Assembly (NCBI GenBank): GCA_001275005.1
Contig: JWZX01002791.1
Coordinates: 1-32,744 of the forward strand
Direction: 5' to 3'
DNA from: Chrysochromulina tobinii
Taxonomy: Eukaryota
Length of the DNA stretch: 32,744 nt
The notes beneath the pieces were generated by a model. That model did no database searches, was not told where the DNA came from, and was given only the letters and a program-made list of their open reading frames with translations. Of this stretch, positions 1 to 32,744 are shown in pieces. The position numbers and the translations under genes are program-made. The number at the start of each line of letters is the position of its first letter. Within the stretch, counting starts at the first letter, position 1.

Positions 1-1
1 G

Positions 2-228
2 TCTCCTCCTCCTCCATCGCCGCCACCACCTTCGCCACCACCGCCCAAACCGCCTCCCTTTCCTCCGCCTCCATCCCCGCCTCCATCCCCACCGCCTTTA
101 CCACCTCCATCGCCACCGCCGCCATCTCCGCCTCCCAATCCGCCGCCTCCTAGCCCCCCGCCACCCCTACCACCGCCTCCCTCTCCGCCGCCCCCCTCTC
201 CGCCGCCACCCTCTCCACCGCCGCCTTA
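2..228 (+). repeat. Ser-Pro3-4 (extensin/pherophorin-like) coding repeat
   Basis: CCN-codon-rich tract encoding SPPPP units; further Pro tracts at ~505-640, ~1055-1270 and ~4090-4125. Confidence 0.9.
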
Positions 229-3200
229 CGCCCCAGCGACCTTTTCCCTCTCACTCTCCATCGAAATCCCCATCTCCTCCCTCAGCCCGGGTCTAACCGC
301 TTCGGACTTGATGCGCCTCGTCAACGCTCAGGGGCGCCAAGTTGCCTCCGCCTCTGCTCAGGTCAGCACAACCATCACCCAGGTGGCCACCGGTGGACTC
401 AGGCTGCCCGATGGCCTCATACTGGGCAACGGAGCCACACAAGATGCGGTGCTTCCAGCGGTCTGTGGCGACGACCCCAGCTGCACGGTTACAGTCACTG
501 CGTTCGTGCCTCCGCCGATGCCGCCACTACGTCCCCCTCGGTTCCCGTTCCCTGGTCTGCCTCCACTACCGCCAGACTTGCCGCCACCGTCTCCGCGTGT
601 GCCACCGCCCCCCGGCTTGCCACCCTCCCCGCCACCTTCACAGCCGCCGTGGTGGCTCGAGCGGCGCCTCTCCGAGCAGCACGCAGCCGGACATAGACGC
701 ACACAGGCGGCACAAGCGCACTCGAGCGACTGCTTTGCCACCGTGACGTCGCGAGTCCTTGGGCCAACGGTGCCTCTGATCCAACCACCGCCCCTCAGCT
801 TGCCCATGCTCGAATCTGAGCTTAGCATGCCACAGGGCTCTTTTGGCACCAACGGCTGTGCCGGGCTACCCCAGCAGCCGGCACTGACGAGCATTCAGCT
901 CACACTGCTCATTGTCGACCGAGGCTCACAAGTGCAGTCGCGGCTGGCCCACGGGCAGCTGCAGGCCTCCAGCCTTCCCATTCTCATCGCACTGAGCAAC
1001 TTGACTAATACCAGCCTCCACTTGTTCACCATCCTCGAAACCGCAGCGGCCATCACGCCGCCCGCGCCGCCCCCGCCGCCACCGCCATCGCCGCCTCCGC
1101 CTCCGCCCTCCCCGCCTAGCCGACCGCCGCCACCCCTGCCTCCGGCGCCGTGGCACAAGCCATATCTGTTCAGATACCTACCGCCGTCGCCACTCCCACC
1201 ATTGCCGCCGAAAGCCCCCCCGCTCTCACCGCCACCACCCGTACCCCCCTCGCCCCCGCCCCAGCCACCCACCTATTGCTATCCACTGTATGGACGTGGC
1301 GACTGCTCGGAGCACGACTACTGCCTTGCTGCGCAGGGCCGTGGACGGTGCGTGGGTGGCCGTTGCGAGTGCGCCGCAGGCTTCTGCGGTGCCAACTGCT
1401 CGGGCATCGTCCTATGCCATTACTGGGATGAGCTCACGTGGCAGTGGTCCATGCAAGGAATGACGACACTCCATACCATCGGCCAGGCCATTGTATGCGA
1501 AGCGGACGACGTGCCGGCGACTGCATTCGCCGGCGTCTGCGTCCTCGGCGCGCCCACACCGCCACCTTCGCCGCAAGTCGAAGCCGTCGCTCTTCCTCCT
1601 GCAAGTCTCTTTGACGGTTCGAGAGCGTCCGCCGTGGCGATCGTGCTCTGCACACTCCTCAATGGGATCACCGTTCGTCGTGCTCGTCAGTGGCGCCAGT
1701 CGCTGCTCCCCGCGAGCTTGAAAGATCCGATGTGGTCGGACATTTTGGTGCTGTGGTTCTTCATGGGCGTGTACGCAAGCAAGCGCGTCCTGACGACGGT
1801 CGTGCTCGCATGCATCGAGTTTCGGAGATGGACTTGGGAGCTGCTCAAACGCTGCGCGATCACCTCAGTGCTCGCCGGGCTTGCGATCGCATGCTGGATC
1901 TGGGGCTGCCTGGTGGAGACGGCATCTATGACGAAACGCACAGTCACCAACGTGATGCTCGTCGTCTTTTGGATTGGCATGTGGACCAAGCAGACGACGT
2001 TCGCTTGCATTCATCTAGTGCGCGGCAGTGCCATTACAGCCGCGCTCGGCCTCAAAGCTCTCACCGTCTTGATCGCCCTCGAGTCGAAACGTACGGTCAC
2101 GAACGCCATGCTGGCCATCTACTGGCTTGGCATGTACATCACGAATGCCATCAAAGCCAAGGTGCTCAAGCTCAAGGCCGCGTACAAGGCAGCGAAGGAG
2201 CGACGTCGTATGGCGAGGGAGAGGCGGGCAGCCGAGCGCAAGGCGGCAGCCGAGCTGCGGGCAGCTGAGCAGCGCAGGGTGCAGGACGAGAGAAGGCGGA
2301 AGATGGAAGCGGAGCTCAAGCGCAGGGAGAAGGCATACGTATCCTATCCGAAGCAGAAGAAGGGCCCAGTTGCCATGGTTTCACCCTCATGGAGGTGGAG
2401 TGATGTCGAAGACGAGGTGGCCAAAGAGGATCTGCCGCTGGACGGGCCCAGCCGCGCTCAGAGGCCGACGTACCCATCCCCGTACATGGCGTCGACGGAA
2501 GAGGACACGACAGTGCGCGAGCTGCAGGCAGAGGCGGAAGCCAAGGCCATCAAGGCAGACGCAGTACGCGCCCGTGTCGTCGAGCTGCAGGAGCAGCTCA
2601 CCAATGGCATCCTCACGCTCGAGGGACGCACAGAGCTTCAGCACCAGGAGGCGCTGCTCAAGGAGCTCAATGAGGCGGCGGACAAGGCGGCGGCGGCGGC
2701 GCACTTGGCGGCACACACGGCTGCCGCGGTCAAGCTGCAATCGATCCAGCGCGCCCGCTCGTCGCGCACGTCGAATCCGGCCGCCGCTCATGGCGAGGTG
2801 GTCAACGGGCCTCTGACTCGCGACGAGCGCGACGCTCTCATCGCCGCAATCATTGCGGAGGGACATGCACATGGGCAGCGGCACGGGCTGGCGATTCCGC
2901 CGCTCAGCAGCACCCGCGTGCATGCGGTCCCGATGCACATGGCCAGTCGGCCAATTGAGCTGGTGAACGGTCAGCTGACCAAGGCGCGCACGCCCATCAT
3001 CACACTCGACCTCGCCGAGCTACGCGGTGGCTTGCTGGTTGAGCCTGACTCTGCCCGCCTCGAGGCTGGCGTGTGGGAGGAGGCTGTGCTGCGGGCTAGC
3101 CCAGATCGCTCCCGGTTGATGACGGGTCGCATCTCTATGGCGGCGTTTCTCCAGCAGGATCCATGGGGGGCTGCCCGACCCACCTCGGCCGCATTGGACT

Positions 3201-6200
3201 CAGCGCGCGGCATTTCGGAGACAGAGGTCGCGAGCACGAGTGAAGGCAGCGGCTCCAGCGCCCGCGAGACGCCCCGATCTCGCGTAACGTCTCGAGCTGC
3301 ATCTCGAGCTCCGAGCTCCGAGCTGCCCGAGGTGCAATCTCGTCCTCAGTCTGCTGCATCAGTGCTCGGTACTTCGCGCTCTCAATCCGCCCTCGAGGCA
3401 CCGCGTGCCGAGGCACCGCGTGCCGAGGCTCAGCTCTCGCGTAAGCGCCTGCAGATGGCCCCTCTACCCGTTGACATCAATCGCCCCCAGACGGCGGGCG
3501 CAGGCCAGCGCCCGAGCATACGCCCGAGAACGGCAGGTTGTGAGCGACCTTCCGATCCCTCGTCGGCAGCGTGTGGCAGTGGAGCCCCCCAGCTCGTCCG
3601 TAGGCGCATGCCCATGGACCCTCAATTACTGCAGGGGCCCACCTCGTTTGCTTGCCGAGGGCCCACACCCTTCGCCGAAGCCCTTGGCCGTACCGGTACG
3701 GGCGGGCCGAGTGGCACTGGCTCTGGCACTGGCTCACTCCCTCGGCCGCAGAGCTCGCCTGGGTTACTTCCACAGCGGCTGCAGGCCGCCTCGCAACCCA
3801 ACCCAAACCTGGCGTTGCTCGACGTGCAGATCGATCACTACCCCAATTCTCTCGAGCATCCGGAGTACGAGGGCTACGCGTACGAGCCGGCCCGCATCCG
3901 TGCCCGGCTCGCACTGAGCGGCCAGCTCATCCGCGGGCGCATGATGAGCCAAGCAGACCCTGGCTTTCTCTCGCGCCCCGCCTCGAGCACAGTAGTCGCC
4001 TCGCGCGCGAATGCGTGGGCAGCCGATGGCGGCAGCTCCCAAGCGTCCACACGGCCGGGCACGCCGACGAGCGCCTTTCCGTCGCTCGCCGCTCCTCCCT
4101 CGCCGCCGCCCTCGCCGCCACAACAACCCGAGCTCCCGCCGTTGCGCGACGGCTCGAACCGGCCGCCGTTCCCACAGTCGCAGCCCTCCACAGCCCCCCG
4201 CCAGCCCCCCGCTGCGGCCCTTGCCCGACCCAGCTCGACCTCTGGCCAGCCGCTCCCGAGGCCTCTCAGCCGCCCGGGCTCCGCTGGCCTCTCACGTAGC
4301 CTGAGCGTGGCCGCTCTGACAGGGCTCGTCCACTTGGACGAGCCCGGGGTTCTCGACAGCCCGCGCAAGGGGCTACAGAGTGGCAGCTCGGGATGCACCG
4401 AGGTGATTACAAGCCATGCCAACGGCTCTATGATTCGCAATCTCTCCCGCCCCTCCTCAGCCGCTCGCCTCCAGCCGCTCGTGTCGCGCCCATCATCGTC
4501 CCGCTTCGGACCACCGCCCGCGTCCGCAGCCTCGCGTGGGGGGCGGCTCGAGCTCGATCCGCTCGGCATCCACCGCCAGCAGCAGCAGCAGCAGCGGCAG
4601 CAGCCTTCACACGATCAGTCGCCGCAAGGCTCGGCACGTAGCACCCAGGACAACGCTCCTTCTCGTACCGCCTCGACCTCTCGTCGCCTCTCGCACGCCT
4701 CTGCACCTCAGCCCGCCTCGCCGCGCCTCTCTTTGCACAGCAGCGACGACATAGTCGACTCTCCGATCGTGACGCCAATCGTGACGCCTCGAGGTCCATC
4801 GGAGGGCGTCGACCTTGAGGCGAGCGTCGACGAGATGCAATGGGACGAGATGCGATTGGACGAGATCGCAATCTCGAGTGCAACTCCGGCTGCTGGTGGC
4901 GTGCGCGTGGCAGCCTCCGCGTGGCACGAAAGGGAGGTCGAACGAGAGGCTGAGCGGAGCGATGTCGAAGCAGGCGAGAGCAGGGCTCCTGCTGCCGCGG
5001 AGGCTGAATGGGCTTCTAACGTGGCTGTCGACGCTGGATCTCCACGTACTTCAAATGAGGCAAGCGCGGCGCGCGGCGCGTCGGAAGCCGACGAGGCGGC
5101 TCGGCAGCGCTTAGTGCTCCAGACGACGCTGGCGAGCAGCAGCCATCGTAACTCGGACGTCTTGAGAGCTGTCTTGAGTGAGGCCAGCGATGGCCACGAA
5201 GCTGTCTTGAGTGACGAAGCTGTCTTGAGTGACGAAGCTGAGGTGTCGCCTGCTCGCAGCGACGTGGATGAGCAAAGCGAGGGTCACGGCGACGAGGGAG
5301 GTGCTGAAGAGTATGACGACCCGGGTGAGCACGACAAGGGTATCCGCAGCCGCGTCGAGGCACCTGTCGAGGACCCAAGAGTCGAGGACCCAACGGTCAA
5401 GTCGTTTACCGGCGAGCTGCTCAAGCACGTGCTCTCGCCCTTGGCTTGCTCGACCCTCACGTGCCACCTGAACGAACACGCCAAGGCTAACGAGGGGCAC
5501 GATCTGCGCCTCAAGATCACGCGGCCGGAGCTCGAGCAGCTGATTGGCCTCGAGGAAGTTGGTAGGGTGGTGGCCGCTTTCGGCGCGCCCTTCGACACCC
5601 TCAAGTTGAGTTCGGTTCGCCCCATGAGCGCGACAGTGCGGCATGAGCGAACCGCCGTCGCAGCCGCCGCCTATGAGCTCGCTACGGAGCCTACGCTGGA
5701 CCTCGAGCAGCAGATCGAGGGGAGATTGGGAAGTGGTGAGGCGGAGGAGGCCGAGGAGGCCGAGGAGTGCGAGAGGGCCGCTGCGCGCGCATCCGTCGAG
5801 GCGACCGAGTCGGCCGAGGCGACCGAGTCGGCCGAGGCGACCGAGGCGCACCGGCTCAAGGCAGCGCTCGAGACGATGCCTTTCTTCTCGATCCCGATGC
5901 TTGCCCTACGAGGCTGCTCGGCTGAGTACGTCGACGCCCTCGCGCGCTGGCACACCGTCTTCGCCATCGTGTGCCAGCCACACCCAGCCACCGGCACACA
6001 CCCTCTGATCGACCTCGAGCAGCAGCTGCAGTGCTTCTGGAGCCATCTGATGCTCGAACTCGGCGCGGTCGCTCTGCTTGCGACAGCACACGGGAGGGAT
6101 GCCGACGAGGCGCTCGAGGAGCAGCTTGGTGCGATCTCTTTCACGGCGGCCATCGCGGCAGGCGTGTGCGGCCTTGCTGTGAGTCGCGTCGCCTTTGTCA

Positions 6201-6955
6201 TCGCTGGGCCCGCGGGCCGTGTACGGAGCACCAGGGCCGTTACTACTCCCACTACTCCCACCGCCGGCGAGCGCCGCGCGCCAAGCGTGTGGACGCCGAG
6301 TATCTTGAACCCGAGCCCCTGGGCCCGTGCGGCTGGACCCGAAGTTGAGGACGTCTGGGCGTACCGGCACTGGGCGTCCACTACGGCGCCACGCAGGCGT
6401 GAGTTTGCGCTCCGCGCGCTTCGCTCCGCCGGCGGCTGGCTGGTTGCATGGTCGATCTTCGCCGGTGGCGCCACGCTCGCGCGTGGGTGCATGATGGGCA
6501 CCTCGGGACGTCGAGCCAGCGCCGTGCTCCGCGGCTGGGCCCTCTCCCAGGCTGTCTCGTGGGCTCTCGTGGAGCCTGCTGGGGTGGCTCTCGCGCTCGT
6601 GGTCTTCTACGCGCCCTTATGGTGGCCTCGTCTTCTCACGTACGCCTTCGGGCCCATCGGGTGGATGCAGCGCAACAAGCTCCCGACCGCCCGCGCGCTC
6701 CTGATGGCGCCTGTGCTGCCACGGCTGCGCTTACGACTTGAGGCGCGCCCAACTCGGCGCTCATCGCGTGCCAAGGTCGGACCGAGCTCCTCTGAGGGAG
6801 ATCTTCCGCTGGCGACCTCCTCGGCGGCTGAAGATCCGAGCTCCGGTGACGACGCTCCTTGGACCTTCTTTGCTACGCCTATCGGCATCGTGCGCGGTCG
6901 CCTCGGGCTGAGGCGCGCTCCCCGCAAGTATAGGATTCATGCCGCCCCAATGTGA
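2..6955 (+). CDS. 5'-partial proline-rich, EGF- and GPS-like, polycystin-1 (PKD1/PKDREJ)-like multi-pass membrane protein
   Basis: The frame is open from base 2 (SPPPPSPPPP...) to TGA at 6953-6955, so the ORF-track start at 308 is not the true start. EGF-like Cys pattern ~1304-1400; GPS-like CHYWD...WSMQG...C...TAFAG ~1416-1545; hydrophobic segments ~1625-2140; C-terminal HTVFAIVC...EQQLQCFWSHLMLELGAVALL and GWALSQAVSWALVEPAGVAL resemble PKD1 TM2 and TM5. Confidence 0.75.
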   Translation, partial: SPPPPSPPPPSPPPPKPPPFPPPPSPPPSPPPLPPPSPPPPSPPPNPPPPSPPPPLPPPPSPPPPSPPPPSPPPPYAPATFSLSLSIEIPISSLSPGLTASDLMRLVNAQGRQVASASAQVSTTITQVATGGLRLPDGLILGNGATQDAVLPAVCGDDPSCTVTVTAFVPPPMPPLRPPRFPFPGLPPLPPDLPPPSPRVPPPPGLPPSPPPSQPPWWLERRLSEQHAAGHRRTQAAQAHSSDCFATVTSRVLGPTVPLIQPPPLSLPMLESELSMPQGSFGTNGCAGLPQQPALTSIQLTLLIVDRGSQVQSRLAHGQLQASSLPILIALSNLTNTSLHLFTILETAAAITPPAPPPPPPPSPPPPPPSPPSRPPPPLPPAPWHKPYLFRYLPPSPLPPLPPKAPPLSPPPPVPPSPPPQPPTYCYPLYGRGDCSEHDYCLAAQGRGRCVGGRCECAAGFCGANCSGIVLCHYWDELTWQWSMQGMTTLHTIGQAIVCEADDVPATAFAGVCVLGAPTPPPSPQVEAVALPPASLFDGSRASAVAIVLCTLLNGITVRRARQWRQSLLPASLKDPMWSDILVLWFFMGVYASKRVLTTVVLACIEFRRWTWELLKRCAITSVLAGLAIACWIWGCLVETASMTKRTVTNVMLVVFWIGMWTKQTTFACIHLVRGSAITAALGLKALTVLIALESKRTVTNAMLAIYWLGMYITNAIKAKVLKLKAAYKAAKERRRMARERRAAERKAAAELRAAEQRRVQDERRRKMEAELKRREKAYVSYPKQKKGPVAMVSPSWRWSDVEDEVAKEDLPLDGPSRAQRPTYPSPYMASTEEDTTVRELQAEAEAKAIKADAVRARVVELQEQLTNGILTLEGRTELQHQEALLKELNEAADKAAAAAHLAAHTAAAVKLQSIQRARSSRTSNPAAAHGEVVNGPLTRDERDALIAAIIAEGHAHGQRHGLAIPPLSSTRVHAVPMHMASRPIELVNGQLTKARTPIITLDLAELRGGLLVEPDSARLEAGVWEEAVLRASPDRSRLMTGRISMAAFLQQDPWGAARPTSAALDSARGISETEVASTSEGSGSSARETPRSRVTSRAASRAPSSELPEVQSRPQSAASVLGTSRSQSALEAPRAEAPRAEAQLSRKRLQMAPLPVDINRPQTAGAGQRPSIRPRTAGCERPSDPSSAACGSGAPQLVRRRMPMDPQLLQGPTSFACRGPTPFAEALGRTGTGGPSGTGSGTGSLPRPQSSPGLLPQRLQAASQPNPNLALLDVQIDHYPNSLEHPEYEGYAYEPARIRARLALSGQLIRGRMMSQADPGFLSRPASSTVVASRANAWAADGGSSQASTRPGTPTSAFPSLAAPPSPPPSPPQQPELPPLRDGSNRPPFPQSQPSTAPRQPPAAALARPSSTSGQPLPRPLSRPGSAGLSRSLSVAALTGLVHLDEPGVLDSPRKGLQSGSSGCTEVITSHANGSMIRNLSRPSSAARLQPLVSRPSSSRFGPPPASAASRGGRLELDPLGIHRQQQQQQRQQPSHDQSPQGSARSTQDNAPSRTASTSRRLSHASAPQPASPRLSLHSSDDIVDSPIVTPIVTPRGPSEGVDLEASVDEMQWDEMRLDEIAISSATPAAGGVRVAASAWHEREVEREAERSDVEAGESRAPAAAEAEWASNVAVDAGSPRTSNEASAARGASEADEAARQRLVLQTTLASSSHRNSDVLRAVLSEASDGHEAVLSDEAVLSDEAEVSPARSDVDEQSEGHGDEGGAEEYDDPGEHDKGIRSRVEAPVEDPRVEDPTVKSFTGELLKHVLSPLACSTLTCHLNEHAKANEGHDLRLKITRPELEQLIGLEEVGRVVAAFGAPFDTLKLSSVRPMSATVRHERTAVAAAAYELATEPTLDLEQQIEGRLGSGEAEEAEEAEECERAAARASVEATESAEATESAEATEAHRLKAALETMPFFSIPMLALRGCSAEYVDALARWHTVFAIVCQPHPATGTHPLIDLEQQLQCFWSHLMLELGAVALLATAHGRDADEALEEQLGAISFTAAIAAGVCGLAVSRVAFVIAGPAGRVRSTRAVTTPTTPTAGERRAPSVWTPSILNPSPWARAAGPEVEDVWAYRHWASTTAPRRREFALRALRSAGGWLVAWSIFAGGATLARGCMMGTSGRRASAVLRGWALSQAVSWALVEPAGVALALVVFYAPLWWPRLLTYAFGPIGWMQRNKLPTARALLMAPVLPRLRLRLEARPTRRSSRAKVGPSSSEGDLPLATSSAAEDPSSGDDAPWTFFATPIGIVRGRLGLRRAPRKYRIHAAPM

Positions 6956-7089
6956 CGGATGCAGATGTAATTGTAAAAGTTGAGAGTGTAAGATTGCCGA
7001 GAAACACGAGGAGGAAGTGTTGCGTTGAGTCTCTCGGTCTTCGATCGAAACACACATCTCGTGACATCTAATCTTACACATCATCCACC

Positions 7090-8592
7090 TCATACTCGCA
7101 CGCGTGGCGACGCGCTGGGTGGCATTCGCACGCGAAGTCGATTGCCGAGGAGGTGCGTCGGCACGACGTCATTCGCAGCGACAGCAGCTCGGTGAGCTCC
7201 CGCCTCCTCGGCCGCTCTCCAATGGCACGCACCTCGCTCCGCGCTGCTGGTGCGCGCGGATCGAGCGGTCAACGCCCCGGATGACGAGCAAGCCGTGCGC
7301 GCCGTGCGCGGCGTCGCGGATCGAACGGTCAACGCTCCGGATGACGAGCAAGCCGTGCGCGCCGTGCGCGGCGTCGCGGATCGAGCGGTCAACGCTCCGG
7401 ATGAGCGCGCCGTGCGTGGCGTCGCGTGCGTGCCAGCGCGAGCAGAGGCTGGGGGCAGCCTCTGCAACATGAGCACTCGGGCGGAGCCGAGCTGCTGCGG
7501 ATTGAAGACGGGCACTCGGCTGACGCGGCTGGGCTTCAGCGGGGGCTCGGCCTGTGCGCCGAACTCCGCCTTCAAAGCAGCCTCGACCGCCGCGACGGTG
7601 ATCGCACGCGCCAACGCGTGCAGTGCGGCACTGAGCGCTTCCTCGGGTGAAATCTCGGGAGTGACCTCGGGTGAAATCTCGGGAGTGACCTCGGGTGAGC
7701 ACAGCGCCTGCTCGAAATGGCCACGTGTCGTCACAGGCGTTATCTCGGGAGAGACCTCGGGTGGGCTCGGCGCCTGTTTGAAATGGCTCTCGAGCGAGGC
7801 TGGCCGAGTCGGCGTACGACCGCTGCTGCTGCCGCTGCTGCTCGTAGCGAGCGTGCGGTGGCAACCCTCCCCTGGGCATGGGGTCATGTGCCATCGACGC
7901 GGAGACCATGGTGGGATTGACAAGGCTGGCTTGGTGCGGACCTCGGCAGCGCCCCAGCCCAGGGGAAGAAGATGCGCGAGCTTGGAGTCGGAGAGACTGG
8001 TGCGCAGAACCTCCAGCCTCTGCATCATCTCTTTCGCCATCGGTTTCGGCGCCAAGGCATGCGGCCGTGTGGGCACCAGCTGGATGGGGCGCACCGGCTC
8101 AGACGCAAGATGCGCATGCCTCAAGGGCCGCGACAGGATGAAGGAGCGAAAGTCCCTGCCCGAGGCATTCTCACGCACGTCGATGGCCTCGCTGTTGAAC
8201 GGGGCTCTCGTACGCCAATCATTTGGAACAGAGCCCGGAGAAACAGTGTCCCAATCTCTCACGCTCTCGTAAGTCCAGACAGCCGCAAAGCGCAAGCGTA
8301 GCCGGCGGCCGTGCAAGGACTGGACATGCCCGGGCGGCCCGCGGCGCACAAAGTTGAGCTTCACCTCGATATCTCCCGCCGATGCACTTTCTGCGAGGAA
8401 GGCATAGGCCACCGAGGCTGGCGCACCCTTCCGCCAGGCCTCAGGCAGCTTGCCCGGTGACGAATCGGACTCATGCCGGAGCTCTCCGAGGTCGCGTGCA
8501 AGCGAAGGATCCACTCTGTCTAAGTCACGCAAGTGGTCATCGAGGTGAGAAGGGCACAAACCGTGGGCGTCATCGCCATACGCCGCTGGCAT
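7090..8592 (-). CDS. hypothetical protein with low-complexity, repeat-rich C-terminus
   Basis: Long ORF convergent with gene 1; likely ATG at 8592 (MPAAYGDD) rather than 8691. The N-terminal ~200 aa look globular, but no family was recognised. Confidence 0.55.
   Translation of the reverse strand: MPAAYGDDAHGLCPSHLDDHLRDLDRVDPSLARDLGELRHESDSSPGKLPEAWRKGAPASVAYAFLAESASAGDIEVKLNFVRRGPPGHVQSLHGRRLRLRFAAVWTYESVRDWDTVSPGSVPNDWRTRAPFNSEAIDVRENASGRDFRSFILSRPLRHAHLASEPVRPIQLVPTRPHALAPKPMAKEMMQRLEVLRTSLSDSKLAHLLPLGWGAAEVRTKPALSIPPWSPRRWHMTPCPGEGCHRTLATSSSGSSSGRTPTRPASLESHFKQAPSPPEVSPEITPVTTRGHFEQALCSPEVTPEISPEVTPEISPEEALSAALHALARAITVAAVEAALKAEFGAQAEPPLKPSRVSRVPVFNPQQLGSARVLMLQRLPPASARAGTHATPRTARSSGALTARSATPRTARTACSSSGALTVRSATPRTARTACSSSGALTARSARTSSAERGACHWRAAEEAGAHRAAVAANDVVPTHLLGNRLRVRMPPSASPRVRV
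7255..7425. repeat. 60-bp tandem repeat (~2.7 copies) encoding SSSGALTARSATPRTARTAC
   Basis: Unit cgcggatcgagcggtcaacgctccggatgacgagcaagccgtgcgcgccgtgcgcggcgt recurs at a 60-nt period. Confidence 0.9.
7641..7763. repeat. 24-bp tandem repeat encoding SPEVTPEI
   Basis: cctcgggtgaaatctcgggagtga x2.4 at 7641-7698, plus a related copy at 7742-7763. Confidence 0.85.
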
Positions 8593-9359
8593 GCTCACGA
8601 CGATTGGCTCACGAGCAGCGCTTGGGGATCGCAGGCAACGAAAACATAGAAATTGGCGATGAATGTGCACGCGCTGCCGTTTCGCATGCATTCCTTACAA
8701 ACTCCGCGCTGTTTGCTGAGGTTGTTGTTAAGGGCGTTGACTGCGTCCTGTATCACGCAAAGGTTCTTGACGTTGGAGGTGAGCTCGAGTTGTGGGGTGA
8801 AGAAGATTGAGAGTTAGGGTTAATGGACGTTAGGTGGGATTCGCGCAACACAACCTTGAATGGTCTGAAGCCCCTAGCCCAGAGGGTTTCATACCCATTC
8901 AGCCACATGCCCAACTCCATTTTTGCTCAGCCTGCTCCCCACTGACACAGTTCGTCTCAGCGAGAACGAGCACGTCGCACACATCCCCACCATCACGGAG
9001 CTCGGAGGTACGCCTCACGCGCCGCCGGGCGATCCGAACGCATACCGCACACATTATGGAGAATCGGAACCGCACCTCTTGCATGTACCTCTGCCCGCGC
9101 CTGTTCGCACAAGGGAACTGTCCACACTCAGCCAGCAGTCGTATCGCGTCGATGCCCACCCTCATGGCCACCGCACGAGCGGCCGTGGCCCGAACTGCGC
9201 GTGGCCGACACCCGACGTTGGCGGCCGCACCGCACAGGCGGCGCGATGTATGCACGCCAAACGGACGGCCGCCCGCCATGCACAACCCCCCACATGGAGC
9301 CAGATCCCCCTGGACGTCCCACACACACACATGCCCAAGGGCGAGCACTAGTTGTTGAC

Positions 9360-9705
9360 CACTGTTGCAGCTGAAAGCCAGCCTTTCCTTTGTTACACTG
9401 CGTTACGAATCGAGGTCTCCCCTTCCTCTGTCTCAAGATAGGTGTAACGAAGACTGCGCAGCAAATTGGTCAATGTATGATCAATCACTTTGCGAAGCGT
9501 TACCCGGGTATCTGGATAAGCAGGTATGCAGGGAAGTTTGAAATCTGCTGGGCAAACTTACTCAATTTTTGTCAGCGCGGGTCTGATCGCGCCGGATGCC
9601 ACAGAGCGAGATACCCTTCTGCTTGGCGACTTCAGCGAGCATCATGGCGGACTCCGCATCAAGCTGATTGCCCAGGAGGTTGGCCAGCGTCAGCCCGCCA
9701 TTAAC
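9360..9705 (-). pseudogene. decayed LRR-gene fragment (partial repeat, intron and C-cap exon)
   Basis: VNGGLTLANLLGNQLDAESAMMLAEVAKQKGISLCGIRRDQT is nearly identical to the repeats of the adjacent gene. It joins out of frame to ALTKI(D), then a GTAAGT...GCAG intron (9561-9454), then LRYTYLETEEGETSIRNAV-stop (TAA 9395-9393) and a frameshifted KGKAGFQLQ. Confidence 0.75.
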
Positions 9706-9736
9706 TGCATAGCTTGGATTGCGCGCGCACCATCTC

Positions 9737-12700
9737 TCAGAGTGCCAAGTGGGAGGGGGCGCCTCGCCATGCGTTTCGGAGGGCTTGCTTGGCTTGTTTA
9801 TCGAGGTCATTGTACTCAAGGCTGCGCACACACAGAGGGTGCGTTGTCGGGTTGCAAAGAGCAGTGGGGTCAGAGAGGCCTCAATTCGATTAAGTTTGAG
9901 GCGAAACGTACCATATTTCGGTCAGCGCGCCTGTGACGGTCGTGCGGAGCGCCTCGGCGATCAGCTTGCCTCCAACAAGGCCGATGTTCTCGTAATGCGC
10001 GTCCATAGACATAATCTCGCTGTCCTTGTTGCCGCAGATGGCGGCAAAGATGGCGCCCCAACCCTCATCCCTGAGCTGGTTGCCCCTGAGGTCGACGGAC
10101 GTCAATGTGCTGTTGACGCCAAGCATCTTGGCCACATGTTTGGCGCCTGCTGACCCTCCGATGTTGCTGCCATAGTTGCTGCCATAGTGGCTAATGTCAA
10201 GCTCCTTAAGCGTCTTGTTCTGTTCTAGTGCCTCGCAGATGGCTTTGGTGCCCTCCTCCCCCAACCTGTTTTTGGCTAGGGACAGCATCGTCAGCGCGCC
10301 ATTAACGCGCAGGGCGTCGGCGATTGCAGTGATGCCCTCTGCGGTGTAGGTGCCTTGTTGGCCGTCTCTCTCGGTTTCCCAGATGCCACACAGACGGTTT
10401 TTGGAGAGGTCGATGCTTGTCAGCCCGCCTGTGACAACGGCCTGTGACAGGTCCGACGCCAGCAGGACGGCATCGGTCGGCATGAGGATGTGCTGGTCGG
10501 AGAAGTCAGCGGTGGTCTGGTCGCGCCGGATGCCGCAGAGCGAGATGCCCTTCTGCTTGGCGACCTGAACGAGCATCTTGGCGGACTCCGAATCAAGGTG
10601 ATTGTCCAGGAGGTTGGCCACCGTCAGCGCGCCATTACCGCGCAGGGCCTCGGCGATTGCAGAGATGCCCTCTGCGGTGTAGGTGCCTCGAAGTTCTCCA
10701 AATATAGTTTCGATGCCGCACAGCTGGTTTCGGGAGAGGTCAATGCTTGTCAGCCCGCCTGTGACAACGGCCTGTGACAGGTCCGATGCCAGCAGGATCG
10801 CATCGGGCGGCCCGAGGCTCTTGCATTGTTCCTTGGATGTGGTCTGGTCGCGCTGGATGCCGCAGAGCGAGATGCCCTTCTGCTGGGCGACTTCAGCGAG
10901 CATCTTGGCGGACTCCAAATCAAGGTGATTGCCCAGGAGGTTGGCCACCGTCAGCACGCCATTACCGCGCAGGGCCTCGGCGATTGCAGCGATGCCCTCT
11001 GCGGTGTAGGTGCCTCGAAGTTCTCCAAATTCAGTTTTGATGCCGCACAGCTCGTTTCCGGAGAGGTCAATGCTTGTCAGCCCGCCTGTGACAACGGCCT
11101 GTGACAGGTCCGATGCCAGCAGGATGGCATCGGGCGGCCCGAGGCTCTTGTATTGTTCCCCGGATGTGAAGTCAGCGGTGGTCTGGTCGCGCCGGATGCC
11201 GCAGAGCGAGATGCCCTTCTGCTGGGCGACTTCAGCGAGCATCATAGCGGACTCTGCATCAAGCTGATTTCCCAGGAGGTTGGTCACCGTCAGTGCGCCA
11301 TTGACGCGAAGAGCATCAGCGATGGCGTTGATGCCCTCTGCGTTGTAGTTGCCTTGCTGCGTGCCATTGCCGTCAATCCAGATGCCGCACAGCTGGTTTC
11401 GGGAGAGGTCGATGCTTGTCAGCCCGCCAGTGACAACAGCCTGTGACAGGTCCGACGCCAGCAGGATCGCATCGGGCGGTTTGAGCTCGCCGCGGAACCA
11501 CCCCGTTGCGAGCATGTCCTCGAGCACGCTGTCCACCGAGAAGTTAGCGGTGGTCTGGTCGCGCCGGATGCCGCAGAGCGAGATGCCCTTCTGCTTGGCG
11601 ACCTCAGCGAGCATCATGGCGGACTCCGCATCAAGATGATTGCCCAGGAGGTTGGCCACCGTCAGCCCGCAATTAACACGCAGGGCGTCGGCGATTGCTG
11701 TGATGCCCTCTGCTGTGTAGGTGCCATGTGGGTCGCCATGACGGTCAGTCCAGATGCCACACAGCTGGTTTCCGGAGAGGTCCAAGCTCGTCAGCCCGCC
11801 CATGGAAGGAATGAGATAAGAAATGAGCATGGCCGCAGGCCCTTGGAGCCCCTCATTACACAAGTTCAGCTCCCCGGCACGAACGCGATTCTTGAATAAA
11901 TAACCCCATTCATCCTTCTTGAGGAGAGAAGGGACGTCCTGTAGAGTGTCCTCCCGCATATGCTGCACCGGAACGCGGCATACCACACCTGAGCCCGCAC
12001 AGGCAACGGCTGCGATCGTCAGCTTCAACGGTGCTTCTCCGTCGCCTGATATGCAGCTTTCGAGAGCAGCCTTAGCAGTACCACGAAGCAACGAAGCTGG
12101 CGGCGGCAAAGCGGCACCAAAATGACTCGCCTCCTGGACGCCCAGATTCGCGGCCCGTACTTTCGCCACGTCCACCACAAAGCCGTAGCCATGGAGGCGC
12201 GCCAGCCCTGGCAGCATCCGCCCCGCTAGGGCCGTGTCCCCCGGACGGCCGGCCTTGATGAGCAGCTCAACGTCCAGGTCGGTGATCGCTTCCAGATGTG
12301 TGGGTGCCGGATGTCCGCGGCCGCGGCACAGGCGCGAGCAGAGGACACGCCGTGACAGCGCACGCCAAAACCGATTCACGCCCTTGAGCTCGCACAGCGT
12401 GGCCACGTCCACAAGGGCCAGAGCAGCCTCCTTGGCATCCTCCGTGGCTGGCACCGCCGAGAGCGAGGGCTGCCGCAGAGGTACGGGCGGTGCCGAGGAG
12501 CTGGCCGCGCCGAGCTGCTGCGGCGCCTCGTAGCCTTCTGGTACAAACGCCGGCTCAGCGAAAGCCTCCGCGCGCTCCTCCGCGCCATCAAAGTCACTAC
12601 TCGCGCCTAGCACCACGCAGAGGTCGTGAGCGCGCTGGCCGTTGAGCCGTGGCGCGATCGCACGCTGGATGTGCTCGAGCGCCCTATTGGCGTCGAGAAA

Positions 12701-13009
12701 GAGGGCACCCTCGACGAGCTCCATGAGCTGCGGCATCGAGCACTCGTCGACACTTGGCCGTGTGGAGTCAGGATCACTCAGCTTCCCCAGCAAGTCAAGC
12801 GTCCAGGCCGCAATTTTTGGCACCGGGTACACGTCATCCTCGGGAGGGGCGTCGTCCATAAGATCCTTCAAGGTGCCCGCATTTCGCGCGGCCTTGCGCG
12901 GCCACGTGACCTCTTCTCCCCCTCGCGCTCGCACGCGGATTCGCTCGTCGGCCGTGCCCGTTGTAAGAGCGTCGGTTGCGCTGGTGCCGAGTGCGTCGCG
13001 TGCGGCCAT
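9737..13009 (-). CDS. Skp1-like + F-box + RI-like leucine-rich repeat fusion protein, join(13009..9912, 9821..9737), ~1060 aa
   Basis: First ATG is at 13009 (the ORF-track start at 13135 is GTG). Skp1-like region ~12945-12550 (RIRVRARGGEE...GTLKDLMDD...YPVPKI; LMELVEGALFLD...RLNGQRAHDLCVVLGASSDFDGAEER); F-box-like PATEDAKEAALALVDVATLCELKGVNRFWRAL ~12455-12330; LRRs of the LTSIDLSRNQL type from ~11870. Splicing gives a typical LRR cap, ALTEICLEYNDLDKQAKQALRNAWRGAPSHLAL-stop. Confidence 0.85.
9822..9911 (-). other. 90-nt phase-2 spliceosomal intron
   Basis: Donor TG|GTACGT at 9911, CTGAC branch-like motif, acceptor TGCGCAG|C at 9822; removal restores the LxxIxLxxNxL pattern. Confidence 0.85.
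10290..11800 (-). repeat. tandem LRR super-repeat (3 LRRs per unit; units of 372, 342, 327 and 330 bp plus a partial fifth)
   Basis: GGLTS(I/L)DLS anchors begin at 11800, 11428, 11086, 10759 and 10429, with high nucleotide identity between units. Confidence 0.9.
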
Positions 13010-13055
13010 CGCGTCAGCACGTTGCGGGACAAGGCGCTTGAAAGTGATGGGCAAT

Positions 13056-13091
13056 GCTCGGAAGATGTTCCGCGCTCGGAAGATGTTCCGC
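13056..13091. repeat. 18-bp direct repeat x2 in the divergent intergenic region
   Basis: gctcggaagatgttccgc occurs twice in tandem, ~50 bp upstream of the Skp1-F-box-LRR ATG. Confidence 0.8.
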
Positions 13092-13413
13092 GCGGCCGTG
13101 TGGCCTTGAGTGTGGGGAAAAAGCTTCTTCCCCACTTATTCCCATCAAGTCGCCTCTAGGGGATTCAAGGAGCGTTTCACAGGGTCACAGGACTGAGGAC
13201 TCTCGCTTCTCGGAGTTTTTTCTCTCGAGTATTCTGAGCGGGCAGTACAAGTAATGTAGTAACGTGCACGCGACAACCGGTGCTCAAGTACAAATAGCTT
13301 GGAAAGGGGTGGGGGAGTACGTGGACGCGCTCACACGTGCGTCTACAATTGTACGGCACTGTTCACGGTACCGGGTACTGTTGTGTTCGTGAGTTTAACG
13401 TTCACGCGACTGA

Positions 13414-16400
13414 ATGGCCCTTGAGTGTCATGTCGACTCGCCCCTCAGGCACCTGCTATTGCGAAGCCCGGATGTGCCCTCGCCACTCAAGCGTGCACGC
13501 GACGACGACGACGACGACGACATCCTTTTTGTGGGCGAGAAGACCCGTGCGGAACGCGATGCTGAGCTGCTGGCCAATGCTGTCGACGTGGAGGATTGGA
13601 GCACAGCGAGCTCTGGGCCGTCGCAGCCACTCACAGGGAACTCGCCGTGGCAGCCGATGCCAACGCCGCGAGTGAAAATTGAGAGAGGCGATAGTGCTGG
13701 TCCTGAGCGACCGCCTGCGTTGGTGCGTCCAGCAGCACGGCTGGCCCAGCCACCGCTGCCCATGGGTGCGCTGGACGAGGACCAGCGCCACGCTCTCCAA
13801 GTGGCTCTGCTGGGCCACGACGACGACGACGACGACATCCTTTTTGTGGGCGAGAAGACCCGTGCGGAACGCGATGCTGAGCTGCTGGCCAATGCTGTCG
13901 ACGTGGAGGATTGGAGCACAGCGAGCTCTGGGCCGTCGCAGCCACTCACAGGGAACTCGCCGTGGCAGCCGATGCCAACGCCGCGAGTGAAAATTGAGAG
14001 AGGCGGCGATAGTGCTGGTCCTGAGCGACCGCCTGCGTTGGTGCGTCCAGCAGCACGGCTGGCCCAGCCACCGCTGCCCATGGGTGCGCTGGACGAGGAC
14101 CAGCGCCACGCTCTCCAAGTGGCTCTGCTGGGCTCGAATCTCTTCCTCACCGGCGGAGCCGGCGTGGGCAAGAGCTTCACGCTGCAGCAGATCATCAGTC
14201 ACCTCGTCGCAAAGCACGGCGAGCGTGCGGTGGCGGTCACGGCTACCACGGGATGCGCGTCAGTCCACATCGACGGCCAGACGCTGCATTCGCTCGCGGG
14301 CGTCGGCGTGCCGCAGCACGTGGCCGACTTTGGGCGGCTGTGGGGTTTCTCGTCCGAGGGGGCCAAGGCGACAGCGTGGCGCGAGATGAAGGTGCTCATC
14401 ATCGACGAGGTGAGCATGCTCGATGCCGAATTCCTCGACCACTTTTCCATCGCGGTGGACCGCACCATCAACTACGCCGCGATCAAGGCGGCCGAGGAGG
14501 CGGCCGAGGAGCGGCGCGCGCGGCTCTTCGGTGGCGGCGTGCAGCTGATCGTCTGCGGTGACTTTTTGCAGCTCGCTCCGGTGCGTAGGACGTACGCACA
14601 GAACGCGGCTACTACACGTGGCGACAGGCTGCCGTCGTTGCGCGAGCCGCCGCAGCACGGCCGTGGCGGCGCCGCCCCCAAGCGTGCCTACGGCACTGTC
14701 GAGACGAGTGGCCAGCCGGCCTTCAAGTCGGTCGCGTGGCAAGAGGCGGGCTTCAAAACGGTCGAGCTTCGCACAGTCCACCGGCAGCGGGAGCCGACCC
14801 TTCTCCGGGCGCTCAATGACGTGCGGGTGGGCCAGGCCACAACAGAACACGTGAAGGCACTCTTGCGCCACACACGACGGGAGCTGCCGCAGCCCGGCGC
14901 GAGCCGCAGCGCTGACAGCGAGGACTGCAGCGAGGAGCGCACAGAGCCCGTGCGCCTCTTCTGCACCAACGCGCAGTGCGAGTCGCTCAACACGGCAAAG
15001 CTCGCGCAGGTGCTCGCGAGCTCGGCGCGCTGGGACCACCTGGCACAAGATTGGGTCGAGCTGGACCCCGAGGCAGTAGAAGAGGAGCTGGAGCGGCGAC
15101 CTCGCACATTGCCCACGCTCCTCAAGGCAGAGGGTGTGGGGACCGACTCGTCGCGTGAGACGATCCGCACATTGTGTGCGCCCTACGGCAAGGTGATCTC
15201 AGTCGACTTGGAGCGCGCCACGTCCGAGGCCACAGTGCGCTTCGAAGCCGCGGAGGGTGCGGCTTCAGCGCTCAGGGCGCTGCGCGGCATGGGCACGGAT
15301 GTGGTCGCGACGTGGCGCCGACCTTCGGTGCTCGAGTCCATCACTTGGGAGCTCGAGCAAGAGTTATGGGACTGCTTCTTTGCCGACGACGACGTGCACG
15401 TCCCTAAGCAAAAGACGCTGGCCGTGGGCGCGCAGGTGCTACTCACCAGCAACGAGACGCCTGGCGGCTTTGTCAACGGCGACTTGGGTCAAGTCGTCGC
15501 CTTTCGCCAGCCGTTGGCCGAAGAGCTGCGCAAGCTCGAGGAAGAGGGTCGGCCGTTGACGGCCGACGAGACGGTACATTCGTACCCGGTGGTACGGTTC
15601 CGGCGATCCAACCGCCGTGGTGAGCGCGAGCGGCTGGTGCTGCCGTGCAACAAGATGCGCCGAGTCTACCGTGTTGGCAGGGGCATCCGTCGTCAGCTGC
15701 CGCTCACGCTCGCTTGGGCGATCACGGTGCACAAATCGCAAGGCATGTCTCTCGATGCGCTGCAGTGTGAGCTTGGGAATGCCTTCGCGCCTGGCCAGTG
15801 TTACGTCGCACTAAGCCGTGCCAAGACGCTCGCCGGCCTGTGCATCAAATCGTTCGATGCAGAGACGGTGCGCCGGAAGCTTTCACACGACGCCATTCGC
15901 TTCCACGATGCAGTGCGCGCCCAGGCGGCGGCGGAGGCGGCGGCGGCAGTGCCAGCGCCAGTCGGCCGTGGCGGCGACGATGGCAAGGGCCCCCTGGCAG
16001 AGTTCTACGAGCGCGCCCACTTTTGGTGGAAAGAGATTGTTGAGGGCCCGAACACGCATGCCCAATGGCCGACCGTCTTCGCAGAAGACGATGGCTCCGA
16101 AACACCCTTCGGTACAACCTTTGCAACTGAGTGGCGGCGGTGGGTGGCGACATATCCGGTGCCAGAAAGGCTGTGTGCATTTCCAAACACCAGAGCGGAG
16201 GGGCGGTCAGCCTCGCTCGACCGCCGCGAGCTCGACATGCAGCTGCTCGAACACCGCTTCAAACAACAGGCGCCTTGGAACGTGTGCTCACCGTCTGAGT
16301 GTGCGCCCAACTCGATACCGCCCGGCCCACCCTCCTCTATTGGCAGCAGCAGCCTACGCGGCAGCGATGGCGGTGGTGCTGGAAGCGATGCTGGGAGCTC

Positions 16401-16800
16401 GATGGGTGGATGGGGTCGTGGGAGCTCGAGGGCGGGCTCGGAGGTGGCCTCGGACGCAGTCGCAACCTCGCTGGCCCGCGATGGCGGAGGAGGCGGCGAA
16501 GGCGGAGGCGGGCCAGCCATAGAGCCCGAGCCTGACTGTGTGCAGTATGCCGTCACGGGACCTGCGGTCGTGGAAGATTTTCCAGTCCTTGAAGATCTTC
16601 CACGACCAAGGATGGCAAGGAGCTTCTTCAATGTCACTGAGTCGGATGCTTTGAGCGCCACGGGGTTGTTTACCGAATCATCGAATCTGGAAGGAAGTCC
16701 CTGGCAAGTTCCGCTCGATATCATGAACATCGCGAGCTCAGCTCAACTCGAAAGCATTGCTGAGGAAGACGAGAGGATGGGTGCACCACCGTGTGCGTAG
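13414..16800 (+). CDS. PIF1: PIF1-family 5'-3' DNA helicase
   Basis: Motifs LFLTGGAGVGKS, TATTG...GQTLHSLAG, LIIDEVSML, FGGGVQLIVCGDFLQLAPV, LRTVHRQ, VGAQVLL, VNGDLGQV, RQLPLTLAWAITVHKSQGMSL and GQCYVALSRA, in the expected order. Confidence 0.93.
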   Translation: MALECHVDSPLRHLLLRSPDVPSPLKRARDDDDDDDILFVGEKTRAERDAELLANAVDVEDWSTASSGPSQPLTGNSPWQPMPTPRVKIERGDSAGPERPPALVRPAARLAQPPLPMGALDEDQRHALQVALLGHDDDDDDILFVGEKTRAERDAELLANAVDVEDWSTASSGPSQPLTGNSPWQPMPTPRVKIERGGDSAGPERPPALVRPAARLAQPPLPMGALDEDQRHALQVALLGSNLFLTGGAGVGKSFTLQQIISHLVAKHGERAVAVTATTGCASVHIDGQTLHSLAGVGVPQHVADFGRLWGFSSEGAKATAWREMKVLIIDEVSMLDAEFLDHFSIAVDRTINYAAIKAAEEAAEERRARLFGGGVQLIVCGDFLQLAPVRRTYAQNAATTRGDRLPSLREPPQHGRGGAAPKRAYGTVETSGQPAFKSVAWQEAGFKTVELRTVHRQREPTLLRALNDVRVGQATTEHVKALLRHTRRELPQPGASRSADSEDCSEERTEPVRLFCTNAQCESLNTAKLAQVLASSARWDHLAQDWVELDPEAVEEELERRPRTLPTLLKAEGVGTDSSRETIRTLCAPYGKVISVDLERATSEATVRFEAAEGAASALRALRGMGTDVVATWRRPSVLESITWELEQELWDCFFADDDVHVPKQKTLAVGAQVLLTSNETPGGFVNGDLGQVVAFRQPLAEELRKLEEEGRPLTADETVHSYPVVRFRRSNRRGERERLVLPCNKMRRVYRVGRGIRRQLPLTLAWAITVHKSQGMSLDALQCELGNAFAPGQCYVALSRAKTLAGLCIKSFDAETVRRKLSHDAIRFHDAVRAQAAAEAAAAVPAPVGRGGDDGKGPLAEFYERAHFWWKEIVEGPNTHAQWPTVFAEDDGSETPFGTTFATEWRRWVATYPVPERLCAFPNTRAEGRSASLDRRELDMQLLEHRFKQQAPWNVCSPSECAPNSIPPGPPSSIGSSSLRGSDGGGAGSDAGSSMGGWGRGSSRAGSEVASDAVATSLARDGGGGGEGGGGPAIEPEPDCVQYAVTGPAVVEDFPVLEDLPRPRMARSFFNVTESDALSATGLFTESSNLEGSPWQVPLDIMNIASSAQLESIAEEDERMGAPPCA
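13501..14133 (+). repeat. near-perfect in-frame tandem duplication (315/318 bp) in the PIF1 N-terminus
   Basis: 13501-13815 repeats at 13816-14133; by eye the copies differ only by GAC vs CAC at the first codon and one extra GGC codon. Confidence 0.95.
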
Positions 16801-17125
16801 CGTTGTATAGCGATGGTGTCCTGCCAAGAATGGGCGGCTCATCGAAGCTATTCGCTTGTATTAGCATGCAAAAACTGTATAAACTGAGTTTAAAATGCTA
16901 ACTGTTAGGGTGTGTTATCGATTCTGACACACGGGTACACTCAATACTCCATGTCCGCCCCTGGCCTGATGAACCTATACTCGTACTGCTTAGGTTTCGC
17001 CCACACTCTCTCCTCTCCTCTCTATCTACACACTCGTCACTCCCCCCTGCAAAGCTAGGCGCTCTCGCAGTTGATGACTCGTCCGGATTGGTGTCCGACC
17101 CGGGGACCGCATACTCGTGATGCGA

Positions 17126-19540
17126 TTAATCCTTCCCCCTCTCGACGACATCGACCGGGGCGGTCGACTTCCTGGGGGGGAGCAGCATCTTCGCAAAAAG
17201 GCCGCCCATCACGGGCCGCGCGATGAAGCTGAGCGCGTACGTCTGCTTGGCCGTCACGGTGTCGTACAGGTCCGTGAGTGGCTGGCGGCTCTCGGTCTCA
17301 TTGTAGTACCGGAAGAGAGGATCCATGAGCTTGTGGAAGCCCGTGTCGTCGGGCATCATCGCAGCGACCCAAGAGAGCCAATCGCTCTTGACGTAGGTGT
17401 GGCGCGGGTCCATGGGCACGCCATACTCCTTGAGGTTGCGTAGGCAGTAGTTGGTCTCAATCTTGGCGATCTTGTCAAAGTCAAACGGCCCGTCGAGTTC
17501 GAGCAGTCTCTGCCACAGCAGATTGTACTTGAAGCTCCAGCTGTCGGTGACGCCGGGCACCGGGTTGTAGCTCATCATGTAGTGCGGAGCGATTCGGTCA
17601 GAGTAGGCGTACTGCTCCCACGTGGTCGCGTAACGGTCGGCCGTCGCACTATACGACTTGCAGTCGACGCCCTCGACGCCCATGAGCGAGCACAGCTCCG
17701 CGTAGGCTCGGATGGCGATGATGCCCTTCTGCCCCAGGTTGGTGTTGTTCGCGAGCCGGCCGGTGAAATCGTCCGTGCACAGCTGGTCCGCGGGGAAGAG
17801 GGACGTACGCACAAGCTCGTCGGCCCATTTCTGGAGCATCGGCATGTAGGGCGTGAGCCACCTCATGGCCGATGAGGCACCCGAACGCTGCACGAGCGCC
17901 AGGAGCATGAAGAGCATGTTGCCGCTATTCTCGAGCGGCATGGGCTCTTGCGCGGCGGTCGAGTCGTTGGCGATTGGGTATGTGCCCAGCTGATGCGGCG
18001 AGTACGGGTTCCCGAAACGAATGAACGTCTCGTTGTTAGCGTACGCCAGCACAGGCACGAGCAGCTGTCGGAGCAGCTCGGGCTCCGTGTACAGGAGCAT
18101 AGGCGAGGCGGGGTAGATGACATCCATCGTGTTCATATCTCCGTTGGTCGATATCTCCTTGAGGAAGGTCCACGTCACGTCGCGATCGTCCACCCAAACA
18201 GGCTTGAGCGCCGCGAGCACCTGCCGGTAAGCGAGGGCGCAGAGCTGCGAGTACGCGACGCCACCGACGGCCTGCAGCTTAGCGAGGAGGGCTTCGTCGT
18301 GCTGCTCACTCTTGGCGAGGAGCGCGTCCACTTCGGTGGAAGCGGCGGCGATGGCCGCCGTGATATCGGGGTACGCCTGCGTCCACAGCCCCTTGTACTC
18401 CTTCTTGAAGTAGTAGACCGAGCGCACGTCGTCGTACGCGAGGAGCACGGTGTGTTGTGCTGACGCCGACGTTGTGCCGCGTGCGCCGACGACGCCAAGA
18501 TCGACGAAAATGGCGAGCGCGGGGAGGTCGTCGGCGCACGTGCGAGGCTGGCGCGTGTCCACCGTGCTGGGCAGCGTGCCAGTCTGGACGAAGTCCTGGC
18601 GTGCCCTTGCCGCCGAGCCAGCACGCAGCACGCTCGCTGGCGCCGTCGACTCACCAGCAGCCAGATACAAGTAACCCCAATCAATATTGACGCGATCGCC
18701 TTTTGAGCCGAGGACTTCCTGGGCGTGCGAGCCCATCCGGATGGCGTGCACCCTTGGATCGTAGATATCCGCCCACTCGACCTGCTGCCCCTCACAATCG
18801 TTGACCGTGTGAGCGGCGGAGAAGTCTGTGTACAGCTTGATGCTGTGCCCTTGGCCATCGAGCGACCGAACCTCGTGGTGGACGTAGTATACGGGGCGGC
18901 TGAGGCGCAAGTGATCGTCGGTGAAGGCCGACTGCAGCAGCGTGAGCGTGAGCGCCACCACGCCCGGGACCTCGAGCTCGAAGACCGTCCGGGTCGGGTA
19001 CACGACGACCGAGCGCTGCATCATCGACGGCACCGAGACGTCGCACGGCGGGCGCGAGGCGGGGTAGATGACGCTCGAGTTGCTGCGAGCGTCCTTGGTC
19101 CGCGGCTCGGTGCAATCTTTGAGCCAGCATGTGTCATGGTCGAGCACGAACCCCTTGCAAGCCGGGTTGTTGTAGCAGCGCTCGTTGCAGTCGTCCACTC
19201 CCTGGTTGCCCGTGTCGCCGATGTCGCACTGGCTTGGATTGATGTTCTCGCCGGGGTACGCCGTGGCCGGCCCCGGTGTAGTCACCCGAGGGCTGTGGCA
19301 GTCGCCCAGATAACGATACGTGACTCCGTCCACCATGATCATGCCGAGGCTGTCCTTCGCGACACCGTCCCAGTGCCGCACACCGGCAGCGGTCGAGTTG
19401 TCACCCCAGATCCAGCTTTGCATGAAGGGGTCGGCGGTGATCAGTGGAATCGCCGGAGGGCGGAATCGAAGGTTGGCGATCGCCGCGCTCGCCGGGCCAG
19501 GCGCGGCGGCGTGCGTAGCAGTAGCGAGCAGCGTGAGCAT
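17126..19540 (-). CDS. secreted glutaminase A (GtaA)/DUF4964-DUF5127-DUF4965-DUF1793 family protein with an inserted PAN/Apple-like domain
   Basis: Signal peptide; FRPPAIPLITADPF, LSRPVYY, GDRVNIDWGYLY, FLKEISTNGDMNTMDVIYP, HQLGTYP, MPLENSGNM, QLCTDDFTG, NTNLGQKGIIAI, SFKYNL, YVKSDW and ARPVMGG match this family as I know it. Confidence 0.88.
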   Translation of the reverse strand: MLTLLATATHAAAPGPASAAIANLRFRPPAIPLITADPFMQSWIWGDNSTAAGVRHWDGVAKDSLGMIMVDGVTYRYLGDCHSPRVTTPGPATAYPGENINPSQCDIGDTGNQGVDDCNERCYNNPACKGFVLDHDTCWLKDCTEPRTKDARSNSSVIYPASRPPCDVSVPSMMQRSVVVYPTRTVFELEVPGVVALTLTLLQSAFTDDHLRLSRPVYYVHHEVRSLDGQGHSIKLYTDFSAAHTVNDCEGQQVEWADIYDPRVHAIRMGSHAQEVLGSKGDRVNIDWGYLYLAAGESTAPASVLRAGSAARARQDFVQTGTLPSTVDTRQPRTCADDLPALAIFVDLGVVGARGTTSASAQHTVLLAYDDVRSVYYFKKEYKGLWTQAYPDITAAIAAASTEVDALLAKSEQHDEALLAKLQAVGGVAYSQLCALAYRQVLAALKPVWVDDRDVTWTFLKEISTNGDMNTMDVIYPASPMLLYTEPELLRQLLVPVLAYANNETFIRFGNPYSPHQLGTYPIANDSTAAQEPMPLENSGNMLFMLLALVQRSGASSAMRWLTPYMPMLQKWADELVRTSLFPADQLCTDDFTGRLANNTNLGQKGIIAIRAYAELCSLMGVEGVDCKSYSATADRYATTWEQYAYSDRIAPHYMMSYNPVPGVTDSWSFKYNLLWQRLLELDGPFDFDKIAKIETNYCLRNLKEYGVPMDPRHTYVKSDWLSWVAAMMPDDTGFHKLMDPLFRYYNETESRQPLTDLYDTVTAKQTYALSFIARPVMGGLFAKMLLPPRKSTAPVDVVERGKD

Positions 19541-19751
19541 TGATTAATGGAGCCACACATCGCTCGCGCGCGGAAGGGCCGAAGTCCCGCCCCCGGCCCC
19601 GTCGTGTCCACCCAAACTTCGGCGAAACCGTTCCACGCTTACCCCATGGGCGCGTGACTGCGACTAGACATAACGCAATGATCAGCAAATTGAGACTTTT
19701 CGCAGAAGACACGCCGCCGGAAGCGCTCGCAATATGCGCTCCGTCGAATCG

Positions 19752-20999
19752 ATGCTGCTAACCTTTCTCCTGACCTCCGCAGTATCTGCAGTACGTCTCG
19801 CCCCTCCTTCATCACGTCTCTCAGTGCTCCCGCGACGAGAACGAGCCTCGATCGTCGCGTTGGCAGCCGACGCCTCGCTCGCCGAAGCCGTTGACTCTGC
19901 TTGTGCAAGGGCGGCGCCTCCGCGCGTGGGCCTCGATGACAACGGCGAGACCGAGCTGCGGATTCAGAACGAGTTGCTCTCAGCCTACGCGGCGCTCGCC
20001 TCTCAGGGCCGGCTGCGTGCCTTTGGCAGCTGCGCGGGCGCGCTGCCGGCGCCGGAGCCGCGCGAGCTGCCTCCGGAAGCGCAGTTCCAGCTGACTGGGC
20101 TGCCAACCAAGGCGTTTGCGCCGCCGCCGGTGAACAACGTGGCCGATTTGGCGGTGGGGCTGACGGGCGCCGGCCTCCTTGCAGCCGCAGCCCTCGTACT
20201 GCAAGTCGACTACCGGCTCTTCGCGGGCGGCATCGGCGCAGCCCTCGCGGCTGACCGTATACTCTTCAAGGGATTACTGGCGGAGGGGTTGACGCGTGCG
20301 GTGCGCCCGGGATACGCGTCAACGGTGGTGAAGCACGAGGCCGGCCACCTGCTCGTGGCCGTGCTGCTCGGCTGCCCGATCCAGAATGTCGTCCTCGACC
20401 CGATCGCCGCCCTACGCGACGGTCGCTTCGGCGGGGTTGCTGGCACGGTGTTCTTCGACCCAGCGCTGGGCGAAGGGATGCGTAACGGGCGACTCTCACG
20501 CGAGTCGATCGACCGGTTCTCCGTCATCGTGATGGCCGGGCTCGCCGCTGAGGCGATGCTCAACGGCAAGGCACTCGGCGGCCAGTCTGACGAGCAATCT
20601 CTCGTTGCGTTGCTCGCGTCACTCGACGGCGGGCGCACGTGGAATCTCGGACGCATCCAGAACCAGGCGCGCTGGGGCGCGAGCCAGGCGCTGCTGCTGC
20701 TGCGCGAGCATCGGCCCGTGTACGACGCGCTCGTCACGGCGCTCGAATCCGGCTGCACTGTCGGTGAGGCCATCGCCACTATCGAGGCGGCGGTCGTGCC
20801 CACTTTTGGCCGCAACGGCGAGCTTCCCGGCGAGACGCGCCGTCGCAAGCTAAGGTCCGCGGCCGCGGAGCTGAGCGATCTGGTGGCACCGGCACGCGTC
20901 GTGCCGCAGAATGGCGATGCTGCTGCCGCTGCCGTCTCGCAGATCGCCGAGCGGTTGCGCGCCATCGACAGGCGGCTCGCCGAGCTCGACCCTGAATGA
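19752..20999 (+). CDS. VIR3-like plastid FtsH-type (peptidase M41-like) zinc metalloprotease lacking the AAA domain
   Basis: HEAGH zinc motif in KHEAGHLLVAVLLGCPI; AGTVFFD, IDRFSVIVMAGLAAEA, GGQSDE and NQARW track plant VIRESCENT3. Two TM helices precede the motif, and the N-terminus looks like a signal plus transit peptide. Start is 19752 or 19734. Confidence 0.85.
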   Translation: MLLTFLLTSAVSAVRLAPPSSRLSVLPRRERASIVALAADASLAEAVDSACARAAPPRVGLDDNGETELRIQNELLSAYAALASQGRLRAFGSCAGALPAPEPRELPPEAQFQLTGLPTKAFAPPPVNNVADLAVGLTGAGLLAAAALVLQVDYRLFAGGIGAALAADRILFKGLLAEGLTRAVRPGYASTVVKHEAGHLLVAVLLGCPIQNVVLDPIAALRDGRFGGVAGTVFFDPALGEGMRNGRLSRESIDRFSVIVMAGLAAEAMLNGKALGGQSDEQSLVALLASLDGGRTWNLGRIQNQARWGASQALLLLREHRPVYDALVTALESGCTVGEAIATIEAAVVPTFGRNGELPGETRRRKLRSAAAELSDLVAPARVVPQNGDAAAAAVSQIAERLRAIDRRLAELDPE

Positions 21000-21116
21000 A
21001 TTGGCATTTAAAAAGATCATGACAAACTCTGCAGATCGCGTGTCACACAGCTCTGCAACCAAGTGTTACACTCTCACATGAGTACATATACGATCAGCAA
21101 CGACGCCCCTATCCAT

Positions 21117-21189
21117 GCCTCTCTTTCTCCGCGACGAACGGCTGCGGAAGTTACCACGCAGTTGTGGTGTGCGTCGCTTCATCCGAGGC
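21117..21189 (-). promoter_or_regulatory. candidate type II SECIS element
   Basis: Minus strand: GCCUC/GAGGC helix I, A-UGAA/GGAG core, helix II opening with GCGACG/CGUCGC, CACAA bulge and CUGCG/CGCAG ministem, ~45 nt after the stop of an ORF with an in-frame UGA. Confidence 0.6.
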
Positions 21190-21232
21190 CGAGGGTAGTG
21201 CGTGGTCCACCAATCACAACGAGGTGCGCCCA

Positions 21233-21451
21233 TCAGCCGACGACCTTGACGGGTGTGCCGATGGCGACGCGGCGCACCTCGGTGCCGTTGACCGCTTTGC
21301 CCACCACCGGCGTGTCCTGCTCGTGCTTGAGCTGCGAGCAGGACTCGCCGTGGCAAGCGAAGTTCAGCCGGTTCTCCTTATTGCTGCCGAACCGAGCCGC
21401 GACGGCGTTGTAGAGGAATTCGCAGGCTCCGATGAGCAATCAGAGAACCAT
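21233..21451 (-). CDS. candidate small selenoprotein, 72 aa (MVLULLIGACEFLYNAVAARFG...)
   Basis: ATG GTT CTC TGA TTG CTC at 21451-21434, followed by 68 codons with strong GC3 bias and no other ATG; SECIS-like hairpin in the 3' flank. Confidence 0.6.
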
Positions 21452-21685
21452 GGAGTCTGTGTTGCGGAGGGCCGAGATAGAAAGCCTTTTGTGAGCGAAA
21501 GTTTGTGCGAGCGCGTCCGAGAATCTTCACGCGTTCACGGCGGCCCAAGCGCTCGTAGCGGCGCGTAAAGTTACTGTGCAGGATCCGCCCCTGCCTGCGA
21601 AAGCGCGCTCGCAAGTGCACAGTTTAAGGTCGATTCAGCAACGTGGCACCCGATTCGTAGAACAATTTTGAATGCAGGCCCTCGT

Positions 21686-22363
21686 CTAGCGGAGACCATC
21701 TGTACATGTGATTACAGAGGACTTAGAGTCCAACCTCTCGGGCGCTGGTATCCCTTTCGACGTCGGGCGACCCGAGGGCGCTCGCATTCGCTGCTGTGGC
21801 GGCGGCGAGTGTGGCGAGGCCATGCAATTACCTGTCTCCACCGTGCCTCCCAGACGCCTGTAGAATTGCACGAGCTGCTCGGTCCGGCGCTCGGAGGCCT
21901 GATGCGCGGCCTTCACGGAGCCACTCAGCGCACCGAGCCCGTGTGCCTCGGCATAGGACGAGGCGCTCCGCATCAGTCGACTGCCTACGCCGCAGCCACG
22001 GTGCTCCGGCAGCACGCAAAGAGATGAGACGAAGAGCGTGTCGTGGTACTTCACGAGCATGGCCAGCCCAACCACGTGAGCGCCCTGGATCGCGAGGAGC
22101 CACTCGCAAGCGTCGACGTCGTGAAAGCCGCACAGAACGCTCAGCGCGTCCTCTTCCATGGCAGCTCGCGTATCCTCGTCCGCGAGGTCCTCAGGAAAGC
22201 TGCACTCAATCAAGCCCTTGATGGCGGGACTGAAGCGGCGAGCCACGGAGGAGCTAGCGACGACGATTCGGCAGCATTGTCGCTGGCGCCGCTGGCGCCG
22301 CAGGTAGTGGAGAGCGAGTAGAGCCGCTCCGACAACGAGGATCCGTGCGAACACCTGGCTCAT
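21686..22363 (-). CDS. GNAT-family N-acetyltransferase with N-terminal signal anchor
   Basis: Motif A LCVLPEHRGCGVGSRLM and motif B LVQFYRRLG; hydrophobic N-terminus followed by a basic stretch. Confidence 0.85.
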   Translation of the reverse strand: MSQVFARILVVGAALLALHYLRRQRRQRQCCRIVVASSSVARRFSPAIKGLIECSFPEDLADEDTRAAMEEDALSVLCGFHDVDACEWLLAIQGAHVVGLAMLVKYHDTLFVSSLCVLPEHRGCGVGSRLMRSASSYAEAHGLGALSGSVKAAHQASERRTEQLVQFYRRLGGTVETGNCMASPHSPPPQQRMRAPSGRPTSKGIPAPERLDSKSSVITCTDGLR

Positions 22364-22699
22364 CCATGCATTGCGACGCCTGCCTCGTGCTATTCTTCAT
22401 GTTTGCATGTTTCGTGTTTGGGGAAGGGGGGCGGGGTCTTTGTGAAAAGGTGTGGGATGGAAAGCAGGCGCTGACAGTCACTTGTGTGAATTGGCTGTTA
22501 GCACGGCAACAAAGTCGGTTCAAAGTCAACCCTTTCTATGCACGCTGATGCAGCACACTGTCACTGATCACTGTATGCTAGCAGCACGCTGTATGCACGC
22601 CATATGCACGCCGTGCACGCTGTATGAAACGGATCAAGCACGCTATCCCGCAATGCGGCATCTCACATACTCCGCATGTGAGGCGGCGAGCCCTTGGCG

Positions 22700-23357
22700 C
22701 CAAGCATGCCCGCCACAGGGTGTGTATCCTGACGGGCCACGCAGCGCCTGGTGCATCTCGGCACCAAGAGCAGCCGGATGTCCGCGCGCCAGGCGGCCTC
22801 CTCAGCCTCCGTCTCGGCCTTGGCAAAGCCCGGTGCCGAGGCTGATTTCCAGTCTCTTGCCGCTGCCAATCCATGGCATGGGCCACGGGGCTGGTGAACC
22901 CAATGAACTCGACGAAGCAGCGGGTTCTTGAGAGCGTGCCTCGACCTCTTCAGGCACGCTCTCCAAAACCCGCTGCTTCAAAAGACGACTGCGAGCGAGA
23001 GCGAGTGAGCGAGTGAGCGAGTGAGCGAGTGAGTGGCGAGAGAGGGAGCGTTCGAGCGCACCTAGGACCTCCTCCGACCCACTCGACTGGCTTGCGGATA
23101 AGGAGGCGAGCAGATGCGGCGTCAGCGGAGATGCCCACAACCGGCGCAGTGCCTCGCTGCTATGCAACACGTGGCGCCGGTCCACGCATACGAACGCCAT
23201 GTCCTTGCCTCCGAGGGCCACTAACTCGGAGGCAAACTGCAAGGAGATTGCTAGCGCTCTCGATAAGGGCAGCTAGATCTGTGAGCGAGCACCCTTCGAG
23301 GCAAAAGGCCGACGAACCTTCGTCGTCGTCGTCGCACAATTCCCCAAGTGTGCGCAT
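22700..23357 (-). pseudogene. fragmented gene-like region including a Skp1-like relic and an intron-like segment
   Basis: Short coding-like stretches in shifting frames; 23357-23240 resembles the Skp1-like segment of the 9737-13009 gene; GTGCGC...CGCAG intron-like segment at 23061-22989. Confidence 0.35.
22991..23040. repeat. (GAGTGAGC)n 8-bp microsatellite
   Basis: gcgagtgagcgagtgagcgagtgagcgagtgag tract. Confidence 0.8.
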
Positions 23358-23860
23358 GCACCATGTTCCATGCCAGGCTCCCAGGGCGTGAGCTTAGTGG
23401 GTAGCTTGCTGCCTTTGGGCAACGGCCGCCAGCCGGATGCAAGGCAGTCCTCATGGCTCCGGCCGGACACGTCGCCAACGACTCCATCGTGTCGTGCCCC
23501 AGCCAGTACTCGTGCTTGTCTGACTTGTTTACCATCTGGACTGCTGCTCCACCGGCTTTTACCTGCCGCCACGGCTTCTACCTGCCGTGAATGACGGCGG
23601 TGTGAATGCAGCCATGGTGGCTGTGTCCGCGGCCACCTCCGCCGCTGCGTCGGGACGCGGCATGATCACGCGGCGGCCGGCCAGACGACGGCATTGTTCG
23701 ATGTGATTTCGGACCAGTTTCGGATATCGGAATCGTCCAACTACTGACTGGCAGACTGACGAAACCGAGTCCTGCGCTCTCTTTTCCCGAGCGCTTCGAA
23801 AGGATTCTCTTCGGATTCTGTCGGAGAAGCCGTCCCACTCTTTTTGTCATCCCGTTCACG

Positions 23861-24490
23861 ATGCTCTCCATGATGCTCTCCATCGCGTCCGTCTCCGCTT
23901 GCCCGACGATTCACACTCTCGGGCAGCTGAACCTCACCGAGTGGACCGCCAAGTCGTGGTACATCCAGCAGCAGCAGGTCACAGAATACCTCCAGCGCAA
24001 CACCTTCTACTGCGTGACCGCGACATACAACCAAGAAGGTGCCACAGTGCCCGGCTTCAAGGGGCCCGTCGTCACCGTCTACAACTATGCCAACCTCAAC
24101 AAGGTCAACGGCCCGAACCAGAATGCCAGGAACATGACGTTGTGCGCACGCGCGGTGAACTCGAGCGACTACTCCCAGCTGGCCGTGGCGCCGTGCTTTC
24201 TGCCCAACGCTGCCGCCGGCCCGTACTGGGTGATTGCGCGCGCGCCCGACTACGCATGGGCCATCGTCAGCGGCGGTCAGCCTACCGAGCAGTTCGACGA
24301 CGGCTGCACGACGAAACAGACCGGCATCAACGACTCTGGCCTGTGGCTCTTCTCGCGCACGCCCGTGGCGCCGGATGAGCAGATCACGACCATGAAGTCC
24401 ATTCTGGAGGCGAAGGGCATCGCGCGATCACAGCTGCTCCCGGTGGCGCACGAGGGCTGTGTCTATGACGGTGCCGTCATCAAGAAGTAG
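23861..24490 (+). CDS. secreted lipocalin (ApoD/Blc-like)
   Basis: Signal peptide; LNLTEWTAKSWY (SCR1 variant), CVTATY, GPYWVI...DYAWAIVSGG (SCR2) and GLWLFSRTP (SCR3). Confidence 0.85.
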   Translation: MLSMMLSIASVSACPTIHTLGQLNLTEWTAKSWYIQQQQVTEYLQRNTFYCVTATYNQEGATVPGFKGPVVTVYNYANLNKVNGPNQNARNMTLCARAVNSSDYSQLAVAPCFLPNAAAGPYWVIARAPDYAWAIVSGGQPTEQFDDGCTTKQTGINDSGLWLFSRTPVAPDEQITTMKSILEAKGIARSQLLPVAHEGCVYDGAVIKK

Positions 24491-25097
24491 CCAGGGTTCA
24501 ATCTGCGGTTCGGTGTCTGGCATTCAGCAAAATTTGGGCACGCGCCTTGTTCGGGAACCGTCGGCCCCGTCGTAGCGAAATCAAGAAGTGTACATAAAGG
24601 ATAATGTGATGATGCGCTGAGCGGCCATGTTCAGCAAATGGATTACGTAGTAGTACGTGGAACACCGCGGCATGCAGGCCAATGCCGATCACCCGGGGCT
24701 CTGAGCGTGCCGGTGACTCACGATCGACAATTCGAAAATTGAAAATTTATAAAAAAGATTGAGATACGTCGGAACCGTTCTCGTTCAGCCTGTCGATCGT
24801 GTCTCCATCGGTCATCATTTCATGTGATCTGAAAATAAAACAAATACGCGCCCGCACGCGCGCGCCGAGGCGGCGGGGCCATCCGCCTCGTCCTCCGCTT
24901 GCGCCTCCGCTCGAGCGAAGGCGCACCCGATCGCCGATCGGACGGGATAAGGCTTAAGGCGATACGGGCGGACCGGAGCGGAGTCGCGCCGGAGAACGGC
25001 ACGGCAGCGACCGGTGACCCCCACCTTGGGTTGGGCACGCCTTGGGATCATCGCTCCACGGCGCGCTGCTCCGCACATGCCGTCCGTCACGCGCCGA

Positions 25098-26825
25098 TCA
25101 CCTTTCTCCGGCGGCGACCGAATCCTCGAGCTCCTTGTAACGAGCGACCAGGGCGTCGTCGTAAGCGGCCGCCGCCTCGGGCAGCGGCATCGCCACCACA
25201 CGCAGCTCCTCGGCGGAGGTGCCGGCACTCTCCGTGAGGAACTCCGCATAGGGCATTTCATGTGGCTCACGCTGCGCCGCGGCGAGGGCAAGCGCGTACG
25301 CGGCGCGGCGTGCGGCGCCAATGGCCGCAGCGTCCGGCGTGTCGGAGGCGAGCACAGGCGCTCCGAAGACGTCGGCCGCTATCTGCAGGATCGCCTTTGA
25401 TTGCGAGCCTCCGCCGGTAGCAAGGACGCGTCCGCCTTCACCGCTCAGGCCAATGGCGCCGCCGCGGGCGCGCATCGAGAGGAACCGCCCCTCAACCACC
25501 GCGCGGACTAGCTGCGGAGTGGATAGCGAGCTCTTCGGCACCAGCTTCCCTGTTCCATCGACGTACCACTCGCCGTTCCGGCTGATGATCGGTGTAATCT
25601 CGGGCAGGGGCAACGACAAGCCGAGCACGCCGTCATTGGCCGGTGGCGCACGGCGCAGGGCCTCGTCGAAGAGCCCCCAGTCGGCCTCGCATCGTTCGTC
25701 CCTCACCGCTTGACGCGCTGCGCCCCCATTCTTGTAGCAGAGCATTCCAAATATGGAAGCAGGGTCCGTCGGGTGGGCCATGATGTGGCCCTCTGTGGCA
25801 GGCGTGGCGGCGGCAGCGGCGGCGACGCCGAGGAGCGTGTCCGAGGTGCCGAGGGAGAGGGCCAGGTCGCCTGCGCGCGCGAGCCCAAGCCCCGCGATCG
25901 CACACGGGTTGTCACCGGAGGAGGCTGCAACCACACAACCCTCCCTCAGGCCGCTCGCCCGGGCCGCAAAAGGCGAGACTGTACCCACAATCGAGTGGCT
26001 GGGCACGGGCGGTCCGCCGAGGCGCTGCTCAAGCTCAGGCGGCATCACGCCGCATGTGAGCATACTCGGCGCCCACGTGCGCGTTCGGATATCCATCAGC
26101 AGCGTGCCGGAAGCGTCTGACGTGTCCACGGGCTGATGGCGGCCGGTCAGCAGCGCAGCACCCCACGAAGAGACGAGACTGACGCGCTCGGTGGCTGCCC
26201 ACGCGGCGGGCTGGCGCGTGCTGATGGCCGCGATCTGCGGGCCCGTGAAGCGCGCGTACGCGCGCGAGCCTGTCAGGCGCGCCACCGCGGCCGCACCCGA
26301 GGTGGAGCCTGCTTTGTGCGAAAAAGCGGCCTCGATCGCGTCGCACTCTGACTGCGTCGACGAGTCCGCCCAGATGGGGCAATCGGTCACGGCAAATGCG
26401 TCGGAGAGAGCGTCGGCAAAGCGGGCCGCGCTCGCGGGCGGTGACGACAGGGTTTCGAGCCCGGCCTGCGTCCAATACACGGAGCCGTGCTGTTGCCCTG
26501 AGCATGAGACCGCCGCCACGCGGCCGAGCAGCCCGGTGCCCTTGAGTTCGTCGAAGAGCGCATCAAGTGCCCGCAGCCACATGGTGACGGGGCTCGTGAC
26601 GACTCCGTCCTTGCCAACCGACATGCCAGCCTTGGTGCCGTACTCAGGGAAGGAGTTGTCGAAGTTGACCGACGTGGCTGGCCGCACGGGCTGCAGCCGA
26701 CTGTCGAGGAGCACGCCTGTGATCGACTGTGTGGAGAGGTCAAGACCCAGGTAGAGGCCGTCGGGTTTGGCGGGCGGCACCACGAGGCCCGTTGCGACGA
26801 TCAGGGCGACGGCCGCAAATAGCAT
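25098..26825 (-). CDS. XYLB: D-xylulose kinase (FGGY family, eukaryotic XYLB/XKS1 type)
   Basis: LYLGLDLSTQS, SGQQHGSVYW, PIWADSST, TGSRAYARFTGPQI, ERVSLVSS, SGDNP, SLGTSDT, LCYKNG, PEITP and ATGGGS; first ATG at 26825. Confidence 0.92.
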   Translation of the reverse strand: MLFAAVALIVATGLVVPPAKPDGLYLGLDLSTQSITGVLLDSRLQPVRPATSVNFDNSFPEYGTKAGMSVGKDGVVTSPVTMWLRALDALFDELKGTGLLGRVAAVSCSGQQHGSVYWTQAGLETLSSPPASAARFADALSDAFAVTDCPIWADSSTQSECDAIEAAFSHKAGSTSGAAAVARLTGSRAYARFTGPQIAAISTRQPAAWAATERVSLVSSWGAALLTGRHQPVDTSDASGTLLMDIRTRTWAPSMLTCGVMPPELEQRLGGPPVPSHSIVGTVSPFAARASGLREGCVVAASSGDNPCAIAGLGLARAGDLALSLGTSDTLLGVAAAAAATPATEGHIMAHPTDPASIFGMLCYKNGGAARQAVRDERCEADWGLFDEALRRAPPANDGVLGLSLPLPEITPIISRNGEWYVDGTGKLVPKSSLSTPQLVRAVVEGRFLSMRARGGAIGLSGEGGRVLATGGGSQSKAILQIAADVFGAPVLASDTPDAAAIGAARRAAYALALAAAQREPHEMPYAEFLTESAGTSAEELRVVAMPLPEAAAAYDDALVARYKELEDSVAAGER

Positions 26826-27039
26826 TGGGCGCACCCTTCGGATGGCGCGAGATCACCCCAACAAAAGTTGGCCCCAACGGAAAACATTCTTCGCCATGAA
26901 GGACGCACGAGGAACCTGTTTCCACCTGCCTCCTCTTTGCTTTTTTTTGCGACATCGTTTCGCGACTTTTAGTTTTCAAGTTTGGTCGCACTTTGGCGTC
27001 GGTCCTCTTCCTCAGACAGCAGACGGTCCTCTGGACAGG

Positions 27040-27846
27040 ATGATTTCCGAGTCGCTGGCCCACCAGATGGGGTTGAACACTGTGCAGAAGACGCGCAAGA
27101 TTGAGACGGCCGGCGCGCATGCCAAGAGCGACGGTGGCCAGTATGACCTCGCCAATGATGGCAAACCGACCATCAACAACGGCCTTGATGGCAGCAAGAT
27201 GCTCGATGAGTATGCGTCGACCGCATTTGCGGACGAGGAAGACCAGGAGGCCCTAGAGACGATCGCGCAGTTTTCGCCCGCACTGGCAAAGAAGATGCGC
27301 GAGATGCGCGCGTATGCCAGCCGCTACCACGTTGATCTCTATCGCGCCTTCAAGGAGGCTGGAGGCCGACTCACGCAGGACGGCGATGGCGCGCTCGCGA
27401 AGACCAAGTTCCGCGCAGCGTTGCTGGGCACATTCAACCGCATGCAGTTCTCCTCCGAGATCCTGGACGAAATCTTCATGCTCTATGGCACCGGCCCGCG
27501 TGATACGAGTGTCAAGCGCAACCTCGCAGCGCGTGTTGACTCTGCAGGCCGCGACGAGGGCATGCCCGGGCTCGGTCCACTCGGCTACCTCGACGTCAAG
27601 TGGATTCGCTTCGCCAACAGCGTGGGTGAGCACTACGACACCTATCCGCCCATCGACGGCGTCGGCAGCGACGGGCCAGCCCAGGTCGCTGGAGCTGTCA
27701 TCCTTCCCAACACAGGCAAGGCGGCGTCCTGGGATGAGACTGACGAGGACAACCTCTACATGCCCTCCGTGACCTCGTACGTGGCAGGCGCGCAGCAGGG
27801 TGGCCTCATGGGCGCCATTCAGCGCAAAAACGCGTTTGTGCGCTGA
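27040..27846 (+). CDS. hypothetical protein with a degenerate EF-hand-like pair
   Basis: Coding-like GC3 bias starts at ATG 27040; the upstream part of the ORF overlaps the XYLB start and T-rich intergenic DNA. DLYRAFKEA...DGDGALAKTKFRAAL...LDEIFMLYG...VKWIRFA resembles EF-hand helices. Confidence 0.65.
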   Translation: MISESLAHQMGLNTVQKTRKIETAGAHAKSDGGQYDLANDGKPTINNGLDGSKMLDEYASTAFADEEDQEALETIAQFSPALAKKMREMRAYASRYHVDLYRAFKEAGGRLTQDGDGALAKTKFRAALLGTFNRMQFSSEILDEIFMLYGTGPRDTSVKRNLAARVDSAGRDEGMPGLGPLGYLDVKWIRFANSVGEHYDTYPPIDGVGSDGPAQVAGAVILPNTGKAASWDETDEDNLYMPSVTSYVAGAQQGGLMGAIQRKNAFVR

Positions 27847-28619
27847 GCATCTGCTGAGCATGCGAACCGCGTCGAGCCTGGCAGGCGACAGCCCGCGGCA
27901 CGCCTCAGGCTCGTAGTGCTCGGCTGTGTTGCAGGAGGTGTTTAAGTGCGTGCCGTGAGTGTGAACCTGCGTCCCAACTGTTAGCGGCTGAGGTAACATG
28001 GTGCCTCCTCCAGGTCTGTGGAGGTCGAGAGAAAAAGGTATTCGGGTGCCCCCCCCCCAGCGCGGGCCCCCGCCCCACGCGCGCCAGCCCCACTCGTCCC
28101 GTCCGTGACGCCATTATGCCGGTGGGCCACGATGAAACCGAACTCTGCGAACACGCGACGAGGACAACAGGGTCCGCCTACAGCAATCAGCATACCTGTA
28201 CGCTGCAAGACCTGAGGGCGCGGAGTGACGCTCGAGACTCACAGTCGTCGAGTCGTGAGCGGTTGTGTTGACCTACGTAGGGTCCCTACGGCATAGAGAG
28301 TGGCGTGTTCAGATTCAGTGGCTTTCTGCCCTGGGCCTTTATTATGGTTGCGTCGGGAGGAACAGGGGCTCCACACGCTGCGTCTGAAGGGAGAGCGAAT
28401 TAACGTGAAGAACGTGAACGTGCACTCGCACATGGCGAAAGTGAAACGGCTGTCCGCACGCAGGAGGCGTTCAGTGGCGCGTCGCGGTCGTTCGGTTTTC
28501 GTGCACGTGGGCGGTCTGGTGCCGCGCCGCTGTTTGCGTGCGCGCGGGACGCAGCCCACGCTCGTGGTGGGTGAGTTCGTAGCTCCTGCAGCCGCAGGCG
28601 CGGAAGCTCCGCCGTTACG

Positions 28620-31600
28620 ATGGCGATGTTTCTACAACCATGGACACTGTCAAAAATGAAGACAAACGCCGCCGCTTTTGCCGAGCAAGCACGTGCAAAA
28701 GTCAGGCACCGTGCCCTTGCAAGACACCGAGACAAGATCGTGACGCAGGCCAAAAGCGCCGAAGACATTGATAAGATCAAATATCAAGACCAGGGCAACG
28801 AGGAGTTGAACACCGAAGAGGCGTTCGAAGCACGTGCAAAAATCAGGCACCATTCACTTGTCCTCGATGCACTCAACGAGTGGTGGGCCGTCGTTCAGAA
28901 GTCGGCTGTGGCGCAAGGCTATTCGGTGTCAGAAATGTGCCAGCAGCAGTACATGCAGATTTACCACCTCCTCTACTACGACCTGCTTGGTAAAGAAGAC
29001 TATGATGAGAAGGAAGCCGACTCTGAGGGCCTGGAGGAGTGGACGAAGGACTCGGGTGGAGCTGGCACCATGGAGCGGGGCGCGTTCCTGGACGCCTTAT
29101 TCGAGGTGTGCGATGTATACACTGAAACCATGAATCCCCAGGACTACAGCGACTGGTTGAGAGCACTGCTCCGAAGGCTGTTGGGGCCGAACGGGTGCTT
29201 CATGCTCGCACCCCCTGGTTACAAGTCCTGGGCTGATAGGAAGGCGGCGGAAGAGGAGGCTGCGAGGAAGAAGGCTGAGGGCAAGGACGGGAAGGGCAAA
29301 GGAGGCAAGGATGGGAAAGGAGGCAAGGATGGGAAAGGAGGCAAGAAGGGTGGGAAGAGCGGCAGCGGCAGCGGAGGCGGAGGCGGGTCGGGCAGCGGAG
29401 ACGGCTTGAGCGACGAGGAGCGCGCCAGGCGTGCGGCCATGACGCCAGAGGAGCTCGAGGCGTACCTGAAATTGCTGGCCGGCATGTCCAAAGAACAAAA
29501 GGATGCCTGGGGATCCATGACGGATGAACAGCGCAATAAGCAATGGATTGGTGAGTGGAAGTCCGGCGGAACGGACGCTGGCTGGAAGCGTACCTTGAGT
29601 GATTCCGGCGGGTACGACGATGATTATTACAAGAAGGACAAAAGGGATGGAGGAGCGTGGAAAGCGGGCGGCACGGACAAGGGCTGGAAATCATCTGGCG
29701 GCGATTCCGGCGGGTACGATGATGATTATTACAAGAAGGACAAAAGGGAAGGAGGAGCGTGGAAAGCGGGCGGCACGAACGACGGCTGGAAGGAGGGCAT
29801 CAAATACTTGAGCGACGGCCCTTACGACGATCGGCCATCATCCCGAGATCGACCGTCATCCAGAGATAATGATGTCGGTGGGCAATGGCGTGGCGGCGCG
29901 GGTAGCAAGGGCTGGAGCGAAGGCTTCAAATACGAAAGCGGCGGCCCTTACGAGGATCGACCGTCTTCCCGCGAGCGACCTTCATCCCGAGATAAAGATG
30001 CCAAAGATGTCGGGAAAGGGTGGGGCAGCGGGGGTAACAAAGGCAAGTCTGGCTGGGACGATGGCTTCAAATACCAAAGCGACGGCCCTTATGACGATCG
30101 ACCGGCATCCCGAGGAGAAAGACCGTCATCCAAGGATGGACGAGGAAAAACCCCGCCCCGAGAACAAACCCCGCCATCCGGTCCTTTCCAGTCGACCGGG
30201 ATTGAATCCGGCCCAAACCAGTACGCCAAGTCGCACAGGAGGTCGTCCGCCTTGCCCAGAGTTAATGGCGACACAGGCGACGTAGGCGAAACGCCACACG
30301 TGTATGGCGAAGCAGTGCGGGACCCCAAGAGACCTTGGCGAGACACGAGCCCCTCGAGCCCACGCACGGGAGGCATCAACTACATCGAGCCTTCTCAGTT
30401 AGATGCCTGGGGAACGCGACAGGGGAAAAGACCAGACGGGGACGAGCCACCCCAGCTACCGGATCTAGATCCTCCGGGAGTGCTCTCGTACGGCAAACGG
30501 CCGGGGAGTCCTGAGGAGGTTCATAGGCCGCCACACGTTTATGGTGACAGCATGCGGCATCCCCGTAGTGTTCGACGCGGACCGATCCGCGACACGCCTC
30601 GGCTCGTGAACCGGCAGCAGTCCATGCGGGAAGCCATTCGTGAGCTGGAGACTCGGCTCATCACCCGACAGGAGTCCTTGCGGCAAGCCGTCCGTGAGCT
30701 GGAGCGAAAAGGGCACGAAGCGCCGACAGCGGAGGACCTTGTCCGGGAAGTTCCCGAGTACGTGCCAGCGCGCGACATCCCACGCTACGTTGAGTATACG
30801 CGCCATCCTCGCAGTGAGAGCAGGTCGCCATCACCACCGCGTGGCGCCTCGCCAAAGCGTGATGCCTCGCCCGGGCAAAGCGTGCCCTCCCGTCGAGCTC
30901 GCGAGGCCCCATGGCGGCAATCCCCTCGCGAGACTGAGGTGCGTGCAGCCATCGCGGCTACGGCTCTTCCTGCCGAGCGGGCTCAGAGTGCATCTCAAAG
31001 AGGGCAAGGAGACGCTGCTGCATCTCGAGCCTCTACTCCTTCACGATCAGTCAGAGTCTACGACTCAAATGTGTCGAAGCCTTCAACTCCTCCACGCGCT
31101 AATCAGATGGTCAAGACCCCAGTCCTCCTGGATGGACCATCGGACCTGTCTGTATGGGCGGCGCCGGCTGCAGCGCCGGCGCAGGCGTCATCGTTTGACA
31201 AACGAGGGCACGCGCTGAGCTTAGGTGATGTGCCATTTGCAGCGCACAAAAATGCGACATACAAGACTCCGTCCCTGACGGTGCTGGGCGGTGGCTCTCC
31301 AATTAAGGCGCCGAGCTCAGATTTAGGTAGCGCGAAGCCAGGATTTCAGTTCGCCTGCTTACAACGTAAGTCACCGAAGTGGGGCTTGCTGCCACGGGCC
31401 GAGCTCGAGAAACGGGGTCTGACAGAGGAACCACCGCTCCCCCCTCCGGCGACCCTCTCTGCCGACGTGCCCTTCGGGCTTCTGTCGCCAGTTGCGACGC
31501 GGCCGCAAACGTCCTGGTCAATCAGGCCCTCTACAGTCGTGGATGCGAGAGACACTCAGGGCGTAATGGCTCTGGCTCGAGCGGCGGTGCACCTTGAACA

Positions 31601-31865
31601 GGAGATCCGCAAGGTTGGAACGCCCGTCCTGGTGACGGCAGGAGACGCCAGCAAGCGGACGAGCTCATATGCCACACTTGGGCTTCAGGTCAGAGCGCTT
31701 CCTCGTCCACAGTCGCAAGGCGACATGAAGACGTCGCCACGTTTCTCAGTGCTGCGCTCCCCGCGAGAGGTCTTTCACAAGCTGACAGGGTCTACGTCTT
31801 CTCCGGCCCTTCCACCCCGGATCTACGTGAAGAGATCGCAATCTCCTCCAAGATCTATGCCATGA
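28620..31865 (+). CDS. large protein with an EF-hand-like N-terminal domain, G/K/D/W/Y repeats and a disordered S/P/R-rich tail
   Basis: Uninterrupted 1081-codon ORF; EEWTKDSGGAGTMERGAFLDALFEVCDVYT is EF-hand-like. Start is 28620, 28626 or 28656. Confidence 0.75.
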   Translation: MAMFLQPWTLSKMKTNAAAFAEQARAKVRHRALARHRDKIVTQAKSAEDIDKIKYQDQGNEELNTEEAFEARAKIRHHSLVLDALNEWWAVVQKSAVAQGYSVSEMCQQQYMQIYHLLYYDLLGKEDYDEKEADSEGLEEWTKDSGGAGTMERGAFLDALFEVCDVYTETMNPQDYSDWLRALLRRLLGPNGCFMLAPPGYKSWADRKAAEEEAARKKAEGKDGKGKGGKDGKGGKDGKGGKKGGKSGSGSGGGGGSGSGDGLSDEERARRAAMTPEELEAYLKLLAGMSKEQKDAWGSMTDEQRNKQWIGEWKSGGTDAGWKRTLSDSGGYDDDYYKKDKRDGGAWKAGGTDKGWKSSGGDSGGYDDDYYKKDKREGGAWKAGGTNDGWKEGIKYLSDGPYDDRPSSRDRPSSRDNDVGGQWRGGAGSKGWSEGFKYESGGPYEDRPSSRERPSSRDKDAKDVGKGWGSGGNKGKSGWDDGFKYQSDGPYDDRPASRGERPSSKDGRGKTPPREQTPPSGPFQSTGIESGPNQYAKSHRRSSALPRVNGDTGDVGETPHVYGEAVRDPKRPWRDTSPSSPRTGGINYIEPSQLDAWGTRQGKRPDGDEPPQLPDLDPPGVLSYGKRPGSPEEVHRPPHVYGDSMRHPRSVRRGPIRDTPRLVNRQQSMREAIRELETRLITRQESLRQAVRELERKGHEAPTAEDLVREVPEYVPARDIPRYVEYTRHPRSESRSPSPPRGASPKRDASPGQSVPSRRAREAPWRQSPRETEVRAAIAATALPAERAQSASQRGQGDAAASRASTPSRSVRVYDSNVSKPSTPPRANQMVKTPVLLDGPSDLSVWAAPAAAPAQASSFDKRGHALSLGDVPFAAHKNATYKTPSLTVLGGGSPIKAPSSDLGSAKPGFQFACLQRKSPKWGLLPRAELEKRGLTEEPPLPPPATLSADVPFGLLSPVATRPQTSWSIRPSTVVDARDTQGVMALARAAVHLEQEIRKVGTPVLVTAGDASKRTSSYATLGLQVRALPRPQSQGDMKTSPRFSVLRSPREVFHKLTGSTSSPALPPRIYVKRSQSPPRSMP
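29280..30135 (+). repeat. coding repeats: GKGGKD (18 bp), 102-bp DSGGYDDDYYKKDKR...WKAGGT x2, GWxxGxKYxSxGPYxDRPxSR x3
   Basis: gattccggcgggtacga recurs at 29601 and 29703; GPY(D/E)DRP units near 29815, 29945 and 30085. Confidence 0.85.
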
Positions 31866-32473
31866 GGTGCACCATTCTGAGACCGTTCCGTATCTGTTGT
31901 TGTTCAGTACACAGCTGTACACTACGTCATGATACTGTGTCATGTACATGTACGAGAGTACGCCGGTAGTGCAGAATTACAGTAAAGCATAGCCTCGCTT
32001 TCGCGACCATAGACGAGTTGCTTGCCTTTCCACACAGCTCACAGCGCGCCTAGACCGCTATAGACGAGCGAGCGAGTACCATGGTCGGTCTAGACACTAC
32101 AGAGAGACAGTTACTTTTGGGTGCCCGAACGGTCCACGTCGCTGATGAAAGTGTCGAGGGGAAGTACATGTAACGGCGCAGATGAAGCGAGTGTGTACGT
32201 CGAGTGTGAAATTGGTCTGTGCGTGTTGAGAAAGGGTCAGTTGAATCGACACACAAGGTACCGACCAGCCACTACCACACGAAACACAGGACAGACGGGC
32301 GCTGTCACCGCGGTCGCGTCGCTCGGTGGACTAACACACCGGCGAGGATTTTCAAGGATCCGGCCCCCACCCCCCGTCCCAGCCACACTACATCTATCGG
32401 CCCCCGTGCCGGTAGTTCGTATAACTGTGCGTGTTGGTGTGTTGTGAATGAAATTGAGCGAGACCTCGAGAAG

Positions 32474-32744
32474 ATGGGTGACGACGCGGCCGAGGCCAAG
32501 GTGCCCGAGGCGAAGGCCGAGATCGTGGAGGACATCGAGGCGGTTCTCGCTGGCAAGAAGAAACCGCAGACAAAGGCGGAGAGACGGGCACTGCAGGAGC
32601 ATCAGCGTGCAGCCAAGGCTGCTGCTGGTGGCGGCGGAGGCGGAGGCGGAGGCGCGGCGGCGGCGGTGGAGGCAGTAAGGGTGGTGGCAGCGGCGGTGGC
32701 AGTGGTGGTGGCGGCGGCGGGGGTGGTGGTGGTGGTGGCGGCGG
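32474..32744 (+). CDS. EIF2B4: 3'-partial translation initiation factor eIF2B delta subunit (N-terminus)
   Basis: MGDDAAEAKVPEAKAEIVEDIEAVLAGKKKPQTKAERRALQEHQRAAKAA; TKAERRAxQExQRAAKAA is characteristic of eIF2B-delta N-termini. Not in the ORF track because it runs off the window. Confidence 0.65.
   Translation, partial: MGDDAAEAKVPEAKAEIVEDIEAVLAGKKKPQTKAERRALQEHQRAAKAAAGGGGGGGGGAAAAVEAVRVVAAAVAVVVAAAGVVVVVAA

Follow-up and report, generated by a model that had tools for sequence, protein, structure and literature searches.

What defines SCF ligases is one Skp1 common to many competing F-box proteins; CUL3, by contrast, relies on BTB adaptors made of a single chain. BTB-Kelch proteins have been called single-chain analogues of Skp1/beta-TrCP, and their 3-box is oriented unlike the F-box (PMC3597819). 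Engineered Skp1-TIR1 fusions, in which Skp1 is joined to an F-box-LRR protein, were reported to function in fission yeast, if only modestly (10.1101/2021.07.19.452993). Full-text searches, mostly of literature outside subscription journals, brought up only the engineered fusions and the BTB-CUL3 analogues, and no Skp1–F-box fusion of natural origin. Neither Skp1 nor F-box occurs, by term counts, in the main text of the genome paper of C. tobin or in that of Phaeocystis globosa.

The fusion gene described here lies in a window of 32,744 nt from Chrysochromulina tobinii (assembly GCA_001275005.1, contig JWZX01002791.1, positions 1 to 32,744). The Skp1–F-box–LRR fusion is real, and it is apparently an undescribed variant of the SCF architecture. 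Like SCF-FBXL complexes (Skp1–Skp2, Skp1–TIR1, Skp1–FBXL17), it has a full Skp1 fold with an F-box behind it and LRRs that likely bind the substrate. It differs from them in being one chain, in an F-box without Leu-Pro, in an unnamed domain between F-box and LRRs, and in that each fusion paralog carries its own divergent Skp1. The order of parts (Skp1, F-box, LRR) is that of the engineered Skp1–TIR1 proteins of the fission-yeast auxin degron; those are artificial, with canonical Skp1 and F-box, whereas the present fusion is natural, diverged and multi-copy, and provides a model from nature for building degron receptors in one piece. With the BTB-BACK/3-box adaptors of CUL3 (KLHL, SPOP, NPR1) it shares the union of adaptor and receptor in a single chain, and its model partly superposes on them. 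Unlike these adaptors, it has the C-terminal helices of Skp1 itself and a true F-box homolog instead of a 3-box, and before its strand, which starts near aa 22, the N-terminus is short and modelled with low confidence. A BTB domain followed by a 3-box or BACK was not what was found, the best matches being Skp1 and the helices after Skp1 being F-box homologs. The initial annotation had compared the protein with BTB-CUL3 adaptors; the fusion would function like such an adaptor but is not one, its parts being those of SCF, without the stand-alone and Leu-Pro features. A natural, selected and multi-copy fusion of this kind breaks the division between shared Skp1 and single-chain BTB. The C. tobinii entries named 'protein NLRC3', 'NOD3' and 'S-phase kinase-associated protein, partial' (KOO32438.1) are members of the fusion family. 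These labels reflect the LRR or the Skp1 part only, and there is no NACHT among the Pfam matches; a set of haptophyte genes at present called NLRC3-like is re-labelled by this finding.

Gene structure and genomic neighborhood

The minus-strand frame is open from an ATG at 13009 to 9893, giving an ORF of 1039 aa in which the Skp1 and F-box motifs quoted in the initial annotation are present. Unspliced, the interval 9737-13009 holds three internal stops. Removal of a GT..AG intron of 90 nt (9822-9911, minus strand) yields a protein of 1060 aa without stops that ends at 9737, and a joint of the same length is seen in one polyA contig of a relative. The gene thus has two exons on the minus strand (13009-9912 and 9821-9737), which encode the Skp1-like domain, linker, F-box-like domain, unnamed domain and LRR array; in the spliced model the last exon (9737-9821) supplies the final LRR strand and a capping helix. 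A leader of about 60-70 nt (13010-13075, minus strand), likely the 5' UTR, is common to close paralogs at other loci, and upstream similarity among close copies extends over about 60-70 nt only. In another copy (L010, upstream of about 1360) the sequence switches beyond the shared leader, possibly at a chimeric join, and presumably reads there as a MutL-type ORF. Downstream of the gene, the stretch 9360-9705 (minus strand) holds a relic LRR unit (9571-9705) and a GT donor at 9561, and may include a dead last exon; RNA contigs of relatives join into it, and it is probably an older 3' end of the fusion gene.

The window contains no N. The same locus (L002) is present in a second assembly, with flanks 99-100% identical and the gene 98% identical. 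Divergent from the fusion gene lies a PIF1-like helicase (13414-16800, plus strand) with an inserted RRM and a near-perfect N-terminal duplication of 315 nt; among 75 loci, this flank is common to L001 and L002 only. Short tandem repeats mark two very long low-complexity open frames on the plus strand, one of 2317 aa at 2-6955 and one of 1096 aa at 28575-31865.

The fusion ORF is covered by contigs of seven RNA runs and of one run of unknown kind. The passage from Skp1 to the start of the F-box is bridged by contigs at 12414-12815 (run X1) and 12447-12718 (run X14, polyA), and the X14 contigs tile 11994-13035, the farthest point reached in the leader, with overlaps of 30 nt. Since these contigs are a few percent divergent from the window sequence, they show expression of relatives, not of the window copy. 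The upstream stretch without RNA coverage is locus-specific and hence gives no control for DNA carry-over.

Skp1-like domain

A full-length Skp1-like domain, including the C-terminal F-box-binding helices, spans aa 21-157 (12539-12949, minus strand). The query alone gave no match to Pfam Skp1 or Skp1_POZ at the curated cut-offs, and against solved Skp1 it scored E=0.27, yet as the top match. Profiles built from the family matched Skp1 at E=5e-16 and about 1e-13, with Skp1 chains in 33 of the 39 rows of the latter. Individual relatives matched at E<=1 as well, 41 of 82 with Pfam Skp1 (best 1.4e-5) and 8 of 82 with Skp1_POZ (best 1.5e-8). The profile search proposed with the initial annotation was thus negative for the single query, which stays below the Pfam threshold, and positive for the family, and it is the family profiles that settle the Skp1 identity.

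The predicted model agrees. Its aa 21-156 superpose on Skp1 residues 1-160 with Z 14.0 and an rmsd of 2.4 Å over 133 residues, and Foldseek with the aa 1-370 model returned Skp1 chains only among the matches listed. In a wide structure search Skp1 (Z 12.6) came ahead of the best BTB (Z 11.3), so that the fusion, at Z 12.6-14.0, is nearer to Skp1 than to BTB adaptors. Both model and profile contain the BTB/POZ core and the C-terminal F-box-binding helices of the Skp1 family, and the earlier reading of a Skp1-like N-terminus with both subdomains holds over the whole length of the fold. In 177 proteins and at 47 of 75 loci an F-box is joined to it in frame, so the domain is not a stand-alone subunit. 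Its best-conserved part among 79 diverse fused homologs is the C-terminal helices, as seen at E152 (70/70), G124 (65/72), K125 (63/72), D139 (63/71) and F155 (61/70).

Linker and F-box

The Skp1-like domain is followed by a flexible linker of 28 aa (aa 158-185; 12455-12538, minus strand; pLDDT 60-73), close to the 30 aa or so first estimated. The median spacer of the relatives is also 28 aa. The linker is nearly neutral and, in relatives, a site of inserts and apparent recombination. Several family members carry inserts of 60-90 aa between Skp1 and F-box.

A degenerate F-box of three helices (aa 186-228; 12326-12454, minus strand) comes next, with D191 at acidic position 4 and without Leu-Pro. 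The query alone does not match Pfam F-box, and its homology to PF00646 and PF12937 emerges through relatives. A 40-sequence profile of the post-Skp1 region matched the GID2 F-box at E=0.012, and 7 of its 39 rows fell on the N-terminal part, six of them named F-box proteins and one an unnamed chain; a profile from 16 close relatives only gave four matches at E<=10, none significant. At E<=3, F-box-like was matched by 19 and F-box by 8 of 40 family members. Among 20 chosen relatives, P0229 and P0248 passed the Pfam cut-off for F-box (PF00646) and P0225 and P0248 that for F-box-like (PF12937). The two that pass for F-box are unfused homologs, and all three are reachable from the window's own N-terminus (E 1.5e-19, 5e-15 and 7e-20 among them). 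Structural comparison of aa 180-355 by Foldseek gave no match at E<=0.001, while the first 34 rows shown were Skp1/F-box entries except for three from PRC1.1 and cytoplasmic-lattice entries; the local fit of the F-box to 5ibk_E had an rmsd of 0.7 Å over 34 columns (E=1.4). In a wide search the top chain (Z 5.9) was unrelated, and an F-box came next (Z 5.0). The F-box-like motif noted initially after the linker is accordingly upheld by the family profile and the unfused homologs, although the evidence for it, drawn indirectly from relatives and predicted models, is weaker than for Skp1. At two other loci (L064:560-800 and L074:860-1060) an intron built of telomere-like hexamer repeats lies inside the F-box, with the same 6-nt word at both ends, and L067 is split at the same residue; to us these introns recall introner-type insertion.

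Unnamed domain and LRR array

Behind the F-box, always in this position, lies a conserved alpha/beta domain of about 125 aa (aa 229-355; 11945-12325, minus strand) that is modelled with confidence and has a variable loop at about aa 289-310. It has no Pfam match, and its fold, modelled within aa 180-355, had no clear structural match in searches whose lists were filled by F-box matches; it is added here as an unnamed domain. When 172 LRR tails were scanned with a profile of the domain, none held a genuine second copy, and an origin from degenerate LRRs is therefore unsupported. In four related loci (L055-L058) ORFs of 377 aa contain the unnamed domain without Skp1 or F-box matches.

The RI-like LRR array (9912-11878, minus strand; Pfam LRR_1 at E=1e-11, 12 strand motifs) consists largely of four super-repeats of 109-124 aa with variable loops. 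The many RI-like LRRs announced in the initial annotation are thus present, but they do not follow the F-box directly, the unnamed domain standing between. Differences among super-repeats cluster in loops and strand positions, with an overall dN/dS between repeats of 0.76. This value is not above 1, and the suggested immunity or surveillance role is conjectural. No NACHT or STAND NTPase was matched by Pfam in the 1039-aa ORF, whose first 355 residues are taken up by the cassette of Skp1, F-box and unnamed domain.

Family, selection and recombination

Homologs number at least 116 at the 90% level, with 269 representatives at the 50% level, and identity falls to about 34% among the 150 listed. 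Eight of the 116 are named to species, all as Chrysochromulina tobinii. Using family-built profiles, the complete cassette was found in 171 of 260 homologs, and F-box plus unnamed domain without Skp1 in 42, many of which are truncated gene calls. The order is Skp1 before F-box in all 177 proteins. At 75 loci, Skp1 and F-box lie in one stop-free frame in 47 cases and in separate ORFs in 8 (5 look broken); 4 loci have an F-box without Skp1, 7 Skp1 only and 9 the unnamed domain only. At L052-L054 no Skp1 was present within 0.4-1.2 kb upstream. The C-termini of 172 members were classed by motif count as RI-like (106), BspA-like (6), other (28) or short (32), with BspA LRR_5 confirmed by Pfam in 4 of 82; the same cassette hence precedes RI-like or BspA-type LRRs, and cassette copies that are 90-97% identical sit at other loci with other LRR arrays. 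The expanded family with variable C-termini that had been anticipated is borne out by these counts. Some members (P0053, P0010, P0019, P0025) carry further precomputed Pfam domains, namely PF02037, PF09070, ankyrin families and PF00533.

The window was compared in turn with 24 loci chosen among the 47 that have one open frame; in these comparisons, which are not independent of one another, dN/dS was 0.42 for Skp1, 0.48 for the F-box, 0.31-0.42 for the unnamed domain and 0.90 for the linker. Judged by these ratios, the cassette is under purifying selection. L017 and L029 are 64-72% identical in Skp1 and 96-98% in the F-box region, and L026 shows the reverse trend, which indicates that Skp1 and F-box halves were exchanged between paralogs. 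Fused and unfused states interleave in a quick unrooted tree, with 8 changes of which at least 4 are forced; descent from a canonical F-box ancestor by a single fusion is for this reason unsupported. Retroposition as the main route was rejected, since copies share the 3' intron and the 3' flank. Pattern scans of viral contigs and prokaryote genomes, which reach close relatives only, found no relatives, and the best cluster of the ESM Atlas (0.76) was below the lead threshold. A viral structure library returned stand-alone Skp1/BTB proteins. A search for shorter stand-alone relatives, confined to proteins of 30-69 aa, gave three fragments and no canonical haptophyte Skp1.

Skp1–F-box packing and cullin contact

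In SCF, the C-terminal helix of Skp1 is described as inserting between F-box and LRR (PMC13237083). Modelled over aa 1-370, the fusion reaches a pLDDT of 86 and a pTM of 0.84 despite the loose linker. A rigid superposition on the BTB/3-box of SPOP covers 143 residues of aa 18-228 (rmsd 4.1 Å, Z 7.3), and when BTB/3-box chains are superposed as single rigid bodies the match reaches into aa 199-239. Together with the conserved Skp1 helices, the long loose linker, the high pTM and these superpositions make packing in cis likely, and the F-box is predicted to pack intramolecularly on its own Skp1, as the initial annotation had proposed.

Contact with a cullin is less evident. In the F-box, Pro2 and acidic residue 4 are reported to contact Cul1, and a change of Pro to Ala to lower Cul1 binding of Skp2 and Fbxo4 markedly; beta-TrCP is reported to bind Cul1 without the proline, through Skp1, needing neither Pro2 nor acidic residue 4 (PMC3237615). 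Elsewhere the proline change is treated as weakening Skp1 binding (PMC5029927). Of 170 fused forms, 164 have D at position 4, and none has Leu-Pro with the Cul1-contacting proline; Leu-Pro is seen in 9 of 28 putatively unfused forms. The rows are related, so that a Fisher p value for this contrast is no real probability. The nine occupy four places of a quick tree of 71 rows (at least three forced by strong branches), each near fused forms, and a further analysis gave a similar picture. For seven Leu-Pro members the longest contig measures 0.85-2.5 kb. The Skp1 positions Asn49 and Asn108, which we take to be Cul1 contacts, are poorly kept. At the Asn108-aligned position N is found in 18 of 67 and L in the query, with an aromatic residue next to it in 56 of 68, and the Asn49-aligned position is rarely N among fused homologs. 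Helix capping alone could explain why D191 and the S/T/N at the proline site are kept. For the cullin recruitment proposed in the initial annotation, the contact positions give a mixed picture.

Proposed function and alternatives

We lean towards reading the fusion protein as a single-chain cullin adaptor-receptor. Its own F-box would fold into its own Skp1 within one chain, and the protein, a substrate receptor complete in itself, would then attach to a cullin, probably CUL1, with its LRRs predicted to select the targets for ubiquitylation. New specificities could then arise by duplication of the cassette and recombination of the LRR array, with no demand on the free Skp1 pool. This reading is favoured because the Skp1 fold extends over the whole length with its F-box-binding helices conserved, the model scores well and superposes on SPOP, the acidic residue at position 4 is kept, beta-TrCP sets a precedent without the proline, selection is purifying, varied LRR types follow the same cassette, and engineered Skp1-TIR1 fusions are reported to work modestly. 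The complete lack of Leu-Pro, the poorly kept Asn108 and Asn49 sites and the weak matches of the F-box fold count against it, and cullin binding and ubiquitylation by the fusion protein are to be expected with modest confidence. The same lack of Leu-Pro in fused forms, set against its presence in unfused ones at four tree places as if only the latter entered canonical SCF, agrees with a cullin-independent receptor, an LRR sensor for which the closed Skp1–F-box pair is retained as a base for folding or a module for oligomerisation. The F-box-facing residues of Skp1 are also kept far better than the presumed cullin-facing ones, and we regard this alternative as rather unlikely but serious. It is improbable that the protein is a decoy or trans regulator which, instead of degrading what its LRRs bind, damps or redirects SCF by binding cullin, by engaging other F-box proteins with its Skp1 part, or by forming a domain-swapped dimer. 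Skp1-fused AtTIR1 was reported to be toxic when strongly expressed (10.1101/2021.07.19.452993), and the swapping of halves between paralogs means that pairing is not private; a tethered F-box should, however, out-compete trans partners, and a pure decoy would give little reason for LRR arrays so large and diverse.

The remaining explanations deny a function or the gene itself. Close copies at unrelated loci, the 8 loci with Skp1 and F-box in different ORFs and the relic 3' end would suit a mostly non-functional, recently amplified repeat family, but the low dN/dS on the domains (0.31-0.48) beside that of the linker, intact homologs down to about 34% identity and RNA contigs with a spliced joint already largely refute it and leave it very improbable. 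A spurious merger of two separate genes, Skp1 and F-box, in assembly or annotation, for which nothing speaks beyond weak single-sequence scores, is refuted by the same locus in the second assembly, the one open frame at 47 of 75 loci, the invariant order of the two domains and the RNA contigs that bridge them. If the preferred reading of a single-chain receptor is carried further, a second kind of single-chain cullin adaptor may have arisen independently in haptophytes, namely a Skp1–F-box cassette multiplied into a repertoire of recombining LRRs that could plausibly survey proteins of viruses or parasites, with repeated switching between fused and unfused states and Leu-Pro tracking the unfused. 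This extension is possible, though doubtful; if true, the family would re-enact in living cells a way in which an SCF-like pair could give rise to BTB/3-box adaptors. The family in any case lets the effects of tethering be tested, such as Leu-Pro loss, drift of the cullin face and CAND1 exchange.

With a giant-virus cullin as query, no haptophyte cullin was named among the best 120 of 759 matches, which comprised stramenopile, plant and unnamed CUL1-like proteins. Giant-virus contigs themselves encode cullins at L076:3341-5383 (minus strand), L077:1599-3692 (plus strand) and L078:2097-4430 (minus strand), the first two being CUL1-like. On the first of these contigs, L076:510-1628 starts, as judged by eye, with an F-box-like motif.

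Follow-up and report, generated by a model that had tools for sequence, protein, structure and literature searches.

A candidate selenoprotein gene with UGA at codon 4 and a CC-type SECIS-like hairpin in Chrysochromulina tobinii

Can a UGA placed four codons into a small frame of Chrysochromulina tobinii be decoded as selenocysteine (Sec), or does it mark a decayed gene, a short upstream frame or a piece of an intron? The locus lies in a window of 32,744 nt (the whole stretch analysed, contig JWZX01002791.1, assembly GCA_001275005.1), in which a sequence-only reading had seen a small selenoprotein with a SECIS-like hairpin behind its stop. Eukaryotic selenoprotein families are seldom newly found: among 137 algae surveyed, three new ones were reported, described as PDI-like, AhpC-like or Trx-like (PMC7539508). 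Pipelines of the Seblastian type require an annotated homologue in which three or more residues are conserved both before and after Sec (PMC3753652, supplement S4). Such a filter is blind to an orphan whose Sec is residue 4 and whose SECIS is of the CC type. Of the proposed selenoprotein, the transcript, the coding signature and a SECIS-like element at a distance of 257 nt were borne out; the incorporation of Sec itself we infer.

The window has about 63 % GC and carries frames that are long, unbroken and eukaryotic in type (PIF1 helicase, LRR protein, glutaminase A, FGGY kinase, GNAT). The PIF1-like helicase frame (13414-16800, plus strand) contains an RRM-like domain as well as a 315-bp stretch duplicated in tandem almost perfectly (13502-14133, 99 % match), the LRR protein (9890-13135, minus strand) is built on a 327-bp repeat in 3.6 copies (10289-11479), and the intronless glutaminase A gene (17126-19543, minus strand; GtaA-type, DUF4964/DUF5127) carries a PAN-like insert.

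On the minus strand the small frame opens with ATG at 21451, continues with GTT CTC, encounters TGA at 21442-21440 as codon 4 and runs through 68 sense codons to a terminal TGA at 21235-21233 (Table 1); start, internal TGA and the translated 72-residue peptide beginning MVLU were confirmed as first described. Within the RNA-covered stretch 21485-21003, the ATG at 21451 is the sole ATG 5' of the terminal stop, and the next one overlaps that stop. The strong GC3 bias reported for the frame was reproduced with a value of 0.90 over codons 5-72. A codon model, trained on six long genes of the window and expressed as log-likelihood per codon, gave 0.179 for these codons; four held-out genes, cut into 114 overlapping windows, averaged 0.086 (sd 0.091), and none of 159 stop-free wrong-frame windows attained the score of the small frame. 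It was lower in residues 5-38 (0.11, 0.07) and higher in residues 39-72 (0.29, 0.25). No coding signal was present in the 20 codons upstream of the ATG (-0.005) or past codon 73 (-0.017, -0.144), and competing frames on both strands scored negative. A plus-strand reading was dropped, its three ATG frames of 27-111 amino acids having scores of -0.01 to -0.11. The 60 nt immediately 3' of UGA4 are predicted to form a stem-loop (feature 21380-21442, minus strand) of -19.9 kcal/mol, which may be a recoding element.

Table 1. Features of the small gene and of its transcript, in window coordinates
Feature	Position	Strand	Basis or remark
Short 5' leader	21452..21485	-	RNA contigs start at 21485, 21479, 21472 and 21467; weak hint of transcript start
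72-codon intronless frame and stop, in-frame TGA at codon 4	21233..21451	-	frame and codon scores
UGA codon 4, putative selenocysteine, next base U	21440..21442	-	unchanged in RNA contigs X1-X4 and haplotypes L004, X15, X16, X17
Residues 1-21, hydrophobic helix, predicted signal anchor or signal peptide, with Sec4 and Cys10	21389..21451	-	hydropathy; low-confidence model
Cys33-His34-x3-Cys38, predicted beta-hairpin (low confidence)	21338..21355	-	invariant in 14 of 14 listed alleles
Terminal UGA (UGA73), probable true stop	21233..21235	-	50 nt before AUGA of the hairpin
Type II SECIS-like element	21117..21189	-	starts 43 nt past the terminal stop
SECIS-like helix I	21189-21185/21121-21117	-	5 bp
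SECIS-like A-UGAA core	21182-21178	-	
SECIS-like helix II	21177-21169/21139-21131	-	6 WC pairs, one mismatch, 2 pairs
CCACAA bulge	21167-21162	-	
Ministem, 5 bp	21161-21157/21146-21142	-	
3' core GGAG	21130-21127	-	
Distal 3'UTR	21003..21116	-	RNA contigs reach 21003-21020, where they touch or overlap contigs of the convergent plus-strand gene
405-nt GT-AG intron implied by P0014	21427..21831	-	junction deduced from the protein; no RNA support

The stretch is present in 14 RNA runs and in 4 runs of unknown kind, and eight of these 18 were compared with the window. Each of the four RNA runs compared (X1-X4) contributed one contig, reaching from 21003-21020 to 21467-21485 and showing no differences, joints or loose ends. 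The TGA of codon 4 is unspliced and unchanged in all four; by a 31-letter rule it is bridged by X1 and X2, not by X4 (30 letters) or X3 (25). These are assembled contigs rather than raw reads, they carry no strand or level information and can lose rare forms, and the runs, all from the same year and of the same library type, possibly stem from a single campaign. An unspliced 5' end had been named as a check on the gene, and a TGA that is spliced out or unsupported by raw reads as a ground for its refutation; the contigs of the four runs carry the TGA with no joint and so, at the level of contigs, refute the gene on neither count. Positions 21486-21655 had no RNA cover, a weak hint of a transcript start. 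An intron in the 5'UTR ending at the CAG before the ATG is not supported, as neither joint nor loose end was seen, with a cover upstream of the CAG of only 10-28 nt. At the other end the transcript approaches a convergent plus-strand gene of 422 codons (19734-20999), which has no Pfam or NCBIfam match and a HEAGH motif that we take to be peptidase M41/FtsH-like; the RNA contigs of this gene stop at 21019-21027, where they touch those of the small gene or share up to about 25 nt with them (21003-21027).

In the public databases the locus appears as part of P0014, a EukProt/JGI model of Chrysochromulina parva and a member of the peptide's 90 % cluster. The last 64 residues of P0014 are 100 % identical to window positions 21427-21236, which makes the window DNA of C. 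parva type, from that alga or a very close haptophyte. The model joins an upstream GNAT gene to codons 9-72 by an intron that deletes both ATG and TGA; it thus misses the gene, in line with the suspicion that standard gene callers would not see it. Were the model correct, codons 9-72 would be the last exon of a GNAT acetyltransferase and the TGA would be intronic. The model exists, and GT and AG stand at the implied junctions; against this, no joint was found in the contigs of the four RNA runs compared, from which rare forms can be lost, and the frame of GNAT ends in a stop of its own at 21686. Since the acceptor is bridged unspliced in all four RNA runs and the donor in one of three (X2), the intron is very likely a gene-caller artefact; the fusion is largely refuted and we give it hardly any probability. 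The small gene is real, expressed and mis-annotated. P0014 also appends two short upstream pieces (23200-23057 and 22863-22756) to the GNAT domain within 21686-23200 (minus strand). As the GNAT frame has an in-frame ATG of its own at 22363, the model may be in error for these two pieces as well.

Decoding of UGA4 as Sec calls for a SECIS located within the 3'UTR. The elements of the hairpin that had been quoted before are all present (21189-21117, 43 nt past the stop), while the interpretation of its apical part had to be revised: the AA, placed at 15-16 nt from the core, was found at 14 nt past the quartet, beyond the 10-13 nt that all four published patterns allow, and a CC at 10 nt is the better reading. 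The core consists of A-UGAA and GGAG with the invariant GA/GA, the last position of GGAG being G and not the A/U of the KGAW consensus. Four SECISearch patterns (PMC3753652, supplement S1) were re-implemented for this analysis. In our implementation the hairpin failed the strict, default and loose patterns because the apical AA lies 14 nt past the quartet, and it matched the loose+ pattern (apical AR or CC) by the CC, not by the AA. Taken alone, a loose+ match is uninformative, with 82 sites in the window and 988 matches in 3000 shuffles of the 3'UTR. We therefore added fold criteria, i.e. a local minimum free energy structure in which four or more pairs follow immediately on the core, GA/GA stays unpaired and an outer helix closes; these are post hoc, set after the site was seen, though looser than the site itself. 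This hairpin was the only one of the 82 window sites with such a fold, and five of 3000 dinucleotide shuffles of the 3'UTR combined it with a loose+ match; an ad hoc scan tuned on the site returned 1 and 11 of 5000. The structural filter of SECISearch3, applied by hand, was passed with a score of 2.4 before the Covels term, corresponding to grade B or A. The SECIS-like fold is more than chance. Its folding energy is ordinary (z -0.78), and no Rfam match was obtained at E<=10 with the SECIS covariance models included; non-metazoan SECIS are the hardest to predict according to the paper on the SECISearch3 tool (PMC3753652). In ViennaRNA, which leaves kink-turns unmodelled, the SECIS pairs had a probability of about 0.2 in the folded 3'UTR and of about 0 in the whole naked mRNA. 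The hairpin pattern had no match in viral contigs. The CCAC 10 nt after the core suggests a possible haptophyte form of SECIS that is directly searchable.

The two UGA codons differ in their distance to the core, 257 nt for UGA4 and 50 nt for UGA73. With a minimum distance of 51-111 nt between UGA and SECIS for recoding (PMC3753652), this geometry would recode UGA4 and not UGA73. A second Sec at UGA73 was dropped on account of this distance and of the following frame, which is not coding-like.

A translation that does without Sec would explain the coding signature equally well. ATG-GTT-CTC-TGA would be a three-codon upstream frame, followed by re-initiation at the TTG adjoining the UGA and thus a protein of 68 residues, or the UGA would be read through as Cys or Trp independently of a SECIS. 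Prokaryotic gene callers start at this TTG directly 3' of the UGA. Yet the hairpin is left unexplained, and five of the ten window genes examined terminate with TGA, so UGA is an ordinary stop here. Initiation at UUG is weak in eukaryotes, and the leaky readthrough context is UGA-CUA, whereas UGA-UUG is found here. We regard this alternative as very unlikely.

Relatives of the peptide were sought among proteins, metagenome and viral contigs, prokaryotic genomes and phages. A phmmer search of 1.84 billion proteins revealed no homologue beyond the cluster of its own species, and word-indexed protein searches at near, longer and shorter lengths returned only this cluster of 35 members. Two phmmer matches (P0018, P0019) were discarded as repeat-summed matches in unrelated proteins of 724 and 1040 amino acids. 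Pfam (at E<=10), NCBIfam and PDB sequences gave no match to the peptide, in line with the earlier impression that it belongs to no recognised family. Four loci in metagenome contigs were confirmed by tblastn, three identical to the window (L001-L003) and one divergent (L004); equally confirmed scans of viral contigs and prokaryotic genomes yielded none, and phages none. Six prokaryotic matches to a degenerate DNA pattern of the N-terminus were chance matches with no similarity further on, and a search of viral contigs for syntenic relatives with two neighbour genes was negative. A Cys version of the peptide was not found in the sequence collection searched. As the searches did not lead beyond the species cluster, they supplied neither a Cys homologue nor a TGA from another species nor covariation; the absence is only partly informative, because a frame with UGA at codon 4 stays uncalled unless an alternative start follows. 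Titles and abstracts of the literature on Chrysochromulina selenoproteins or selenocysteine held no description of this gene. Chrysochromulina is not mentioned in the main text of PMC7539508, whose supplement may list further hypothetical families, and two motifs of the peptide are absent from the Seblastian supplement of PMC3753652.

Variation within the species bears on the question of decay. ATG-GTT-CTC-TGA is intact in all four divergent haplotypes that cover the TGA (L004, X15, X16, X17), and the hairpin is unaltered in these and in X18; X15-X18 belong to one study. The metagenome contigs L001-L003, being identical to the window, are not independent and add nothing. As only three variant positions were seen in the whole 3'UTR of 230 nt, the unchanged hairpin is not significant as a sign of constraint. 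In the coding frame the DNA haplotypes had three non-synonymous and two synonymous changes, compared with one and six in the neighbour gene of L004. The 14 listed database alleles of 68 amino acids, drawn from the 35 members of the cluster, differ at 10 of 68 residues, while residues 6-11 and 28-45 are invariant. All 14 begin at codon 5, which is expected if a gene caller takes codon 4 as a stop, an indirect indication. The protein thus varied appears weakly constrained, judged by these sequences. The intergenic stretch 21486-21685 is far more variable between strains than the adjoining genes and UTRs, with many changes in X15 and X18.

Such a pattern could also be left by a transcribed pseudogene, in which a TGG or TGC/TGT codon turned into TGA and the change went to fixation in the species before the codon bias decayed; the hairpin would have arisen by chance or be left over from an earlier selenoprotein gene. 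The excess of non-synonymous variation over the neighbour gene, the lack of homologues and a hairpin outside the canonical patterns are in agreement with decay. The rarity of SECIS-shaped hairpins in the shuffles (5 of 3000) and the missing Cys version speak against it. Moreover, no frameshift or further stop was present in five DNA haplotypes or in the 14 alleles, the latter pre-filtered for open frames, and the two invariant blocks contrast with the intergenic DNA immediately upstream, which in L004 differs by 7.5 % substitutions and by indels. We consider a pseudogene unlikely. The probable answer is a lineage-restricted selenoprotein of no known family with SECIS-directed Sec at codon 4; with all evidence coming from a single species, we regard it as a strong candidate and not as an established family.

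For this selenoprotein we propose an intronless frame in which UGA4 would be decoded by the CC-type SECIS of the 3'UTR. By the established eukaryotic mechanism SBP2 would bind the GA/GA kink-turn core, and eEFSec would deliver Sec-tRNA to UGA4, 257 nt off, while UGA73 would be too near to the core and terminate translation. Without selenium, translation would halt after three residues. The product would have 72 residues, 7.8 kDa and a pI of about 8.5, and its first 19-21 residues are predicted to anchor it in a membrane: residues 1-19 have a mean Kyte-Doolittle value of 1.9, with Glu11 breaking into the hydrophobic helix. A single-sequence AlphaFold2 model of low confidence (pLDDT 54, pTM 0.25) shows a helix at 3-21, a hairpin at 30-41 with Cys33 and Cys38, and disorder in the remainder; a Foldseek search with it ended at a meaningless E of about 9. 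The peptide has no UxxC or CxxU motif, only U-x5-C. From this anatomy, and provided that Sec is inserted, the chance is about even that the helix stays uncleaved and serves as a signal anchor in an endomembrane, the ER or a different one. The selenol might then act at the membrane edge as a nucleophile in redox or acyl-transfer reactions, be recycled by Cys10 or the invariant pair Cys33/Cys38, and the small protein might be the partner of a larger membrane protein, as SELENOK and SELENOS are.

The same recoding step could serve another purpose. If residues 1-18/19 were a cleaved signal peptide, Sec would be inserted and discarded, and UGA and SECIS would license a secreted Cys/His peptide of 53-54 residues only when selenium is available. 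Signal-peptide features were judged by eye and by hydropathy: residues 2-10 are hydrophobic and pass into a more polar stretch ending in small residues, where Ala16-Val-Ala18-Ala19 fits the -3,-1 rule by eye. The lack of a redox motif around Sec4 and the invariant Cys33, His34 and Cys38 in the tail would suit this selenium gate, whereas a basic n-region is missing, residues 6-11 are invariant, unlike a typical free-drifting signal peptide (among few alleles), and a targeted literature search found no precedent. As a whole we hold it to be improbable, its share overlapping with that of the selenoprotein reading from which it borrows the recoding. Were it true, the Sec codon would be a selenium switch rather than an active site, and the Sec would be thrown away.

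The selenoprotein reading has consequences beyond this locus. The public C. parva model conceals a small gene within an invented intron, and, if true, the reading points to a class of micro-selenoproteins that haptophyte selenoproteomes have so far left out. It also opens to experiment the questions of whether Sec insertion can be efficient only four codons past the start and whether the codon serves chemistry or control.

Known systems offer partial likenesses. With type II SECIS the hairpin has in common the AUGAN/NGAN core, a stem paired directly after the core, a CC at 10 nt and an outer helix; it departs from them in a helix I of 5 bp, GGAG in place of KGAW and the missing Rfam match. The nearest single example is the predicted grade A element of Emiliania huxleyi AhpC (Seblastian candidate 12), a protein that ranks first among the Emiliania candidates of supplement S5 (PMC3753652) and has EST support. 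Compared by eye (n=1), both have AUGAN, 10 nt, CCAC and a 5-bp ministem, and the Emiliania element likewise lacks an AA at the canonical place. It lies 51 nt past a terminal TGA, the core of the hairpin 50 nt; its helix II has nine contiguous WC pairs, that of the hairpin six.

Thioredoxin-fold selenoproteins are set apart by the absence of UxxC/CxxU and of any Pfam, NCBIfam or PDB match. SELENOK and SELENOS resemble the peptide as small proteins with one N-terminal hydrophobic segment, a polar tail and no thioredoxin fold. In both, Sec stands where a basic tail rich in Gly and Pro reaches its C-terminal end, in contrast to residue 4 inside the hydrophobic segment here, and no Pfam or sequence match connects them with the peptide. 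Both are recorded for algae (PMC7539508). C18orf32 (UPF0729/DUF4512) has about 76 amino acids, an N-terminal helix that is hydrophobic and then amphipathic, and a disordered tail (PMC12797721); the helix of the peptide is shorter (3-21 vs 4-35). Membership of this family found no support, with no Pfam family at E<=10, where HMMER filters hide weak matches, and none among the phmmer matches. In the literature listing searched C18orf32 was not reported as a selenoprotein. Like the peptide, C18orf32 has a Cys near its N-terminus.

Comparable in kind are MSP and the Ostreococcus hypothetical proteins 1-3, which are algal, without assigned activity and were found via SECIS and UGA (PMC2375036); in MSP and hypothetical protein 3 the Sec adjoins hydrophobic segments. 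All are much longer, with the motifs GSUCWP, GCUG, PCUGR and GLUNI, and by eye have no similarity to the peptide. The background of the lineage speaks for the selenoprotein reading: for another haptophyte, treated in PMC6627142, a full set of Sec machinery (tRNA-Sec, eEFSec, SBP2, SPS2) has been shown, 96 selenoprotein genes are predicted for E. huxleyi (PMC7539508), and four Chrysochromulina species are recorded as selenium-requiring (PMC6254913).
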